The position numbers were made by a program, and so were the translations under genes. DNA of 64,000 bases, from NCBI GenBank assembly GCA_963678485.1, contig OY782882.1, positions 4,066,339 to 4,130,338 on the forward strand, given 5' to 3'. Every line of letters starts with the position of its first letter. The first letter of the stretch is position 1. Of this stretch, positions 1 to 64,000 are shown piece after piece. The notes below the pieces were generated by a model. That model saw only the letters and a list, made by a program, of their open reading frames with translations. It did no database searches and was not told the DNA's origin. Source of the stretch: Bacteroidales bacterium. Lineage in GTDB: Bacteria > Bacteroidota > Bacteroidia > Bacteroidales > CAIWKO01.

Positions 1-1127
1 TGATTGGTTATTTTGTTGATGGTATCTCAGGTGGTATATGGGGAATCATCATTGCCACAGCCGTATGGCTGATTCAATTATTGATCAGTTTTATGGCTGG
101 TGGCGACATCATGCTCAGCACTAGCGGGGCAAAGCCGATTACTCCTGATATTCATCCTCAGCTTTACAACGTGGTAGAGGAAATGCGCATTGCAGCCGGC
201 ATGAATGCTACACCTAAAATATATATCATCAATAGCGAAATGCCAAACGCCTTTGCAACAGGCATGTCACCAAATAATTGTTCAGTTGCAGTTACGGCAG
301 GATTACTTGGACGGTTGAATCGCGATGAACTTCAAGGTGTCGTGGCGCATGAAATGTCGCATATCATAAATCGTGATATTCGCTTTATGACCATTGCGGG
401 TATTATGATGGGTACCATTGTGCTTATCGCTGAAATCGTGCTTCGCGGAATGTTTTATTCTGGTGGTGGAAGTCGCAGAAGCGACAATAGTGGCGGCGGT
501 GGCGGGCAAATCATAATGATTCTTATTGTACTTGCGGTGGCTATTCTCGCACCTATTTTTGCACAACTGCTGTATTTTTCTATCTCGCGAAAGCGTGAAT
601 ACCTTGCTGATGCTTCTGCAGTGAGACTTACAAGATACCCGGAAGGTCTGGCATCGGCTCTTGAAAAAATTGCTAACTCGGATGCTACCATTCCTACAGC
701 AAATAAGGTGACAGCCCCAATGTATATCGTTAATCCATTGAAGCGCACAAAAACTAAAAAAGTATCCGATTTAAGTAGTACGCATCCTCCAATTTCGGAG
801 CGCGTCAGGATACTTAGAAGTATGTCAGGTGGAGCTAATTTTGTGAATTACGATCAGGCTTACCAATCGGTTCGTAGCAGATCTGGTATCATTCCAAAAT
901 CAGGCTTATCAGATCTTAGTTCAATGCCACTGCGACAAGGATTAGTGAACGAAACAGCATACAGCGATATAAAAACCACTACTCGTGCAACAGGCGATAT
1001 TATGATGACCGTTGATCATTATAAAATTATTGACTGCAGCTGCGGATTAAAACTTAAAGTTCCACCCGGATTTGCTGGCAAGGAATTGTATTGCACCAGA
1101 TGTGGTGCTGTACATAATTTGTCCTGA
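1..1127 (+). CDS. htpX: HtpX-like M48 zinc metalloprotease, 5' partial, with a C-terminal Cys-rich (zinc-ribbon-like) extension
   Basis: The ORF is open to the window start in frame 3. The HEMSH zinc-binding motif is present (VAHEMSHIINRD). There are hydrophobic segments flanking a Gly-rich loop. The C-terminus carries CSCG...CTRCG. Confidence 0.6.
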   Translation, partial: IGYFVDGISGGIWGIIIATAVWLIQLLISFMAGGDIMLSTSGAKPITPDIHPQLYNVVEEMRIAAGMNATPKIYIINSEMPNAFATGMSPNNCSVAVTAGLLGRLNRDELQGVVAHEMSHIINRDIRFMTIAGIMMGTIVLIAEIVLRGMFYSGGGSRRSDNSGGGGGQIIMILIVLAVAILAPIFAQLLYFSISRKREYLADASAVRLTRYPEGLASALEKIANSDATIPTANKVTAPMYIVNPLKRTKTKKVSDLSSTHPPISERVRILRSMSGGANFVNYDQAYQSVRSRSGIIPKSGLSDLSSMPLRQGLVNETAYSDIKTTTRATGDIMMTVDHYKIIDCSCGLKLKVPPGFAGKELYCTRCGAVHNLS

Positions 1128-1157
1128 TCTATAATAAATACCTAAATCTATTACCCC

Positions 1158-4100
1158 ATGAAAAACCTTAAAGGTTGCCTTAAGGCTGCCATTACCTTGT
1201 CCATTTGTATTTTTCTCTTGTTTGACGCCTCAGCTCAGGCACCACAAAGTTTCAACTATCAGGCGGTATGCCGCGATAATTTAGGAAATATTATAGCGAA
1301 TCAGTCTGTAACTCTTAGATTCAATATTTTGGATCTGGCCCCTGGTGGAACCTCGCTTTATCAAGAGACAGATGCTGTAACAACAAATTCTTATGGTTTG
1401 GTGAGTGTAGCAATTGGTGATGGAACCTGGGTTTCCGGTAATTTTCTAAGCATTCCCTGGGCAAGTGGTGAAAAGTATTTGCTCGTTGAATTGAACACTG
1501 GCTCAGGCTTTATAACAATGGGTGCCCCTCAATTATTAAGCGTTCCATATGCGATCTACGCGAATCAATCCGGAACAACTGGTTCTGCGGGACCAACCGG
1601 TCCACAGGGAATCACAGGTCCTACGGGAATTCAGGGCGTAACTGGTGTCACAGGTGTAGGATTAACGGGGGCTCAGGGAGTAACTGGACCAACGGGTGTT
1701 GGGTTAACCGGAGCACAAGGTATAACAGGACCCACGGGAGCGCAAGGTATCACGGGGCCAACCGGAATCGGGTTGACAGGTGCCCAGGGAATCACAGGTC
1801 CTACGGGACTTCAGGGCGTTACCGGTGTCACAGGTGTAGGATTAACGGGGGCTCAGGGAGTAACCGGACCAACGGGTGTTGGGTTAACAGGTGCTCAAGG
1901 TATAACAGGACCCACGGGAACGCAAGGTATCACGGGGCCAACCGGAATCGGGTTGACAGGTGCACAGGGAATCACAGGACCTACGGGGCTTCAGGGTGTA
2001 ACTGGTGTCACAGGTGTAGGATTAACGGGGGCTCAGGGAGTAACCGGACCAACGGGTGTCGGATTAGCCGGAGCGCAAGGTATAACAGGACCCACGGGCG
2101 CGCAAGGTATCACTGGGCCAACCGGAATCGGGTTGACTGGTGCTCAGGGAATCACAGGTCCTACGGGGCTTCAGGGTGTAACTGGTGTAGGATTAACGGG
2201 GGCTCAGGGCGTAACGGGACCAACGGGTGTTGGGTTAACAGGTGCACAAGGTATAACCGGACCCACGGGAGCGCAAGGTATTACGGGGCCAACGGGAATT
2301 GGGCTAACAGGCGCTCAGGGAATCACAGGTCCTACAGGACTTCAGGGTGTGACTGGTGTAGGATTAACCGGAGCGCAAGGTGCTACTGGTCCGACTGGGG
2401 CTGATGGTGCATTAAATGCATGGTCTCTTACTGGTAATACTGGTATGGTGGATGGGACAAATTTCATTGGAACCACAGATAACTCGCCATTCAATATCAG
2501 AGTAAATAATCAAAAAGCCGGCAGGGTTTCACAGACCAACGCCTCCTCATTTTTTGGCTTTGTTGCAGGAAACTCAACTACAGCCACAGGTTTAACAAAC
2601 ACGGCCATGGGGGATAGCACATTTTATACGAATTCCACTGGAGATGCCAATACGGCGATTGGTGCTAAGTCAATGCTGATGAGTGCTTCAGGAAGTTATA
2701 ATAGTGCGGTTGGATATAGCGCCATGTATTCAAGTGTGGCAACCACAGGAAATGCGGCATTTGGCGCCTATGCTTTATTACGAACAACAGGAAGTTACAA
2801 CACCGGAGTTGGATATACAGCACTTAGAAATAATACCTCAGGAACATATAATACCGCCATTGGTCTGGGAGCCCAATTCAACAATATTGCAGGAGGTTAT
2901 AATGCGGCAATTGGAGTGAATTCGCTGTATACTAATGATAGTGGATCTTATAATATTTGCATTGGGTATCGCACAATGTACTTAGTGCCTCAAGGTGATA
3001 ACAATATTGCGATTGGATCAAGAGCCCAATATAGTAGCGGAAGGATTAACAATATTATCGCTATTGGTGATTCCGCATTGTTTAGTAATAGGGCACTATA
3101 TAATACTGCATTAGGTTCAAAAGCCCTGAGTGCAAACACAACAGGAACTTCAAATACTGCAACTGGATTTCGGGCACTAGCCGGGAATACTACAGGGGCT
3201 GGAAATACTGCAAATGGCGCTCTGGCATTGTATAATAGTACCTCTGGATGGGGAAACACAGCGATGGGTAGTGGAGCCCAATTGATGAATAGTACAGGAT
3301 ATGCGAATACAGCATTAGGTTATAATGCTTTAGATGCGAATGAAGATGGAGACAATAATACTGCTGTTGGTTTTGGCGCATTAGGTAGTAACACTATTGA
3401 TGACAATACTGCAGTTGGAACATATGCTTTGTATGATAATACTTCTGGTTGGCGAAATGCAGCTCTTGGTAACAATGCCCTTTCAAATAATTCCAATGGT
3501 AGTTATAATGCGTCTTTCGGATCGAATTCATTATACAATAATAATGGAAGTTATAATGCAGCGTTGGGGGCATATGCGTTATATTCAAGTTTGGATGTTT
3601 CCGATAATGTTGCCTTAGGCTATAATACACTTTATTTTAATACTTCAGGAGATGCGAATGTTGCCATAGGGTCATTAGGCCTTTATAATAACAGAGGTGC
3701 AGGAAATGTGGCTGTTGGCAGGACTGCATTAATGGCCAATACAACTGGAAATTGTAATACAGCCATTGGTTGCGATGCGGACGTTTCAGCGGGAACATTT
3801 ACCAATGCCACTGCAATAGGGTATACGTCCACTGTTAATGCCTCTGATAAAATCAGACTTGGTGATGCAACAGTTACTGTCATTGAAGGTCAGGTAGCAT
3901 ATACATATCCAAGCGACGGGCGCTTTAAATTCAATGTAAAGGAAGAAGTAAAAGGATTGGATTTTATCCTGAAGCTTCGTCCTGTAGTCTATAATTTCGA
4001 TACCAAGAAGTTTGATAGTTTTCTGATGAAAAATATGTCGGACAGTTTGCGTAATGCACGAATGAAAGACCAGAACTACGATCGTTCCACTCAGGCTGTC

Positions 4101-4382
4101 CATACTGGTTTTATAGCACAGGAGGTTGAAAAAGCTGCATTAGACTGCGGATTTACTTTTGATGGTGTGAGCGTACCTGCCGACGAAAACGGAAATTATG
4201 GCGTGGCTTATAGTCAGTTCACAGTTCCTTTGGTGAAAGCTATTCAGGAGCAACAAGCTTTAATAGAAGCCTTGCAAAAGACGAATAATGAGCAGAAGAC
4301 AATTACAGAGCAGTTAAAGAAAGAGAATGAAGAAATGAAAGCCAGACTCGATCGTCTCGAAAAATTATTGAATGAAAAATAG
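1158..4382 (+). CDS. Secreted trimeric fibre-like protein. It has a signal peptide, a collagen-like GXT triple-helix repeat region, a Hep_Hag-like N[ST]A[IV]G repeat region and a C-terminal intramolecular-chaperone (peptidase S74) domain with a coiled-coil tail.
   Basis: The N-terminus ends ...FDASAQA. There are about 260 aa of G-[PVIA]-T-G triplets. The middle region has dozens of NTAIG/NSAVG/NVAIG 14-residue repeats. The C-terminal block contains [11 protein letters not shown] (the SDxRxK motif of S74 chaperone domains) followed by a heptad-rich tail. Confidence 0.6.
1606..2400 (+). repeat. About 4.4 tandem copies of a 180-bp (60-aa) unit inside the collagen-like region. The fourth copy has a 9-bp deletion.
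   Basis: Near-identical DNA blocks begin at about 1627, 1807, 1987 and 2167. Each encodes [60 protein letters not shown]. Confidence 0.8.
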
Positions 4383-4407
4383 ACCTTGCTGATAATTGGC
4401 GAAGACA

Positions 4408-5433
4408 TTAGAGAATATTCACTTCAGGCTCAAGCCTGACTCCGAATTTATTTTCTACCGATGCGATAATGTCATTGGCAAGTTCGAGAATTTCCCTGCC
4501 TGTTGCGTTTCCATAATTGACTAGGATTAGCGCCTGATGTGCGTGAACGCCTGCATCGCCTTTACGGAAGCCTTTCCATCCACATTGCTCAATCAACCAG
4601 CCAGCGGCAAGTTTGTAGTAACCGTTGTTTTGATTGAAAGCAACCAGTGTGCGAAATTCATCTGCAATGCGATAATATTCAAAGGCAGAAACTGTAGGGT
4701 TTTTGAAAAAACTTCCTGCATTTCCAATATCAATAGGGTCGGGGAGTTTACTGCGTCGTATCCTTGTTACCGCAGCTGCAACATCAGCAACACCTGGCGC
4801 TGTAATGCCTGCATTGGATAACTCTGTTGCAATTGCTCCATAGGATGTGTTTAGAGATGTCTGTTCTGAAAGACGGAATGTTACAGAAAGTATGATGTAC
4901 TGGCCTTTGTGGGTGGTTTTAAAGATCGATGAACGATAGCCGAACTGACATTCTTCGTTTGAGAAGGTTGTAATTATACCACTTTTTATTTCCATTGCTT
5001 CCAGCGAATGGAAGCAATCTTTTATTTCTACTCCGTATGCACCAATGTTTTGGATAGGGCTACTGCCTACATTGCCTGGGATGAACGATAAATTTTCTAA
5101 TCCACACAGACCTTGAGCAACGCAGTATTCAACAAACGTTTCCCAGTTCTCGCCCGCTTCGGCTTTTACAAGTTTATAGGGATGTTGATCGTCGATTACT
5201 TCAATTCCTTTGGTTGAAATTTTAAGCGCGCAACCTTCATAAGCTTGAGTAAAAAGCAAATTGCTTCCACCCCCAAGTAGTAGCAACGGGAGCTGCATTG
5301 CAGGAAAGTCATTCGTGACGAAATCGAAAATGTCGCTGCGTGAGTGTCCTTCAGCAAAATACCTTGCACTGACTTCCATTCCAAAAGTGTGGAAGGGTTT
5401 CAGGGAAACGTTTTCTTCAACTTTCATCCGCAC
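4408..5433 (-). CDS. murB: UDP-N-acetylenolpyruvoylglucosamine reductase (MurB)
   Basis: The protein is 341 aa. An FAD-binding Gly-rich segment LLLLGGGSNLLF is present. Length and C-terminal domain are MurB-like. Confidence 0.75.
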   Translation of the reverse strand: MRMKVEENVSLKPFHTFGMEVSARYFAEGHSRSDIFDFVTNDFPAMQLPLLLLGGGSNLLFTQAYEGCALKISTKGIEVIDDQHPYKLVKAEAGENWETFVEYCVAQGLCGLENLSFIPGNVGSSPIQNIGAYGVEIKDCFHSLEAMEIKSGIITTFSNEECQFGYRSSIFKTTHKGQYIILSVTFRLSEQTSLNTSYGAIATELSNAGITAPGVADVAAAVTRIRRSKLPDPIDIGNAGSFFKNPTVSAFEYYRIADEFRTLVAFNQNNGYYKLAAGWLIEQCGWKGFRKGDAGVHAHQALILVNYGNATGREILELANDIIASVENKFGVRLEPEVNIL

Positions 5434-5438
5434 AAATA

Positions 5439-7097
<1,659 letters not shown>

Positions 7098-7211
7098 TCA
7101 AGTACACAACGAAAATTATTTTTTTTACTTGTTTATTATTTTTTTGCTACTTTTGCACTCCTGCAAACGTGCAGATGCATTAAAATTTTTCAGCCAATTT
7201 CAGCGACATCC

Positions 7212-7303
7212 GGAGAGGTGGGTGAGCGGCTGAAACCAACAGTTTGCTAAACTGTCATACTGGGTAACTGGTATCGGGGGTTCGAATCCCCCCCTCTCCG
7301 CCA
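7212..7303 (+). tRNA. tRNA-Ser (anticodon GCT) with a long variable arm and encoded CCA
   Basis: Acceptor stem GGAGAGG pairs with CCTCTCC. The anticodon loop is TTGCTAA. A long extra arm precedes the T-arm GGGGGTTCGAATCCCCC, and the gene ends GCCA. Confidence 0.85.
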
Positions 7304-8060
7304 ATCAATCAAAAGTCCCGCAACAGCGGGATTTTTTTTTACCCCCGAACGCGCAAACAACGTTTGCAAGCGTCCGGGGGTAAAAAAAAATCGCGAGTGC
7401 GCAGCACACGGGACTTTTGATTGATTGAAGCCCCCACGCCGGGATCACGGAGCAGCGTTCGGGGCGAATTATCACGAACACTGCTCCGTAATCCCCACTC
7501 AATATTGTTTTTTCAACAGACGCGCAAACAACGTTTGCAAGCGTCCGGGGGTAAAAAAAATTGATCAAGCCGGATTGTTGAGGAAAGGTTTGAAGGTAAT
7601 ATTTGCAGGACTTCTTATTGTTTATCTCTCTGATTTCGCATTTCGTTTCTCGGATCTCTGATCTGTTTTTCTCTTTTCACCCTTTTCTCTTACTTCTTTC
7701 AGGCGCACCTACCCGACTGCGTCATTCGGGCGGGCCTGCCCGAATGACATCGGTCAGGCGGGGATTTCCGATTTACGAATGACGCAATTAACGAACATTC
7801 TATAATCGAGATATGTGGAATCCATGATTTTGCTTCAGTATTTTGAAATCAGAGATCCGAGAAACGAAATTAGAAGTACGAGATAAACCAAAGGAAAAGC
7901 CCGTGCTCACCAACTTTTCGTCTTGATCCAAAAAAAATCGCGAGTGCGCAGCACACGGAACTTTTGATAGATTCTATGATGCATGTTTTGCTTTTCTTAT
8001 AAACTCACTCAGGTGGTTGTTCCGATTTATCCAAAATGCTGTACCTTTGCATATCTAATA
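7304..8060. repeat. Complex intergenic region of nested inverted and direct repeats
   Basis: There is an outer inverted repeat at 7304-7320 and 7409-7427. A 42-bp element is present twice, at 7347-7389 and 7519-7560. The element AAAAATCGCGAGTGCGCAGCACACGGnACTTTTGAT is present twice, at 7385-7420 and 7931-7975. There is an 11-bp-stem hairpin at 7721-7748. One forward copy (about 7614-7680) and one inverted copy (about 7843-7890) of the 46-bp family arrayed at 54.3 kb are present. Confidence 0.6.
7317..7340 (+). terminator. Intrinsic terminator after tRNA-Ser
   Basis: The hairpin CCCGC-aaca-GCGGG is followed by a T9 run. Confidence 0.55.
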
Positions 8061-8073
8061 ACATATTGACATA

Positions 8074-9696
8074 GTGTATATTATTAAGTCATTCAAGGTA
8101 CTAATCCTGTTTGTGATTATCCTTGCCTCCAGCGCCGACGCTCAGCCATACGTGCAATTGCAGCCAACTGTGAACACTGATTTCGGTAAGGTCTATTATT
8201 TTTTGTGTCCAACAAAAGTGGGTACTAATCCACTTAATATTAAGCCATCGAGATTAATCCTCGATAGCAAGGGCGAGGTTATCTACTATAAAATTAATTA
8301 TGGCGGTCTGTATACCGGTGATTTTACCTTGCAACCCAATGGCATGATGTCATACAGTTTTAGGGGGAAATTTTTCCTCATGGATAGTACATTTACAATC
8401 CGTGATTCTGTAAAAACTATGAATGGTATCACGGCGGATTTACACGAATTACAAATTCTTCCTAATGGCCATTTTTTGCTGCTTGGTACTGAAGAGGTCA
8501 CAATGGACCTGAGCTCTTTTAATATGTTTAGCGGTAATGGCAGTCCTGGGAGCGATACAGCTATCGTAACAAGTGGCGTGATTCAAGAACTGGACGAAAA
8601 TAAAAACGTGATTTTTGAATGGCATGCATGGCAATATTACACATTTGATGATGTCGATGAAGCATTTTTGAATAATCCGATTACAGTGGATTGGACGCAT
8701 TTTAATTCACTCGAATTCGATAGTGATGGCAATCTGCTGGTTTCATCGAGGCATTTTAATGAAATCACTAAAATAGATCATACTACCGGCGACATAATTT
8801 GGAGGTTAGGTGGAAAACGTAATGAGTTTACATTTATCGGAGATAGCCAGCAATTCAAGGGGCAGCACGATATTCGGAGAATTGCCAACGGGAATATTAC
8901 ATTGTTCGACAATGGGAATGGAAATGCAAGTTCGGTCTTTCATCCCGCTTCGGCAAAGGAATATCATCTGGATGAAACAGTAAAAACGGCAGAATTGGTA
9001 TGGCAATTTGTAGATCAATCCGATGTTTACAGTACTGCATTGGGCAATGTTCAGCGTTTGCCGGATGGCCATACCTTAGTGAATTATGGTACTGAAGATA
9101 ACAATTCAGTAATCTTCAATGTTGTAGATACTGCGTGGAATAAGGTTTTCGAGATAAGCACCCCAAATGATCTCATCAGCTACAGAGCATTTTGTTATGA
9201 GAAACTTCCCTGGGAGTTGCCGCGTCCAATAATCAGTTGCACTGAATCGGGTGGGCAATTTTATCTTGATGCTGGTCCCGGTTATCCTGCCTATCGTTGG
9301 TCGGATGGAAGCACTACACAAAGTATTCAAGTTAATGGTGTGGACTCCTTTTATGTTTTTGTGCCTATTGGTCAGGGTGGTTTTATCAGATCGGAAAAGT
9401 TTGTTGTAATCAATCCGGAAAACCCTTGTGATATGGCCTCTGTATCAATGGTCACAGAGCCGGAATTGAAAATATTGCCCAATCCTGCCTCTGATGTTAT
9501 CAGGCTTATCGCGAAAACCGCAATAAAAAGTATAAATGTATATGATGCTAGAGGCATCCTTGTTAGTACTTGGCTGGGAAGTACTGATGAGATTGAGATT
9601 CCCTGTGCGTCCTTGTCGAATGGTGCATATTACATGCATATTCAAGATGTTGCCGGTAATATAATCATAAAAAGAATGATTGTTCTGCATCCATAG
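8074..9696 (+). CDS. Arylsulfotransferase (ASST/Arylsulfotran_2)-like beta-propeller protein with a type IX secretion C-terminal sorting domain
   Basis: There is a signal peptide. The ASST-like block is HFNSLEFDSDGNLLVSSRHFNEITKIDHTTGDIIWRLGG...GQHD...NGNITLFDNGNG. The C-terminal sorting domain is KILPNPASDVIRL. Confidence 0.5.
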   Translation: MYIIKSFKVLILFVIILASSADAQPYVQLQPTVNTDFGKVYYFLCPTKVGTNPLNIKPSRLILDSKGEVIYYKINYGGLYTGDFTLQPNGMMSYSFRGKFFLMDSTFTIRDSVKTMNGITADLHELQILPNGHFLLLGTEEVTMDLSSFNMFSGNGSPGSDTAIVTSGVIQELDENKNVIFEWHAWQYYTFDDVDEAFLNNPITVDWTHFNSLEFDSDGNLLVSSRHFNEITKIDHTTGDIIWRLGGKRNEFTFIGDSQQFKGQHDIRRIANGNITLFDNGNGNASSVFHPASAKEYHLDETVKTAELVWQFVDQSDVYSTALGNVQRLPDGHTLVNYGTEDNNSVIFNVVDTAWNKVFEISTPNDLISYRAFCYEKLPWELPRPIISCTESGGQFYLDAGPGYPAYRWSDGSTTQSIQVNGVDSFYVFVPIGQGGFIRSEKFVVINPENPCDMASVSMVTEPELKILPNPASDVIRLIAKTAIKSINVYDARGILVSTWLGSTDEIEIPCASLSNGAYYMHIQDVAGNIIIKRMIVLHP

Positions 9697-9764
9697 ACTC
9701 ATTGCGTTTTGCTATTTTTCCAGGAGGAGTCGATTACATCAAATTAATTTTGTAATTTTGACCT

Positions 9765-10076
9765 ATGAAGGCGTGGTCTCTCATTATGTGTCTGTATGTT
9801 TGTTCACTGTTGTGCTTCCCTTGTCAGGATAATGGAGTACACTCAGGAGTAGCCGGACATATGGCAAGCGATGCAACCCACCATGATAAGGATGATGGTG
9901 AATGTCATCATTGTTCCCCCTTCTGTACCTGCAATTGCTGTCATGTTACTGCAATAACGAGTCTTCATATATTTGCAGGTGTCTCCAGTGATGTTATTAT
10001 TCCTACGATTCCTTCAACAGTAGGTAATATTTCAGAGGGCGTGCGTTTCTCTATCTGGCAGCCTCCCAAAGCTTAA
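9765..10076 (+). CDS. Small Cys/His-rich hypothetical protein (candidate metal-binding) immediately upstream of the efflux pump
   Basis: The ORF is 103 aa with a hydrophobic N-terminus followed by HHDKDDGECHHCSPFCTCNCCH. It is co-directional with the pump gene and 100 bp upstream of it. Confidence 0.35.
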   Translation: MKAWSLIMCLYVCSLLCFPCQDNGVHSGVAGHMASDATHHDKDDGECHHCSPFCTCNCCHVTAITSLHIFAGVSSDVIIPTIPSTVGNISEGVRFSIWQPPKA

Positions 10077-10176
10077 CAAACATTTCTTGTTTGGTTAATG
10101 TCCGGAATGTTCATTCCGGCGGCAGCATACATATATTCTGCTGTGTTCATATTTTTTACGATTAAATATATTTATT

Positions 10177-13100
10177 ATGATTGACAGGATCATTCGTTTT
10201 TCCCTGAACAATAAGTTGATCATTGGACTCATGATTTTTGGGTTGATAGGGTGGGGTATATATTCGCTTACAGAGTTACCGGTTGATGCAGTGCCTGATA
10301 TCACAAACAATCAGGTTCAGGTGATTTCTATAGCACCTACGCTGGCTGCCAATGAAGTTGAGCAGTTTATTACAGCACCCATCGAAGTTTCGGTGGTAAA
10401 TATTCCTGATATAGTTGAATTGCGTTCTATCTCTCGTCTTGGGCTATCGGTGGTAACCATAGTTTTTGAGGATCATGTGGATATTTACAAAGCCCGGCAA
10501 CAGATAAGTGAACGCCTTAAAGATGCCGAGGGTCAGATTCCAGAGGGGTTGGCTAGTATTGATATGGCGCCGGTCAGTACGGGTTTGAGCGAGATTTATC
10601 AATATACACTCAAGGTTGAACCTGGCTACGAATCAAAATATACCCCGCTCGAACTACGTACGATTCAGGATTGGATTGTACGTCGCGAAATGCTTGGTAC
10701 GCCGGGTGTTGCTGATGTAAACAGCTATGGAGGATATGTCAGCCAATATGAAGTGGCCGTGGATCCAGTGCGTTTAAAAAGTATGGGTATCACACTCAAT
10801 GAGGTGTTTGATGCACTGGAAGCGAATAATCAAAATACAGGAAGTGCCTATATTGAGAAAAGCCGCAATTCCTACTTCATTCGTGGAATTGGTCTCGTGA
10901 ACACGCTCGACGACATTGGAAAGATTGTCGTGAAAAACCGCGAAGATGGGGGACCCATATTAATCAGGGATGTTGCTACACCACAAATCGGAAGTGCTCC
11001 ACGATATGGAGCCTTGGTGATGGATACCACCGGTGAAGCGGTTGGTGGCGTAGTTATGATGCTCAAGGGCTCCAACGCCTCTCAGGTGATTGAAGTGGTG
11101 AAAGAACGCATGGAGACGATCAAAAAATCGCTGCCAAAAGGAGTGGGTATTGAAGCCTATCTAGATCGTACCGATCTTGTAGATCGCGCAATTAACACGG
11201 TTTCTCGAAACCTGCTTGAAGGAGGACTCATCGTAATTTTTGTACTTGTGTTAATGCTTGGGAATCTTCGTGCCGGGTTTGTTGTTGCGTCTGTGATCCC
11301 ACTTTCCATGCTATTTGCGGTTTCTATGATGAATGTCTTTGGTATTTCAGGAAACTTAATGAGTTTAGGTGCCATCGATTTCGGTTTAATTGTCGATGGT
11401 GCGGTAATCATTGTCGAAAGCGTGGTTCATCGCATAACAAAAAGCAAGACACACCATCAGGGTTTGCTAAAATTGAGCAGGCAACAAATGGATGAAGAAG
11501 TGTACGATTCATCACGTCGTATGATGAATTCGGCCACCTTTGGTCAGATGATTATTCTGATTGTTTATTTACCCATCCTTGCCTTGATTGGCATCGAAGG
11601 AAAAATGTTCCGGCCAATGGCACTCACGGTTGGTTTTGCAATCATTGGCGCTATTATATTGTCGCTAACCTATGTACCTGTCGCATCATCGCTCTTTATC
11701 AGCCGTAAGACAAAAAGCCGGCGAAATATTTCCGATGTTATCATGGATTTTTTACAGAAGATTTTTACTCCTGTGATTAATTTGGCATTGCGTGCAAAGA
11801 TTGCAGTTGTAGTGATTTCCCTGTTATTACTTATTTCGAGCCTTTTTGTCTATTCTCGTTTAGGGGGCGAATTTATTCCAAATCTGGAAGAAGGAGATCT
11901 TGCATCATCTGTAATTACGCTACAAGGCGGTTCATTGTCGAATACGATAGAAACGGTGAAAAAGGCCAACAAGATTTTGATGACCAAATTTCCTGAAGTA
12001 AAACATGCAGTCTGTAAAATTGGTTCTGCCGAAATTCCAACTGACCCAACGCCAATGGAGACGGGAGATTACATCATCGTTATGAAAGATAAAAGTGAAT
12101 GGACGAGTGCTTCCTCAAGAGAGGAGATGATGGATAAGATGCAGGAAGAATTGTCGGTCCTACCTGGAGTTGTCTTTGAATTACAGCAGCCCATACAGAT
12201 GCGGTTCAACGAATTAATGACTGGCTCAAAGCAGGATGTTGCCGTTAAAATTTTTGGAGATAATCTGGATCTCCTTGCGGAAAAGGGCCGGCAGACTGAA
12301 AAGCTGATTCGTGATATTCCCGGAGTGGTAGATATTAATGTAGAAAAGGTAACGGGATCAGGACAGATTCAAGTCATTTACAATCGTGATAAAATTGCAT
12401 TTTATGGACTGAATATCGCCGACATCAACCGTATGTTGAAGACGGCATTTGCCGGAAGCAGTGCAGGTGTGGTGTACAATGAGGAAAAACGGTTTGATTT
12501 GGTTGTCAGGTTTGATAAGCAGTTCAGGCAGGATATTGATTATGTTCGAAATCTCTATATTCCTCTTGCCTCAGGAAAGCAGGTTCCTCTCTATGAGGTA
12601 GCCGATGTAAGCTATCGTACAGGTGTGGCGCAGGTTTCGCGCGAAGACACCAAGCGAAGGATTACAGTTGGTTTCAATGTAAGAAATCGTGATGTTGCTT
12701 CAGTAGTTGATGAGGTGCGAACAAAACTCGATGCGAAGCTGAATCTTCCTGCAGGTTATTATACCACATATGGCGGACAATTCGAAAACCTTATTGCAGC
12801 AAGAGAGCGTCTGATGGTGGCTGTTCCTGTGGCATTGCTACTGATTTTTGTGCTATTGTTTATCACATTTAAATCGGTGAAGCAAGCATTGCTAATTTAT
12901 ACGGCAGTTCCCTTTTCCGCTATTGGCGGGATATTCGCCTTATATTTCCGTGGATTGCCTTTCAGTATTTCAGCTGGTGTAGGCTTCATTGCATTGTTTG
13001 GTGTGGCTGTGCTAAATGGCATAGTGCTGATTGCTGAATTCAATCGTCTGGAAAAAGAAGAAGGAATTGAAGATATATATGAGCGCGTACGCAGAGGTAT

Positions 13101-14541
13101 TAAAATCCGCTTGCGTCCTGTGTTTATTACTGCTCTAGTGGCTTCGTTGGGATTTCTTCCGATGGCTCTATCAATATCAGCAGGAGCTGAAGTTCAGCGT
13201 CCATTGGCCACCGTAGTAATTGGAGGATTGATTTCTTCAACGTTTTTAACATTGATTGTACTTCCAGTGCTGTACATTTTATTTTCGCGCAAGCGTAAGA
13301 AAGGTGCAGTTGCGGGAACTATTCCGGCGGCCGTGATTCTAATGCTTGTATTGTTCTTTGCACTAAGCATTCCTTCTCAGGCGCAACAACAACTTCCAGC
13401 GAAATATACCATGGAGCAGGCAGTAAGCAAAGCCCTGGAAAGCAATGGCGGACTGCAATCTTCTGTCTTAAAAACAAGGCAAATGAAAGCCTTGCAGGGT
13501 GCAGCATGGGACATTGGAAAAACCAATGTTGATCTTACGTATGGACAAAGTAATTCTTTTGAGCGTGATAATAATTATAGTGTGACTCAGGAAATCGAAT
13601 TTCCTGCAGTGTATGCTAGTCAGCATCGTTTAGCAAAAGCGGAGACGCGTAGTGCAGAAATGGAATTAGCTGTTGCTCGCGGCGAGCTTATTCGAGATGT
13701 GAAAATTGCCTGGTGTGAGATAGTCTTTCTTCACGCACAAAGCGCGTTACTCGACTTTCAGGATAGTATCTATTCGTGGTTTTTGCAGGCGGCTGAATTA
13801 AAGGCTGCATCGGGCGAAAGCCCTCCACTGGAAAAGACCGTTGCTGAAACTCGTTTGATGAAAACCAGGACAGCGAAAGTGCAGGCTGCGGTTGAATTAC
13901 AAAATGCGCAACGTAATCTGGCTTATCTGCTTAACGAACCCCTTGCTGTTGATGCTACAGATTCAATACTTAGTGCGCTGGTACTGCCTGCAATTGCTGA
14001 TACCTCATCTAAAGATAGTCCGTTGCTCAACTATGCGCAACAACAGTTAATGATACGTCAGGCAGAGCGCGGTTTGGAGCGATCCAAACTTTGTCCTGGA
14101 ATATCTGCGGGTTATTTTAATATGAGCAATAAAGATCTTGATGCCAATGGGCGTTTTACGGGATTTCAGGTAGGACTTAGCATTCCCGTATTTTTTGGAG
14201 CTCAGGCCACTCGCATCAAAGCAGCAGGATTGGGGATAGCGGTTGAAAGGGCGCAGTACGATTACTATTCGCAGCGGGTACAGACAGAGGTTTCCATACA
14301 GCGAAACGAATGTTTGAATTACCGGTCCACACTGGATTACTATGAAAGCTATGCGTTGAAACAGGCGTCGCTTCTCTTGGAACAGGCATCGACTAGTTTT
14401 AGCAGTGGCGATATTAGTTACTCAGACTACCTGCGTAATGCCAGTGACGCACTCGATATACAGGCTGCCTATCTGGAAATGCTTAATGCATATAATGCAG
14501 CAGTAATAAAGTATCAATTTCTCACAGGTATTGAAAAATAA
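10177..14541 (+). CDS. czcA: CusA/CzcA-family heavy-metal efflux RND pump fused in frame to a TolC/CzcC-like outer-membrane factor
   Basis: The first ~1040 aa have a typical CzcA N-terminus and a 12-TM RND body. There is then no stop codon. A signal-peptide-like segment (AAVILMLVLFFALSIPSQAQ) follows. After it come about 400 aa of outer-membrane-factor-type sequence. Confidence 0.7.
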   Translation: MIDRIIRFSLNNKLIIGLMIFGLIGWGIYSLTELPVDAVPDITNNQVQVISIAPTLAANEVEQFITAPIEVSVVNIPDIVELRSISRLGLSVVTIVFEDHVDIYKARQQISERLKDAEGQIPEGLASIDMAPVSTGLSEIYQYTLKVEPGYESKYTPLELRTIQDWIVRREMLGTPGVADVNSYGGYVSQYEVAVDPVRLKSMGITLNEVFDALEANNQNTGSAYIEKSRNSYFIRGIGLVNTLDDIGKIVVKNREDGGPILIRDVATPQIGSAPRYGALVMDTTGEAVGGVVMMLKGSNASQVIEVVKERMETIKKSLPKGVGIEAYLDRTDLVDRAINTVSRNLLEGGLIVIFVLVLMLGNLRAGFVVASVIPLSMLFAVSMMNVFGISGNLMSLGAIDFGLIVDGAVIIVESVVHRITKSKTHHQGLLKLSRQQMDEEVYDSSRRMMNSATFGQMIILIVYLPILALIGIEGKMFRPMALTVGFAIIGAIILSLTYVPVASSLFISRKTKSRRNISDVIMDFLQKIFTPVINLALRAKIAVVVISLLLLISSLFVYSRLGGEFIPNLEEGDLASSVITLQGGSLSNTIETVKKANKILMTKFPEVKHAVCKIGSAEIPTDPTPMETGDYIIVMKDKSEWTSASSREEMMDKMQEELSVLPGVVFELQQPIQMRFNELMTGSKQDVAVKIFGDNLDLLAEKGRQTEKLIRDIPGVVDINVEKVTGSGQIQVIYNRDKIAFYGLNIADINRMLKTAFAGSSAGVVYNEEKRFDLVVRFDKQFRQDIDYVRNLYIPLASGKQVPLYEVADVSYRTGVAQVSREDTKRRITVGFNVRNRDVASVVDEVRTKLDAKLNLPAGYYTTYGGQFENLIAARERLMVAVPVALLLIFVLLFITFKSVKQALLIYTAVPFSAIGGIFALYFRGLPFSISAGVGFIALFGVAVLNGIVLIAEFNRLEKEEGIEDIYERVRRGIKIRLRPVFITALVASLGFLPMALSISAGAEVQRPLATVVIGGLISSTFLTLIVLPVLYILFSRKRKKGAVAGTIPAAVILMLVLFFALSIPSQAQQQLPAKYTMEQAVSKALESNGGLQSSVLKTRQMKALQGAAWDIGKTNVDLTYGQSNSFERDNNYSVTQEIEFPAVYASQHRLAKAETRSAEMELAVARGELIRDVKIAWCEIVFLHAQSALLDFQDSIYSWFLQAAELKAASGESPPLEKTVAETRLMKTRTAKVQAAVELQNAQRNLAYLLNEPLAVDATDSILSALVLPAIADTSSKDSPLLNYAQQQLMIRQAERGLERSKLCPGISAGYFNMSNKDLDANGRFTGFQVGLSIPVFFGAQATRIKAAGLGIAVERAQYDYYSQRVQTEVSIQRNECLNYRSTLDYYESYALKQASLLLEQASTSFSSGDISYSDYLRNASDALDIQAAYLEMLNAYNAAVIKYQFLTGIEK

Positions 14542-14547
14542 GCAAAA

Positions 14548-15849
14548 ATGAAAGATCTTAATAAAATGAATAATTTTAATATTTCTGTTATGAAACATTC
14601 AGAAAATGCCAGTATTATCGGGACAGCCAGAGTATATCATCGGAGCAGCTTTTTAGGTCGGTCAGGAATTACTTTCAGATCGTTGATGTTAGCTCTTGCA
14701 ATTTCGATGGTCGTTTTTCTAGGTAGTTGCGGACAAGCGGTGGTTGAAGAGGAAGAATCGGCGCACGAAGTACTTCCTGAAAACATTGTAGAGATGACCA
14801 GCGACCAGTATAAGGTTGCAGGCATCGAGCTGGGGAAAGTGGAAGAAAAAGCCATGAGTAAGCTGATTAAAGCAGCGGGAACCATTACTGTACCGCCGCA
14901 AAATCTTGCAACCGTATGTGCCAGCTACGGCGGCTACATTAAGAGCACCTCACTGATGCAGGGTAGTCCGATTAAAAAAGGACAGGTGTTGGCAATCATT
15001 GAGAACCCCGAATTTATTACGATACAGCAGGATTATCTAGAAAGTAAAAGTCAGTTGCAATTTTTGCAACAGGAGATCGATCGTCAGGAGTCGCTGTATA
15101 AAGGGAATGTAAGTTCTGCAAAGACCTATCAGCAGGCACTGGCTGATTACAAAACGATGAAGAGCAGGGTCAGTGCGTTAGAGCAAAAGCTGTTGCTTAT
15201 TGGTTTAGATGCATCCAAATTAAAGGAGGATAATATTCGTGCTGCATTGCCAGTATTATCGCCCATATCAGGCTTTGTAAAATCGGTGAATGTCAATATC
15301 GGGAAATATGTAGCGCCAACGGATGTGCTCTTCGAAATCGTTAATAATGCTGGTTTGACCTTAGAGATAGAAGTATTTGAAAAGGATGCAGGACGCATTA
15401 TAAACGGTCAGGCAATTCGCTTTTCGGTCTTGAGTTTTCCAGATAAAGAGTTAACAGCTACTGTCTATCAATCGGGCAAAGCATTGGACCAGGATCAGGC
15501 AGTACGCGTATACGCAAGAATTGATAAGGGAGATGTTACGCTGATGCCAGGTATGGCAGTAAATGCTTTTATACAAACTGATGAAGCTACCACCACCGCT
15601 ATTCCGTCTGATGCAGTGGTTTCTTTTGATGACAAATATTTCATCTTTGTGTTTAAAGGAGAAAGGGTCGAAGGGGAGAAAAAAGTGAACGACTTTGAAG
15701 TGGTTGAGGTTCGCAAGGGTATCAGTGAAAACGGATACACTGAAATTATGCTACCTGCTAGTTTTGATATTAAGAAAGCACAGGTAGTTATAAAAGGTGC
15801 GTTTGAAGTACTTTCTAAAATGAAGAATGCGGGAGAAATGGCATGCTAG
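14548..15849 (+). CDS. Efflux RND periplasmic adaptor subunit (CzcB/HlyD-type membrane fusion protein)
   Basis: It has biotinyl-lipoyl-like and beta-barrel segments (GQVLAIIENPEF, coiled-coil LQQEIDRQESLYK). The likely true start is the internal Met before the lipobox FLGSC, at about 14686. Confidence 0.7.
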   Translation: MKDLNKMNNFNISVMKHSENASIIGTARVYHRSSFLGRSGITFRSLMLALAISMVVFLGSCGQAVVEEEESAHEVLPENIVEMTSDQYKVAGIELGKVEEKAMSKLIKAAGTITVPPQNLATVCASYGGYIKSTSLMQGSPIKKGQVLAIIENPEFITIQQDYLESKSQLQFLQQEIDRQESLYKGNVSSAKTYQQALADYKTMKSRVSALEQKLLLIGLDASKLKEDNIRAALPVLSPISGFVKSVNVNIGKYVAPTDVLFEIVNNAGLTLEIEVFEKDAGRIINGQAIRFSVLSFPDKELTATVYQSGKALDQDQAVRVYARIDKGDVTLMPGMAVNAFIQTDEATTTAIPSDAVVSFDDKYFIFVFKGERVEGEKKVNDFEVVEVRKGISENGYTEIMLPASFDIKKAQVVIKGAFEVLSKMKNAGEMAC

Positions 15850-15904
15850 GGAGCATTGCATTTTGCTAGTAATAGCAAAGATTTCACCGCAACAGAAAAC
15901 GAAA

Positions 15905-15929
15905 AGGGCTGTCCTTACGGGACAGCCCT
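15905..15929. terminator. Bidirectional intrinsic terminator between the convergent adaptor and csp genes
   Basis: A hairpin AGGGCTGTCC-ttac-GGACAGCCCT is flanked by an A-run upstream and a T-run downstream. Confidence 0.6.
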
Positions 15930-15957
15930 TTAACTTAAATGTTTTATAAGAGCTAAA

Positions 15958-16149
15958 CTAAACTAGTTTAACGTTTACTGCATTTAATCCTTTTTTTCCT
16001 TGTTCGAGGTCAAAGGTTACTTCATCATTTTCTTTAATGCTGTCTTTCAAGCCAGAAGAATGCACGAAGTATTCTTTTTCTGAATTAGCGTCTTTAATGA
16101 ATCCGAAACCTTTCGAATCATTGAAGAATTTTACGGTACCCTTGTTCAT
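15958..16149 (-). CDS. Cold-shock protein (CspA family)
   Basis: The ORF is 63 aa and contains KGTVKFFNDSKGFGFI, i.e. RNP1-like KGFGFI. Confidence 0.9.
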   Translation of the reverse strand: MNKGTVKFFNDSKGFGFIKDANSEKEYFVHSSGLKDSIKENDEVTFDLEQGKKGLNAVNVKLV

Positions 16150-16542
16150 TTTGATATTGTGAATTAAAATTATGGCGCAAGATACACAAAATTATTGAAA
16201 TAACACATATTTTTTTATTTTAATGCTATTGATATATATCACGCAACGATTTTTGAAGGATAATAAAATGTGGATGAGAGTGGGCGTGAGAGTGAGTGTG
16301 AGAGTGAGTCAGGAGGGCGGGAGTGGAGAGGTAGACCGTTTTTAAGGATATTGACCAATACTGCAAATATGTGGAAATATTGGATAAGTCCCGTGAAGAG
16401 CCTTATTAAGGAATTTTGCTAATTTGATATTTGTAATTTTATCAAGCCTCTTTAACCCCGCTGGACCAATCCTCTAAAACTCAACTTTTCAAGGTTTTAT
16501 CACTAATTTACTAATTAACTATTTAACTAGTTTACCAATTAA

Positions 16543-18189
16543 CTACTTAGCTATCCTCTTAAACAACTCAAGCTTCTTTGATGACGAGCTAAAGATTAAG
16601 GTGAATTCCTTATTGAGTAGGGTTGCGGTTTGTTGCTTGCAGCTATCTGCCGGGTCGTCTGAATAATACCAGCGACTGATATAATCGATACTATGTCCTG
16701 TCTGTTGCTCGTATTTTTCTATTGAAATGCAGGGATCAGGATTGCCGAAATCACCTATAAGTTCATAAGGGTTTTGATTCTTTTTCCATTGTAGAGGAAA
16801 GTGCGGTTTTGTAGCCTCGTAATTATCGAGTACAATGAAGAACTTCTGAGAAGCCAAATAATTTGAGAAGTTGCTGTGAAGCCAATTTCCTGAATAGTTT
16901 AATGGAAGGACTGTTTTTCCCGCTTCAATCATTGGTTCGGCCTGCATCAATTCTTCGACATCTGCACTAAGAACTTTAACTGTTTTATAATGGTAATTGA
17001 CTAGTAGTACTGAGGGTATTAGTAATGCCAAAACAGGAACGATTATGATTTTCGATGGTATTTGTTGTGCAGCAATCCAGAGAATCAGCAATAAGAAAAA
17101 ATATAGTGATAACCTGATAGAGATAAAACCTCCGGAGATCATCCAGTCAGGAAGGGTGAAATACATCAATAGCACTATCATTGCTGAGATTAACAAATGA
17201 GTACTCGAAGGCAGCCGTTTTGTTTTGAACCATTCACGGAACAGCAGGAACAGGCTGATAGCAATCATAATCAGGATAGCCCAGAATACAATGCTTATGT
17301 AATTTTTTTCAGCTTCGTAATTGATTGTAATCAGCGGCTGCATCTCGCTAAGACCTTTAACAAGGTTTGCCATCGGAAGATAAACCGATTTTTCTGCTCC
17401 ATAGTTTTTTATTGCAAAGACCATTGTCAGTGCCAGTCCGGGAAGGCAGGCAATCAATAGCATTAGTAATTTGCGCAGCGTGACAATTAACTTCTTTTGC
17501 AATATCAATTGTTGAATCTCAAAAACCAGCAGTATCAGACCAAATAGTAGAAAATTGAAAAGATGTGAAAAATATAATAGCGTGGATAGTAGCAAAAGGC
17601 TAATGACTTTCTTTATATTAATTGTATCGTGGTTTTTTATCCAGTATCCAAGAGCGAAGAGCAATATGGGTAAGCCAATACAAAAGTTGTAGAAGCCAAT
17701 ACATAATGGAAAAGAATATATGAAAGGGAAGATTAAATAAACAGAAATTGGGGTTTCGTTCTTTCCCTTTTGTAGGTTTTTCACCAAATACCGGAACGAC
17801 AATGGTAATAACACCACATACACAATCAGCAAGGATTTTTCAACCATCCATGAGGGCAGGAACGTTCCCATCAGCACATCCCAAAGATGGTTAATCCAAT
17901 TGGAAGACCAGCCCGAATTAATATCAAAAAATGAATTTAGTGAGCTCTGATCATTCAGCCATAAGTGGCGCAATAAATTGGCATTGTATAGATGCGCTGG
18001 TCCATCAACAGTAGGAAAGTATTTGATGAAAAGGAGTGGTATCAGGAATACTAAAATCAATACATAAAAAAAATACTTCTCATATGATTGGTAGAATCGC
18101 GTTTTGATAAAATCCATTTGGCGAAAAATGTTTGTTAGTGTTGGTAGAAAACTATTGTTTGAGGATATAATATATTTATTTCGAAACAC
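16543..18189 (-). CDS. Polytopic integral membrane protein of unknown function (at least 12 predicted TM helices and a C-terminal soluble domain)
   Basis: The ORF is 548 aa with many long hydrophobic segments. No recognisable catalytic motif was seen. Confidence 0.5.
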   Translation of the reverse strand: MFRNKYIISSNNSFLPTLTNIFRQMDFIKTRFYQSYEKYFFYVLILVFLIPLLFIKYFPTVDGPAHLYNANLLRHLWLNDQSSLNSFFDINSGWSSNWINHLWDVLMGTFLPSWMVEKSLLIVYVVLLPLSFRYLVKNLQKGKNETPISVYLIFPFIYSFPLCIGFYNFCIGLPILLFALGYWIKNHDTINIKKVISLLLLSTLLYFSHLFNFLLFGLILLVFEIQQLILQKKLIVTLRKLLMLLIACLPGLALTMVFAIKNYGAEKSVYLPMANLVKGLSEMQPLITINYEAEKNYISIVFWAILIMIAISLFLLFREWFKTKRLPSSTHLLISAMIVLLMYFTLPDWMISGGFISIRLSLYFFLLLILWIAAQQIPSKIIIVPVLALLIPSVLLVNYHYKTVKVLSADVEELMQAEPMIEAGKTVLPLNYSGNWLHSNFSNYLASQKFFIVLDNYEATKPHFPLQWKKNQNPYELIGDFGNPDPCISIEKYEQQTGHSIDYISRWYYSDDPADSCKQQTATLLNKEFTLIFSSSSKKLELFKRIAK

Positions 18190-18476
18190 TATAAAAACTT
18201 CAATGTCAAAGGTAAATAAATTCCGTAAAGAGGGATATGGGGGAATATTTTTCTTGATTGCCCATTGCTTCTCCTAGGTAATCAAATCATTTGGAAAAAT
18301 ATTTCATCTTATGCAGCCTTGACCATCATTTAAATGTCTAGTGCCTGAAAGATTTAATAGTGGCGTTAATTGATTCTCCTCAGAATTTCTTTGATTCACC
18401 TATTAATTTTTCGTCATCGTTAATTTTTACTCATATTTGTTTACTTAAGCTCGATACCTCACTTAAATTATAATCA

Positions 18477-20219
18477 ATGAAACCTTCAAAATTATTTGTG
18501 ATCGTGGCCGTGCTATGCACAAGTTTATTTGTGACCAAATTACAAGCACAGCAATGGGGTTATTACACCTTATATGCTACAAAGAATGGGACACAAGCAT
18601 TCTTATGTGATACTAATGGGACAACAGAGCATACATGGACATTCCTCTCTTCTAAAAAGTCGGCCTATTCAGCTTACCTCGTGCCAGGTGATACCTTGGT
18701 GCGCACCTATAGTTATACAGCGGCTGGTGGTATGAGTGGCGGTGGTGTGACTGGGGCTGTGCAGAAAGTTACCTGGGACGGAACGGTTGTTTGGGATTTT
18801 CAATATAACTCTTCGACGTATACATTACATCATGACATTTGTCCATTAGCTAATGGCAATGTGTTGATGATTGCTTATGAATTAAAGAGTGCAGCTGAAG
18901 CTACCCAGGCTGGTGCTTCAAGTAGTGTATCCATAAAGGCAGAGAAGATAATTGAGGTAAAGCCAACAGGCGCAACCACAGGAACCATTGTTTGGGAGTG
19001 GCATCTATGGGATCATCTGTGTCAGAATTACAGTGCAGGTGTAGATAATTATGTGACATCCATTATTGATAATCCACAATTGTTGAATATTAATTATTTG
19101 AATGCATCAAACCCCGATCAGTCGGATCGTTGGCATATGAACGGTATTGATTACAACCCGGCACTTGACCAGATTGTAGTCAGCATGCATTTTATGAATT
19201 CAGTTTTTATAATTGATCATAGTACAACCACCGCTGAAGCAGCGGGCCATACTGGCGGCAATTCGGGCAAGGGTGGTGATTTTCTTTATCGTTGGGGTAA
19301 TCCTGCTTCGTATGGAGCAAGTGGGACGGCCGATTTTAATGTTGTTCACGATGCGCATTGGGTGCCCTCTGATAATCCTAATTATCCAAGTTATTTGGCC
19401 GCATACAATAACAAAGGGGGTACTTCCGGAAAGACCGCAATTGATGTCTGGAATCCACCATATGATGGCAACAATTACTCCTATACTGCAGGAACGGCCT
19501 ATGCACCTGCAACCTATGCATATCGCTACAATTCTTCTTTCTCAGCAAGTAACGAGGGTAACTCACAGCAATTACCTAATGGAAATATGTTGGTAAATAA
19601 TCCTTTTGGATCTGTGTATGAAATCAATTCTGCAGGGACTGTGCTCTGGAGCAAATCAACCAATTCGTCGCACGCTTACCGATATTCAACTTGTTATGTG
19701 AGAGGACCCGTTGCATCGGCAACTGCTTCAGAAACAGCCATTACTGCAGGAACTCCGATAACACTGAATGCAACCGGATTTTCTGTAACTGAAACCAGTC
19801 CGACCTATACTTATGAGTGGTCATCCAATTCTTCGGCATTTACATCAACATTGCAGAGTCCTACAGATTCCCCCACTTCTACAACAACTTACACGGTCAC
19901 CATTACCGATCCAGCGATTGGATGTTCTGCGACTGCAACCGTACAGGTGAATGTGGGATTGGGTATGGGTGACGCGCAAAGCAATGAATTGCTGATGGTG
20001 TCGCCTAATCCAACTACGGGCATAGTTAGCCTCTCTGGAAGTATTGTAAAGGATCAGTCATTTGAAGTCATGGTTTATAATTCTGTTGGTCAGCTTGTGC
20101 TGAAAAACGCTAATGTCCAGACAATCGACTTATCGACCATGACTCCGGGTATCTATTCGTTGCTTGTTACCACTGAGACATCAGGTGTTTATGCACGAAA
20201 AATATACCTTTCAAGATAA
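18477..20219 (+). CDS. Second arylsulfotransferase-like propeller protein with a type IX secretion C-terminal sorting domain
   Basis: There is a signal peptide. It shares the block WHMNGIDYNPALDQIVVSMHFMNSVFIIDHSTT with the ASST-like family pattern. The C-terminal sorting domain is VSPNPTTGIVSL. Confidence 0.45.
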   Translation: MKPSKLFVIVAVLCTSLFVTKLQAQQWGYYTLYATKNGTQAFLCDTNGTTEHTWTFLSSKKSAYSAYLVPGDTLVRTYSYTAAGGMSGGGVTGAVQKVTWDGTVVWDFQYNSSTYTLHHDICPLANGNVLMIAYELKSAAEATQAGASSSVSIKAEKIIEVKPTGATTGTIVWEWHLWDHLCQNYSAGVDNYVTSIIDNPQLLNINYLNASNPDQSDRWHMNGIDYNPALDQIVVSMHFMNSVFIIDHSTTTAEAAGHTGGNSGKGGDFLYRWGNPASYGASGTADFNVVHDAHWVPSDNPNYPSYLAAYNNKGGTSGKTAIDVWNPPYDGNNYSYTAGTAYAPATYAYRYNSSFSASNEGNSQQLPNGNMLVNNPFGSVYEINSAGTVLWSKSTNSSHAYRYSTCYVRGPVASATASETAITAGTPITLNATGFSVTETSPTYTYEWSSNSSAFTSTLQSPTDSPTSTTTYTVTITDPAIGCSATATVQVNVGLGMGDAQSNELLMVSPNPTTGIVSLSGSIVKDQSFEVMVYNSVGQLVLKNANVQTIDLSTMTPGIYSLLVTTETSGVYARKIYLSR

Positions 20220-20354
20220 TTCCACTGTGCTTTAAGTAAGGATGTTGCAGAAATGTTTTTCAATATTTTTTAATTTTTGGAAAATCATTTCTGTAATATC
20301 CTTGTTTGCTTCAAATTTTTTTCTACCTTTGCCGGCCAATTGACCTTTGACATT

Positions 20355-20429
20355 CGGGGTATAGCGCAGTCCGGTTAGCGCACCTGGTTTGGGACCAGGG
20401 GGTCGCAGGTTCGAATCCTGCTACCCCGA
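20355..20429 (+). tRNA. tRNA-Pro (anticodon TGG), CCA not encoded
   Basis: Acceptor stem CGGGGTA pairs with TACCCCG. The anticodon stem-loop is CCTGG-TTTGGGA-CCAGG. The T-arm is GCAGGTTCGAATCCTGC. Confidence 0.85.
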
Positions 20430-20585
20430 CTTTTTCAGAGATACAGGCGAGAGAAGAGCTGGTATAACACTCTTCGATAATATTAATCGTGATTTCAGGG
20501 AAGCCATGATGCTTCTCAGCCAGAAGGCAAAGCTTTTCAGCGTGCTAAGTTAACCAGCCCCCCCGAAGCACAAAACAACAACAAC

Positions 20586-22352
20586 ATGACATTTGAAGAA
20601 TTGGGAATTGCCCCCCATGTATTAAAGGCAATTCAGGAACTTGGCTTTGAAAATCCAATGCCGGTCCAGGAAGAAGTAATCCCATTAATGCTTAGCGGGA
20701 AAAGGGATATTATAGCTTTAGCGCAAACAGGAACTGGAAAGACCGCAGCCTTTGGACTTCCTTTGATTCAGGAAGCCAATCCGGAGGAACACAACCCACA
20801 GGCACTCGTATTATGTCCAACACGTGAGCTCTGTGTACAGATTACCAACGACCTTACAAATTACGCAAAATATTCAAAAAATATCCATATACAGTCGGTG
20901 TATGGCGGTGCCAGTATTTTAACACAAATGAATGCACTTAAAAAAGGAGTGCAGATTGTGGTAGCCACACCGGGTCGTATGATTGACCTGATTGAACGCA
21001 AGGCTGTAAAGCTTTCGAGCGTTACCCGCGTTGTGCTTGATGAGGCTGATGAAATGCTTAATATGGGATTTTTAGATAGCATCAATGCTATTCTTGCAAA
21101 AGTTCCCGATGGCCGCAATACCTTACTTTTCTCGGCAACTATGCCCGATGGTATTGTGAAGATCTCGCGTAATTATATGAAGAACCCACTGGAAGTAACG
21201 ATTGGGGTCAAAAATGCAGGAGCAGCAAATGTCCGTCATATCTGCTATACCGTTCATGCTAAAGATAAATATTTTGTATTGAAACGTATTGCTGATTATA
21301 ATCCCGGGATTTATGGTATTGTATTTTGCCGTACCCGTCGCGAGACACAGGAAATCGCCGATAAACTTATTCAGGATGGTTACAATGCTGATGCATTGCA
21401 TGGTGATCTTTCGCAAGGTCAGCGCGATAGCGTAATGGCGAAGGTTCGTACACGTAATGTAAAACTACTGGTAGCTACTGATGTTGCTGCCCGTGGATTG
21501 GATGTGGACGATCTTACGCACGTAATTAATTTCGGATTGCCTGATGATTACGAGATCTATACTCACCGTAGCGGACGTACCGGAAGGGCAGGAAAATTAG
21601 GAACCTCTGTGGTGATTGTGAATCTGAAAGAAAAAGGTGGTATTAAGCATATTGAAAAGATGATTAAAAAAACTTTTCAGCATGCTACAATTCCTACAGG
21701 ACAGGAGATTTGCGAAAAGCAATTGTTTCATCTGATTGATCGTATGGAGAAGGTTGAAACAGAGCAATCCGGTATTGAGACTTATCTTCCCGCGATTTAT
21801 AAAAAACTTGAATGGCTCGACAAAGAAGAAATAATCCGTCGTTTCCTCTCTTTGGAATTTAACCGTTTTCTTGATTATTACCGCGATGCACGTGATATCA
21901 AGGCTCCCGAAGAGTATAGCAGAAATAATCGTGATGACCGTGACGATCGCGAAGATCGTGGCGCACGGGGTGGTTATAAGGAACGTCCCGGCAGAGGTGA
22001 GTTCTCGCGTATGTTCATTAACCTTGGCCGCGTAGATGGCCTGAAACCAGGTGACCTTATCAGTATCATCAATTCATGTACACCGGGAATGAAAGTCGGT
22101 ATTGGCCGCATCGATCTGCAAAAGACCCATTCCTTTTTCGAAGTGGAGGCACGTTACATTAAGCAGGTTATAGCATTAATGAAGACTGCACGTTTCCGCG
22201 ATCGCAAGGTACAGGTTGGAATGGGTGATGGTCATCCCGGGAGCAATGCACCGGTAGAAACCACGCGTAAAGAACGAGCATTGGAGCCCACCCGCAAGGA
22301 ACGTGGTTTCCGCGAAGAACAGAAGTGGAAGAAGCGCAGTAAAAGTAAATAG
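20586..22352 (+). CDS. deaD: DEAD-box ATP-dependent RNA helicase (DeaD/CsdA-like) with a C-terminal DbpA-type RNA-binding domain and an RD/RG-rich linker
   Basis: The Q-motif, AQTGTGKT (motif I), DEAD, SAT and HRSGRTGR are present, followed by a C-terminal DbpA-like domain. Confidence 0.85.
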   Translation: MTFEELGIAPHVLKAIQELGFENPMPVQEEVIPLMLSGKRDIIALAQTGTGKTAAFGLPLIQEANPEEHNPQALVLCPTRELCVQITNDLTNYAKYSKNIHIQSVYGGASILTQMNALKKGVQIVVATPGRMIDLIERKAVKLSSVTRVVLDEADEMLNMGFLDSINAILAKVPDGRNTLLFSATMPDGIVKISRNYMKNPLEVTIGVKNAGAANVRHICYTVHAKDKYFVLKRIADYNPGIYGIVFCRTRRETQEIADKLIQDGYNADALHGDLSQGQRDSVMAKVRTRNVKLLVATDVAARGLDVDDLTHVINFGLPDDYEIYTHRSGRTGRAGKLGTSVVIVNLKEKGGIKHIEKMIKKTFQHATIPTGQEICEKQLFHLIDRMEKVETEQSGIETYLPAIYKKLEWLDKEEIIRRFLSLEFNRFLDYYRDARDIKAPEEYSRNNRDDRDDREDRGARGGYKERPGRGEFSRMFINLGRVDGLKPGDLISIINSCTPGMKVGIGRIDLQKTHSFFEVEARYIKQVIALMKTARFRDRKVQVGMGDGHPGSNAPVETTRKERALEPTRKERGFREEQKWKKRSKSK

Positions 22353-22353
22353 T

Positions 22354-22497
22354 GTCTGTCCATTAAATCCTTAGGCTGCATTGTCTTCTCGATGCTCGAC
22401 AGTCGATTATTTGAGCAAACGCCTGCCCGGCAATAATTCGGATGCTTTGCCTCCGGAACTTTGTGGTCAGCCACTTAGTTTGTAGACATCTCTAAAG
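22354..22497 (+). repeat. Structured ~145-bp element (copy A) immediately 3' of deaD, related to the element at 24208-24362
   Basis: It is about 70-75% identical to copy B. The termini are inverted (GTCTGTCCATTAAA ... TTTGTAGACAT). There is an internal CGACAGTCG...CTGCCCGG core. Confidence 0.5.
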
Positions 22498-22662
22498 AGT
22501 ACTTTTTGTTGATGCTTATTGATTAAGGATTTTTTTCTGATTCAATCATTTTCGCTACTACCAAGGCTTTCGCAATGTCAATGGTAATGATTCTATTCAA
22601 GTAATAGTAATTAGTATATGTTTATTTTGTAATTTGGCTGCACAAATTTTAACGGCTGAACT

Positions 22663-24162
22663 ATGAAAAAACTATTCTTACTTTGCTCTCTTTTTCTGCT
22701 TTTTTCCATTGGCCTGAAGGCCCAACCAATTCAGGGAGAAATTCTTGCTGACTCCGGAAACTTAAAAGTGGTGCGAGTTTGGGGCACACATTACGAGCGA
22801 GGTTATGCATACGGATATTTGTGTGAACCTAATATTATGGCAATATGGGAAGACTATATTGTTCCCAATTACTCTACAGTTCTGCCTTTTGCACGCATTT
22901 TAATAGGCAATCCGTCAAATTTTTCTATTGATTCGATTTACATTCGCGAGGCACAGGGCATACTTGACGGTTTGGGTGCTGCTGGTGCAGATACCGCTGG
23001 GTTAAGCTATCTGGATATTTTTGTTGTGAATTTTATGACCGACCTTGAAGGTTTCATGCCGAAGGCGGGCTTTATGACGCATCAGTGTTCGAGTATGATG
23101 AACTGGGGAACTTCCACACTCGCCTCTGATTTATCTGGAAAATCTGTGATAGCGCATCATTTGGATGCTGTTGGTTATGATTCGATTGTTGCGCATAATC
23201 AGGTAATGGTAGTGCACATTCCAAGTGAAGCGAATGAGCAGGCCTGGTTGTTAACCGGTATTGCTGGTCAAATGGTGGCTTCACAGGCAGTGAATGAAAG
23301 TGGTATTGCAGCATTTCTGAACACGGTAAATGGATTTTCTGCACAAACAGGACAGGGCTATGAGCCCATGACGATCACATTGCGTAAGAGTATTGAACGT
23401 CTGGATTACAATGGTGACGGGCTTCACAATACTAATGATGTACGTGCAGCCATTCAAAGCAATACGAAATATTCCCGCGGTTTTATTGTATGTGCATTAG
23501 CACCTTCAACATGCATTGAAGATACATTAATCTCTATGGTTGCAGAACTGGCTTCTGTTGCGCCTTTTATCACATTTCGTCATATAAATGATGTAGATTC
23601 TATTGTCGGCGATAATCTGTATGCCGCGAATGATATGATAAAGCGTAATAATGCACAGCAGTATTGTAGTCGGTACTTACAAGTGAAAGCAGCCATTAAT
23701 GGCGACTATGCAGGTGTAGGCATTGGTGCCCAGGATAATTGGGATATCATGCATGACCATTCCACACAGACCAGTAATCTACAATTCATACAAGTCATCC
23801 CTGAACTCAATAGATTTAGCATTTCTGTGAGCGACAATGCACAGCCGGGTTATCTATTTGCGCCGCAGGTTTTCGACATGCTGCAATTGTTTGATCACAC
23901 AGCAGGAATGCCACAAGTGGGGGAATCGAATTCAGCGATGCATCTATATCCTAATCCAGTTACCTCAAGTCTATCTGTTTCTATACCTGATCAACAAGGA
24001 AGAATGAAATGCTATTTGAGTGATATCGAAGGTCGTGTTTTGAATGTTGTTGATATTGATAATTATTCGACCATCGATGTAAGTGGACTTTCTTCGGGCT
24101 TGTATTTTCTGCACGTCAGTAGTTCCAATGGTTCCTTTAGCGGGAGGTTTGTGAAGGAATAA
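22663..24162 (+). CDS. Secreted hypothetical protein with a type IX secretion C-terminal sorting domain (possible Ntn-hydrolase-like fold, very tentative)
   Basis: There is a signal peptide. The C-terminal sorting domain is HLYPNPVTSSLSVS. An internal Cys (HQCSSMMNWG) might be an autoproteolytic nucleophile, but this is unverified. Confidence 0.4.
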   Translation: MKKLFLLCSLFLLFSIGLKAQPIQGEILADSGNLKVVRVWGTHYERGYAYGYLCEPNIMAIWEDYIVPNYSTVLPFARILIGNPSNFSIDSIYIREAQGILDGLGAAGADTAGLSYLDIFVVNFMTDLEGFMPKAGFMTHQCSSMMNWGTSTLASDLSGKSVIAHHLDAVGYDSIVAHNQVMVVHIPSEANEQAWLLTGIAGQMVASQAVNESGIAAFLNTVNGFSAQTGQGYEPMTITLRKSIERLDYNGDGLHNTNDVRAAIQSNTKYSRGFIVCALAPSTCIEDTLISMVAELASVAPFITFRHINDVDSIVGDNLYAANDMIKRNNAQQYCSRYLQVKAAINGDYAGVGIGAQDNWDIMHDHSTQTSNLQFIQVIPELNRFSISVSDNAQPGYLFAPQVFDMLQLFDHTAGMPQVGESNSAMHLYPNPVTSSLSVSIPDQQGRMKCYLSDIEGRVLNVVDIDNYSTIDVSGLSSGLYFLHVSSSNGSFSGRFVKE

Positions 24163-24207
24163 ATATTCTTCAACAAGCACAAACATTATTTAAATTATTA
24201 CAAACTA

Positions 24208-24362
24208 ATTAGTGCCTGTCCATAAAGTCCGTCTGCGGCGTTGTCCTCGTATTGTCGGGCAGTCGATTACGCCAGTAAACTCCTGCCCGCCAACACTTCG
24301 GACGCCTTGTCTCGCCTTAGGCGAGAGAGCTTTCTGATCAGTCACTGAGTTTATGGACGGAC
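24208..24362 (+). repeat. Structured ~150-bp element (copy B) immediately 3' of the gene at 22663-24162
   Basis: It is homologous to 22354-22497. The terminal inverted repeats are GTCCATAAAG and CTTTATGGAC. It also contains an internal palindrome CTCGCCTTAGGCGAGAG. Confidence 0.5.
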
Positions 24363-24363
24363 T

Positions 24364-25497
24364 CTAATTAATGTTTCGAACGGCCCAGCAGCGAAATTCG
24401 TAATTCGTTTCTTTGCCATCGAGGGTTTTGTTTTCGAAGTCAACCACGTTTTTGCCTGACTCAGCGCCGTTTCTGATAAATGGATCTCCGCACCAGTAGG
24501 CCTTAGGAAGCACATTGGAAAAACCATTTTCGTTGAGCCATTTGCATTCGTAGGGTGCATCTTTTATTTTTGAGATTTTCATCATTTCTTTTAATTCTTT
24601 CAAGGTTGGAAGACGCCAATCGGTATAACCTGCCAGTGAAAGCGAATCCGTATATGCCTTAGCGTTATCCCAGTACATGGCCTGATCAGGCGGGGTTTTC
24701 ATCCACATCAGTTTGGCTTTTCCATCAGTGACCGTACCATTGCCATTATCAGTAAAGCGTCCTGTGAAATCTTCATACGCATCTATCTCAACAATACCAA
24801 CTGCAAGCGGATCCGAATAGACATAACCTATACCGCCTGTAGAAATTCTGGGTTCCCAAATGTAAAGGTCAGCGTTCCATTTTTGTTCAATTTGTCCGCC
24901 GGGTACTGAATACTCATATGCAACGCGGAAGGTAATATAGAACTTATCGCCCGGAACGGCTGATTGCAAATCGCTTCCAATAAAAAATTTGAGATTTGAG
25001 CCTTCCGGCGACCAATCTAGGCCTGTTGTATTTCTTGATGCTACTGTTTCATCGTAGGATTGCATTAGCTCAGCGCATGGTGCTGCCCAAAGAGGAATAT
25101 CGGTTTTTGTTTTGGGCCATTTACTTGCATCTGTTGGCTGGCCGTTGATTTCAGGATGCCAGCACCAGATGGTCCAGACCATAAATTCGTTGGTTTTACT
25201 ATTTAAATTTTGAGGTCTTTCTTTCTCAAGTTTAGTAATAAAGCTGCCAACGGTAGTTCCCTGGGGGAGGATTGCCCTAAGATCCATTGTAGTTTCTTCT
25301 CCAACGGGAAACATGAATTTTCCGTTTTTATAATTGAATTGTGCCGCATCATATTTTACAAATTGAGGAAATCCATCAAATGATGGCAGAACGATGCCAT
25401 AGCCAAAGGTTTGAGTGTAAGCGGGGTCGAGCGATTGTGAAAATCCACTTTCGACCAACAAGGTCATTAAGATTAACGATACAATAATCTTTTTCAT
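24364..25497 (-). CDS. Secreted DUF1566 (Lcl C-terminal domain) protein
   Basis: There is a signal peptide. The C-terminal signature TDWRLPTLKELKEM is typical of DUF1566. Confidence 0.55.
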   Translation of the reverse strand: MKKIIVSLILMTLLVESGFSQSLDPAYTQTFGYGIVLPSFDGFPQFVKYDAAQFNYKNGKFMFPVGEETTMDLRAILPQGTTVGSFITKLEKERPQNLNSKTNEFMVWTIWCWHPEINGQPTDASKWPKTKTDIPLWAAPCAELMQSYDETVASRNTTGLDWSPEGSNLKFFIGSDLQSAVPGDKFYITFRVAYEYSVPGGQIEQKWNADLYIWEPRISTGGIGYVYSDPLAVGIVEIDAYEDFTGRFTDNGNGTVTDGKAKLMWMKTPPDQAMYWDNAKAYTDSLSLAGYTDWRLPTLKELKEMMKISKIKDAPYECKWLNENGFSNVLPKAYWCGDPFIRNGAESGKNVVDFENKTLDGKETNYEFRCWAVRNIN

Positions 25498-25800
25498 AAT
25501 CTTTAGTGTTAGGGATGATTGGTTTGATACACACTACAAAGGAACAACAATTCGGCAACACCAGCGCCTTAGATTCACCGGATTCTTACTAGTGAAACAC
25601 GGGTTTTGATGTTATGTGATTGGATTAATAAAATTCGGCTCAATGATTAAGTAGGCATATTTGAGAGATTGATATTATTTCGTTTTTCCATCATTGTTCG
25701 AAATTCAATACTTTTTTTCATACCTTTGCACCCCTAAAACTGTATTACGCGATTTGATGGGGTGTTTATAATCAAGTTATAGTAATACAACAATAGTTGA

Positions 25801-25874
25801 GGTTCCGTAGCTCAGTTGGATAGAGCAACAGCCTTCTAAGCTGTGGGTCGCGCGTTCGAATCGCGCCGGAATCA
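25801..25874 (+). tRNA. tRNA-Arg (anticodon TCT)
   Basis: The acceptor GGTTCCG pairs with CGGAATC, including one G-U pair. The anticodon loop is CTTCTAA. The T-arm is GCGCGTTCGAATCGCGC. Confidence 0.85.
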
Positions 25875-26063
25875 CTAAGGATTCAGAAGGTTTTCAAAAA
25901 GCAGGTTTAACAGGGTTTAAATCTGCTTTTGTTTTTTTAATCTTTCATTTAAGCTGCAACAACACGGGTATCCATCCAAAGTTGCTTCTGTAGTCTGCCG
26001 TTACCTTGTAAAAGTTAACCGTTATCTGATTCAATGTAATACAATAATAAAAGTCTTATATAT

Positions 26064-27299
26064 TTGTTATTTCTAATTTACTTTTCTCTACTAATAAAAG
26101 TTGACAGAATGAAAAAAATAATTACGTTTATTTTGTTTCTTGCTGCATGCAATATTTCTTCGGCGCAGTGGACAGCCATTGATACCGCAGATATAAATGC
26201 GATATGGCTTGTTGAGCCAGATAATGGGTGGTCATTTCAACAGCAATTCAAACATTGGGATGGAGCCAGCTGGAGTGTTGCAGTGCAAGATTCGGCATTT
26301 GGCGCTTCTTGCTGTGCTTTTCCAGCTGCAAACAATGGCTGGGCATTTGGTTATCAGGATAGCTTGTACAGATTTGATGGTTCCTCATGGACAAAATACT
26401 TTTCAGGAATGCCCTATATTCGTTATTGTGATTTTTATGATAGTGACCATGGTTGGGCATTAACAGGTGGACTCTCATATAAATATCATAATGGAATATG
26501 GACACCCTATCCAATAAATTTACCTTCATACATTTTTTGCGATGTGATGGCCATTTCCGCAAGTGATTCAGCTGTCGCCTGGATATCTGGAATTGCTAAC
26601 TTTAATAATCCAAATACAGATACTTCTTATCTGTTAAAGTTTGTGACAAATCAATGGGTGATCGATACTGCGATTGCTGATACATATTTATTTAGTGTTT
26701 GTTTTACTGATCAAAATCATGGCTGGGCTAGCGGATTATGTGATAATAATTCTGTAATATATAAGTATAACGGTAGCCATTGGTCTTTGGATTACCAGAG
26801 TCAAGATCCCTATGGTACAAGTTGTATTTATATGTATGATAATAATCATGGATGGGCATCAAGTGAATCTAGAAAACTATATAATTATGATGGATTTAAC
26901 TGGTTCATTCAGGATACAACTCTTAGGTTGATTTGTCAATTCTCTTTTGCTAACCAAATGAATGGCTGGGCATTAGGGAGAAGCACTGCTCATATTGGGC
27001 CGTATAATGTTGTTTATAGCACTACAACAGGCGGATTCGGCATGGATAAACTCTTTTATGATGAATCATCGGATTATCTTGTTTTTCCAAATCCCGCAAC
27101 AACAACAATAACGCTGAATATTCCTGCAGAATTTGGTCTAACAGGATCACTTGAGGTTTATAATAGTCTGGGGCGGGTGGTAGAAGTTCACGCGCTATGT
27201 ACTCCACTAGATGTTAGGACATGGACAAGGGGGTTGTATTTTGTTGCGATCAAAAATGATAGAGGTGAAAGATTGTGCGCTAAAGTGGTTAAGGAATAG
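26064..27299 (+). CDS. Secreted repeat (propeller-like, Trp-rich NGWA/HGWA repeats) protein with a type IX secretion C-terminal sorting domain
   Basis: The likely start is at MKKIITFILFLAAC, at about 26109. It has 7-8 repeats centred on [NH]GWA[FLS]. The C-terminal sorting domain is LVFPNPATTTITL. Confidence 0.5.
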   Translation: MLFLIYFSLLIKVDRMKKIITFILFLAACNISSAQWTAIDTADINAIWLVEPDNGWSFQQQFKHWDGASWSVAVQDSAFGASCCAFPAANNGWAFGYQDSLYRFDGSSWTKYFSGMPYIRYCDFYDSDHGWALTGGLSYKYHNGIWTPYPINLPSYIFCDVMAISASDSAVAWISGIANFNNPNTDTSYLLKFVTNQWVIDTAIADTYLFSVCFTDQNHGWASGLCDNNSVIYKYNGSHWSLDYQSQDPYGTSCIYMYDNNHGWASSESRKLYNYDGFNWFIQDTTLRLICQFSFANQMNGWALGRSTAHIGPYNVVYSTTTGGFGMDKLFYDESSDYLVFPNPATTTITLNIPAEFGLTGSLEVYNSLGRVVEVHALCTPLDVRTWTRGLYFVAIKNDRGERLCAKVVKE

Positions 27300-27385
27300 C
27301 AAATTAATGAATTTGAACTCGTTCTATTGAGATTTCAATCGTTAAGTAAAACGATAATGAAGGCACTCTGATTGAGCTATTTTTT

Positions 27386-28204
27386 TTACTCAATCAGATC
27401 AAATTCGAATTTTCCAATATCATCCCGCATTAGCCATAAGCTAGGCTTAGCAACAAAATTCCCTGGACGAATTCCGCATTTTATATAGTACTCTTTGCCC
27501 GGTTCTATAGTGATAGTCAGTGAAGCCCGAGATTCGGTAACTGCAATTATTGTAACTGTACCGTAATGATTAATAATAACATCTTTGCTACTGCTATTGA
27601 TGGAGTTATAAACCAAGGAATCGTTAAGCAAAACGGGATAGACCCAAATGTTTCCGTAAGTGGTATTTGTTCGATAAAAATGAAGTATAGCATGTGTTGT
27701 AGTGTCTGAACTTTGTTGCACTGACGGTTCCGTGAAATTCGTATCTAAAGGAATTCTATAGATCTCCGCCCTGAGTTTTCGCTCAGATGTGACATAATCG
27801 GTCGGAGAGGGCATTGTTATACGAAGCGCATTACCACCAATCTTCTTTGCTTCATACTTTGCCTCTAGTATATTTTTTTCAAGGTTGTCACCTAATGCGC
27901 TCTTTGCACCGAAAATACGCACGAAACCCAATTTTTCAGCATTATCGGGCAATGTATCTCTGATTCCGTATAAAGCAATATGATTACAATTTAAATTGTT
28001 GTCATATGTTTTTATAATGGAGGTTCGGATGTGACTGCAGGCCGATAGCAGAATTGTACATATTATAATTGAAATGAATATATTTTTGGGTGCAATGGGT
28101 GATGTCATGATATCGGGTATGGCTGGTTTATTTATATTTTTCGTTGTGATATTATTGCCATCACAAACAAATGATTTCATATTTTGGAATGATTTAGATA
28201 TCAA
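27386..28204 (-). CDS. Hypothetical lipoprotein
   Basis: There is an internal Met followed by a lipobox (ILLSAC). No recognisable domain was seen. Confidence 0.4.
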   Translation of the reverse strand: MISKSFQNMKSFVCDGNNITTKNINKPAIPDIMTSPIAPKNIFISIIICTILLSACSHIRTSIIKTYDNNLNCNHIALYGIRDTLPDNAEKLGFVRIFGAKSALGDNLEKNILEAKYEAKKIGGNALRITMPSPTDYVTSERKLRAEIYRIPLDTNFTEPSVQQSSDTTTHAILHFYRTNTTYGNIWVYPVLLNDSLVYNSINSSSKDVIINHYGTVTIIAVTESRASLTITIEPGKEYYIKCGIRPGNFVAKPSLWLMRDDIGKFEFDLIE

Positions 28205-28260
28205 AAATACGAATATTAATATTGATGCATTATAGAATTTGAACCGATGTTGAAATGTGC

Positions 28261-28495
28261 GATGCCTGCGGCATCGGGATGGCGGTGCGGGTGTGATGGG
28301 AGCTACAAAGGTGGGATGCCTTCGGCATCCATTGATGCGGTGCGGTTGTGATGGGTGTTACAATGGGGGATGCCTTCGGCATCCTAGGGAGATGTGCAGT
28401 TTTGGGAGGCGTAGCATGGTTGCGATGCCTTCGGCATCTTTGGCGTGGTGCAGTTTTGAGAGATGTCAGATGGGTGAGATGCCTATGGCATCGGG
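28261..28495 (+). repeat. Array of 5 REP-like units (~56 bp each), each built around the hairpin GATGCC-TTCG-GGCATC
   Basis: Hairpins recur at about 28261, 28318, 28373, 28428 and 28477. The inter-hairpin segments are also mutually similar (GGTGCGGNTGTGATGGG, GTGCAGTTTTGRGAGG). Further GAAG and TTCG tetraloop hairpins lie at 28618-28636 and 28668-28691. Confidence 0.75.
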
Positions 28496-28702
28496 CGATT
28501 CGAGAATTGAATGTTGATGTTAATAACGACGCTTCTCGTACCTATGCTGGACTGTGTTTGTAAAACATTGATGATTGAAGAATCATAGGAAATGCTGAAA
28601 ATTCAATCCCAATGTGATTATCCCGAAGGGATAACACATTGGTGGAAAATGGCTGCAGTGTAGGTTGTGCGACCCCGAAGGGGTCGAACATTGTACAAAA
28701 AA

Positions 28703-29182
28703 TCAAATATCTAAATTTGAATATTCAATCCAATCAAATAGAAATCGATCTTCATAAGATATTTCAAATTTTTTCAAGAATCCTATGTATTCTGATTTAA
28801 AAGCGGTTTTACTATGATGTTCTTTTTGCCGCATAATATACTTGACTACTCTATCAATTTGTGATTGGCTATAAGTAAATGCCCCATATCCTTCTTGCCA
28901 GTAAAATTTCTGTTTGGTGAATTTTCCCTCGTTTATAAATGTGTTGCTTGATTTTTTTATTTCTCTCACCAAATCCGAAATCCGACATTCGGGTTTCATC
29001 CCAATAAAAATATGTATGTGGTCTGGCATACCATTTATTGCAAGCATTTTTTGACCATTTTTCTGAACGATGCCAGTGATGTATTTGTGCAATCGTTCTT
29101 CCCATGAAGGGAGGATCAGTGCATTTCGATGTTTTACAGCGAAAACCACCTGAACGTGGAGTTTTGAAAATGTTCCGGACAT
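28703..29182 (-). CDS. tnpA: IS200/IS605-family Y1 (HUH) transposase TnpA, possibly a REP-associated tyrosine transposase (RAYT)
   Basis: The ORF is 159 aa. The HUH motif is HIHIF. The upstream motif is HVQVVFAVKHR. There is a C-terminal Tyr region (QEGYGAFTYS). Hairpin repeats lie on both sides of the gene. Confidence 0.75.
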   Translation of the reverse strand: MSGTFSKLHVQVVFAVKHRNALILPSWEERLHKYITGIVQKNGQKMLAINGMPDHIHIFIGMKPECRISDLVREIKKSSNTFINEGKFTKQKFYWQEGYGAFTYSQSQIDRVVKYIMRQKEHHSKTAFKSEYIGFLKKFEISYEDRFLFDWIEYSNLDI

Positions 29183-29301
29183 AATTAGATTTATTTGTTT
29201 TGTTTCTGTAAAAATAAAAATAATTTAAATGAAAAATTGATTGTTTTTTTGTGATACCCCTTCGGGGTCGGATACAAATATTATTGTTTTTCATAATGTG
29301 C

Positions 29302-29580
29302 GATGCCGACGGCATCGGGATGGCGGTGCGGGTGGGATGGGAGCTACAAAGGGGGGATGCCTTCGGCATCCAGGGTAGCAGTGCAGTTTTGAGAGGCGTA
29401 ATAGGGTTGCGATGCCTTCGGCATCCATGCTGTGTTGCAGGTGTGATGGGTGTCACCTAGGGGGGATGCCTTCGGCATCCAACAGAGCAGTGCAATTTTG
29501 AAAGGCGTAGCATGGTTGTGATGCCTTCGGGGTCAATGGGCAGCAGTGCAAGTTGTGCGACCCCGAATGGGTCGAACACA
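29302..29580 (+). repeat. Second array of 5 REP-like hairpin units, paralogous to 28261-28495, ending in the hairpin GTGCGACCCCGAATGGGTCGAACA
   Basis: The first unit is nearly identical to the first unit of the left array. GATGCCTTCGGCATC recurs. The terminal hairpin at 29553-29577 is a direct repeat of the one at 28668-28691. Confidence 0.75.
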
Positions 29581-29752
29581 ATATGTGGTTGCGCATGAAT
29601 AGCGAGTGCATCGATGTCATTGGTTGATTTGTAAGGGGCATGGCGTCGAAAACCATATTGAATACGCTGTATTGCTTGATTAATGAATAAAAGCACATGT
29701 TTCTAATCTTTAATCATTAAATTTGTGACCATATTTCACAAACAATCTTGCA

Positions 29753-30847
29753 ATGAATACGATTCATAATCTAAAAAAAGGAATTTTTATAATCGCTTTT
29801 CTGAGCCTGACTATTTCTTCGTGTAAAAAGGATGATGAGGTAAAGCTTTCTGTAATAAAAAAACCAACCACAGCTGCTTATGTTGGAAGTTACTATCTTT
29901 CAACCGCGCGCTATATTCTGGCGGCTTCGGGTGCAGGAGACAAGGTGCTTTTTGCCGGTGGCTCCGATGGTAATATAGATAATGATCAGGTTGATATTTA
30001 CGATGTTGTTACACATTCATGGACTACTTCTCAACTTTCAGAAGGCCGGCATGGATTAGCATCCGCTTCCAATGGTGATCTGATCATGTTTGCAGGCGGA
30101 TGGATCAATGGCAACTATTCAAAGGCCGTAGATTTTTATAACGTAAAAACTGGACTCTGGACTTATTCGGAATTGAGTGCTTCAAGAGGATACCCGGCTG
30201 CAGCAAGTGCAGGCGACAAGATGGTTGTGGCTGGTGGCTTTAATGGTACATATTCTACTATTGTCGATATCTATACTATTTCTACTGGATTATGGACTAC
30301 AGGTCAATTGAGCGAAGGGAGGAATTTTATTACAGCGGCTGGCTGTGGTAACAAAATTCTTTTTGGTGGCGGGTCCACTGGTTCGCAACCTACAAGTACC
30401 GTAGATATTTATAATATTACTGACAATACTTGGTCTGTTTCCCACCTTAGCAGTCCCCGGTTTTTTCTTACCGCAACCGCGGCTGGTGGTAAAGTGTTTT
30501 TTGCCGGTGGTTCCGACAATGTGGCTTTTTCTGATATTGTTGATATCTATGATGTGGCTAGTGGTACATGGTCGGTGAGCCATTTAAGCGAAGCCCGAAA
30601 TGATTTATCCGCTGCGGCCATTGGGAACATTGTTCTGTTTGCCGGTGGTAGCAATCTCCTTGGTGAGTCAGATGTGGTAGATATTTATGATTTAAGCACA
30701 GGCTTGTGGTCGGTTTCGCATTTGAGCGAAGCACGCGGATATTTGGCCGGTGCAGCCACAAGAGATAAATTTGTTTTTGCTGGTGGTCTGAATGGTCCTA
30801 ATTGGACAGATGTTACAAAAACGGTTGATGTTTTTGAACTAAAATAG
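29753..30847 (+). CDS. Kelch-repeat (galactose-oxidase-like beta-propeller) lipoprotein
   Basis: There is a lipoprotein signal (LTISSCKKD). There are seven ~47-aa repeats of the form AGG..G....VDIYD..T..W. Confidence 0.65.
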   Translation: MNTIHNLKKGIFIIAFLSLTISSCKKDDEVKLSVIKKPTTAAYVGSYYLSTARYILAASGAGDKVLFAGGSDGNIDNDQVDIYDVVTHSWTTSQLSEGRHGLASASNGDLIMFAGGWINGNYSKAVDFYNVKTGLWTYSELSASRGYPAAASAGDKMVVAGGFNGTYSTIVDIYTISTGLWTTGQLSEGRNFITAAGCGNKILFGGGSTGSQPTSTVDIYNITDNTWSVSHLSSPRFFLTATAAGGKVFFAGGSDNVAFSDIVDIYDVASGTWSVSHLSEARNDLSAAAIGNIVLFAGGSNLLGESDVVDIYDLSTGLWSVSHLSEARGYLAGAATRDKFVFAGGLNGPNWTDVTKTVDVFELK

Positions 30848-30976
30848 TTCATCATCATCGCAGACCTATCCGGTTCAAGAATAAATATTCTTAATATTTA
30901 CTTTTTTTTCTAAAGAGTGATTACATTTATACCTTAAATGTTATTCACTCTTTAATAATTTAAAGGAGGTACATAA

Positions 30977-33025
30977 ATGATAATGAATTTAGTTTTTATC
31001 GCTGCAGGAGTGGTCCTATTAATCATCCTGTTGGCATCCAGCATCGTGGTTGTTCGCGGTGATTCCATCGCAGTACTTGAACGTAAATGGTTTGGTAAAG
31101 ACATGCCACAGGGGCGTGTTATTGCTATGAAGAATGAGGTAGGTATACAGGCCCGGACTCTTGGTCCTGGTATGCATTTCCTCACACCTTTTATTTACAA
31201 AGCACGCAAGTTTCCCTTCACTATTATTCAGGAAGATGAGGTAGGTTTGGTTGAATCCATCGACGGAAATTCTATTCCAGCTGGAAAGATTTTCGCGAAG
31301 GTGGCTGAAAATCATGATTCATTTCAAGATGGCGTCGTATTTCTTGAAAATGCAGGTGAGAAAGGTCCCCAGCTTGAAATATTACCTCCCGGAACATACA
31401 GAGTCAACCCTGTTCTCTTTAAGGTAAAAAAGGTTCCCGCAACAGTCATTAATAAAGGGCAAATTGGACTTCTTACGGCCATGGATGGTGAGCCTATTCC
31501 TACTGGTCGTTTGCTTGCTCAGAATATTTTCGGGATATCTATTTTCGAAAATGGCGAATTGTTTTTGAAGAATCATGGGCAAAAAGGTCCGCAAGCACAG
31601 ATACTGCTTGCAGGAACTTATCGTATTAATACCGATTTGATTAAGATTGAAATTTATCCTGCAACCGTTGTACCGACTGGAAAGGTTGGTCTTGTTACAG
31701 CTCGCGATGGCGAACCATTACCAGAGACAGAGTATGTTGCAAAGTCGATTGAGGGGCACAATAATTTTCAGGATATAGAGGCCTTCCTTAAAAATGGCGG
31801 TCAGCGCGGACCACAGCTCGATGTGTTGAAACCCGGTACTTATTACATCAACCCATTGATGTTCCAGGTGGAAGTCGACGAGGTGGCTATTGTTGAGCGT
31901 GGACAGGTTGCAGTGGTTGTTTCGAACGTCGGTGAGGAACCTAGTCAGATCAAGGAATTAATCACTAAAGTTGCCAGCAAGGAAAATGCTCCAACAACCG
32001 AAGAGTCTAAGATTGCAGAAGAACGTCTGAATGTGGGGATTGAACGTTATGTTGTTCCCAAAGGATACCGTGGTATACAGCAAGAGGTTGCAGGCCCGGG
32101 TCTTTATTATCTGAACCGTCGTGCTTACATTGTGTACGTTATAGACACAACGAATATCACCATCGATTGGGACGATGCAAAAGAGACTAATTTTGATCCG
32201 TTGAAAGTGATTTCACGTGATGGTTTTGAAATAAGCGTTTCCGTGAAGGTCATCATTCGTGTGCGTCCGGATCAGGCACCTTATATGGTTGCGAAGATTG
32301 GATCAATTGACAATCTCATTCAGCACGTGATTCATCCTATGATTGATTCAAGTTTCAGGAATCAGGCTTCATCGACCTCTGCCATGAATTTTATGCAGGA
32401 TCGTCAGGAAGAGCAACATAAAGCTGAGGAGCGCGCTCGCATTGAACTTGAGAAGTACCATGTGGAATGTGTATCTGTATTGATTTGTCAGATTACATTA
32501 CCTCAGGATTTGATGGATACGCAGACTATCAAAATCATTGCGCAACAGCAACAGGCCATGTTTACTGAGCAACAGAAAGCTGAACAAACGCGTATTGCCA
32601 CTGAGAAAACACGTTCTGAAGCTGATCAGCAGAAGAATTTAGTGGAAGCTGAAATAGGAGTGAAGATTGCCGAGCAAAATAAACTTAAGCAAATTAAGAT
32701 TGCAGAAGGACAATCAGAAACATTCCGCCTTCAGGCTGAAGGTGAAGCTAAAGGTATTAAAGCCAAAGGTGAGGCAGAAGCATCGAAGATTCTTGCAATT
32801 GGAGAATCAACAGCAAAAGCCTATGAGCTTCAGAATAAAGCTGTCGGAATGCAGGGTGTAACTGCGATTGAAATTGCCAAGCAGATATCTCTTGGCAATA
32901 TTAAAGTAACACCTGACTTCCTTGTTCAGGGAGGCGAAAGCATCGGAGGTTTGTTGTCTGCTTTTCTTACCAAGCAGATTATGATTAATCCGGAATCTAA
33001 AATAGATTCTCCTACTGATAAATAG
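30977..33025 (+). CDS. Flotillin-like SPFH/band-7 membrane protein with three N-terminal tandem ~88-aa repeats
   Basis: There is an N-terminal TM segment. Three repeats end in KGPQ...GTY.IN. The C-terminal SPFH region is followed by a Glu/Ala-rich flotillin-type coiled coil (KAKGEAEASKILAIGE). Confidence 0.6.
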   Translation: MIMNLVFIAAGVVLLIILLASSIVVVRGDSIAVLERKWFGKDMPQGRVIAMKNEVGIQARTLGPGMHFLTPFIYKARKFPFTIIQEDEVGLVESIDGNSIPAGKIFAKVAENHDSFQDGVVFLENAGEKGPQLEILPPGTYRVNPVLFKVKKVPATVINKGQIGLLTAMDGEPIPTGRLLAQNIFGISIFENGELFLKNHGQKGPQAQILLAGTYRINTDLIKIEIYPATVVPTGKVGLVTARDGEPLPETEYVAKSIEGHNNFQDIEAFLKNGGQRGPQLDVLKPGTYYINPLMFQVEVDEVAIVERGQVAVVVSNVGEEPSQIKELITKVASKENAPTTEESKIAEERLNVGIERYVVPKGYRGIQQEVAGPGLYYLNRRAYIVYVIDTTNITIDWDDAKETNFDPLKVISRDGFEISVSVKVIIRVRPDQAPYMVAKIGSIDNLIQHVIHPMIDSSFRNQASSTSAMNFMQDRQEEQHKAEERARIELEKYHVECVSVLICQITLPQDLMDTQTIKIIAQQQQAMFTEQQKAEQTRIATEKTRSEADQQKNLVEAEIGVKIAEQNKLKQIKIAEGQSETFRLQAEGEAKGIKAKGEAEASKILAIGESTAKAYELQNKAVGMQGVTAIEIAKQISLGNIKVTPDFLVQGGESIGGLLSAFLTKQIMINPESKIDSPTDK

Positions 33026-33069
33026 TGCAGTAATATGGGACTCCTTATGGGTTGATCGTTGATCAGAGT

Positions 33070-33831
33070 TTATTCACTTCGGGTCGACAAAGTGAACCCA
33101 TAAGTGAGTTCCAATCCTATGAAACTTAAAGGATGTTTGAGAGTTCCTGAACCATAGTCGCGGTTGTTGTTATAACTATAATAACCCACACTCTCATTTC
33201 TAACGTTGTAATTAATTAATGCTGCGCATTGAATCGTATTTCCATTGGTCATTGCCTGCAAGAAACCTAGCTTTGCAAATACACCTAATAGCACTGTTTT
33301 ATTGCTGTTGAGATTTATATCGTATAACTGCAAATTAGTGGAGTCATTCAAAGAAATAGTACTACTTTCCTTTATTGACCAGGGTTTTGAGATGTCAAAG
33401 AAAACTCTGATACCACCTTCGGCGGTAAGATAATATCGCCCTTCCTTGCCAACCTCCATGACAGCCAGATCGGATATCGCCAAGGATAGCAAACTCTGTT
33501 TGCAGTAGGATTTTTTTAAGGAGATTGACTCAAATTGAGGAGATGGAGAATCCATATTTAGTTGCACTTTTACCGGAGGCATTGTATAGCCAATTGTCAA
33601 TCCTAAACCATATCCATTGCTGAAGAAATGACGAAAAGTGGCTCCAATATCAAAACTCGTTGAATATTTGGATTGTATTATATTATGATGATTGTCGGGA
33701 AAACGCAAACGGTCGTATCCGAGGCAAGCTCCGGAAATACTCAGTTGATCTTTAATGTATATTCTTTGCGCACTTGCTTCCATCATGGAGAGCATAATTA
33801 GAATTAAAAAGACGGTGCGAAATTTTCTCAT
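33070..33831 (-). CDS. Hypothetical secreted or outer-membrane protein
   Basis: There is a signal peptide (MLSMMEASAQ). The composition is beta-strand rich. Confidence 0.4.
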   Translation of the reverse strand: MRKFRTVFLILIMLSMMEASAQRIYIKDQLSISGACLGYDRLRFPDNHHNIIQSKYSTSFDIGATFRHFFSNGYGLGLTIGYTMPPVKVQLNMDSPSPQFESISLKKSYCKQSLLSLAISDLAVMEVGKEGRYYLTAEGGIRVFFDISKPWSIKESSTISLNDSTNLQLYDINLNSNKTVLLGVFAKLGFLQAMTNGNTIQCAALINYNVRNESVGYYSYNNNRDYGSGTLKHPLSFIGLELTYGFTLSTRSE

Positions 33832-33955
33832 ACTCTAATTTTTTATTGTTTGATGATCAAAAAGAATCGAACGAATTAACTTATATCCATTTTGCAAATG
33901 TACAATTTGATAGAACATTTCTCGTATTTTTGTACCCACAAACAAAATATTTGAA

Positions 33956-35695
33956 ATGAGCATAGACCCAAACATCATTGAACGTGCACAGCGCTGGATC
34001 AACAGCAGTCTTGACAAGGATATCAGAGACGAAGTTCAAAAACTGATGGATACAAACCCGGAAGAACTTACCGATGCCTTTTATCGTGATCTGGAATTTG
34101 GTACTGGTGGTCTGCGCGGTATCATGGGTGTCGGAACCAACCGTATGAACAAGGTTACTGTGGGTATGGCAACGCAGGGACTTGCGAATTATATTCAAAA
34201 AATGTTTCCTCAAGAGAAACAGTTGAAAGTTGCAATTGCCTACGATAGCAGGAATAACAGCGCATTATTCGCGCGTATTGCAGCCGAAGTGCTTTCAGCA
34301 AATGGAATATATGTTTATCTGAGTAATGAATTAAGACCGACACCTTGGTTATCGTTTGCAGTCCGCGAATTGCACTGTAATAGTGGAATTGTTATCACTG
34401 CTTCACATAATCCCAAGGAATACAATGGTTACAAGGTATATTGGAATGATGGTGGACAATTGGTTGATCCTCACGATACGAATGTTATAGCGGAAGTTCA
34501 GAAAATAAAGGACTTTTCGGATGTTAAATTTACACATCGTCCTGAGTTGATAGAGTTAATAGGAGAGAAACTGGATACCATTTATCTGGAGAAGGTTGCA
34601 TCATTAAGTTTGTCGCCGGATATTATTAAAAAACAACACAAGCTGCAGATTGTATACACTCCATTACACGGAACGGGAATTACCCTTGTCCCTAAGGCTT
34701 TGCGTATGTATGGATTTGATAATATTCAAATAGTCGAAGCGCAGAGCATAGCTGATGGGAATTTTCCTACATTAAAATCGCCCAATCCTGAGGAAGCTTC
34801 AGCGTTGCAGATGGCCATTGAAAAAGCTAAGGAATGTGGTGCTGACCTTGTAATGGCCACTGATCCGGATGCTGACCGTGTTGGTATTGCAGTAAGGAAT
34901 ACTCTTGGTGAATTCATCCTCATGAATGGTAATCAAACGGCTGCGATTCTGATTTCATATTTATTAAAATCATGGAAGGACAAAGGAAAGCTCAAGGGAA
35001 ATGAGTTTATTGTAAAGACGATTGTGACAACAGAATTGCTAAGAGCCATTGCGAAATCATATGCTGTAGAATGTCCCGATGTACTTACAGGCTTCAAATA
35101 TATTGCTGAAATAATTCGCAAGAATGAAAGTGTAAAAACCTTTATTGGTGGTGGAGAGGAAAGTTATGGGTATCTGGTAGGCGATTTTGTTCGTGATAAA
35201 GATGCAGTAATTTCTTGCTGTATTATTGCTGAAGCAGCGGCATGCGCGCGTGAGCAGGGCAAGAGCGTTTATGAGCTCCTGATGGATATTTACGCTGAGT
35301 ACGGCGTTTATTATGAAACCTTATTATCGGTGACCAAGAAAGGAAAATCCGGAGCTGAAGAAATTCAAAAGATGATGACGGAATATCGCACCAATCCACC
35401 GAAACAGATTGGTGGCTCACGTGTGATTACCGTGATGGATTACGAGAATCATCTTGAAACCAGCCATGAGTCGGGCATTACGCGCCCCATTACATTACCT
35501 AAGTCAAATGTGTTGCAGTTTATTACACTTGACGGAAGTATTGTCACTGTAAGGCCTTCCGGTACAGAACCAAAAATAAAATTCTATTTTGGAGTGAAGT
35601 CCGATTTAAAAGCAAAAACTGATTATAGTGAAGTAGAAGTCAGGTTGAAAAACAAAGTAAAAGAAATTATACGTTCTATGGGGTTGGATTCTTAA
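33956..35695 (+). CDS. Phosphoglucomutase/phosphomannomutase-family phosphohexomutase
   Basis: The active-site Ser loop TASHNPKEYNGYK is present. The Mg-binding loop DPDADR is present. Length is 579 aa. Confidence 0.85.
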   Translation: MSIDPNIIERAQRWINSSLDKDIRDEVQKLMDTNPEELTDAFYRDLEFGTGGLRGIMGVGTNRMNKVTVGMATQGLANYIQKMFPQEKQLKVAIAYDSRNNSALFARIAAEVLSANGIYVYLSNELRPTPWLSFAVRELHCNSGIVITASHNPKEYNGYKVYWNDGGQLVDPHDTNVIAEVQKIKDFSDVKFTHRPELIELIGEKLDTIYLEKVASLSLSPDIIKKQHKLQIVYTPLHGTGITLVPKALRMYGFDNIQIVEAQSIADGNFPTLKSPNPEEASALQMAIEKAKECGADLVMATDPDADRVGIAVRNTLGEFILMNGNQTAAILISYLLKSWKDKGKLKGNEFIVKTIVTTELLRAIAKSYAVECPDVLTGFKYIAEIIRKNESVKTFIGGGEESYGYLVGDFVRDKDAVISCCIIAEAAACAREQGKSVYELLMDIYAEYGVYYETLLSVTKKGKSGAEEIQKMMTEYRTNPPKQIGGSRVITVMDYENHLETSHESGITRPITLPKSNVLQFITLDGSIVTVRPSGTEPKIKFYFGVKSDLKAKTDYSEVEVRLKNKVKEIIRSMGLDS

Positions 35696-35738
35696 CAGTG
35701 ATCTAATCGTACAAAAAATACTGTAATCTGTTTACACA

Positions 35739-35771
35739 AAAAAAAAGCCCGCATTGCGGGCTTTTTTTTTG
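35739..35771. terminator. Bidirectional intrinsic terminator
   Basis: An A8 run is followed by the hairpin GCCCGC-att-GCGGGC and then a T9 run. It lies between convergent genes. Confidence 0.7.
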
Positions 35772-35781
35772 TGTAAAGAAG

Positions 35782-38064
35782 TTACTTTACCAGAATTTTT
35801 TGAACTGTGTTTATGTCATTATTAAACATCCGTACATAATAAATTCCTTTTTTTACATTTGATATGTTGATATCAAGAAGTCCATTACTAGTTATGTCAG
35901 CAACTTGATTGTAGACAATGGATCCAATGCTGTTGGCAATAATTATATTACATTTTCCTGTAACACCATTGGTTTGAATGTTGAATATTCCATCGTTTGG
36001 ATTTGGCAGAATGCTGAAATGATTTGTTTCATTGTCTTCAACTCCGGTACAAAATGAATAAGTAACGTTTGCAGAACCAGTTCCACTACAGCCATTGGCG
36101 GTAACGGTACAGTTAACTGTTGTGGTACCGAGGCCAAGCATTAAACTATCAACAATCAGTGATTGTCCTGTTCCACCACCAACTGACCAAGAATAGCTGG
36201 AATAGCCGGAACCTGCATCAAGTGTGGGTGTTAAATCAGAGCAATATGTACCACCTCCGGTTATCGTCGGTGAAGGTTTAGCATATTCTGCAATCGTAAA
36301 TGGAGCAGAGGAGGCAACGCAGCCTCTAGCGCTCGTTGTTTGAACTGTGTAGGTTCCTCCTGTAGTGATTGATAAAGGATTGGTTGTGCTTCCGCCGGGA
36401 GTCCAAATAAATGCTGAACCTGGGCTAGAAGTTAAGTTAACTGCATCACCAGTGCAAACTTGAGGACTTGAAGCATTAATTGTTGGTTTATAAGAACTGC
36501 ACACTAAATAAGGACGGACAACCATAGATACAGGATATCCATATAAGCTCAAAGTATCAAATGCAGATGTGCCAATTTTTATGAAGGTTTTGTAATCTGT
36601 AAATTGATTGTCAGTATACGCGATACCAATATTTGTTGTAGTTGTTACCTGACGAACACCGACGAAGTAAGTACCGGCAGCTAATGCCAGTGGTCCTGTT
36701 GATATTGGCAGCTTAACCCATTGGGCTCCTGCGGTGGTAATGGTATAAACATTTGAAGAAGCCACTAAAGTAGTCGGAAGGCCAGAAGCAAAATTATATA
36801 CCACCATCTGAAGCTGATTTCCTACGATTGGGCCAGTCAGATAAGTCAATACATTGGTAAGGACATCAGCGCTAGTAAGGGTGTAAGTATTTCCTAATAT
36901 AATCTCCGACCCTGTCAATCCAAGCGAACCATCGATATAACCTGTGAACATGGCATCATCCCGAGCGAACAATGAATCATCCACCATAAATGCTTCCAAA
37001 ATAGTATCGTTTGATGCGTCAGGATCTGTTTCCGTCATATCAACTAAATTAACACCAATATAAAAGCCTGTATCAGCAGGAGGTGTGTAGCTGGGAGCGA
37101 CAAGAGTTGTTAGTCCGTTTGGTGCGAGTGTAGGAACAATGTTACTTGCATTAGTTTGAATTACAGAGAAATCGCTACCGTTAATCAACATATTCGTCAT
37201 AAATACATTGGTTATGTTTGCGCCTCCATGATTTGACGCGATGGATGATTGAATCAATGGAGCAGCTGTAAATTGTTTTTTAGGTATTACAGAATATTCG
37301 TTCATATACACCCGGTCAACCAGTGCTGCATCGTATTGGGGGCGGCTATATACAAGAATATCATCAACAACCCACCAATAATCATATTGCCCTGTCCAAT
37401 GAAATCTAATTTTTACATTTGCCTGATTCGCTGCATAGGCAGAAATATTTACATCAACTGCATTGGGATTAGCAGAGGACTCATCCTGAATCAATCCGGT
37501 TTCTGCTGCGTATACTTGTGTCCAAGTACTGCCGTTATTATTACTGACTTCGAGGTGAGCAGTATTGGTTGCACCGTATTTAATAAACTGTTCATTAAAC
37601 GATACGAATACATAATTAACGCCTGTACAATTTATTGTTGGCGATGTTAGAGCGCAATTCTCTGCGGTAGAGGCAGAACCCATACTATCGCTATAAACGA
37701 TTGCATAACCATTAGAAAAGGTAGCTCCAGTGGAAGTATTTAGGACAAGCCCGTATTTAAGAGCAGTTTTCGCTCTTCTAATCCAATTCATAGTATTGGT
37801 AATAGGAGCCGCTGTCCATCCAGATGCTGCAAAAGAAGTCGAAAAATCCTGTGAAAGCAGTGTCGTGTAAGCCTTTGGCGTATTAGCCTTTTGTGGAATA
37901 AGGTGACTCTTTTGGTCAGAAGTCATGATGACTTGTTGTGGACCGGATTGTTGCAAATTAATATTCTTAGAGGAGATCTGTTTTGTTTGAGCCTCAACAG
38001 TATTACTCATTGTTGAGCACAAAACCATCGCCACCGCAAGAAATAAAAAAGAAATGTGTTTCAT
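35782..38064 (-). CDS. Large secreted protein (760 aa) with a type IX secretion C-terminal sorting domain, possibly an adhesin
   Basis: There is a signal peptide. A Thr/Ser-rich beta region is present. The C-terminal sorting domain is FSILPNPNDGIFNIQ. Confidence 0.5.
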   Translation of the reverse strand: MKHISFLFLAVAMVLCSTMSNTVEAQTKQISSKNINLQQSGPQQVIMTSDQKSHLIPQKANTPKAYTTLLSQDFSTSFAASGWTAAPITNTMNWIRRAKTALKYGLVLNTSTGATFSNGYAIVYSDSMGSASTAENCALTSPTINCTGVNYVFVSFNEQFIKYGATNTAHLEVSNNNGSTWTQVYAAETGLIQDESSANPNAVDVNISAYAANQANVKIRFHWTGQYDYWWVVDDILVYSRPQYDAALVDRVYMNEYSVIPKKQFTAAPLIQSSIASNHGGANITNVFMTNMLINGSDFSVIQTNASNIVPTLAPNGLTTLVAPSYTPPADTGFYIGVNLVDMTETDPDASNDTILEAFMVDDSLFARDDAMFTGYIDGSLGLTGSEIILGNTYTLTSADVLTNVLTYLTGPIVGNQLQMVVYNFASGLPTTLVASSNVYTITTAGAQWVKLPISTGPLALAAGTYFVGVRQVTTTTNIGIAYTDNQFTDYKTFIKIGTSAFDTLSLYGYPVSMVVRPYLVCSSYKPTINASSPQVCTGDAVNLTSSPGSAFIWTPGGSTTNPLSITTGGTYTVQTTSARGCVASSAPFTIAEYAKPSPTITGGGTYCSDLTPTLDAGSGYSSYSWSVGGGTGQSLIVDSLMLGLGTTTVNCTVTANGCSGTGSANVTYSFCTGVEDNETNHFSILPNPNDGIFNIQTNGVTGKCNIIIANSIGSIVYNQVADITSNGLLDINISNVKKGIYYVRMFNNDINTVQKILVK

Positions 38065-38280
38065 GGGATATTAGATTGGTTAATAATTTAATTTTGAGGG
38101 CAAAGATAGAAAATATTGTTAAGTGCTTGTGAAATAGTAGTGATATTTATTTGAAATAATAAGAATTCAAGCGAACTGTGTTGTTAATATTTTTTGAAGA
38201 GTTTATGCAAGAAATCTTCATTTTTATAAATAATGTATAAAAAAGTGCAGTTAACCATCTTGGACAACGCCTAATTTAGT

Positions 38281-38288
38281 AGCTTTGC
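38281..38288 (+). promoter_or_regulatory. Candidate Bacteroidota -7 box (TAGCTTTG, consensus TAnnTTTG) about 17 bp upstream of the first gene of the FHA/kinase cluster
   Basis: The motif is present and a TTG lies about 20 bp upstream. No other support. Confidence 0.25.
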
Positions 38289-38304
38289 ATAAACTTTTAT
38301 AGCG

Positions 38305-38868
38305 ATGGGTGAGTTTAAGTTATGTAGCAATGGACATTATTACGACGACGCGCTCGCGGAATGCCCCTTTTGCCCTAAAATTTCCAAAAACATACAAAAC
38401 ATGGATCTTGACAAAACTAAGATCGACGGCGGTGATAAGCCACTGGACGATAAAACACAAATCTTTGGGGGGAGCAATCAGCCCAACCTCAACAAAACGC
38501 AAATATTCAGTGGAGATAGTCCGCAAGATATGCCGTGTTTTAACGAACAGAAAAACAATGCCGGGCGAAAGCTTACGGGTTGGCTGGTTTCGTTTACCAT
38601 GGACCCCCTGGGCGTTGATTTTCGCCTTTATGAAGGCAGGAATATCATTGGTTCCGATCCCCAGTGCGACATTGTGATTCCTAACGACAGTTCCGTTTCG
38701 GGAAAGCACCTTACGATTTTATTCCGCATGGGCGTGTTTAAATTCAAGGACGAGTTCAGTACCAACGGATCTTTTGTCAATGAGGTCTTTTGTGAAGAAG
38801 GAACGCTCAACGATGGCGATATCCTGAAAATTGGCAGTACTGTTTTTAAATTCCGCACCGCGGGCTGA
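38305..38868 (+). CDS. FHA-domain protein with an N-terminal Cys-containing (zinc-ribbon-like) segment
   Basis: The C-terminal FHA has GR...SGKH...NGSFVN. A KTQIF[GS]G linker repeat is present. The N-terminal segment is CSNGHYYDDALAECPFC. Confidence 0.7.
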   Translation: MGEFKLCSNGHYYDDALAECPFCPKISKNIQNMDLDKTKIDGGDKPLDDKTQIFGGSNQPNLNKTQIFSGDSPQDMPCFNEQKNNAGRKLTGWLVSFTMDPLGVDFRLYEGRNIIGSDPQCDIVIPNDSSVSGKHLTILFRMGVFKFKDEFSTNGSFVNEVFCEEGTLNDGDILKIGSTVFKFRTAG

Positions 38869-38888
38869 TTGTAGCACATTAAATTATT

Positions 38889-40367
38889 ATGAATATGAAA
38901 AAGTTGTTCAGCTTAATCAGCATTTTGGTGCTGACAGCAGGTTTTACGGCCTTTGGCCAAACGTTCAGCATTATAAATACTGACCCATCCAACTATCCCC
39001 AAATTGTGGTAAATGTGGATGTGCAGGATAAGGAAGATGCCCTTCAGGCGGATTTCAAAGTTACCGAAGATGGCAAAGACGTGCCTTTCACTTTCAGCAA
39101 GGATGCCGGAACTCAAGGGGGTGGCGGAAAAGCCATTTGCTTTTTGATTGAAGCTTCTGGTTATACGTATGGTGCACCCATTGAAAATTTCAAAAAAGCT
39201 ATCGCTGCCGCCATTCAGGCTTGTGGCGAAAACGATAAAATTAATGTGTGCTATTTTGGGAAAGCTAATTCTGACGGGCGTTCACTGAATACCATAAGCG
39301 CAGAATTTACTTCAGATAAAAGTACCCTGGTAAGTGAACTGAAAAGCAAAGTGACCGCAGTGCGCGATACCAATCGTGTTGCTGATGTTTTCAAAAGCAT
39401 TTACGAATGCCTCGACTTCATTAATTCTAAGCAGGATCTGCCATCTAACAAGGTTCTTATTGTAATCTCTGCTGCTATTAACAACAGTAAATCTCCTATA
39501 AAAGCTGAGGATTGCATCGATCAGGCGAATAAGTTCAGTATTCCCGTTTATACAATCACCTATAAAACCAACAATCGTTACGCTGCCGATAATTTTGTCC
39601 GCATCAGCGATAAAACTGAAGGTAAAAGTCAAAGTGCAAAAACATCTGATGAGATTAGCAGCGCCATTAACGATTTTGTGAATCGTGTTGATGAAAATGC
39701 TGTGTCTCCTTCGAATTCATATACTATTGAGTTTACCACCTCACAAAACAACGATCAAAACCTTTTTGATGTAAGCTATAAAGGCGCTAAACAATCGGGC
39801 AGTTTTACAATTCCTGAAGATAAAGTATCTTTTTGGAGTAAATATATGATTTGGATTATCATCATTGCTGCCATTTTAGTTGTTGTAATTACGCTGGTTG
39901 TTTGGTTCCTCATGCAAGGCAAAAAGAAGAAATCAGGCGAGAATGATCGTTTGCGTACTATGGAAGAACGTAATATTCAACTACAGCAGCAGATTAATCA
40001 ATCGAAGGATGTTAAAACTCAGATGACACCGCAGGAGCCTCAGAAATTTGACCTGAAACGCACTCAAATCGGTGGTGGTGGTGGAACTCCTCTGTTGATG
40101 GTGAGTTCCGGCGATTTTTCCAAGAACTTTCCACTGAACAAACCACAACTCACTATTGGACGTAATAGTGGTAATGATATCGTAATTCCTGAAAAAACAG
40201 TTTCCGGAAACCACGCAACATTAATCAATGAGAATGGTAATTGGTTTTTGCTTGATAATAACAGCACGAATGGAACATTTGTCAACGGAACCAAAATCAA
40301 CAAACAACGCATTGCTCCAACTGACGTGATTAAATTGGGCGCAGCGTTTCTTAAAATTCAATTCTAA
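38889..40367 (+). CDS. Membrane protein with a signal peptide, an extracytoplasmic vWA-like domain, one TM helix, a coiled coil and a cytoplasmic C-terminal FHA domain
   Basis: The signal peptide ends ...TAFGQ. The region IEASGYT...VLIVISAAINNS...IPVYTITYK is consistent with a vWA fold. The TM helix is IWIIIIAAILVVVITLVVWFLM. The FHA domain is GRNSGNDIVIP...SGNHATL...NGTFVNG. Confidence 0.65.
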   Translation: MNMKKLFSLISILVLTAGFTAFGQTFSIINTDPSNYPQIVVNVDVQDKEDALQADFKVTEDGKDVPFTFSKDAGTQGGGGKAICFLIEASGYTYGAPIENFKKAIAAAIQACGENDKINVCYFGKANSDGRSLNTISAEFTSDKSTLVSELKSKVTAVRDTNRVADVFKSIYECLDFINSKQDLPSNKVLIVISAAINNSKSPIKAEDCIDQANKFSIPVYTITYKTNNRYAADNFVRISDKTEGKSQSAKTSDEISSAINDFVNRVDENAVSPSNSYTIEFTTSQNNDQNLFDVSYKGAKQSGSFTIPEDKVSFWSKYMIWIIIIAAILVVVITLVVWFLMQGKKKKSGENDRLRTMEERNIQLQQQINQSKDVKTQMTPQEPQKFDLKRTQIGGGGGTPLLMVSSGDFSKNFPLNKPQLTIGRNSGNDIVIPEKTVSGNHATLINENGNWFLLDNNSTNGTFVNGTKINKQRIAPTDVIKLGAAFLKIQF

Positions 40368-40413
40368 GAAATATCATATATAAGAATTGACAAACCATTA
40401 TAAATAATCTGTC

Positions 40414-41760
40414 ATGGTTGACACCCGGAAATTAAAAAACTTCGAATTTGGCAATGCCACGGATGTTGGTCGTGTGCGTGAGCAAAACGAGGATTATCTT
40501 GGCTATTTTGAATGTATCAATGGTCATGTATTCGTTGTATGCGATGGCATGGGCGGACACGTCGGCGGAGCGACTGCATCGCGATTAGCTGTTGACAGCG
40601 TGCGCGAATTCCTCGAGAATCACTATTTTGATCTGCCAACTGATGCTTTAAAAGCGGCCATTGAAAGCGCCAATGAGGCTGTTTATCTTCGTGCTGTTGA
40701 AAATCCACAGTTGTCGGGAATGGGCACCACCATTGTCATGGCTATAGTTCGTGATGATAAAGTGTGGTATGCCCACGTTGGTGATAGTCGCATTTACATG
40801 CATTCTGGTGGAAAGCTAATTAAGCTAACGCGCGATCATAGCTTTGTACAAACCCTGGTTGATCAGGGATTGCTGAAAGAAGAAGAAATGGAATCCCATC
40901 CTCGTCGCAACGAAATTCTTGCTGCGCTTGGTGTGCGTCACGACGTTGAGGTTACTTTATGTCAGAGTCCTGCAAGACCTTCCAATGGAGATATTCTTCT
41001 ATTGTGCACCGATGGACTTAACAGCATGATTAGTGATCCCATTACAGAAGCCGTGCTTAATGAGGAAATCTCGGTTCAGCATAAGGCGCTTAAGCTAATG
41101 CAGCTGGCCAATGAGGCGGGTGGTTACGATAATATTACTGTTCAGCTTGTACATTTTTATAATGTTGTCAACAAGAAATCTGATTTTATCCCAGCTTCGA
41201 AAATGCCGATGAATAATGGCACAAACAAGGAAAATGCACAGAAACCAAAACTGACAAAGAAAATGAAAAGGAACATTTTGTATGCAATCGTTGGATTGGC
41301 GCTGGTCGCTCTATGTTATTTTATTTGGGATATGTTTGGTAGTGGAGGCACTCCAGAGCCATTGGGCAGTGGGAATGCTAAAGATACTGTGATTTCTGAA
41401 CAACCGAGAGATACAGTGCAGCCGCAGACTCAGCAGGAAAATGCCGTTGCAAAGCCTGGAAAGGATACACTCTGGGTTAAGTATACCATCAAGAGTGGTG
41501 ATGTTCTGGGCAAGGTTTCTTCAAAATTTAATATTAAGATTGCTATCCTCAAGAAGAAGAATAGCTTGAAAACCGATGTTGTTCGCGTTGGTGATATTAT
41601 TCAGGTACCTGTTAAAGCTGAACATACCGTTGCTGCTGGTGAAACCATCGATGTTTTAGCTAAGAAATATAGTTCGGATAAAGATGCAATTCTTGCTGCA
41701 AACAGTGTTAAGAATGCCGCAGATCTTAAAGCAGGAATGAAAATCTACATACCTTTTTAA
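40414..41760 (+). CDS. PP2C-family Ser/Thr phosphatase with a TM helix and two extracytoplasmic LysM domains
   Basis: PP2C motifs are present: FVVCDGMGGH, YAHVGDSRIY and LLCTDGL. The TM helix is ILYAIVGLALVALCYFIW. There are two LysM repeats (YTIKSGDVLGKVS...; HTVAAGETIDVLAKKY...). Confidence 0.8.
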   Translation: MVDTRKLKNFEFGNATDVGRVREQNEDYLGYFECINGHVFVVCDGMGGHVGGATASRLAVDSVREFLENHYFDLPTDALKAAIESANEAVYLRAVENPQLSGMGTTIVMAIVRDDKVWYAHVGDSRIYMHSGGKLIKLTRDHSFVQTLVDQGLLKEEEMESHPRRNEILAALGVRHDVEVTLCQSPARPSNGDILLLCTDGLNSMISDPITEAVLNEEISVQHKALKLMQLANEAGGYDNITVQLVHFYNVVNKKSDFIPASKMPMNNGTNKENAQKPKLTKKMKRNILYAIVGLALVALCYFIWDMFGSGGTPEPLGSGNAKDTVISEQPRDTVQPQTQQENAVAKPGKDTLWVKYTIKSGDVLGKVSSKFNIKIAILKKKNSLKTDVVRVGDIIQVPVKAEHTVAAGETIDVLAKKYSSDKDAILAANSVKNAADLKAGMKIYIPF

Positions 41761-41841
41761 GAAGAGATAGTGTTATCGCGCAATAGTTCGTCGGAATGAG
41801 AAAGGCCGCACCAGTGCGCCGCGAATAAAGGTAAAGAGTTT

Positions 41842-43617
41842 ATGATCGGAACCCAAATATTGAACTACCGCATCGAACGCCTTATTGGAGAAGGTGGCAT
41901 GGGGAACGTGTATCTGGGTGTGCATACACATATTGGGCGTAAGGTGGCCATCAAGGCGCTGAATCCCGGATTGGCCAAGAATCCTGAGATACGCGAGCGT
42001 TTTAAAAATGAAGCTTCCATGTTATCGCAGCTTCATCATCCGAACATCGTGCAATTGTACGATTATGTCGAGATGGAGCAAGGCGTTTTTTTGGTAATGG
42101 AATTCGCCGATGGTCAACCGCTGGATGAATATATTGAAAAGGTAACAGGTCCCATCCCTGAAGATAAGGCCTTACCAATGTTTGCAAAAATATTGGATGG
42201 TGTGGCCTATGCGCATAAAAAAAATGTGGTTCATCGGGATATTAAACCTTCCAATATTATTGTCAGCCCTGAAGGTAAGGTGAAGATTCTTGATTTTGGT
42301 ATTGCTAAAATTATCGGCGATAGTAATCATAAACTCACCAAAACAGGCACAAAGCTGGGCACTGTGCTCTATATGAGCCCGGAGCAAGTGAAAGGACAAA
42401 CACTTGATTTGCGAACCGACATCTATTCACTTGGAATTACGTTGTTTGAAATGCTAACGGGTAAATGTCCCTTCGATAGCAACAGCACAGAATACGAGGT
42501 TTACAAAAAAATTGTTGAAGAGCCAATGACCGACGCACGCACTCTGTATCCTGCTGTGAGTGCGCATTGCGCAAATGTTATCTTTAAGGCGACAAGCAAG
42601 GATGCCAATGATCGTTTTCAGGATTGTGCTGAATTTAAACAGTATTTACTGAACCCGCCAGTTGTTGCTGAAGCTACATCAACAAAGGACAAAAAGAAAA
42701 AACAGAAAGCTGCTGCAGTGTCCGCTGTTGGAGCAACGGCAACAGGAGTTTCAGCAAAGCGGCCACGGAAAAGGAATCTGTTGTTTTGGAATATTTTCAT
42801 GGCGTGTTTCCTTCTTACAGCATTGTGCATTACTACATACAAGCTTTTGTATGTAACTGAAGATCGTTACGTCATTGCATCCAAATTATATCTGAGAAGT
42901 TCAAAGAGCGTGGCAAGTAATGATAACGCAATCAAAGTAGTTGAATTCGGCGGACAGGTTCAAATTATTGATGAAGACAGTAATCCTGATGATGATGGAT
43001 TAACCTGGGCTAAAGTCCGCGATGCTTCGGGCAAAGAGGGATATGTTGCATTGAATTACCTTGGAACAAGAAAAGAATATGAGCAGATTCGTGGGATGTT
43101 TCTAGGCGAATCACAGGATCAAACTGTTGTTCAATATAAACTTGCTTTGCGCGATTACTTTGCTGAACAAGGATATTTCGATAGTGACCTTGATCCTAAA
43201 TGGAAGTTGAGTCCGGAAGGTGCTGGTTCAATCTACAATTGTTTTACTATAGGCGATTTTAATAATGACGGATTGGACGATTACGCTTGTGTAATCAGCA
43301 ATAAATATTACGAGGGCTGGCGATTGCTCGTTTTTGTAGCGAAAGGACATACTGAAACATCGCTTATTCTTGATGAAGAGATTTTTTATCAGGGATTAGT
43401 TTTAATTATGAAAAAGGGAGAGAAGATCAGCACTGGACGAACAAAGAACGTGATGGAATATGACGATGATGGTAATGTAGTGCAAACTTCAAAAAAAATC
43501 TATGAGTCGTTAGGCTCTGATGCATTAATATTGAAAGATAAATCCAATGGAAAGCGCCAGTTGTATGTGTTTAACCTGGGCGAAGGAAGCTTTAATCAAC
43601 CCATAGAAATGAAATGA
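41842..43617 (+). CDS. Hanks-type Ser/Thr protein kinase with a TM helix and extracytoplasmic SH3b-like and additional domains
   Basis: Kinase motifs are present: GEGGMGNVY, VAIK, HRDIKPSN, DFGIAK and SPE. The TM helix is LLFWNIFMACFLLTALCI. The SH3b-like region is VVEFGGQVQIIDE...GYVALNYL. Confidence 0.85.
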   Translation: MIGTQILNYRIERLIGEGGMGNVYLGVHTHIGRKVAIKALNPGLAKNPEIRERFKNEASMLSQLHHPNIVQLYDYVEMEQGVFLVMEFADGQPLDEYIEKVTGPIPEDKALPMFAKILDGVAYAHKKNVVHRDIKPSNIIVSPEGKVKILDFGIAKIIGDSNHKLTKTGTKLGTVLYMSPEQVKGQTLDLRTDIYSLGITLFEMLTGKCPFDSNSTEYEVYKKIVEEPMTDARTLYPAVSAHCANVIFKATSKDANDRFQDCAEFKQYLLNPPVVAEATSTKDKKKKQKAAAVSAVGATATGVSAKRPRKRNLLFWNIFMACFLLTALCITTYKLLYVTEDRYVIASKLYLRSSKSVASNDNAIKVVEFGGQVQIIDEDSNPDDDGLTWAKVRDASGKEGYVALNYLGTRKEYEQIRGMFLGESQDQTVVQYKLALRDYFAEQGYFDSDLDPKWKLSPEGAGSIYNCFTIGDFNNDGLDDYACVISNKYYEGWRLLVFVAKGHTETSLILDEEIFYQGLVLIMKKGEKISTGRTKNVMEYDDDGNVVQTSKKIYESLGSDALILKDKSNGKRQLYVFNLGEGSFNQPIEMK

Positions 43618-44909
43618 GAACACTCACAATAGGCAGGAGCAATTCGAATGATGTTGTTATCAAAGATACCTTTGTATCTGGATCGCATTGTTCGATAACG
43701 ATGGATGATAAAGGTGTGTTCTATTTGCAGGACCTCGGTTCAAGCAATGGCACATTTGTCAATGGAAAGCGCGTGCAGCAGGCATGGTTAAGAAGCAATG
43801 ATATTGTTAAGCTTGGTGAAACCGTAATTCCATGGCAGGAGTATTTTCAGGCCCCGAACGATAGTCATCTTAATGGAAATATAATCCGCAAGGTAACCAT
43901 GGGCCGTGCCCCAGATAACGAAATTGTTGTTGGTGATGATTTTGTTTCTTCGCATCATGCGGAGATTCTTATCACTGATCAAAATGAATATCTTGTTCAG
44001 GATTTAAATAGCACCAATGGTACTTTTGTTAATGACCGCAGAGTGATATCTTCTTTGCTGGTTCCCGGCGATCGTCTGCGACTTGCTCGTATTACGCTGG
44101 AATGGACCATGTTCTTCAGTGCACCTGCGTACAGTGAAACTCATACTGAAAAAAAATCCGCAAAGAGCTGGATTATTCCAACGCTGATTGCGCTAGGTGT
44201 TGTACTTGTTATAATCCTTGGCATCATGGGCATCATGAATATGAAAGGCAAGAGTACAAATGAAGAGGATCATTTGAATTCGAACGATACCACACTATCT
44301 GCCGGTAGTTTCAGTGATATGGTCAAAAGAGTTGAACAATCGGTTTTTTTGATTGAAAGCTATGATCGATACGGAAACAGCATGCAGGGTACGGGATTCT
44401 TTATTGCTGAAAATGGTATGGGTATCACCAATTATCATGTGGTTGAGGGTGGTACCAAATGGGTAATAAAGACAGTTGATGGCGCTTCCTATGAAGTCGA
44501 TGATTTTGTGGAACGGAACAAGAAATACGATTATGCCGTTTTCACGATTAATAATTCCGGCGATTATTTCAGGCCATTGCGCCGAAGCCTGAATACTCCA
44601 TCAAAAGGTGAGGAAATCTTCGTTATCGGAAATCCTCAGGGCATCGAAAGTACGGTCACCAAAGGTATTGTTTCAGGCCTGAAAGGCGGAACAGAAGACG
44701 ATATTATGAACGGAACATTCTCCGAAGGAAGTAATTTTGTTCAGATTGATGTTGCCATTTCCCATGGTAGCAGCGGTAGTCCGGTGCTAAATATGAAAGG
44801 TGAGGTGGTTGGAATTGCAACGCTCTCGTTTCAGGAATCCAATTGTATCAATTGTAACTTCGCTGTAAATATTCAATTGGTAAAACAGTATGTTGAGCCA
44901 AAACGATAG
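43614..44909 (+). CDS. Tandem-FHA, single-TM, trypsin-like (S1/HtrA-type) serine protease
   Basis: There are two FHA domains (GRSNSNDVVI...SGSH...NGTFVNG; GRAPDNEIVV...SSHH...NGTFVND). The TM helix is IIPTLIALGVVLVIILGIMGI. Protease residues are TNYHVV, DYAVF and the catalytic-Ser loop HGSSGSPV. The start overlaps the kinase stop (ATGA). Confidence 0.8.
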   Translation: MRTLTIGRSNSNDVVIKDTFVSGSHCSITMDDKGVFYLQDLGSSNGTFVNGKRVQQAWLRSNDIVKLGETVIPWQEYFQAPNDSHLNGNIIRKVTMGRAPDNEIVVGDDFVSSHHAEILITDQNEYLVQDLNSTNGTFVNDRRVISSLLVPGDRLRLARITLEWTMFFSAPAYSETHTEKKSAKSWIIPTLIALGVVLVIILGIMGIMNMKGKSTNEEDHLNSNDTTLSAGSFSDMVKRVEQSVFLIESYDRYGNSMQGTGFFIAENGMGITNYHVVEGGTKWVIKTVDGASYEVDDFVERNKKYDYAVFTINNSGDYFRPLRRSLNTPSKGEEIFVIGNPQGIESTVTKGIVSGLKGGTEDDIMNGTFSEGSNFVQIDVAISHGSSGSPVLNMKGEVVGIATLSFQESNCINCNFAVNIQLVKQYVEPKR

Positions 44910-45041
44910 CTGGAGAATTTGTAGATTGGTAAATTAGTTTTTACAGCACTTCTCACATTGAAAACCTTTTCAAATAACGTCTTGTTTCTTAGAGCAAAGG
45001 CCCTATAAGGGGTTATTGGGTTTACAAGTTAATTGGGTTTT
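44836..45041 (+). repeat. Left copy of the 206-211 bp target-site duplication flanking the IS
   Basis: It is identical to 46721-46926, possibly extended by 5 bp (TCAGG) on the left. It contains the last ~74 nt of the protease CDS plus 132 bp downstream. Confidence 0.85.
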
Positions 45042-46720
45042 CCTGACTTTGACACTTTAAAAATCACGAATTTGTAACTACCACAAATACATTCACATAT
45101 AAATTTTGCGCCACCCGTTTGGGTGACGCAAGAACAAAATGACTTATTTTAGCGTATGTTCATACGTAAAAAGAAAAATAGGTCAGGAACCACGAGTGTA
45201 GTCGTTGTAGATAAAACTCATGGGAAATATATCGAATTAAAAACAATTGGGGTAAGTAGTGATAGTTCCCAGATCGATAATCTGATAAAACAAGCAAAAC
45301 AATGGATAGATGCTCAATGTGGTATCCAAGATGTTTTTTGTATAAAAGCCAAGGAGCAAGAAGAAAAACAGGTAACTGAACACTTGTTGTCAAACATTGA
45401 AAACATCCTAATCAATGGCACGCAGTTGATTTTGGATAAGGTATTCCATCTTATTGGTTTCGATAAAATATATGATGACATATTGCGTCATTTGGTTGTT
45501 GCCCGTTTAAGCCAACCGATGAGCAAGTCGGCTACGGTAGATTATCTAAAATCATATTTTGATGAAGATGTGCAGCTATACAAGATATATCGTTATTTGG
45601 ACAAACTATACAATACCCAACAAGAGCGGATACAGCAAATCAGTGTTGAGCACACACGGAAGATATTGGGTGGTAAAATCGGCTTAATGTTTTATGATGT
45701 AACCACACTTTATTTTGAGTCTGATTATGGTGATGAACTAAGAGAAAATGGGTTTTCTAAAGACGGAAAGCACAGTCAGCCACAAGTAGTGCTGGGTTTA
45801 TTAGTAAGTAAAGGGGGCTATCCCCTTTCTTACTCTATTTTCAACGGCTCTCAATACGAGGGGCGAACGATGTTGCCCATAATTGACGATTTTGTTCGAC
45901 GTTTTAATTTGGATGACTTTGTAGTGGTTGCCGATTCGGGTTTGATGAGTAAATCAAACATATCATTGTTGGAATCCGGGGGGTACAAATACATTATCGG
46001 GGCAAGAATAAAAAACGAGACGGAAGAAATCAAGCAATGGATTTTATCTTTAGATAAATGCGATAATGAATTTCACGAACTAAAAAAGGAGAATACCCGG
46101 TTAATTGTAGGATATTCTTCAACCAGGGCAAAGAAAGACAAATACAATAGGGAAAAAGGCGTTAAACGCCTTCAGAAAGCCTATAAGAGTGGTAATATAA
46201 CGAAAGAAAATATCAACAAACGGGGTTATAATAAATTCTTGGAAATTTCGGATAATGTAAAAGTTTGCATTAATCAACATAAGATTGAAGAAGATGCTCA
46301 ATGGGACGGGCTAAAAGGATATATAACCAATACAACACTTTCGGCACAAGATGTTTATGAGCAATACAATGGCTTGTGGGTGGTCGAGAATGCTTTCAGG
46401 GTAACAAAAGGAACACTTGAAATGCGTCCGATGTTTCACTTTACACCACGCAGAATAGAAGCACATGTATGCATATGTTTTATAGCTTATAAGGTATATA
46501 AGGAGTTGGATCGGATACTAAAAACCAACAACATAAACCTGAGTGTAGATAAAGTACTTAGCATCGCCAAAACCATAACTACTGTCAAAGTCAGATTGCC
46601 ACTCAGCGATACTATCATGTCAAAGACAATGCTTGTCACGACAAGGCACAAATCTATTGCTATGCTATTTGATGAAAATTTCTGGAAAAATTTTTAGGGT
46701 GACGCATAGTCAAAGTCAGG
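45042..46720 (+). mobile_element. IS1634-family (IS4-related) insertion sequence with a 12-bp perfect terminal inverted repeat CCTGACTTTGAC and a very long target-site duplication
   Basis: The 12-bp inverted repeat lies at 45042-45053 and 46709-46720. It carries a single 513-aa transposase ORF. Flanking direct repeats of about 206-211 bp are present. Confidence 0.75.
45156..46697 (+). CDS. IS1634-family DDE transposase
   Basis: The ORF is 513 aa. The N-terminus MFIRKKKNRSGTTSVVVVDK and overall architecture are typical of IS1634-type transposases. An RNase-H-like DDE region is present. Confidence 0.7.
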   Translation: MFIRKKKNRSGTTSVVVVDKTHGKYIELKTIGVSSDSSQIDNLIKQAKQWIDAQCGIQDVFCIKAKEQEEKQVTEHLLSNIENILINGTQLILDKVFHLIGFDKIYDDILRHLVVARLSQPMSKSATVDYLKSYFDEDVQLYKIYRYLDKLYNTQQERIQQISVEHTRKILGGKIGLMFYDVTTLYFESDYGDELRENGFSKDGKHSQPQVVLGLLVSKGGYPLSYSIFNGSQYEGRTMLPIIDDFVRRFNLDDFVVVADSGLMSKSNISLLESGGYKYIIGARIKNETEEIKQWILSLDKCDNEFHELKKENTRLIVGYSSTRAKKDKYNREKGVKRLQKAYKSGNITKENINKRGYNKFLEISDNVKVCINQHKIEEDAQWDGLKGYITNTTLSAQDVYEQYNGLWVVENAFRVTKGTLEMRPMFHFTPRRIEAHVCICFIAYKVYKELDRILKTNNINLSVDKVLSIAKTITTVKVRLPLSDTIMSKTMLVTTRHKSIAMLFDENFWKNF

Positions 46721-46926
46721 AATCCAATTGTATCAATTGTAACTTCGCTGTAAATATTCAATTGGTAAAACAGTATGTTGAGCCAAAACGATAGCTGGAG
46801 AATTTGTAGATTGGTAAATTAGTTTTTACAGCACTTCTCACATTGAAAACCTTTTCAAATAACGTCTTGTTTCTTAGAGCAAAGGCCCTATAAGGGGTTA
46901 TTGGGTTTACAAGTTAATTGGGTTTT
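46721..46926 (+). repeat. Right copy of the IS target-site duplication
   Basis: It is identical to 44836-45041. Confidence 0.85.
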
Positions 46927-47016
46927 GAAGGTGGTTAAGCATACAGCGGCATAATTCTGAGAATAGTATACTACACTTAGAATACCTTGATAGCATTGAT
47001 GAAGCGATTGATATTT

Positions 47017-47442
47017 CTATTTTGAGTTGAAATCCACTCCTTCAAAATCGGATATCTTCTGCTTCCATTCCTCGGGTATTGGCTGGCTTTCCTGTTTCCA
47101 AACGTTATAACAAACCAAAACTGCAAGGCAGCTTGAATAAAGGATATCGCTCTGTGTATCGCACAACTGATGTTCAAGTGTCATGCTTTTATTGCCGATT
47201 TTTATGACTCTTGTTTTAACAACAATCTGTGTACGCATGAAGACAGGAAGAATGTAATCTATTTTTACTGAAGCACCCACTACGCCTAGTTCGTTGAAGT
47301 CCATTTCAGGCAGAACCTTATCGAAATAATCCACTTTGCCAAGATCGTAATAATTCTGATATTGAGTGTTTGAAACATGTCCTAAAGAGTCTACATCGCT
47401 AAAGCGCAGTTGAACCGGGATTATACTTTTGAATACTTCCAT
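47017..47442 (-). CDS. Hotdog-fold acyl-CoA thioesterase (4HBT/YbgC-like)
   Basis: The ORF is 141 aa. The N-terminal RFSDVDSLGHVSNTQY segment is typical of 4HBT thioesterases. Confidence 0.55.
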   Translation of the reverse strand: MEVFKSIIPVQLRFSDVDSLGHVSNTQYQNYYDLGKVDYFDKVLPEMDFNELGVVGASVKIDYILPVFMRTQIVVKTRVIKIGNKSMTLEHQLCDTQSDILYSSCLAVLVCYNVWKQESQPIPEEWKQKISDFEGVDFNSK

Positions 47443-47592
47443 TTTTACCTGATGTTTCAGTGAGCCGTTGTAATAATTTTGGTGATTAGCACCAGAGAAT
47501 ATTAAACAAATATCGGCAATATTCTTACACCTGCAAATAGTGCAGAATTTTCATGTTTAATGATGAATAATATATGAATATGACAATGGTTT

Positions 47593-48324
47593 CTACGTCA
47601 GTCCATTGTTTTCGAGAAGTGCGAAAAATGATTTTCGATAGTTCTCACCGACAGGAATCAACTGATCGCCTATTCGGATGCGATTGCGTTCCACAGAAGT
47701 GATTTTATCCAGTGCAATCATGTAGCTGCGGTGCACTCTCACAAAGCGTGGTTCGGTAAGCACACTTTCCACTTTCTTAAAACTTTGCAACGTCATGATG
47801 CGTTCTTTAGTGGTGACAATCCTTACGTAGTCGCCCATTCCTTCGATATAGAGGATATCGGAAAGAAATACTTTTTGAAGACGAAATTCGGTTTTTACAA
47901 AGAAGAAGTCCTTTTCGTTTGGTTTTGCTGCGCTTTCGAGTTGCTGCATAACCGGCATTTTCTTAAGACTTATTTTTTCGTACACTTTATCAACCGCTAT
48001 CAGGAAGCGCTCGAAGGAAATAGGTTTTAATAAATAATCGGTCACATCAAGATCAAATCCCTGAATAGCATATTCGTTATATGCGGTTGTAAAAATAACT
48101 TCCGGACGTTCTTTCAGAACTTTCAATAATTGTATACCAGAGAGTTCTTCCATTTGAATATCTAGAAATAGCAAATCTACCTTGTTTTGCTTGAGGTAGT
48201 CGATGCATTCAAGGGCACTGGTGAAGGATTTTTTAAGATCCAGATACGGAATCTTTTTAATATATTCTTCGAGGATATTCAGGGCGAGTGGTTCGTCGTC
48301 AACCACTATACAAGGGATGATCAT
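47593..48324 (-). CDS. LytTR-family response regulator
   Basis: The receiver domain has IVVDDEPLAL, the phospho-acceptor Asp in LFLDIQM, and K105. The C-terminal LytTR DNA-binding domain is present. Confidence 0.8.
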   Translation of the reverse strand: MIIPCIVVDDEPLALNILEEYIKKIPYLDLKKSFTSALECIDYLKQNKVDLLFLDIQMEELSGIQLLKVLKERPEVIFTTAYNEYAIQGFDLDVTDYLLKPISFERFLIAVDKVYEKISLKKMPVMQQLESAAKPNEKDFFFVKTEFRLQKVFLSDILYIEGMGDYVRIVTTKERIMTLQSFKKVESVLTEPRFVRVHRSYMIALDKITSVERNRIRIGDQLIPVGENYRKSFFALLENNGLT

Positions 48325-49415
48325 AATTCTTTTAATATTAGTTTAACGTGATAGGTATTGCCTTCAATACCTGCAGTTAGCTCATGTTTTCCAGGATAGG
48401 TAATTTCCAACCGGCGTTTTACATTCTGCATACCTATACCTTTTTGTGGATCTTTACTCTGGTTTTCGTTTTCGGAAAGAAAGCTGGTGATCTCGAAGAA
48501 AAAGCGAGAACCTTCGCAATTGATATTTATAATGATTCCCGGAGCTTCCACGCTTTTGCTTCCATGCTTAAATGCATTTTCGATAAAGGTGATAAGTAGC
48601 ATAGGAGGGATGAGCTTCCCTTCTGTTTGACCTTTCAAATCAAACTTTATAAAGTTGGGTGTGTTGATGCGAAGTTGTTGTAATTCGATATAACTTTTGA
48701 TGTAGGTGATTTCTTTTTCAAGAAAAACTTTTTCCGTATTGCTTTCATATAGCATATAACGAAGGATGTCGCTGAGTTTCATTAATGCTCCGGGGGCTTC
48801 ATCCGACTTTCTGTAAACCAGTGAATACAGGTTGTTGAGCGTGTTGAATAAAAAATGTGGATTGATTTGCGAACGTAATAATGCTATTTCTGCTTGCTGA
48901 CTTTGTTTTTCCAACTCATCTTTTTGTTTTTGTGCTTTTATCCATCCAACAAAAAATGTGATAAGTAGAGAAATCACTGTATAGATTAGTGTAGTGACAA
49001 AATACTGCATTATATCAATGTACCATGCAACGATTTCATCATCTGGTTTTGCGTAGTAATGGTCAAGCACCTGACCTGCATAAAATCTGATTGCAGTAAA
49101 TACAATCACTACAGGAATCAGCCACCACATATAACGTAGTGTCTGCGTACTTTTCATTACATTTTTGTTGATGAATAAAAAACAAATATAGAAGTTAAGA
49201 ATATTTGTCAATCCGAATACGAAAAGGTATTCAAACAATCCCGGATGCCCCATCTCCGTAATAATTGAAGAAGTGATTGGCAATCCCAGGAAAAGCAGCC
49301 AGAATACAGAGTGCAGTAAAATGTGATGCTTGAGTTTCATGTTGAATGATGGTTGAGAATAAAGGGTCTGTTGAAAATTAGAATGTAAATATAACATGTT
49401 TTTTTTGTGGAACAA
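48321..49415 (-). CDS. LytS-type sensor histidine kinase (5-6 TM helices plus His_kinase/HATPase)
   Basis: The phospho-His box is LRSQINPHFLFNTLNNL. It is multi-TM at the N-terminus. It overlaps the regulator gene by 4 bp. Confidence 0.8.
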   Translation of the reverse strand: MFHKKNMLYLHSNFQQTLYSQPSFNMKLKHHILLHSVFWLLFLGLPITSSIITEMGHPGLFEYLFVFGLTNILNFYICFLFINKNVMKSTQTLRYMWWLIPVVIVFTAIRFYAGQVLDHYYAKPDDEIVAWYIDIMQYFVTTLIYTVISLLITFFVGWIKAQKQKDELEKQSQQAEIALLRSQINPHFLFNTLNNLYSLVYRKSDEAPGALMKLSDILRYMLYESNTEKVFLEKEITYIKSYIELQQLRINTPNFIKFDLKGQTEGKLIPPMLLITFIENAFKHGSKSVEAPGIIININCEGSRFFFEITSFLSENENQSKDPQKGIGMQNVKRRLEITYPGKHELTAGIEGNTYHVKLILKEL

Positions 49416-49606
49416 TCAATGCACTGTTTATAAACGACCAACCTAGTTATTCATCCGTTCAAAACGATACTTTAATCGCTCAACACGTAATATGTACTTT
49501 ATAGTGCGTGTGCCTGATAATTAGGCCGTTTCAACGATTTTATTTGCATTAAGGAATAGGGTGAGGCTACTTTCGCTTCATCAAAATTCAAAAAAACTCA
49601 CGACCG

Positions 49607-52051
49607 ATGAAAACGATATTTACGATAATGATGGTTCTGCTTACCGGAATGAGTAGCATATATGCGCAATTGCCTTCACCCAATGCCAGGATTGCTGGCG
49701 GCGGTGGCACTATTCGCGGGAAAGTCCGTGATGCACAATCCGGGCAAATGATGGAATATGCAAATATCGTATTATTAAACGAAAAAGATTCATCGATGGT
49801 TGATGGATGTATTACTGCGATTGATGGAACGTTCGAATTAAAGAATATTCCTTTTGGAAATTACATATTATCAGTACAGTTTGTCGGATATACCAAGAAA
49901 AATCTTCAAGGAATCACGCTGAATAAGGAATCCAATGTGAAAGATCTTGGATTAATCGAACTAAGTATTTCTTCGAGTAATCTTGCCGGTGTTGAAATTA
50001 GCTCAGAGCAAAAAACCATTGATTTTAAAATCGATAAAAAGGTTGTGAATGTAAACAAGGATATTGTTGCCTCCACCGGTTCTGCTGTAGATGTGTTGCG
50101 TAATGTGCCTTCGGTGCAGGTTGATGCCGAAGGAAATGTTACTGTTCGCGGCAGTTCAAATTTTACTGTCCTTATTAACGGCCGGCAGGTTAGTCAGGCT
50201 GCAAATGATGTATTAAAACAAACTCCGGCCTCCACCATTGAGAATATCGAAATCATCACTAATCCTTCAGCCAAGTATGATCCGGATGGAACTGCAGGTA
50301 TTCTCAATATTATTTTAAAGAAAAATCGTGGTGATGGAATGAGTGGTTTGATCAATGCATCCTATGGCACATTCGAAAAATATTCAACCGATGCTCAGCT
50401 TAGCGTGAAAACAGGCAAATTCAATATATATGCTGGCGCAGAATATAAAAATCGTTTGGACAAGGTTACTCAAAATATCGAGAAAACCTGGTTCACAAAC
50501 GACACAGGATACAACACATTTTCCAGAGTTGATCAGCGTTATCAACCATGGCATTATAAAGTGAATTTAGGAGCCGACTGGAGTATTGATAAAAACAATA
50601 CACTCAGTGCCACGGGAACATATTTTCGTCAGGATTTTATTATCGAATCGCCCGTAAGCTATCACATCTTTTCAGAACCTTCCACGACTGAAACCTGGAA
50701 GAAAATCACCAATGATCTGTTGCTGAAACATCATTGGACTGAAGGAACGCTGAATTATGTTCATACATTTAAGAAACCCGGTCATAGCCTTTCTATCAAC
50801 GGTACATACAATGCATGGAGAGGGGATAAGAGCGATGAACAATTGAGTTCAATTACCGATGGCGAATGGGTGGCCATCTCTACCGAATCGCAGCGTCGTC
50901 GTTTTTGGGACAATGGAAGTTCAAGAATATCGGGCGATATCGATTATACTTTGCCTGTAAATGACCATATAACAATTGAAGCTGGCTATTCAGGAGATAT
51001 CACATCATTTAACTCTAAATATAATGTAGATAATTTTGATCCGGATTTGAATAGCTGGGTTACCGATAGTAGTTTGTCCAATACGGTTGATTTTGATTAT
51101 ATGATTCATGCCGTTTATGGGACCATGAGTGGTGAGGTTTGGGGATTGGGCTATCAATTGGGCTTACGTGGTGAATATTTTAAGCGCGATTTAATCACTG
51201 CTGTTCCAGATACCAATTACGCAATGGAGATTTGGAGTCTGTTCCCAACGTTTCACGTAAGCAAGAGCTTTAAGAAAGGTCATCAGTTGATGTTTAGTTA
51301 TAGTAGGCGTGTAAACCGTCCATCAGTTATGGAATTAAATCCTTTGCCATATTTTAGCGATGAGTATTTAGTACATCGCGGGAATCCTGCACTACGTCCG
51401 GAGTACACGAATTCATTTGAACTATCCTATCAGAAAACATTTGGAGAATCCTTCATTTCATTCGGGACATATTATCGTTCAACTGAGGATAAAATGGCGC
51501 AGATCATTTATATCCATGAAGGTCAAACCCAACTCACCAATAAGAACGTTACCCGAGATTGGGCTAGTGGAGTAGAGCTCATGGCCAATTTAAGCATTAA
51601 AAAGTTTTTCCGCTTGAATGTAAGTTTTGATGGTTTCTATTATCAGCTCGTGGGCGATGAATCGGCGGGAATTATGTCGCGGAATATTGTCTCTGCAAAT
51701 GTCGGTCTGAATCCAACATTCATCTTTAAATCTGGAACAACTATACAGATACAATCAATGTATAATGCACCCAGTGTTGATCCGATTGGTGATATGAAAG
51801 GATTTTTTATGATTAATGCAGCAGTGAAGCAAAACTTCCTGAAAGGAAAACTCAGCCTGACATTAAGCGCTAATAATCTGTTTAATCTTGCTAAGTACAG
51901 TTATTTGGACGAGAATCCACAGTATCGTCATCATTTTGATTACATCCCTGAAGGGAATGTATTTAACATCGGCATCAGTTATCGAATAAATAATTATGCA
52001 CGTAGGGCGTCAGCACGACAAGGCAATGGCGCCATCGACGTTGGTTTTTAA
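49607..52051 (+). CDS. TonB-dependent receptor-like outer-membrane protein with an N-terminal carboxypeptidase-regulatory-like domain
   Basis: There is a signal peptide. A CarbopepD_reg-like segment is present. The plug region is VDVLRNVPSVQVDAEGNVTVRGS. There is a long beta-barrel ending in a C-terminal Phe. Confidence 0.7.
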   Translation: MKTIFTIMMVLLTGMSSIYAQLPSPNARIAGGGGTIRGKVRDAQSGQMMEYANIVLLNEKDSSMVDGCITAIDGTFELKNIPFGNYILSVQFVGYTKKNLQGITLNKESNVKDLGLIELSISSSNLAGVEISSEQKTIDFKIDKKVVNVNKDIVASTGSAVDVLRNVPSVQVDAEGNVTVRGSSNFTVLINGRQVSQAANDVLKQTPASTIENIEIITNPSAKYDPDGTAGILNIILKKNRGDGMSGLINASYGTFEKYSTDAQLSVKTGKFNIYAGAEYKNRLDKVTQNIEKTWFTNDTGYNTFSRVDQRYQPWHYKVNLGADWSIDKNNTLSATGTYFRQDFIIESPVSYHIFSEPSTTETWKKITNDLLLKHHWTEGTLNYVHTFKKPGHSLSINGTYNAWRGDKSDEQLSSITDGEWVAISTESQRRRFWDNGSSRISGDIDYTLPVNDHITIEAGYSGDITSFNSKYNVDNFDPDLNSWVTDSSLSNTVDFDYMIHAVYGTMSGEVWGLGYQLGLRGEYFKRDLITAVPDTNYAMEIWSLFPTFHVSKSFKKGHQLMFSYSRRVNRPSVMELNPLPYFSDEYLVHRGNPALRPEYTNSFELSYQKTFGESFISFGTYYRSTEDKMAQIIYIHEGQTQLTNKNVTRDWASGVELMANLSIKKFFRLNVSFDGFYYQLVGDESAGIMSRNIVSANVGLNPTFIFKSGTTIQIQSMYNAPSVDPIGDMKGFFMINAAVKQNFLKGKLSLTLSANNLFNLAKYSYLDENPQYRHHFDYIPEGNVFNIGISYRINNYARRASARQGNGAIDVGF

Positions 52052-52340
52052 GCCTTGTCAACATCGTTCTTTATATCGGAGACCTCTTGAATAAACCCTG
52101 ACATCACGCCCAAGCTGGTTGATCAGGCAAAGCTAAACACACACACATGCTTTTTCGATTATTTTTGGTTAGATAATTCGTAATGCCTGAGGGCAGTGGT
52201 GTCGGGGAGTTCAGAGGGTATAACAGTCTATTAACATTGTGTTTTTTAAAAAAAAGTACTTTTGTAATAGAAACGCATTGTGTTTTATCCGAATTAAAGA
52301 TAAGCCCGCGAATCACGGAAACTCAACCAATAAAAAATAA

Positions 52341-54275
52341 ATGCTAATTTTACAACCAATGAAAAGATTATTTATCTCAATGCAGTTGATTATTATGGCA
52401 ACAGTATCGTTGTTTGCACAAGGGAATCAGGGCTCGAAGGTGCCAGATTATTCCATGACCGAGCGTAAGGATATTCCTGTAGCATATACATGGAAACTTG
52501 AGGATATGTACGCAAACATGGATGTGTGGAAAACAGATAAACAGCGCCTTGTTGATATGGCATCAAGAATTGATGTCCTTGGTAAAGACTGGACAGCAGA
52601 TGCTACAAAGATGCTGGCATTTCTGAAACTCTCCGATGATATTTCCATGCTTGGTGAAAAGCTCTATTGCTATGTTTCACTACAGAGCACCGGAGACCTC
52701 AGCAATACCGAGTATCTCGGATTGAAAGGTGAAATGGGAGCCTTTTTCGTTGATTTAGGTTCACGTCTTTCTTTTGTTAATGAAGACATCTTAAAATTAG
52801 GTCAGGAAAAATTCTCTGCATATCTTAAGCAGGAGCCGGGTTTGAAAACCTATGCTTTTGGCATTGAGCAGGTACTTCGGGTGAAAGATCATATTCTTCC
52901 TTCCAATGAGCAGAAAATTGTTTCGCTTAGTGGATTGTTTTCCGGTGCGGCTGGTGAAGCAGCAAATGTGCTCAGCAATGTAGAACTTCCTGCACCTGAT
53001 GTTACGCTTACCGATGGCACCAAAGTTACTTTGAATGTTGCCAATTACATGAAATATCGTGGTTCCAAGGTTGCCGCTGATCGCAGCATTGTGATGCATG
53101 CTTTCTGGAACAATTACAAAAAGTTTGAAAATACTTTTGCCGCATTACTGAATGGTGAAATCAAAGCTCATTACTTCGCTGCCACTGTTGCAAAATATCC
53201 TACCTGTCTGCAAGCCTCTCTGGATGCAAACAATATCGATACTAAAGTCTACACTCAATTGATTGCTTCTGTGAATGCACATTTGAGTTCGCTGCACCGC
53301 TATCTTAAACTGAAGCAACAATTACTGGGTTTGCAGAAATACAGTTATGATGATATTTATGCTTCGGCTGTGAAATCAGTAAATAAGGTATACACCTACG
53401 ATGAAGCTGTTGCGCTTATCGAAGAAGCAATGAAACCTTTGGGTGATGATTATGTAAATGTTCTGAAGAGAGGATTTAGCGAACGTTGGGTGGATATCTA
53501 TCCTAATAAAAGCAAAGAAAGTGGTGCTTTCAGCATGGGTGTATATGGTGTGCATCCGTATGTAAAAATGAACTATGACGGGGAATACAATGCTGTAAGT
53601 ACATTAGCTCACGAATTGGGTCACTCCATGCATTCATATTATTCAAGCAAGACTCAGCCTTATGCAACGAATGATTATGCTACTTTCCTTGCTGAGATTG
53701 CATCGACCTTTAATGAGAATATGCTCATGCATCAATTGCTGAAAACCGAGACCGATGATATGTACAAGTTATTTATCCTCGATCGTTATTTGGATGGCGT
53801 ACGCGGCACTATCTTCCGTCAGACTTTATTTGCTGAATTTGAATTAGCCATGCATACGCGTGTTGAAGAAGGTCAAACACTGACCGCTGATTGGCTGGAT
53901 GCAAAATATCTTGAACTGACCCGCAAATATTATGGTGATGATTTAGGTGTATGCAAGGTAGATGATTACATTCAACAAGAGTGGAGTTATATTCCTCATT
54001 TTTACATGAACTATTATGTTTACCAATATGCAACCGGATTGATTGCATCAATGGCATTAAGCGAAAAGGTACTATCTGGTGATGTTGCCGCACGCGACAA
54101 GTATATTACTTTCCTTTCAGCAGGAAGTAGTGATTATCCATTGAATATTCTGAAGAATGCAGGAGTTGATATGACCACCTCTACCTCCACAGATGCGGCA
54201 TTCCAGAATTTCGACAATCTGGTATCAGAAATGGAAAAGATCGTGGAGCGTTTGAAGAAAGCAGGAAAATTGTAA
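52341..54275 (+). CDS. pepF: M3-family oligoendopeptidase (PepF-like), secreted
   Basis: The HELGHSMH zinc motif is present. Length is 644 aa. The likely start is at MKRLFISMQ..., at about 52359, with a signal peptide. Confidence 0.75.
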   Translation: MLILQPMKRLFISMQLIIMATVSLFAQGNQGSKVPDYSMTERKDIPVAYTWKLEDMYANMDVWKTDKQRLVDMASRIDVLGKDWTADATKMLAFLKLSDDISMLGEKLYCYVSLQSTGDLSNTEYLGLKGEMGAFFVDLGSRLSFVNEDILKLGQEKFSAYLKQEPGLKTYAFGIEQVLRVKDHILPSNEQKIVSLSGLFSGAAGEAANVLSNVELPAPDVTLTDGTKVTLNVANYMKYRGSKVAADRSIVMHAFWNNYKKFENTFAALLNGEIKAHYFAATVAKYPTCLQASLDANNIDTKVYTQLIASVNAHLSSLHRYLKLKQQLLGLQKYSYDDIYASAVKSVNKVYTYDEAVALIEEAMKPLGDDYVNVLKRGFSERWVDIYPNKSKESGAFSMGVYGVHPYVKMNYDGEYNAVSTLAHELGHSMHSYYSSKTQPYATNDYATFLAEIASTFNENMLMHQLLKTETDDMYKLFILDRYLDGVRGTIFRQTLFAEFELAMHTRVEEGQTLTADWLDAKYLELTRKYYGDDLGVCKVDDYIQQEWSYIPHFYMNYYVYQYATGLIASMALSEKVLSGDVAARDKYITFLSAGSSDYPLNILKNAGVDMTTSTSTDAAFQNFDNLVSEMEKIVERLKKAGKL

Positions 54276-54296
54276 GATGTTATTTGTATTGATGAC

Positions 54297-54325
54297 GGGC
54301 CGCCCGAGAGGGCGGCTCTTTTTTT
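54297..54325 (+). terminator. Intrinsic terminator after pepF
   Basis: The hairpin GCCGCCC-gaga-GGGCGGC is followed by a T7 run. Confidence 0.7.
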
Positions 54326-54960
54326 CTCTCTCATTTCGTATCTCTCTCCTCTGTTCTTTGATCTGTCTTTTCTCTCTCATTTCGTATTTCGCTATTCTGT
54401 TCTCTGATCTGTCCTTTCTCTCTCATTTCGTATCTCGCTACTCTGTTCTCTAATCTGTCCTTTCTCTCTCATTTCGTATCTCGCTACTCTGTTCTCTGAT
54501 CTGTCTTTTCTCTCTAATCTCGTATCTCGCTACTCTGTTCTCTGATCTGTCTTTTCTCTCTCATTTCGTATCTCGCTCCTCTGTTCTCTGATCTGTCTTT
54601 TCTCTCTCATTTCGTATCTCGCTACTCTGTTCTCTGATCTGTCTTTTCTCTCTCATTTCGTATCTCGCTATTCTGTTCTCTGATCTGTCCATTCTCTCTC
54701 ATTTCGTATTTCGCTAATCTGTTCTCTGATCTGTCCTTTCTCTCTAATCTCGTATTTCGCTACTCTGTTCTCTGATCTGTCCTTTCTCTCTCATCTCGTA
54801 TCTCGCTACTCTGTTCTCTGATCTGTCTTTTCTCTCTCATTTCGTATCTCGCTACTCTGTTCTCTGATCTGTCTTTTCTCTCTCATTTCGTATCTCGCTA
54901 CTCTGTTCTCTGATCTGTCTTTTCTCTCTCATTTCGTATCTCGCTATTCTGTTCTCTAAT
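54325..54960 (+). repeat. Tandem array (~14 copies) of a 46-bp pyrimidine-rich unit, TCTCTCTCATTTCGTATCTCGCTACTCTGTTCTCTGATCTGTCTTT
   Basis: The period is 46 bp with a few point variants. The array is capped by inverted partial copies at 54971-55010 and 55065-55105. Two further units (55540-55640) and an inverted copy (55644-55683) lie on the other side of the gene at 55123-55497. Confidence 0.85.
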
Positions 54961-55122
54961 CTAATTTTTAAATCAGAGAACAGAAAAACGAAATTAGAGA
55001 TACGAGATGTGCAAGGAAGAAAGGCAGAATAGGCTTTTATGTTTGTTGCCGTGATTAGGCTAATAAATCAGAGAACAGAGAAACGAAATTAGAGATACGA
55101 GATGTCCTGCAACGGAGTTTTT

Positions 55123-55497
55123 TTACCTAAGATTCTCTTGATCTCTGTTTTTTACTGCAGTATTGACACTGGCAACAAAAATTGCAATCAATTCATTGTT
55201 CTCCGCAATGCTCTTCTCAAAGGTTCTATTCGGGGTTATTAGATTGGCCTTTTGTAAAATTTGAAGGCAAATATGGGTTTCTCTTAACTCTTTTAGAACC
55301 ACTTTGATTTTGTGGATGAAGTCATTTCTTGATTCACTGCTCTGACTTTCAGCAAAGTTAAGTGATACAGCTGTGCCGGATCTTACAAGTTGACCTGAAA
55401 GGTGATTGCCCGCTTTGGTAGGCTTAATCTTTTCTGAGAGTTCAATAATTCCTACGGAAAAGCTGATAAGCCTCTCCTCTGTTTTTTGTTTTTCCAT
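55123..55497 (-). CDS. Four-helix-bundle protein (23S rRNA intervening-sequence protein family)
   Basis: The ORF is 124 aa with the family pattern ...GQLVRSGTAVSLNFAESQS..S..DFI.K..V.LKELRET..CL.I. Confidence 0.6.
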   Translation of the reverse strand: MEKQKTEERLISFSVGIIELSEKIKPTKAGNHLSGQLVRSGTAVSLNFAESQSSESRNDFIHKIKVVLKELRETHICLQILQKANLITPNRTFEKSIAENNELIAIFVASVNTAVKNRDQENLR

Positions 55498-55711
55498 GAT
55501 TTTGTTTTTTGTTTTGTTTTCATTTTTTTTCTCTGTGCTTTTCTGTCTTTTCTCTCTAATCTCGTATCTCGCTTCTCTGTTCTCTGATCTGTCTTTTCTC
55601 TCTCATTTCGTATCTCGCTATTCTGTTCTCTAATCTAATTTTTAAATCAGAGAACAGAAAAACGAAATTAGAGATACGAGATGTCAGTACTCCAATTACC
55701 AGTGATTAGCC

Positions 55712-57058
55712 CTACTCCGTAATTACCCGAACCTCAGTCCGGCGGTTCTTTGCTTTGTTGGCATCGGTGGTATTCTCCACCAGCGGCATTTTCTCCCCAT
55801 AGCCCTTGGCAAGCACCCGGTTGGATGCGATACCTTTGTCGGTGAGGTATTTTTTTACTGCGTCAGCGCGACGTTGAGATAAAACCATATTATGTGAATC
55901 ATCACCATCACTATCTGTATGGCCGGCGAGTTCAACTTTCATATTTGGATCAGATTTCAGGCTATTGTATAATTGATCCAGCGCAGGATAAGAGGCAGGT
56001 TTGAGATCCCATTTATCGGTATCAAAGTAAACATTTTCCAGTGTGTAAGTGCGGATATAGTCTTCAACCACTTTTATGCGGACCATGCAGTCGAACTCAG
56101 AAAGTTTTGAGTCGAGAGGTAATTCAAGTTTTAGATTGAAGCTTTTTCCAAATTTCTCAACCACCACGTCATAGGTTTTATGCTGCTCTACGTAAGTGTT
56201 GCATTTGCCTTCAATATCGGTTTCTCCCGTATACAGCACAGTTCCGTTTAGTTTTAGTTTTATCACTGCAGTGCCTTCTGCAACGCCAATGTCATCGGTT
56301 ACAATGAAATTTACTTTACATTTACCGGCATTGGGGTCGTTTGTATTTTGTGTGGCTGCAGCACCCAACGAAATTTCGAAAATGGTTTTATCGGCCAGCG
56401 GAACAGTAAGTGTAGAGCCATAGTCATTACCCCCGGATTTTGTTTTTAATGATACAATGAGCCCTTGCTTCAGCATCACAACCACCTCCCCAGCAGCATT
56501 ACTGGTGTAATCTCCAATCTTCTCACCGCTTGCTTTGAATAAGCTTATAAGTTGTCCTGCCAATGGCACATTATCCTTGCCTTTCAACGCAACTTTAACT
56601 TCACAGTTCTTTGTTCCGGCTGGAACCACAGCACTTTGGCCCTGATCCGTAAGAATCTTGCACGTTGTACTGAAATATGCAGCTGTAGCATCGGTGCTTA
56701 TTGGTACATCGAAATACCAGTCCTGCCCACTCTCAACGAAGAATACCGAATAGGTGACGCCTCTTTTTAGTTTCGTCTTAAAATCCCCATTAGCATCAGT
56801 TTTCCCTGCTGCAGCAACGGTTTTGTCCGGATTAAATACTTGCAGACTTTTCAATGCAATCACCTTGTCAGACTTATCTTTAAGTTTGATTGTTGTGAGA
56901 ATATACTCGTCATTAACACCGACCTGAGCACTCAGGGCAAAGGAGACCATAATCAGGAAAAAGCTGAAGAATGTTTTCATAATGAAGTATTTTTTCTGGG
57001 TTAAAGATACGAAAACAGCGGTTGACGTAAAATACAAACGATAATATTTAATTAACAT
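55712..57058 (-). CDS. OmpA-family outer-membrane/peptidoglycan-associated protein with N-terminal Ig/CarbopepD-like repeats
   Basis: The C-terminal OmpA_C-like domain has NVYFDTDKWDL...LAGHTDSDG...NMVLSQRRADAV. The likely start is the internal Met MKTFFSFFLIMVSFALSAQ, at about 56980. Confidence 0.7.
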   Translation of the reverse strand: MLIKYYRLYFTSTAVFVSLTQKKYFIMKTFFSFFLIMVSFALSAQVGVNDEYILTTIKLKDKSDKVIALKSLQVFNPDKTVAAAGKTDANGDFKTKLKRGVTYSVFFVESGQDWYFDVPISTDATAAYFSTTCKILTDQGQSAVVPAGTKNCEVKVALKGKDNVPLAGQLISLFKASGEKIGDYTSNAAGEVVVMLKQGLIVSLKTKSGGNDYGSTLTVPLADKTIFEISLGAAATQNTNDPNAGKCKVNFIVTDDIGVAEGTAVIKLKLNGTVLYTGETDIEGKCNTYVEQHKTYDVVVEKFGKSFNLKLELPLDSKLSEFDCMVRIKVVEDYIRTYTLENVYFDTDKWDLKPASYPALDQLYNSLKSDPNMKVELAGHTDSDGDDSHNMVLSQRRADAVKKYLTDKGIASNRVLAKGYGEKMPLVENTTDANKAKNRRTEVRVITE

Positions 57059-58547
57059 TACTGGGCAGGCTGAATTTTGTGGGGCTATTTACTTTAGTAA
57101 ATTGTGTTATATTATATATGCCCGGAATGTGAATTGTACTTTTTGTCGAATAGTTGGATTTGAGTTCATTGCCAACGATGTCTGCGCCGAAAGCAAAGGA
57201 TGATTCACAATCAAGATATATGATTTTATCACAGTGATCAAGCACATCTGAAGGCACCATTTGCAAACTATTCACTGCATAGATATGGTCATTAAGTAGC
57301 AATTCTTTGGTATGTGAATAATCTGCAAATGCAATGTTGTTATAATGGTAACAGAATTCTAATGAAGAGTAATCAGGGCTAATAATTACTGCATCTTTGG
57401 TTTGTCGTAAACTCTTAATTTTTTCAACAACATCTTTAATATTACGATTATTAGAAGGGGCAGGATCAAAAAATAAACACATTACCAAAAGGGGAACAAT
57501 GGCCAAGGTCGTTGCAAGGATTTTCTTTAATGGCAATAATTCGAAAAAACCTGTAAGGACAAGATAAAGTGCTGGTGATGTAAAAAGGAGATAGCGATCG
57601 AGAAAGATGGGGATAAAAAAAGATATTGCAAACATTCCAATCCAAGGGATTAAAAAAAATAGTAAAACAATAATCCATGCTTTATGATTTCTAAGATTGA
57701 CAATGAATTCGCGATATTTCTTGTTGATGATTATAATCAATAGACCTATGCCTCCAACAGCAATAAACGCTAAAGTAACCCAACGTGAATTCAGAAATCG
57801 GTTTATATTACCGTAAAGTTCGCTCCATTGTGGTGGTCTTACCCAAGTACCTCCGGACGATACGATGAAACGATTATAAGCGATAATTATATTGGGAATG
57901 TATGCGATAATGAGAAGTGCAAAAGATAGTAGTACGGACTTCCAAAAATATTTCCGCCAGGGAAAGGCAACAAGAATGAATAACTGAACTAATACAGGAA
58001 TCCAACCGAAATAATGGGAATACACGAGAAGGATATTGTTTAGAAGCAACCAGACAAAGGTAATTTTCTTTTCAGGAGAACCCGTTATCGAAAGCAATAG
58101 GTAAATATTCCAAATTGAAAGAAGAACAAACAAAGGGTACACTCTTGCTTCGTGCGAAAAATATATCTGCATCGTAGATATGGTAAATACACTTGTTGCC
58201 AAAATCGCAGCACGTTGGGACAAGAATTTTGCTCCGGTATAAAATAAAATACCAGCAGCCATTGAACTAAAGATAACTGAAGGTAAACGAACAGACAATG
58301 TATTGATGCCGAAAAGTTTGATCCAGTAATGGAGAATAATAAAGTGGAGTGGAGGATTGTTCTCTGTTTTGAGCATATTAAATAGCGAACTTAAATCATG
58401 TTGTGCCCACCATATACTAAATGGTTCATCCATGGCAACATCGTTCCTATTAATGAACAATAAGCGCAGTATAAGGTTTACTACAATAAAAAGAATTACA
58501 CCAATAATCCACTGTTTTTTTGTGAATGTTGGTGTCGCTATTTTCAT
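57048..58547 (-). CDS. GT39/ArnT-like (dolichyl-phosphate-mannose-protein-mannosyltransferase-type) integral-membrane glycosyltransferase
   Basis: It has about 11 TM helices. The first-loop acidic motif is VAMDEPFSIWWAQ. A C-terminal soluble domain is present. Confidence 0.5.
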   Translation of the reverse strand: MKIATPTFTKKQWIIGVILFIVVNLILRLLFINRNDVAMDEPFSIWWAQHDLSSLFNMLKTENNPPLHFIILHYWIKLFGINTLSVRLPSVIFSSMAAGILFYTGAKFLSQRAAILATSVFTISTMQIYFSHEARVYPLFVLLSIWNIYLLLSITGSPEKKITFVWLLLNNILLVYSHYFGWIPVLVQLFILVAFPWRKYFWKSVLLSFALLIIAYIPNIIIAYNRFIVSSGGTWVRPPQWSELYGNINRFLNSRWVTLAFIAVGGIGLLIIIINKKYREFIVNLRNHKAWIIVLLFFLIPWIGMFAISFFIPIFLDRYLLFTSPALYLVLTGFFELLPLKKILATTLAIVPLLVMCLFFDPAPSNNRNIKDVVEKIKSLRQTKDAVIISPDYSSLEFCYHYNNIAFADYSHTKELLLNDHIYAVNSLQMVPSDVLDHCDKIIYLDCESSFAFGADIVGNELKSNYSTKSTIHIPGIYNITQFTKVNSPTKFSLPSNVN

Positions 58548-58592
58548 TCTTCGATTTTGGCTAAAATTATTGATAGAGATAGTCTTTAGAGT

Positions 58593-60095
58593 TTACTCAA
58601 CAACTATTTTTTGCACCCAGCGATTTCCTTCTGAAAGTGTCTCAAGAAAATACATGCCTCTAGACAATTGAGAAATATCAATACTTATATTGTCATTGCT
58701 GCCATTATTTTTTAGCTGTTGAATACAGATTCCTTGAATATTATATATTTTGATTAGGATATCTGTGTGGGGTGTGTCAGAAAAGTATAACTGGATTGCA
58801 TCATGTGCAGGATTTGGGTATACCTGCATTATTGAAGCATCGTGCATTGATGGACTATTATCGATGCCAATAGTATAAATGCATGTTGTATCAGAACTAT
58901 AATTGGGGCGCATTTTAATAACATAAAGGTTCGTGTTAGACGGACCCATTTCTGTGGTGGTGCCAAGAATTAAGTATCCATCATCAGAAGTTTGAAATGC
59001 ATTATAAGCCATCTCATCTCCAAGTGATCCCAGGGTACTTCCAAATTTATGATTATTCCATTCACCCATAATATTGATGGTAATATCGTTTCCACCACTT
59101 CCTGCACCATCAGTATAACCGCTAATAATATATTGTAAAGAATCGTTTAGTTCTACATGATTGGCGACGTCATTTCCAGGTCCAATATTCCAGAATTCAG
59201 GCATTTTCCAGACGAAATTCATATTCGAATCAATGCGCATTAACCAAACATCTTTGTTTATTGCACCATAACTGCGAGTATAGCCTACAAACACGAAGCC
59301 TTTATCAGGTAAGGCTTTGAATGAATTAATCTGATCATCCAAAGTGTCTCCATAGAAATGCGACCATAATGTATCGCCCAGAGAATTGTACTTGATTACC
59401 CAGCCATCCGATCCGCCTTTTCCAAAACTCCTGGTATTGGCTGAAACCCAGTAATTGCTGTCGGCGGACAAATCGCAGTCGACAGCAAAATCAAGACTGT
59501 CGCCACCTAAAGTCCGCGTCCAGACTGTATCTCCAATGGCGCTGAATTTTGCTATATAGATGTCAGCATCTCCTTGACCATAGCTGTATGTCTTGCCCAC
59601 CACCAGATAGCCTGAATCTGGCGTATTCATTATTGCTTCACCAAAGTCCCAATCGGTGCCACCCAGCTGTTGTTCCCATTGAACCTCTCCAAGTGAGTCG
59701 GTCTTTAATATCATAAGATCATAACCTTGCAGCGCTGAACGGTAGGTGTAGCCTGCAATTACGAATCCTTTGTCGGGAGTCCGTTTGAAATCATTTCCCC
59801 ACCGCAAGGTAGTATCAGCAATACGCTTTTCCCAACGGATGATTCCCAGACTGTCAGTTCTTATCAAATGAATACTGGTGTTTCCAACGATTCCGTTTTC
59901 ATTCGCCAGAAAAATGTATCCGTGATCCTCAAGTTGAATAACACCCCGGCCTTCGTTATATACGCTCTCACCGTAGGTGCGCTGCCATTTCAATGGAAGC
60001 TGTGCGGTAACGCTGGCAAGACCAATAAAAAGTCCTATTATAGATATTGTCAGACGTTTCATATTATAGTTTTTGATATAAAGTGAATACGCCAC
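58593..60095 (-). CDS. Secreted repeat (propeller-like) protein with a type IX secretion C-terminal sorting domain
   Basis: The likely start is at MKRLTISIIGLFIGLASVTAQ. There are ~50-aa repeats. The C-terminal sorting domain is MQVYPNPAHDAIQLYF. Confidence 0.5.
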   Translation of the reverse strand: MAYSLYIKNYNMKRLTISIIGLFIGLASVTAQLPLKWQRTYGESVYNEGRGVIQLEDHGYIFLANENGIVGNTSIHLIRTDSLGIIRWEKRIADTTLRWGNDFKRTPDKGFVIAGYTYRSALQGYDLMILKTDSLGEVQWEQQLGGTDWDFGEAIMNTPDSGYLVVGKTYSYGQGDADIYIAKFSAIGDTVWTRTLGGDSLDFAVDCDLSADSNYWVSANTRSFGKGGSDGWVIKYNSLGDTLWSHFYGDTLDDQINSFKALPDKGFVFVGYTRSYGAINKDVWLMRIDSNMNFVWKMPEFWNIGPGNDVANHVELNDSLQYIISGYTDGAGSGGNDITINIMGEWNNHKFGSTLGSLGDEMAYNAFQTSDDGYLILGTTTEMGPSNTNLYVIKMRPNYSSDTTCIYTIGIDNSPSMHDASIMQVYPNPAHDAIQLYFSDTPHTDILIKIYNIQGICIQQLKNNGSNDNISIDISQLSRGMYFLETLSEGNRWVQKIVVE

Positions 60096-61335
60096 TCAAG
60101 CCTGCTGCTCCGCTGGGACTGATGATAGAGTTTAAGGTTGACGTACCAAGTTGAATAAAGGTGTGTTGTTTTAGCTGAAGACTCAGGTTTAATCCTGCAT
60201 TCCAGCTGCCGTAGCCTCCATAGGTAATAACTGGATATATTCCTATATAAGATTTTTTTACGAAGATGCGATAGCCCGGACTGAACGAAAGAAATGGTCG
60301 GTAGACTGAGAAAAACTTATGCTTTGCTTCAGCGGTCACTGAAAAGTGAGTGTCGCCAATGTGATAGGTATAAATCATATCAATTTCCATGGGCAATTTT
60401 GTTACATAGGTAGCCTGATTGTCGCTACCAATCAACTCTTGAGCGATGCTATCTCCAAAATTCGAACTAAACATCGGTTGATCAAGATTGAAAATATCGG
60501 CATCGTAACCGTCGAATTTGATGGTGGTGTCGCGCGTAAAATTTTCCGGTGATTGATCCCAGCGAATGTATCCCAGATTGGTAAGTCGGAATTGAAATTC
60601 ATGGTTTTTAAGATCAGTATAATTATAGCTGAATTCCATTACCCCGCCATAACCGTTGAATGAGCCGAAACTAGTGCGATTGCTGTCGGTCTTTTTAACG
60701 TCCATATCCATGTCCAGCGCAACATATTCTCCATTTTTTTGAGTGAATAAGGAGGCTTTGTTAACATCAATTCTAAGATTGTTTTGCCCAATATTAAAAC
60801 CGAAACCCCATCCTAACTGATGTATACCCTTTTTTGCTTTGTACACTTTGAAAACTCCGGCTTTCACTTGCTGGTACGACAATACATTCAATTGCATATT
60901 GTCGAATTTAACAAATTGGTCGCTGTAAGGTTCATTGCCAAAGAAAACCAAATCAAAGAAACTTTTTTTGAACGACAGTTCAGCTAATGAATGTTCTTCT
61001 ATGCCTATATAGTAGCCAAAATTATCTTTATATGTTGTTGGTGCAAAGAAATAATATAATCCGGCATCCAGGCTGTAGCCTGCGGTATTTCTTTTATCCA
61101 GACGATTGCTTATACGTGTTCTCAGGTTGTCCGATAGATAAGAACCTTTATAAAACTGACCTATGAATTCATTGGTGAGTGTGGATGCATTGAGATCAAA
61201 AGAGGTTGAGAAAAATAGATGATGCGTTCCTTTATCGAAGGCAGGGATACTGTCGTGTTGCGCCATTAGCGGCGAAAACAGCATGTTTACGCAAAGTAAT
61301 ATTGTAAGTACAGCTAATTTTTTACTCCACCACAT
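60064..61335 (-). CDS. Hypothetical secreted (probable outer-membrane) protein
   Basis: There is a signal peptide ending ...PLMAQ. The sequence is aromatic and beta-rich. It overlaps the upstream gene by 14 bp. Confidence 0.4.
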   Translation of the reverse strand: MWWSKKLAVLTILLCVNMLFSPLMAQHDSIPAFDKGTHHLFFSTSFDLNASTLTNEFIGQFYKGSYLSDNLRTRISNRLDKRNTAGYSLDAGLYYFFAPTTYKDNFGYYIGIEEHSLAELSFKKSFFDLVFFGNEPYSDQFVKFDNMQLNVLSYQQVKAGVFKVYKAKKGIHQLGWGFGFNIGQNNLRIDVNKASLFTQKNGEYVALDMDMDVKKTDSNRTSFGSFNGYGGVMEFSYNYTDLKNHEFQFRLTNLGYIRWDQSPENFTRDTTIKFDGYDADIFNLDQPMFSSNFGDSIAQELIGSDNQATYVTKLPMEIDMIYTYHIGDTHFSVTAEAKHKFFSVYRPFLSFSPGYRIFVKKSYIGIYPVITYGGYGSWNAGLNLSLQLKQHTFIQLGTSTLNSIISPSGAAGLSGVFTLYQKL

Positions 61336-62908
61336 AATTGAATTTCCCGGTAACTTTCAGATCCAGATGATATGTGTCATAAATTTGAACATATTGAGAA
61401 CCTGCATTTGTTGTATTAAAATAGGCTGCAATGTATAGTTTTGAGGCCATGTAAAGCAAATCAATTCTTGAACGATTCATTGGAATGTGAATCTCTGTGC
61501 GCAATGGAGTAGCTGCAAAGCCATCCCCGTTAAGGGGAGCTTCTTTAATGTGAGAATGATCGATTAGAATATCCATCACATTGCCTTCTGCATCCAGCGC
61601 AACTAATACGATTTCTGCATCGAAAGGAAAGCCATTATCGGCCAGAAGTAATAATTCCCCATCATTGATTTGTCTGGAATCGTTGACTTCACCCAACGAA
61701 AAATCCATGGTGTCGCCAAGATTAAGATTGCTGGCCATCAGCGAAAGCGGAATCTCCATGTTGAGGTAAGCAGCGAGATAATTCCCTCCATATACAAAAT
61801 CATTCCCTGAAGATATATTGCCCATTGGATTAGATTCTACATCAAGACTGTATCGCAGCTGGTCGGGAAGATTTTCAAGCATATCAAGAATATTTGAGCC
61901 GGCCAGATCGTAAGTATAAGTTGTAGGTATGACGGGCTGTGCAGGATTGTAAGTTTCCAACGCACGGCTAATGTTGATCGTTTTGCCAATGATCGGGCTG
62001 TTCAGCGAAATAGAATTTCCGCTCTTAGTATTTATAGAAGTAAGTTCGTCGAATTTTACTCTGGCGTCAAGTCCGAAGCGGTTTTCGATCATCAAACTTA
62101 TCTTAATGCTTTCAAGGCTAATAGTTCCGCCATGGATGTTGTCGAATAACTTGATGGGCGTGGTCGATGGACCATAAGAAAATTGTTGCTGTGCGAAATA
62201 GCCTTTAGCGTAGCTTAATCCGACATCCTGAAATGTAACCAGCATGTCAAAATGATCCTGAGCGGTCAGCGTTACTGTATTTGCAGATGACGACAATGTA
62301 GCTTTGGAGGAAGTTAAGATATGGTTTGAGGATAATCCATTGGTGCCTCTCATGTCGAGACTATATCCACTCATATCGAAGCGTTTGCTGTATATATACG
62401 GAGATCCATTAGCTGCAGGAATTGTTTCACTTACCTGAAACACTTGACCATTGCGGGTTGCAGACAATATCTTATAAGTGATAACCACTTCCTCCGAGAG
62501 AGTATTTATAAAATCAATCGAAATAAAACCTTTGGAAAGATCCATGCGGCTCACTTCAGCGCCATTAAAATCAAAGGTTTCCTGAGTTGTATTATTGTAT
62601 ATATCTTGTCCGGCGGTGATTTGCACTCCCGGAAATCCGGGATAAAATTTATGGGTGATTGTGTCCGGAACATTAACTAAAGAATCTAAATCAAAGGTAT
62701 ATATAGGATTTTTGTATACTAATGTCAATGCATTGTCGCTGCCCACTTGCAGCAGTGAATCGGGAATCAAATCGTTAATCGAAAGACTGGTTTTAATAAG
62801 GGGAATCTGCACATCCACATCCCAGGAGGCATTGGATTCCCGCTTGCAAGATAATATGCTGCAAATAAGGACAAGCAGGGCAAGAAGTCGGAGCGTATGG
62901 TTGCGCAT
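61322..62908 (-). CDS. Hypothetical lipoprotein (528 aa)
   Basis: There is a lipoprotein signal (ICSILSCKRE). No recognisable domain was seen. Confidence 0.4.
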   Translation of the reverse strand: MRNHTLRLLALLVLICSILSCKRESNASWDVDVQIPLIKTSLSINDLIPDSLLQVGSDNALTLVYKNPIYTFDLDSLVNVPDTITHKFYPGFPGVQITAGQDIYNNTTQETFDFNGAEVSRMDLSKGFISIDFINTLSEEVVITYKILSATRNGQVFQVSETIPAANGSPYIYSKRFDMSGYSLDMRGTNGLSSNHILTSSKATLSSSANTVTLTAQDHFDMLVTFQDVGLSYAKGYFAQQQFSYGPSTTPIKLFDNIHGGTISLESIKISLMIENRFGLDARVKFDELTSINTKSGNSISLNSPIIGKTINISRALETYNPAQPVIPTTYTYDLAGSNILDMLENLPDQLRYSLDVESNPMGNISSGNDFVYGGNYLAAYLNMEIPLSLMASNLNLGDTMDFSLGEVNDSRQINDGELLLLADNGFPFDAEIVLVALDAEGNVMDILIDHSHIKEAPLNGDGFAATPLRTEIHIPMNRSRIDLLYMASKLYIAAYFNTTNAGSQYVQIYDTYHLDLKVTGKFNYVVE

Positions 62909-63105
62909 AGGAGAAAATGAGAGGTAAAAGTATAAAAAAATATATAATTATTGAGAGTTATTTGCCACTAAGTCCGATCCTTCTCCCAAACCAGATAATG
63001 GAGTCACGAATGCTGATTCTTTTTATTGTTTCAGAGAAGGAGCTGATTTAGCCGCCATCATTTCAAGCTCTACCTAGACACCCGCCTTTCTTCAAAGGTT
63101 GCACC

Positions 63106-64000
63106 TTAGTAATTGTACTTCTTACCCCAAAGGTTTTTTAGTCGGGTACGAATCTCATTTTCCCGAGGATTGTCGCCCGGTTCATAGAATTTTTTTCCCT
63201 TTATACCCTCGGGGAGGAATTCAAGATCGGTAAAGTTTCCCTTAAAGCTATGAGCGTATTTATATTCTTTTCCGTAACCAAGGTCTTTCATTAGTTTGGT
63301 GGGTGCGTTACGAATATGTAGTGGTACAGCCAGGTCTCCGCTATTTCTCGCCTCTGCCAGTGCTTCGTCGATGGCCATTATTGACGCATTACTTTTAGGT
63401 GATGATGCAAGATATAAGGCTGTTTGTGAGAGAATGATACGACATTCGGGATAGCCGGTCATTCTAACAGCATCAAAGCAAGAGGTGGCAAGAAGAAGAG
63501 CATTGGGATTGGCATTACCAATATCTTCTGAAGCAAGAATCAGCATGCGTCGTGCAATGAACACCGGATCTTCTCCGGCATTTATCATTCTGGCAAGCCA
63601 GTACACCGTGGCATTCGGGTCACTTCCGCGCATCGATTTGATGAACGCAGAGATAATATCATAATGTTGTTCGCCCGATTTATCATAAAGTGCTAGGTTT
63701 TGCTGAATCAACCGAAGGACCATCTCATTGGTTATATGCAGAGCCTCTTTTTTTCCTGCACTATGCGCCACTAGTTCAATGGCATTCATTAGCTTGCGGG
63801 CATCGCCTCCGGATATTCTTAGCAGGGCTTCAGGTTCATCGATAGTGATTTCGATGTTCAATTCCTTCGAAAGGAATTCAACAGCCCGGGCAAGCAGTAG
63901 TTGCAGTTGTTCTACTTCAAGATTTTTCAGAATATAAACCTGACAGCGGGAGAGGAGTGGTGAAATGACTTCGAAGGATGGGTTTTCGGTGGTGGCGCCA
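63106..64000 (-). CDS. rarA: Replication-associated recombination protein A (RarA/MgsA AAA+ ATPase), 5' partial. The ORF continues past the window end.
   Basis: The frame is open to position 64000. The sequence ATTENPSFEVISPLLSRCQVY (sensor-1/arginine-finger region) is present. The MgsA_C region is ...SEDIGNANPNAL.... Confidence 0.75.
   Translation of the reverse strand, partial: GATTENPSFEVISPLLSRCQVYILKNLEVEQLQLLLARAVEFLSKELNIEITIDEPEALLRISGGDARKLMNAIELVAHSAGKKEALHITNEMVLRLIQQNLALYDKSGEQHYDIISAFIKSMRGSDPNATVYWLARMINAGEDPVFIARRMLILASEDIGNANPNALLLATSCFDAVRMTGYPECRIILSQTALYLASSPKSNASIMAIDEALAEARNSGDLAVPLHIRNAPTKLMKDLGYGKEYKYAHSFKGNFTDLEFLPEGIKGKKFYEPGDNPRENEIRTRLKNLWGKKYNY

What the first reader, a model, noticed from the sequence alone, without database searches (positions are those of the whole stretch)
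44836..46926. IS1634-family insertion with a ~206-211 bp target-site duplication copying the 3' end of the protease gene
A 1679-bp element with a 12-bp perfect terminal inverted repeat (CCTGACTTTGAC) and one 513-aa transposase is flanked by two identical ~206-bp direct repeats. The left repeat includes the final ~74 nt of the FHA-protease CDS. The upstream gene therefore stays intact, and an orphan gene tail lies after the IS. Very long, variable target duplications are a known hallmark of IS1634-family elements. The perfect identity of the two copies implies a recent insertion. The insertion lies directly 3' of the signalling operon and could affect its terminator or downstream expression.
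Basis: seen in the sequence. Interest (0 to 1): 0.55.

Follow-up and report, generated by a model that had tools for sequence, protein, structure and literature searches.

The report
IS1634-family insertion with 206-bp target duplication
A 1.7-kb jumping gene of the IS1634 family sits just after a protease gene and copied 206 bp of its landing site when it inserted, which is unusual for mobile elements in general but already known for this family.

Summary
A 1679-bp insertion sequence lies at 45042-46720. It has perfect 12-bp terminal inverted repeats (CCTGACTTTGAC) and one 513-aa DDE transposase. The transposase scores 371.7 bits against the curated IS1634-family model (cutoff 100). Two identical direct repeats flank the element: 206 bp between the joins, or 211 bp counting a 5-nt TCAGG overlap with the right end. 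The left copy keeps the last 74 nt of the FHA-protease gene, so that gene stays intact.

The repeat was made by the insertion. A second copy, identical over all 1679 bp and at another locus, carries a different 518-bp duplication. Nineteen measurable insertions of this element and its Bacteroidota relatives (62-100% transposase identity) have duplications of 31-563 bp abutting the conserved ends. Short-read contigs from an independent assembly break exactly at both repeat borders.

Both ends join next to 5'-A-R-A (A at +1 in 66 of 78 flanks). That fits two equivalent strand transfers placed a variable distance apart, followed by repair synthesis. No isogenic empty site was found.

Long duplications are known for only some family members. 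A terminator-like hairpin lies inside the duplicated segment and is kept. This is a new member of a known kind, of modest interest.

The parts
43614..44909 (+). FHA-FHA-TM-trypsin-like serine protease gene, last gene of a Ser/Thr-kinase signalling operon. Its final 74 nt lie inside the left repeat and the gene is intact.
   Evidence: ORF of 431 aa. Pfam FHA x2 plus Trypsin_2. NCBIfam FhaB and HtrA-like hits. A 100%-identical protein, P0001, is on record on a 4.86-Mb contig.
44836..45041 (.). Left copy of the 206-bp target-site duplication. Identity extends to 44831 because the target's TCAGG equals the element's last 5 nt.
   Evidence: 211/211 identity to 46716-46926. Junctions read. Length of 206 computed from the element ends.
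44999..45014 (+). Terminator-like hairpin GGCCCTATAAGGGGTT followed by a T-rich tail, inside the duplicated segment. A second copy lies at 46884-46899.
   Evidence: Consensus scan only.
45042..46720 (+). IS1634-family insertion sequence, 1679 bp.
   Evidence: Borders set by the inverted repeats and by where the direct repeats stop. 1679/1679 identical to a second copy in L001 at 2887-4565.
45042..45053 (+). Left terminal inverted repeat CCTGACTTTGAC.
   Evidence: CCTGACTT is invariant in 38 related copies.
45106..45131 (+). 11-bp-stem hairpin just upstream of the transposase start. Its 3' arm is the clade-invariant motif GGGTGACGCAA.
   Evidence: L006 keeps the stem through paired changes.
45156..46697 (+). 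Transposase gene, 513 aa. Catalytic residues D181, D260 and E411; motif Y404-x2-L-x3-E411-x6-K418.
   Evidence: ORF. NF033559 IS1634 family, 371.7 bits against cutoff 100. Pfam DDE_Tnp_1. Motif columns conserved in all 14 usable relatives.
46697..46706 (+). Second copy of the GGGTGACGCA motif, in direct orientation, about 14 nt inside the right end.
   Evidence: family D6. Conserved in the right ends of relatives.
46709..46720 (+). Right terminal inverted repeat GTCAAAGTCAGG.
   Evidence: AAGTCAGG is invariant in related copies.
46721..46926 (.). Right copy of the 206-bp target-site duplication. 46721-46794 is the orphan 3' tail of the protease gene (24 codons plus stop).
47017..47442 (-). Convergent downstream gene, a 4HBT-type thioesterase, undisturbed by the insertion.
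   Evidence: The exact protein is on record in an independent short-read contig.

Best explanation
This is a recent insertion of an intact, probably active IS1634-family insertion sequence between two convergent genes.

Inferred mechanism. The transposase joined the 3'-OH of the right end to the top strand at 44835/44836. It joined the 3'-OH of the left end to the bottom strand at 45041/45042 of the original target. The two strand transfers were therefore staggered by 206 nt instead of the usual few nucleotides. The two strands of the intervening 206 bp separated, one staying with each end. Host repair or strand-displacement synthesis from the free target 3'-OH ends then filled both gaps. The result is DR-IS-DR.

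Both joins show the same local preference, 5'-A-R-A immediately outside ...GTCAGG, while their spacing varies from 31 to 563 bp across this clade. The most likely reading is that each end chooses its target phosphodiester largely on its own, rather than within one fixed-geometry target-capture complex.

Consequences. A gene hit by only one of the two joins survives, as the protease gene does here. An orphan gene fragment is left on the other side. The 206-bp repeats could later allow scarless loss of the element by homologous recombination.

Shown: the anatomy, family membership, variable long duplications at independent sites, and the flank preference. Inferred: the order and independence of the two strand transfers, the repair step, and current activity.
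For: Anatomy.
- 211/211 direct repeat and 12/12 inverted repeats.

Family.
- NF033559 at 371.7 bits against cutoff 100.
- DDE triad and a Y-x2-L-x3-E-x6-K motif lacking the arginine, as described for the family (PMC2266710).
- Ends fit the published C-----YT consensus.

The duplication is made by insertion.
- A second copy, identical over 1679 bp, at a different locus (L001) carries a 518/519-bp repeat of that locus.
- 19 insertions with measurable repeats give 31, 31, 33, 45, 49, 51, 72, 74, 99, 129, 153, 173, 177, 185, 206, 239, 263, 518 and 563 bp. All abut the element ends.
- All 6 copies in two complete chromosomes and all 4 in two Pedobacter isolates have such repeats.
- A 44%-identical Persicobacter copy has 415 bp. 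Actinobacterial family members have 58, 96 and 148 bp.

Independent assembly support.
- Short-read contigs L087 and L084 end 30 nt into the repeat at its left and right borders.
- L003 spans the junction from repeat into the element's left end.

Flank preference.
- A at +1 in 66/78 flanks (p = 5.5e-23) and purine at +2 in 71/78, equal at both ends.
- The same bases are present in the distal repeat copies (31/38), so they come from the target.

Recency.
- The two repeats and the two element copies are identical.
Against: No isogenic empty site was recovered, so the pre-insertion sequence is reconstructed and not observed. The protease's exact protein could not be located in the position index.

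About 18 of 39 related copies show no flanking repeat. Most of these are in short-read MAG contigs where chimeric joins or short flanks are likely. A few are in isolate scaffolds (L067, L076).

The mechanism itself has never been demonstrated for any family member. The 2008 review states that no model exists.

The 5-nt TCAGG overlap here, and similar end-like target sequences in L090, L023 and L008, are not predicted by a plain staggered-cut model.

No helical periodicity was found in repeat lengths.
Confidence: 0.88

Rival explanations
1. The long repeat is not made by two transposase-catalysed joins. One end integrates normally. The other junction is then made by a host process such as template switching, replication-fork repair or microhomology-mediated joining, at a variable distance. 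That would give variable-length duplications.
For: The window's right junction has a 5-nt microhomology (TCAGG) between target and element end. L090 has 7/9 similarity at the same junction. L023 and L008 also have end-like target sequence. The literature offers no accepted mechanism.
Against: Most junctions have 0-1 nt of overlap. Both flanks show the same strong A-R-A preference, 33/39 at each end. That is expected of one enzyme acting at both ends and not of a host repair junction at one of them. Both ends are always complete to the last base.
Confidence: 0.08
2. The 206-bp repeat existed before the insertion, as a tandem or dispersed duplication of the gene's 3' end. The element simply landed between the copies, or the repeats arose later by recombination.
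For: No isogenic empty site was found to exclude it directly.
Against: Both repeat copies abut the element ends to the base, with no separate short duplication. The sequence occurs only twice in the window. An identical copy elsewhere has a different, equally exact 518-bp repeat, and about 20 further independent insertions show the same architecture. Relatives L085 and L089 have a single protease 3' end and no element.
Confidence: 0.02
3. The duplication is an assembly artefact, with a repeat-resolution error placing the same flank on both sides of the element.
For: The related long-read contig L001 has a 1-nt indel between its two repeat copies in a G run, typical of long-read error. Assembly quality is therefore imperfect.
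Against: Independent short-read contigs from run ERR12015701 stop exactly 30 nt (k-1) inside each border of the repeat. One contig spans from the repeat's end into the element's left end, while another spans from the repeat's end into unique right flank. The repeat's end therefore has two successors in the reads. The same architecture occurs in many unrelated assemblies, including isolate genomes and complete plasmids.
Confidence: 0.02

Closest known systems
IS1634 of Mycoplasma mycoides subsp. mycoides SC (Vilei et al. 1999, cited in PMC2266710)
   Same: Same IS family by curated HMM. Single DDE transposase. It creates long direct repeats of variable length on insertion; the review gives 8-514 bp for IS1634 and IS1549 together.
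   Different: Different phylum: Mycoplasmatota against Bacteroidota. The primary paper is not held, so details of its ends and target preference could not be compared.
IS1549 of Mycobacterium smegmatis (Plikaytis et al. 1998, cited in PMC2266710)
   Same: Same family, which was originally named after it. Forms long direct repeats on insertion. Actinobacterial family members align with this transposase from residue 2 over 86-93% of its length at 27-29% identity. They share CCTGA(C/G)TT-type ends, and three of them carry 58-, 96- and 148-bp repeats.
   Different: Only about 27-29% protein identity to the actinobacterial group. That group also includes a copy with a 5-bp repeat (RHA1 pRHL1). Its flanks do not show the A-R-A preference.
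Short-duplication IS1634-family members ISPfe2 (Paracoccus) and ISGka5 (Geobacillus)
   Same: Same family. Related ends, CCCGAGTT in Geobacillus and alphaproteobacterial plasmid copies.
   Different: They were experimentally shown to make 6-bp duplications (PMC3281130; PMC8024623). Plasmid copies of these subgroups examined here have 4-5-bp repeats and are 1.9 kb long. This element makes 206 bp and its identical second copy 518 bp.
[quoted passage not shown] 2010, PMC2853133)
   Same: Inserted DNA is flanked by long (over 30 bp), variable direct repeats of target sequence that can include gene 3' ends.
   Different: Those units have no transposase or inverted repeats, and their mechanism is unknown. 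Here a DDE transposase with defined ends is present.

Membership tests
IS1634 family | Transposase matches the curated family model above its cutoff | tested here: met
   NF033559 scores 371.7 bits against cutoff 100, covering residues 27-504 and model positions 5-478 of 483.
IS1634 family | DDE transposase with a long second-D-to-E spacer and a YREK motif that lacks the arginine (PMC2266710) | tested here: met
   D181, D260 and E411 give a 151-residue D-to-E spacer. The motif is Y404-x2-L407-x3-E411-x6-K418. The D, E and K columns printed are conserved in all 14 usable relatives; one of the 15 translations was truncated. Definition read.
IS1634 family | Element length 1500-2000 bp with a single transposase ORF | tested here: met
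   1679 bp with one 513-aa ORF. Size range from the table in PMC2266710.
IS1634 family | Terminal inverted repeats fitting the family consensus C-----YT | tested here: met
   CCTGACTT at both ends. Invariant in 38 related copies. CC(T/C)GA(C/G)TT in six of the seven actinobacterial, Geobacillus and alphaproteobacterial copies printed; Sphingobium has CCCAAGTT.
IS1634 family | Target duplication either 5-6 bp AT-rich (family norm) or long and variable (IS1634, IS1549) | tested here: met
   206 bp here, 518 bp at the second identical copy, and 31-563 bp in clade relatives. This is the long-variable mode and not the 5-6-bp norm.
IS1634 family | Demonstrated transposition | not testable with these tools
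   Only indirect support: two 100%-identical copies at different loci, an intact ORF and ends, and identical repeats.
IS4 family sensu stricto | Complete Y-x2-R-x3-E-x6-K motif, roughly 10-bp duplications, and an IS4 family HMM match | tested here: not met
   Leucine replaces the arginine. The duplication is 206 bp. IS4 models score 30.8 and 23.6 bits against cutoffs of 115 and 250.

The most novel reading that the evidence does not exclude
Long-stagger insertion is not a quirk of two elements. It is the regular mode of a whole IS1634-family clade that is widespread in Bacteroidota, covering Bacteroidales, Pedobacter and, at 44% identity, Persicobacter. It is shared with an actinobacterial branch. 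In the Bacteroidota clade both ends choose a 5'-A-R-A site independently, never closer than about 31 bp and up to about 560 bp apart. This would point to two uncoupled single-end strand transfers, an integration geometry not described for other DDE transposases. It would also supply a natural data set and candidate elements for solving how these duplications arise, which the 2008 review still listed as open.
Probability: 0.4. Interest if true: 0.55.

Novelty: new member of a known kind. Interest (0 to 1): 0.33.

Why it matters
For this genome it is an ordinary, recent insertion that leaves both neighbouring genes intact, so its local consequences are small.

More generally, it adds a well-defined and probably active Bacteroidota element to the few IS1634-family members known to duplicate hundreds of base pairs of target. 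About 20 independent natural insertions come with it.

These insertions show that both joins share one local sequence preference while their spacing is free. That constrains any mechanism for long target duplications, which has not been worked out.

Long duplications also have three practical effects:
- they protect genes hit by only one join;
- they create orphan gene fragments that confuse annotation;
- they break short-read assemblies at the repeat borders.

Tried and rejected
- Isogenic empty site: not found. The exact-protein look-up of the protease failed twice, although the protein is in the collection on a 4.86-Mb contig. The metagenome scan gave only a 77%-identical relative, L085, without the element and with the thioesterase inverted. 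The 82%-identical P0002 locus, L089, likewise has the protease directly followed by the thioesterase. These show a single protease 3' end in relatives but are too diverged to serve as the empty site.
- One look-up was wasted on a mis-set minus-strand coordinate and corrected.
- Helical phasing of duplication lengths: Rayleigh p = 0.56, 0.72 and 0.025 for periods 10, 10.5 and 11 with n = 19. This is not convincing.
- General preference on the other side of the nick (positions -1 to -10): none seen.
- A known RNA in the duplicated intergenic segment or in the element: no Rfam match at E <= 0.1.
- Primary papers on IS1634 and IS1549: not held. They are cited only through PMC2266710.
- L056's apparent 4-nt overlap was rejected as evidence because it sits at a contig start, probably a wrap-around of the same structure.
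- L026's repeat length is ambiguous because the element sits in a tandem-repeat region. It was excluded from the length list.
- Sigma-70-type promoter hits were not interpreted. They were fewer than in shuffles, and Bacteroidota use a different promoter consensus.
Full report
**Observation**

Window 44831-45041 and 46716-46926 are identical over 211 nt. A 33-mer from the repeat occurs exactly twice in the 64-kb window and in none of 100 shuffles.

A 1679-bp segment (45042-46720) lies between the two copies. It is bounded by perfect 12-bp inverted repeats, CCTGACTTTGAC and GTCAAAGTCAGG. It contains one ORF of 513 aa at 45156-46697.

The repeat's first five bases (TCAGG) are also the last five of the element. 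The duplicated target is therefore 206 bp (44836-45041 / 46721-46926) with a 5-nt ambiguity.

The upstream gene (43614-44909) encodes two FHA domains and a trypsin-like protease, and follows a Ser/Thr kinase gene. It ends 74 nt into the left repeat and is intact. The same 74 nt recur as an orphan tail at 46721-46794.

**What the element is**

- The transposase scores 371.7 bits against NCBIfam NF033559, "IS1634 family transposase" (cutoff 100). It falls far below cutoff for the IS4, IS701 and IS1380 models. It also carries Pfam DDE_Tnp_1.
- The catalytic residues are D181, D260 and E411, with a 151-residue D-to-E spacer. The motif is Y404-x2-L-x3-E411-x6-K418, so the arginine of the IS4 "YREK" signature is missing. 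These columns are conserved in all 14 usable relatives; one translation was truncated.
- De Palmenaer et al. (PMC2266710) use exactly this variant, long spacers, a length of 1500-2000 bp and ends of the form C-----YT to define the IS1634 family. CCTGACTT fits that consensus.
- At 90% identity the transposase has no cluster mates among about 15 billion proteins. It is seen on three contigs, the longest 4.86 Mb. The nearest relatives in one-genome-per-species GTDB are 83-84% identical. It is therefore a new element of a known family.

**Is the repeat made by the insertion?**

Four lines of evidence say yes.

1. *A second identical copy.* An identical transposase is encoded on ENA contig ERZ21831069:contig_6 (L001). 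The whole 1679 bp is identical there, but the flanks differ. That copy is bracketed by its own 518/519-bp direct repeat of local sequence, the 5' part of an exonuclease-like gene. The two repeat copies differ only by one G in a G-run.

2. *Relatives.* A scan of 185,579 species genomes returned 80 loci with transposases mostly 59-84% identical, most of them labelled Bacteroidota.
   - Comparing upstream with downstream flanks, and then fixing the element ends, gave repeats that abut the ends to the base in 19 insertions: 31, 31, 33, 45, 49, 51, 72, 74, 99, 129, 153, 173, 177, 185, 206 (this one), 239, 263, 518 and 563 bp.
   - All six copies in two complete chromosomes (OW818690.1, CP058702.1) carry such repeats, as do all four in two Pedobacter isolates.
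   - About 18 copies show none. Most of these are in short-read MAG contigs, where joins across a multicopy element are unreliable or one flank is very short.

3. *Independent short-read assembly.* In run ERR12015701, contig L087 (kinase and protease) stops at window 44860. Contig L084 (thioesterase side) stops at 46897. These points are 30 nt inside the left and right borders of the repeat. Contig L003 runs from the last 30 nt of the repeat straight into the element. The end of the repeat therefore has two successors in the reads, and its start is an assembly break point, as the DR-IS-DR structure predicts.

4. *Diverged relatives of the locus.* L085 (protease 77% identical) and L089 (82%) have one protease 3' end, no element, and the thioesterase next.

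An isogenic empty site was not found.

**How it most likely works**

Across 39 copies the ends CCTGACTT and AAGTCAGG are invariant. The base immediately outside each end, read outward on the transferred strand, shows a strong bias:

| Position | Observation | Background | p |
|---|---|---|---|
| +1 | A in 66 of 78 flanks (33/39 at each end) | 30.5% A | 5.5e-23 |
| +2 | purine in 71 of 78 | 50% | 1e-14 |
| +3 | A in 44 of 78 | 30.5% A | 1.8e-06 |

These bases are also present in the repeat copy that does not touch that end (31 of 38). They are therefore target sequence and not part of the element. This also explains the 14/14 inverted repeat that includes TT/AA in the window.

The simplest reading is as follows. 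The 3'-OH of each end is joined to a 5'-A-R-A site on opposite strands, with a 5' stagger that is free to vary between about 31 and 560 nt. The strands of the intervening duplex part. Repair or strand-displacement synthesis then fills both gaps and duplicates the segment. The identical local preference at both joins, with unconstrained spacing and no helical phasing, argues that the two ends pick their sites largely independently.

This part is inference. The literature states that no model has been proposed.

An unexplained detail concerns target sequence resembling the element's own end just inside the nick. The window target has TCAGG. A Persicobacter copy has 7 of 9 matching bases. Two other relatives show similar resemblance. 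There is no such trend overall.

**Comparison with what is known**

- The published family norm is a 5-6-bp AT-rich duplication. ISPfe2 and ISGka5 were shown experimentally to give 6 bp.
- Long, variable repeats (8-514 bp) were reported for IS1634 of Mycoplasma mycoides and IS1549 of Mycobacterium smegmatis.
- In complete plasmids, a Persicobacter relative (44% identity) has a 415-bp repeat.
- Actinobacterial family members (27-29% identity, aligned from residue 2) have 58, 96 and 148 bp. One has 5 bp.
- Geobacillus and Sphingobium copies have 4-5 bp.
- The long mode is thus shared by the Bacteroidota clade and an actinobacterial branch, and is absent from the subgroups known to give short repeats.

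**Local consequences**

One join fell inside the protease gene, but the duplication restores it. The only terminator-like hairpin after its stop (44999-45014) lies within the duplicated segment and stays upstream of the element. The downstream thioesterase is convergent. An effect on the operon's terminator or on downstream expression is therefore unlikely. No known RNA family lies in the region.

**Verdict**

This is a new member of a known kind. Interest is modest. The clade-wide data on duplication length and nick-site preference are the only part that goes beyond the expected.

Noticed in passing
window 47017-47442 (- strand); L085 5517-5936 (+); L089 1677-2099 (+): The thioesterase gene downstream of the protease is inverted in this genome compared with two relatives, where it follows the protease on the same strand. 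No second copy of the element is nearby to explain the inversion.
   Followed up: partly
window 45106-45131 and 46697-46706: The motif GGGTGACGCA(A) occurs in direct orientation near both ends of the element. The left copy is the 3' arm of an 11-bp hairpin just upstream of the transposase start. The motif is invariant across the clade, and L006 keeps the stem through paired changes. It may be a transposase-binding or translational-control site.
   Followed up: partly
window 46584-46595 (- strand match): A near copy of the terminal repeat (TCTGACTTTGAC, one mismatch) lies 125 bp inside the right end, within the transposase coding sequence. A similar internal site is seen in L010.
   Followed up: no
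window 44831-44835 / 46716-46720; L090 2471-2479; L023; L008 1835-3518: Some targets resemble the element's own end next to the nick. The window has TCAGG at 5/5. Persicobacter has GAAAACACA against GAAAACAGG. L023 has GTCAAAG. In L008 a second copy is inserted 3 nt inside the first copy's right end. There is no general preference at these positions.
   Followed up: partly
window about 36600-44909 (seen via L087 1715-8268): The upstream operon encodes two FHA proteins, a PP2C phosphatase with LysM, a Ser/Thr kinase with an SH3 domain, and the FHA-FHA-protease. It is conserved in related Bacteroidota.
   Followed up: no
window 44842-44869 and 46727-46754 (- strand): A sigma-70-like TTTACA-16-TACAAT match with an upstream TG lies inside both repeat copies. 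The right-hand copy would read antisense into the transposase gene. This is a consensus match only, and Bacteroidota promoters differ.
   Followed up: no
L001 4561-4993: At the second copy of the element, the 518-bp duplication leaves an orphan 5' fragment of an exonuclease-like gene. The fragment is called as two short ORFs because of a 1-nt G-run difference between the repeats, probably a long-read error.
   Followed up: partly
L026 (OW818690.1) 1645-5461: One relative sits inside a tandem-repeat region with a period of about 86-87 bp, so its duplication length is ambiguous: 60, 443, 530 or 616 bp.
   Followed up: no

Follow-up and report, generated by a model that had tools for sequence, protein, structure and literature searches.

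The 46-bp tandem array in the 64-kb stretch of Bacteroidales DNA analysed here (hereafter, the window) is a 14-fold amplified heptad-repeat arm, which makes it one end of an inserted palindromic gene cassette. We consider it probable, at about 0.6, that the whole block at 54322-55683, sited between the convergent genes pepF and ompA, belongs with the small palindromic gene cassettes known first from 23S rRNA intervening sequences (IVSs).

Anatomy of the repeat block

Tandem Repeats Finder delimited a period-46 array at 54322-54962 (13.9 copies, 94% matches, score 1114), in agreement with the roughly 14 copies reported by the first-pass annotation, and a second run of the same unit at 55542-55636 (2.1 copies). 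Two cores of the unit, 22-24 nt long, gave 16 plus-strand matches each, with 0.00 expected in shuffles. The inverted copy AATCAGAGAACAGARAAACGAAATTAGAGATACGAGATG occurs exactly at 54971, 55066 and 55645; inverted capping copies had been noted before, but there are three of them rather than two. Likewise, the hairpin described at the end of the array is present across AATTTTTAA, with a stem much longer than the 12 bp first given: it forms about 35 pairs over 83 nt and folds at -38.5 kcal/mol as gene-strand RNA (z = -7.3). The features of the locus, and of a related pair of sequences elsewhere in the window, are as follows.

54297..54318 (+): pepF intrinsic terminator, left insertion border
54322..54962 (-): array, 14 units of 46 bp, each with five GA-N5 heptads and the linker AAGACAGATCA
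54901..55010 (+): exact direct repeat of 110 bp, equal to 55575-55684; comprises unit, loop and inverted copy and includes the hairpin block
54971..55009 (+): inv2, inverted arm copy; the cap hairpin at 54922-55009 consists of this copy, unit 14 and the loop AATTTTTA
55010..55065 (no strand): spacer of 56 nt separating the two inverted copies 3' of the gene
55066..55104 (+): inv1, 3' arm of the proposed cassette, 18 nt past the stop codon of the four-helix-bundle gene; its partner is the 5' arm unit at 55553-55590
55123..55497 (-): four-helix-bundle gene, 124 aa, PF05635 / TIGR02436
55498..55544 (-): A-rich leader from the 5' arm to the ATG
55545..55636 (-): 5' arm, two 46-bp units; the GA strand is the gene strand
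55645..55683 (+): inv0, inverted copy capping the 5' arm as a hairpin, 28 nt past the ompA stop codon; right insertion border
7624..7664 (-): orphan arm, diverged, with six GA dinucleotides still in phase; left half of an ORF-less palindromic element
7846..7885 (+): orphan arm, right half; pairing partner of 7624-7664, with a structured insert some 170 nt long (z = -7.2) between the two

On the gene (minus) strand, the 46-bp unit reads GAGAACA GAGTAGC GAGATAC GAAATGA GAGAGAA, followed by an 11-nt linker, AAGACAGATCA. Each array unit carries five GA dinucleotides in phase, and in the inverted copies the GA offsets are 7, 14, 21, 28 and 35. Identity at lag 7 within the unit is 0.59, the heptads being degenerate except for the GA. 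The units of the array differ from one another at 0-5 positions, each with its own substitution pattern, and stops occur in every frame, closing all six; the array is thus non-coding and not a collapsed duplicate, and a coding reading was ruled out by the same stops. As RNA, the array is unstructured. The junction on the ompA side is recovered exactly in two independent short-read assemblies, ERR12015700 and ERR12015701, each of which then breaks inside the repeat.

The copies of the same family that had been placed about 47 kb away were recovered as the orphan pair at 7624-7664 (-) and 7846-7885 (+), with E = 1e-10 to 3e-12 against the inverted-copy profile. A profile search of the 64-kb window found no arm copies besides the locus and this pair, and the simple GA-N5 pattern matched in the window only at the same places.

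The four-helix-bundle protein

The enclosed gene had been assigned to the four-helix-bundle family, and profile searches support this: the ORF at 55123-55497 (-) matches PF05635 (E = 2.5e-13, 50.6 bits, cutoff 33.8) and TIGR02436 (E = 6.8e-21, 74.5 bits, cutoff 24). Its 124-aa product keeps 44 of the 44 residues invariant in its subfamily, and the AlphaFold model consists of four helices with a mean pLDDT of 93.7. The closest solved structures found with Foldseek were 2RLD (TM 0.76-0.88), an entry with five chains, and 2GSC (TM 0.73-0.84), described as a homopentamer (PMC4990558). No PADLOC or PHROG family was found for the element.

Insertion at the pepF/ompA junction

The block, about 1.36 kb long (54322-55683), lies in a neighbourhood (49607-58547) encoding a TonB-type receptor (assigned by synteny with the loci L092 and L093), PepF, OmpA and PMT_2. 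In a relative whose PepF is 84% identical, the order TonB receptor, pepF, ompA and PMT_2 is kept, and the 113-nt pepF-ompA intergenic region contains no cassette. Given this empty site in a syntenic relative, sequence comparison shows the block to be a lineage-specific insertion. A second relative, with a PepF 91% identical, carries the 46-bp unit directly past the pepF terminator, where its contig ends. The borders of the block (...ctcttttttt/ctctctc and ...acgagatg/tcagtac, the stroke marking the junction) show no visible direct duplication, and the intergenic region at the empty site of the relative is not alignable base by base.

Searches for a known element at this site returned little. 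Positions 54000-56000 matched no rRNA or other Rfam family; for the arms and hairpins there was no Rfam family either, only sub-threshold noise resembling miRNA hairpins. A sigma-70 scan found no promoter-like site at the array. The cap sequence had no match in species-representative genomes, and the arm core gave ten chance matches in metagenomes, without flanking similarity and without a four-helix-bundle gene. Viral relatives were absent among 2.9 million viral contigs. The earlier suggestion of a mobile or recombinogenic cassette is upheld as regards insertion, shown by the empty site. A transposase and a target-site duplication were looked for and not found, nor was this subfamily found on a phage or plasmid, so that the word mobile reflects the presence/absence pattern only.

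Heptad arms around four-helix-bundle genes in other genomes

The comparison set comprised 81 homologous loci from the FCB group and other phyla, in which a simple pattern, (GA-N5)x4-GA, was scored upstream of the gene on the gene strand and downstream on the opposite strand. The pattern was present upstream in 70/81 loci, and its inverse downstream in 62/81. Up to 300 nt from the gene its density was 4.60 per kb, as opposed to 0.059 per kb elsewhere and 0 in shuffles. A profile of the arm, searched against the same loci, detected it upstream in 64/81, downstream in 62/81 and on both sides in 55/81. In this profile the GA frequency is 0.93-1.00 at six positions spaced exactly 7 nt, and counts of GA-to-GA lags reach 268 at lag 7, 204 at lag 14 and 144 at lag 21, compared with about 30 at other lags. 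In the homologous loci the distance from the arm to the start codon is about 10-20 nt, and that from the arm to the stop codon is 0-30 nt.

Conservation of the arms is at least equal to that of the genes that they enclose, with 74-75% identity in the arms, 68% in the coding nucleotides and 48% in unrelated flanks; some 5' arms from different phyla are 95-97% identical while their coding sequences are 68-74% identical. In nine distant loci the heptad varies by locus, both arms changing together. Distant homologues in cyanobacteria, Chloroflexota and Treponema also have the inverted heptad-arm architecture, as does the 23S IVS of Coxiella, and on cyanobacterial plasmids the heptamers AATCCCC, AATTCGT and AATTCAA flank four-helix-bundle genes. 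The cyanobacterial homologues have the GA strand on their downstream side, not upstream, which argues against a single fixed strand-specific role. Tandem amplification recurs as well: arms are amplified at L065 (period 46, at least 5.6 copies), L033 (period 34, at least 5.7 copies) and L064 (period 48, 3.5 copies), while L008, L022, L042 and L075 contain 3.5-5 copies of a hairpin unit about 100 nt long. Amplified arms in other genomes thus occur on either side of the gene and also as hairpin units. As judged from these alignments and profiles, the four-helix-bundle gene family is associated with inverted heptad arms across phyla, the arms are conserved and co-varying, and their tandem amplification is recurrent in other genomes.

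The arms of the window were not detected by the canonical-arm profile (nhmmer, E >= 0.6), so that relatedness rests on the heptad rule, position and orientation, not on sequence identity. The question raised by the first-pass annotation, whether four-helix-bundle genes are generally bracketed by this repeat, has a positive answer as to the kind of repeat: they are generally bracketed by inverted GA-N5 heptad arms, although the sequence is not the same. Co-orientation of the gene with its neighbours (68/75) was not above the local background of 85%. We found no published description of a general association between four-helix-bundle genes and heptad arms.

Pairing of the arms

When the whole cassette was folded as gene-strand RNA, 25 contiguous pairs formed around the ORF (z = -6.6). 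The stem between inv1 and the 5' arm unit at 55553-55590 measures 25+5+4 bp, and a mini-construct of it folds at -49.5 kcal/mol. Across loci, cognate arms pair better than non-cognate arms (mean fractional rank 0.33, p = 1.3e-5), with in-register pairing of 75.2% against 72.9 +/- 0.8%. The arm duplex is more stable in the sense than in the antisense RNA in 50/79 loci (p = 0.017); the window's own proximal duplex is slightly better in the antisense RNA. Substitutions compatible with G-U pairs showed no significant asymmetry (110 vs 86, p = 0.10). In both arms the GA/TC is invariant rather than co-varying, and pairing alone is therefore insufficient to explain the conservation.

Relationship to known systems

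The link to rRNA intervening sequences made in the first-pass annotation is apt. In Coxiella, GACAGAT heptamers lie upstream of the S23p ORF of the IVS, their number varies among strains, and an RNase III site is located at the first repeat (PMC4990558). Like the window, the 23S rRNA IVSs with an S23p ORF (Coxiella burnetii, Leptospira, Brucella) contain a PF05635 ORF of about 0.4-0.5 kb within stem-forming terminal inverted repeats; the stem is 28 bp in the Coxiella IVS and 25+5+4 bp here, lengths in keeping with the at least about 20 bp of an IVS. GA-N5 heptamers stand directly upstream of the ATG in both, three GACAGAT in Coxiella, a string also found in the window's unit, and five heptads in each of two units in the window. 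Both the Coxiella IVS and the window cassette may be regarded as inserted selfish sequence (PMC4990558). Unlike an IVS, the window cassette is not in a 23S rRNA helix (9, 25 or 45) but intergenic, 3' of ompA; its arms, of five or six heptads, exceed those of an IVS in length and occur in amplified form, as 2 and 14 copies that end in hairpin caps; and its processing by RNase III is predicted by analogy.

Intergenic heptamer repeats form a second group of relevant systems. They include the cyanobacterial STRR (CCCCAAT and others), GGGAATC of Xanthomonas and GGGGATT of Nostoc (PMC4692102), as well as the TAACTGA repeats of Beggiatoaceae, cyanobacteria and Bacteroidetes (PMC4679880). Like the window arms, the STRR, GGGAATC and TAACTGA repeats are intergenic, have a 7-nt period and, in the right phase, read GA-N5. 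They are often near start codons and often in convergent (inverted) pairs, with contigs breaking in them. The repeats described in those two papers are perfect microsatellites, whereas the window heptads are degenerate except for the GA and organized in a 46-nt higher-order unit. A term search of PMC4692102 and PMC4679880 returned no mention of four-helix-bundle, S23 or intervening-sequence names.

Other likenesses are more partial. The Avd accessory protein of diversity-generating retroelements (DGRs) has its fold and superfamily in common with the window protein at a sequence identity of 13-14%, and Foldseek retrieved 4DWL (TM about 0.7) together with the ribonucleoprotein structures 8UBE and 8UB7. 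Avd forms a pentamer and, as part of a ribonucleoprotein, makes contact with nucleic acid; unlike it, the window gene has no nearby reverse transcriptase or template/variable repeat pair. In RAYT/REPIN systems and in MITE-like palindromes cut by RNase III (for example, the Correia elements of Neisseria), one gene has its own repeat on both sides, as inverted copies or as arrays, palindromic doublets without an ORF lie elsewhere in the genome, and the elements are transcribed within host operons. Unlike RAYT, a Y1 transposase, the window gene encodes a four-helix-bundle protein without a known catalytic motif; unlike REP sequences, its repeats are AT/GA-rich heptads rather than GC-rich hairpins, and their dispersal within the available sequence is low. 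The ring proteins TRAP and HutP read short RNA motifs at periodic spacing, a UAG every 7 nt in the case of HutP. In each of their sites an invariant di- or trinucleotide recurs at a constant interval, the spacers being free to vary, and the number of motifs equals the number of subunits. The resemblance to the heptad arms would be one of analogy, the TRAP and HutP fold being unrelated to PF05635.

Proposed origin and function of the cassette

In the reading that we favour, the cassette would follow a basic plan, seen also at homologous genes in many phyla, in which a 5' arm with GA-N5 heptads in phase is followed by a short leader, by the four-helix-bundle ORF and finally by an inverted arm. 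In the lineage of the window, head-to-tail duplication of an arm of about 46 nt (five heptads and a linker) would have produced the two units upstream and the 14 units beyond the 3' arm, both runs being capped by an inverted arm. Transcription may occur by read-through from ompA, as there is no terminator between ompA and the cassette. The arms of this RNA would then pair into a double-stranded stem that encloses the ORF and measures 25 bp or more, and by analogy with the IVSs of Coxiella and Leptospira, RNase III may cut this stem, releasing or inactivating the cassette RNA and leaving the host transcript unharmed. The invariant GA every 7 nt in both arms suggests a sequence-specific multimeric reader, for which the pentameric four-helix-bundle protein itself is the most economical candidate because one unit holds five heptads; its binding to the arms is putative. 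The 14-copy array could have arisen by slippage or unequal recombination between arms, and it is probably unstable in copy number and without a separate function.

More speculatively, and by analogy with RAYT/REPIN, the PF05635 four-helix-bundle proteins and heptanucleotide hairpin repeats might constitute one widespread protein-plus-repeat system. The pentamer would read (GA-N5)n arms on RNA or single-stranded DNA and control the processing, maintenance or spread of heptad palindromes, with gene-carrying cassettes as master copies and ORF-less pairs as dependants. We hold this wider proposal tentatively, as a possibility with the odds clearly against it.

It is also conceivable, though we consider it unlikely, that the cassette is an element mobile at the DNA level, with the arms serving as terminal inverted repeats for a transposase or recombinase acting in trans or for the four-helix-bundle protein. 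ORF-less pairs such as 7624-7885 would then be non-autonomous, MITE- or REPIN-like derivatives, and the array would result from repeated self-insertion or end duplication. The filled site here and the empty site in a close relative fit such an element, as do the terminal inverted repeats, the recurrence of the plan with strongly conserved ends in unrelated contexts and phyla, and the passenger-like position of distant homologues within helicase/methylase operons. Hairpins of an inverted and then a forward arm adjoin many cassettes, an orphan palindromic pair lies 47 kb away, and the window itself holds a classical analogue, a Y1 transposase flanked by its REP hairpin arrays. However, the only ORF of the cassette is the four-helix-bundle gene, not a transposase, and neither border shows a visible target-site duplication. 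The tight, fixed distance of the arms from start and stop codons is unlike that of transposon ends. Arms are rare away from the gene (0.06 per kb), dispersed copies in 64 kb amount to the one orphan pair, and the 2.9 million viral contigs hold no relative. Several groups of loci are, moreover, syntenic, and the cassette thus appears to be inherited mostly vertically.

Two further readings concern the array rather than the cassette. The first-pass annotation had raised the idea of a contingency locus, in which the number of 46-bp copies would switch or tune the four-helix-bundle gene, ompA or pepF. Near-perfect tandem arrays of this kind are usually variable in length, short-read assemblies of the source organism and of the relative break in the array, and heptamer number differs among Coxiella strains. 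This idea nevertheless found no support and is improbable: the array is separated from the 3' end of the gene by two inverted arms and lies at a convergent junction, outside ORFs and promoter spacers and with no promoter-like site; the unit length of 46 is not divisible by 3 and every frame is closed; and amplified arms elsewhere, which flank the gene on one side or the other and also take the form of hairpin units, look like a by-product of the arm and not like a tuned switch. Least probable of all is that the array arose as an artefact of assembly, or that it is a neutral minisatellite with no relation to the gene. Such repeats are hard to assemble, yet the units have distinct substitution patterns, both borders recur in independent assemblies and in a related organism, and the repeat class is tied to the gene family at 81 + 9 other loci.

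Several other candidates were rejected. Some canonical arms resemble the Bacteroidetes -33/-7 pair, but a promoter role of the 5' arm was dropped, since the motif varies from arm to arm and is missing in those of the window, and the sigma-70 scan was empty. An integron cassette (attC) or CRISPR does not apply to contiguous units without spacers, with no Rfam match and no adjacent integrase or cas gene. Nor is the locus a DGR, as it has no adjacent reverse transcriptase and no template/variable repeat pair, the arms being the only repeats present.

Implications

The locus joins two old puzzles, the very large S23p four-helix-bundle family, which has DGR relatives, and the intergenic heptamer repeats of bacteria. 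Heptamer repeats such as STRR, GGGAATC and TAACTGA have been known since 1990. They are over-represented in several phyla and, to our knowledge, have long gone unexplained; we likewise know of no function for the S23p family. In practical terms, heptad arms are break points of short-read assemblies, and a very simple rule suffices to recognize the cassette in annotation.

From Bacteroidota to cyanobacteria to a genuine rRNA IVS, inverted heptad arms in which an invariant GA recurs at 7-nt intervals systematically bracket four-helix-bundle genes. Binding of (GA-N5)5 by the pentamer, cutting of the arm stem by RNase III and dependence of heptad hairpins on the gene become testable questions. If the proposed protein-plus-repeat system is real, the 'IVS protein' family, including the ancestors of DGR Avd, and the heptamer repeats would both acquire a function.

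The repeat block between pepF and ompA

The 46-bp array between the convergent genes pepF and ompA consists of amplified copies of an arm belonging to an inserted four-helix-bundle (4HB) gene cassette, and inverted arms of GA-N5 heptads are a family-wide companion of 4HB genes. The block spans positions 54322-55683, and the features in question are the following.

Repeat features and 4HB gene of the window
54322-54962: array of period 46, 13.9 copies, 94% matches (Tandem Repeats Finder; copy number as assembled)
55542-55636: second run of the same 46-bp unit, 2.1 copies (Tandem Repeats Finder)
54971, 55066 and 55645: the three exact occurrences of the 39-nt inverted version AATCAGAGAACAGARAAACGAAATTAGAGATACGAGATG
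54901-55010 and 55575-55684: exact 110-bp duplication (unit, loop and inverted arm)
55123-55497, minus strand: 4HB gene, 124 aa (PF05635 and TIGR02436)
7624-7664, minus strand, and 7846-7885, plus strand: orphan pair of arms

The unit consists of the heptads GAGAACA, GAGTAGC, GAGATAC, GAAATGA and GAGAGAA, followed by the linker AAGACAGATCA. Each of its two halves gave 16 matches, all on the + strand, and none in shuffled sequence, and the array units carry 0-5 departures from the consensus each, in combinations that differ between units. All six frames of the array are closed, and its + strand is 80% pyrimidine. Read on the gene strand, the locus has an inverted arm 28 nt past the ompA stop codon and, beyond a loop, two forward units; then come a 47-nt A-rich leader, the 4HB gene, 18 nt, an inverted arm and a 56-nt spacer, after which one more inverted arm is separated by a loop from 14 forward units, and these lead to the terminator of the convergent pepF. 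Aligned with 24 homologues, the encoded protein retains every one of the 44 invariant residues, and its predicted structure has four helices (pLDDT 93.7), with 2RLD (BT_0352) and 2GSC (Xcc0516) as best structural matches; DGR Avd is a more distant one.

A profile of the inverted copies, searched against the 64 kb, returned only one extra pair (7624-7664 and 7846-7885), bearing out the single forward and inverted copies that the first-pass annotation had placed about 47 kb away. This pair is predicted to form a long stem enclosing ~170 nt that are structured and contain no ORF (z = -7.2). Around it, at 7300-7960 and downstream of tRNA-Ser (7212-7303), long palindromes and repeated segments crowd together, among them the palindrome caatcaatcaaaagtcccg...cgggacttttgattgattg and the repeated acccccgaacgcgcaaacaacgtttgcaagcgtccgggggt (~7341 and ~7510); this nest might be the remnant of an attachment site.

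Two other repeats lie in the window. A gene between its own repeats is also represented by the 159-aa IS200-like Y1 transposase at 28703-29182 on the minus strand (PF01797, E = 9.6e-28), with GC-rich hairpin arrays GGATGCCTTCGGCATCC of 54-55-nt period on both sides (28253-28492 and 29290-29560); gene and arrays together represent the classical case of a REP-associated transposase (RAYT) and its REP/BIME clusters. The other repeat, at 1605-2359, has a 180-nt unit (4.2 copies, 89%) in which GGx-rich codons recur with periods of 42 and 27 nt; it looks like the coding sequence of a collagen-like (Gly-X-Y) repeat protein.

Insertion of the block and its presence in other assemblies

A metagenomic contig from a relative at 84% PepF identity retains the order TonB-receptor, pepF, then ompA and PMT_2 on the opposite strand, with a pepF-ompA gap of only 113 nt that contains a bidirectional terminator. 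The corresponding interval in the window is 1,436 nt, and the excess is exactly the block delimited in the first-pass annotation. The repeat is lacking in this relative, whichever event made the difference. Relatives with 74-78% identity have different genes at the junction.

The possibility that the array is an assembly artefact, raised at the outset, is unlikely. In a relative at 91% PepF identity, the pepF terminator is followed by ctctctaatctcgtatctcgcttctc, a unit variant that is present in the window too, and then by the contig end. Two short-read assemblies from separate runs encode an OmpA identical to that of the window and match the ompA-side junction base for base, their contigs stopping 57 and 110 nt inside the cap hairpin. 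Since these other assemblies carry the repeat or its junction, it is no artefact peculiar to a single assembly, and it dates back to the split from the 91% relative or earlier.

Heptad arms around homologous genes

The first homologue examined, 64% identical and located between jag and mnmE, has a 39-nt inverted repeat on both sides that is 90% complementary and unlike the window's in sequence. With 80 further loci, one genome per species, from Bacteroidota (several orders), Ignavibacteria, Neomarinimicrobiota, Cloacimonadota, Balneolaceae, one Phycisphaerae bin and one Dojkabacteria bin, the comparison covered 81 loci. In the printed flanks, a common upstream arm, approximately TGAATATCGAACAAGGATTAACGATTTTTGATTTAAGAAGT, ends 10-20 nt before the ATG, and its reverse complement starts at or just past the stop codon. 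An iterated nhmmer profile detected the forward arm upstream in 64/81 loci, the inverted arm downstream in 62/81 and both in 55/81, with 4.34 matches/kb within 300 nt of the gene versus 0.036/kb elsewhere. Most of the information resides in the GA dinucleotide, which recurs six times in exact 7-nt steps at a frequency of 0.93-1.00, the sequence in between being looser; within 70 nt upstream, the commonest GA-GA distances are 7, 14 and 21 (268, 204 and 144, versus ~30 at other lags).

A model-free pattern of five GA in 7-nt phase was found upstream on the gene strand in 70/81 loci and downstream on the opposite strand in 62/81, at 4.60/kb near the gene, 0.059/kb elsewhere and 0 in shuffles; over the full 64-kb window, it matched only the 54-55-kb locus and the orphan pair. 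The first-pass annotation had proposed checking whether 4HB genes are bracketed by the window's repeat; they are generally bracketed by repeats of this heptad class, the sequences differing between loci. The window arms escape the canonical profile (E >= 0.6) and are therefore unlike canonical arms in sequence. They do follow the heptad rule exactly, with GA at offsets 7, 14, 21, 28 and 35 in the inverted copies and six in-phase GA in the orphan copies, and they stand around the homologous gene in the same places and orientations as the other arms.

In three comparison loci (L005, L016 and L049), small GC-rich hairpins (CCTGCCTGCCGACAGGCAGG and similar) interrupt AT-rich arms that are canonical in other respects. 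The arms thus appear to be a target for, or to tolerate, a second type of miniature palindromic element. In some loci, the 3' arm of the cassette is followed by a forward arm at the usual distance, 10-25 nt before the next host gene; this arm precedes a gene encoding a BMC shell protein (L047, ~3440-3497; L058, ~3430-3485) or guanylate kinase (L005, ~660-713), and may also affect the expression of that gene.

Distant homologues on plasmids, 33-47% identical, follow the same plan with perfect heptamers.

Heptamers at distant homologues
Nostoc and Aulosira: AATTCAA x4 upstream, TTTGAAT x4-5 downstream
Another Nostoc and Dolichospermum: AATTCGT upstream, ACGAATT downstream
Planktothrix: AATCCCC and AATCGTA upstream, GATTTAC-type heptads downstream
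Chlorohelix: GAAGGAT upstream, TCATAAT downstream
Treponema: GAAAGTG and CTCTCCG tracts

Inverted arms are present in 7/9 of these loci (z = 5.5 to 28), and the heptad varies between loci, both arms changing in concert. In cyanobacteria, the GA strand is downstream of the gene, the reverse of the FCB arrangement. Four plasmid loci (L107, L108, L110 and L112) have the 4HB gene and its heptamer arms after or before a helicase-related gene in restriction- or defence-like operons, the neighbour on the other side being an N-6 DNA methylase, HEPN (Swt1) or another large gene.

Tandem amplification of arms

A period of 46 is typical of a whole arm, and tandem arms occur beside the 4HB gene in other genomes too.

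Tandem arms at comparison loci
L065: period 46, at least 5.6 copies (contig end cuts array)
L054: period 47
L064: period 48, 3.5 copies
L033: period 34, at least 5.7 copies (contig end cuts array)
L008, L022, L042, L075, L013, L046 and L035: ~2 to 5 repeats of a complete hairpin of 92-110 nt, made of an inverted and a forward arm

Hairpins with the inverted arm first and the forward arm second stand before the gene in 19 loci and after it in 20. Given these examples, the 14-copy array is the largest case here of a recurrent behaviour and no singular structure; such arrays would most likely arise by slippage at both the arm and the heptad level, and the earlier suggestion of a contingency locus is unlikely.

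MAG and short-read contigs repeatedly start or stop inside arm arrays (L033 1-194, L065 1-259, L096 2108-2135, L097 3276-3359 and L098 2277-2307), and public data probably assemble such cassettes incompletely and undercount them. Two contigs from relatives of the window's organism (L094, 9699-9900 and 11912-11950; L103, 5872-5920) carry plain heptamer microsatellites, (GAATGAT) ~13x, (GACTATC) 5x and (GAATTAT) 4x, beside tracts of the hexamer CGACCT and the heptamer GACTAGG; these are intergenic, on both sides of pepF, with no 4HB gene nearby.

Known heptamer repeats

In Coxiella, the 23S rRNA intervening sequence (IVS) has a 28-bp terminal stem, is cleaved by RNase III and carries tandem GACAGAT heptamers, in strain-dependent number, directly upstream of the S23p start codon, the 5' cleavage site falling at the first repeat (PMC4990558). 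The GGGAATC and GGGGATT repeats, with 70 convergent pairs in Xanthomonas campestris (PMC4692102), and the TAACTGA repeats (PMC4679880) resemble the arms in being GA-N5 when read in the right phase. A term search of both papers found no mention of four helix, S23 or intervening sequence. No description of a general association between the 4HB family and heptamer repeats was found in open-access full text, which is absence of evidence.

Constraint on the arms and the level at which they act

Between random locus pairs, 37-nt arm cores are 74-75% identical, versus 68% for CDS nucleotides and 48% for unrelated flank, and some 5' arms are 95-97% identical across phyla when their genes are 68-74%. 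The cognate downstream arm complements the upstream arm better than those of other loci do (mean fractional rank 0.33, sign test p = 1.3e-5; score 42 cognate versus 20 non-cognate in the window). In-register Watson-Crick pairing is 75.2% for cognate versus 72.9 +/- 0.8% for permuted arms, and upstream departures from the central-heptad consensus are mirrored downstream ~3x as often as expected. By these measures, the two arms co-evolve. The GA/TC positions do not vary in either arm, an invariance that exceeds what pairing alone accounts for.

One serious alternative, close to the mobile cassette first suggested, is a mobile element at the DNA level whose ends are the arms; it is compatible with arms that act in RNA. 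RNA-level pairing is modestly favoured. Arm duplex energy is lower as sense RNA in 50/79 loci (Wilcoxon p = 0.017), and G-U-compatible substitutions number 110 sense versus 86 antisense (p = 0.10). In the window, the cap hairpin folds at -38.5 kcal/mol in the gene-strand transcript versus -29.7 on the other strand, and the second forward unit is predicted to pair with the 3' arm in a long-range stem of 25 contiguous pairs around the ORF (z = -6.6); no structure is predicted for the array on either strand. The cassette is co-oriented with its upstream neighbour in 68/75 loci, against a background of 85% in those loci. As no terminator-like site was found on the minus strand from ompA to the pepF terminator, and no promoter-like site within the block, transcription by read-through from ompA would be the simplest reading. 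The arms most likely form a putative IVS-type stem in such read-through RNA and would additionally be read by a sequence-specific multimer, for which the pentameric 4HB product is the obvious candidate because each unit has five heptads.
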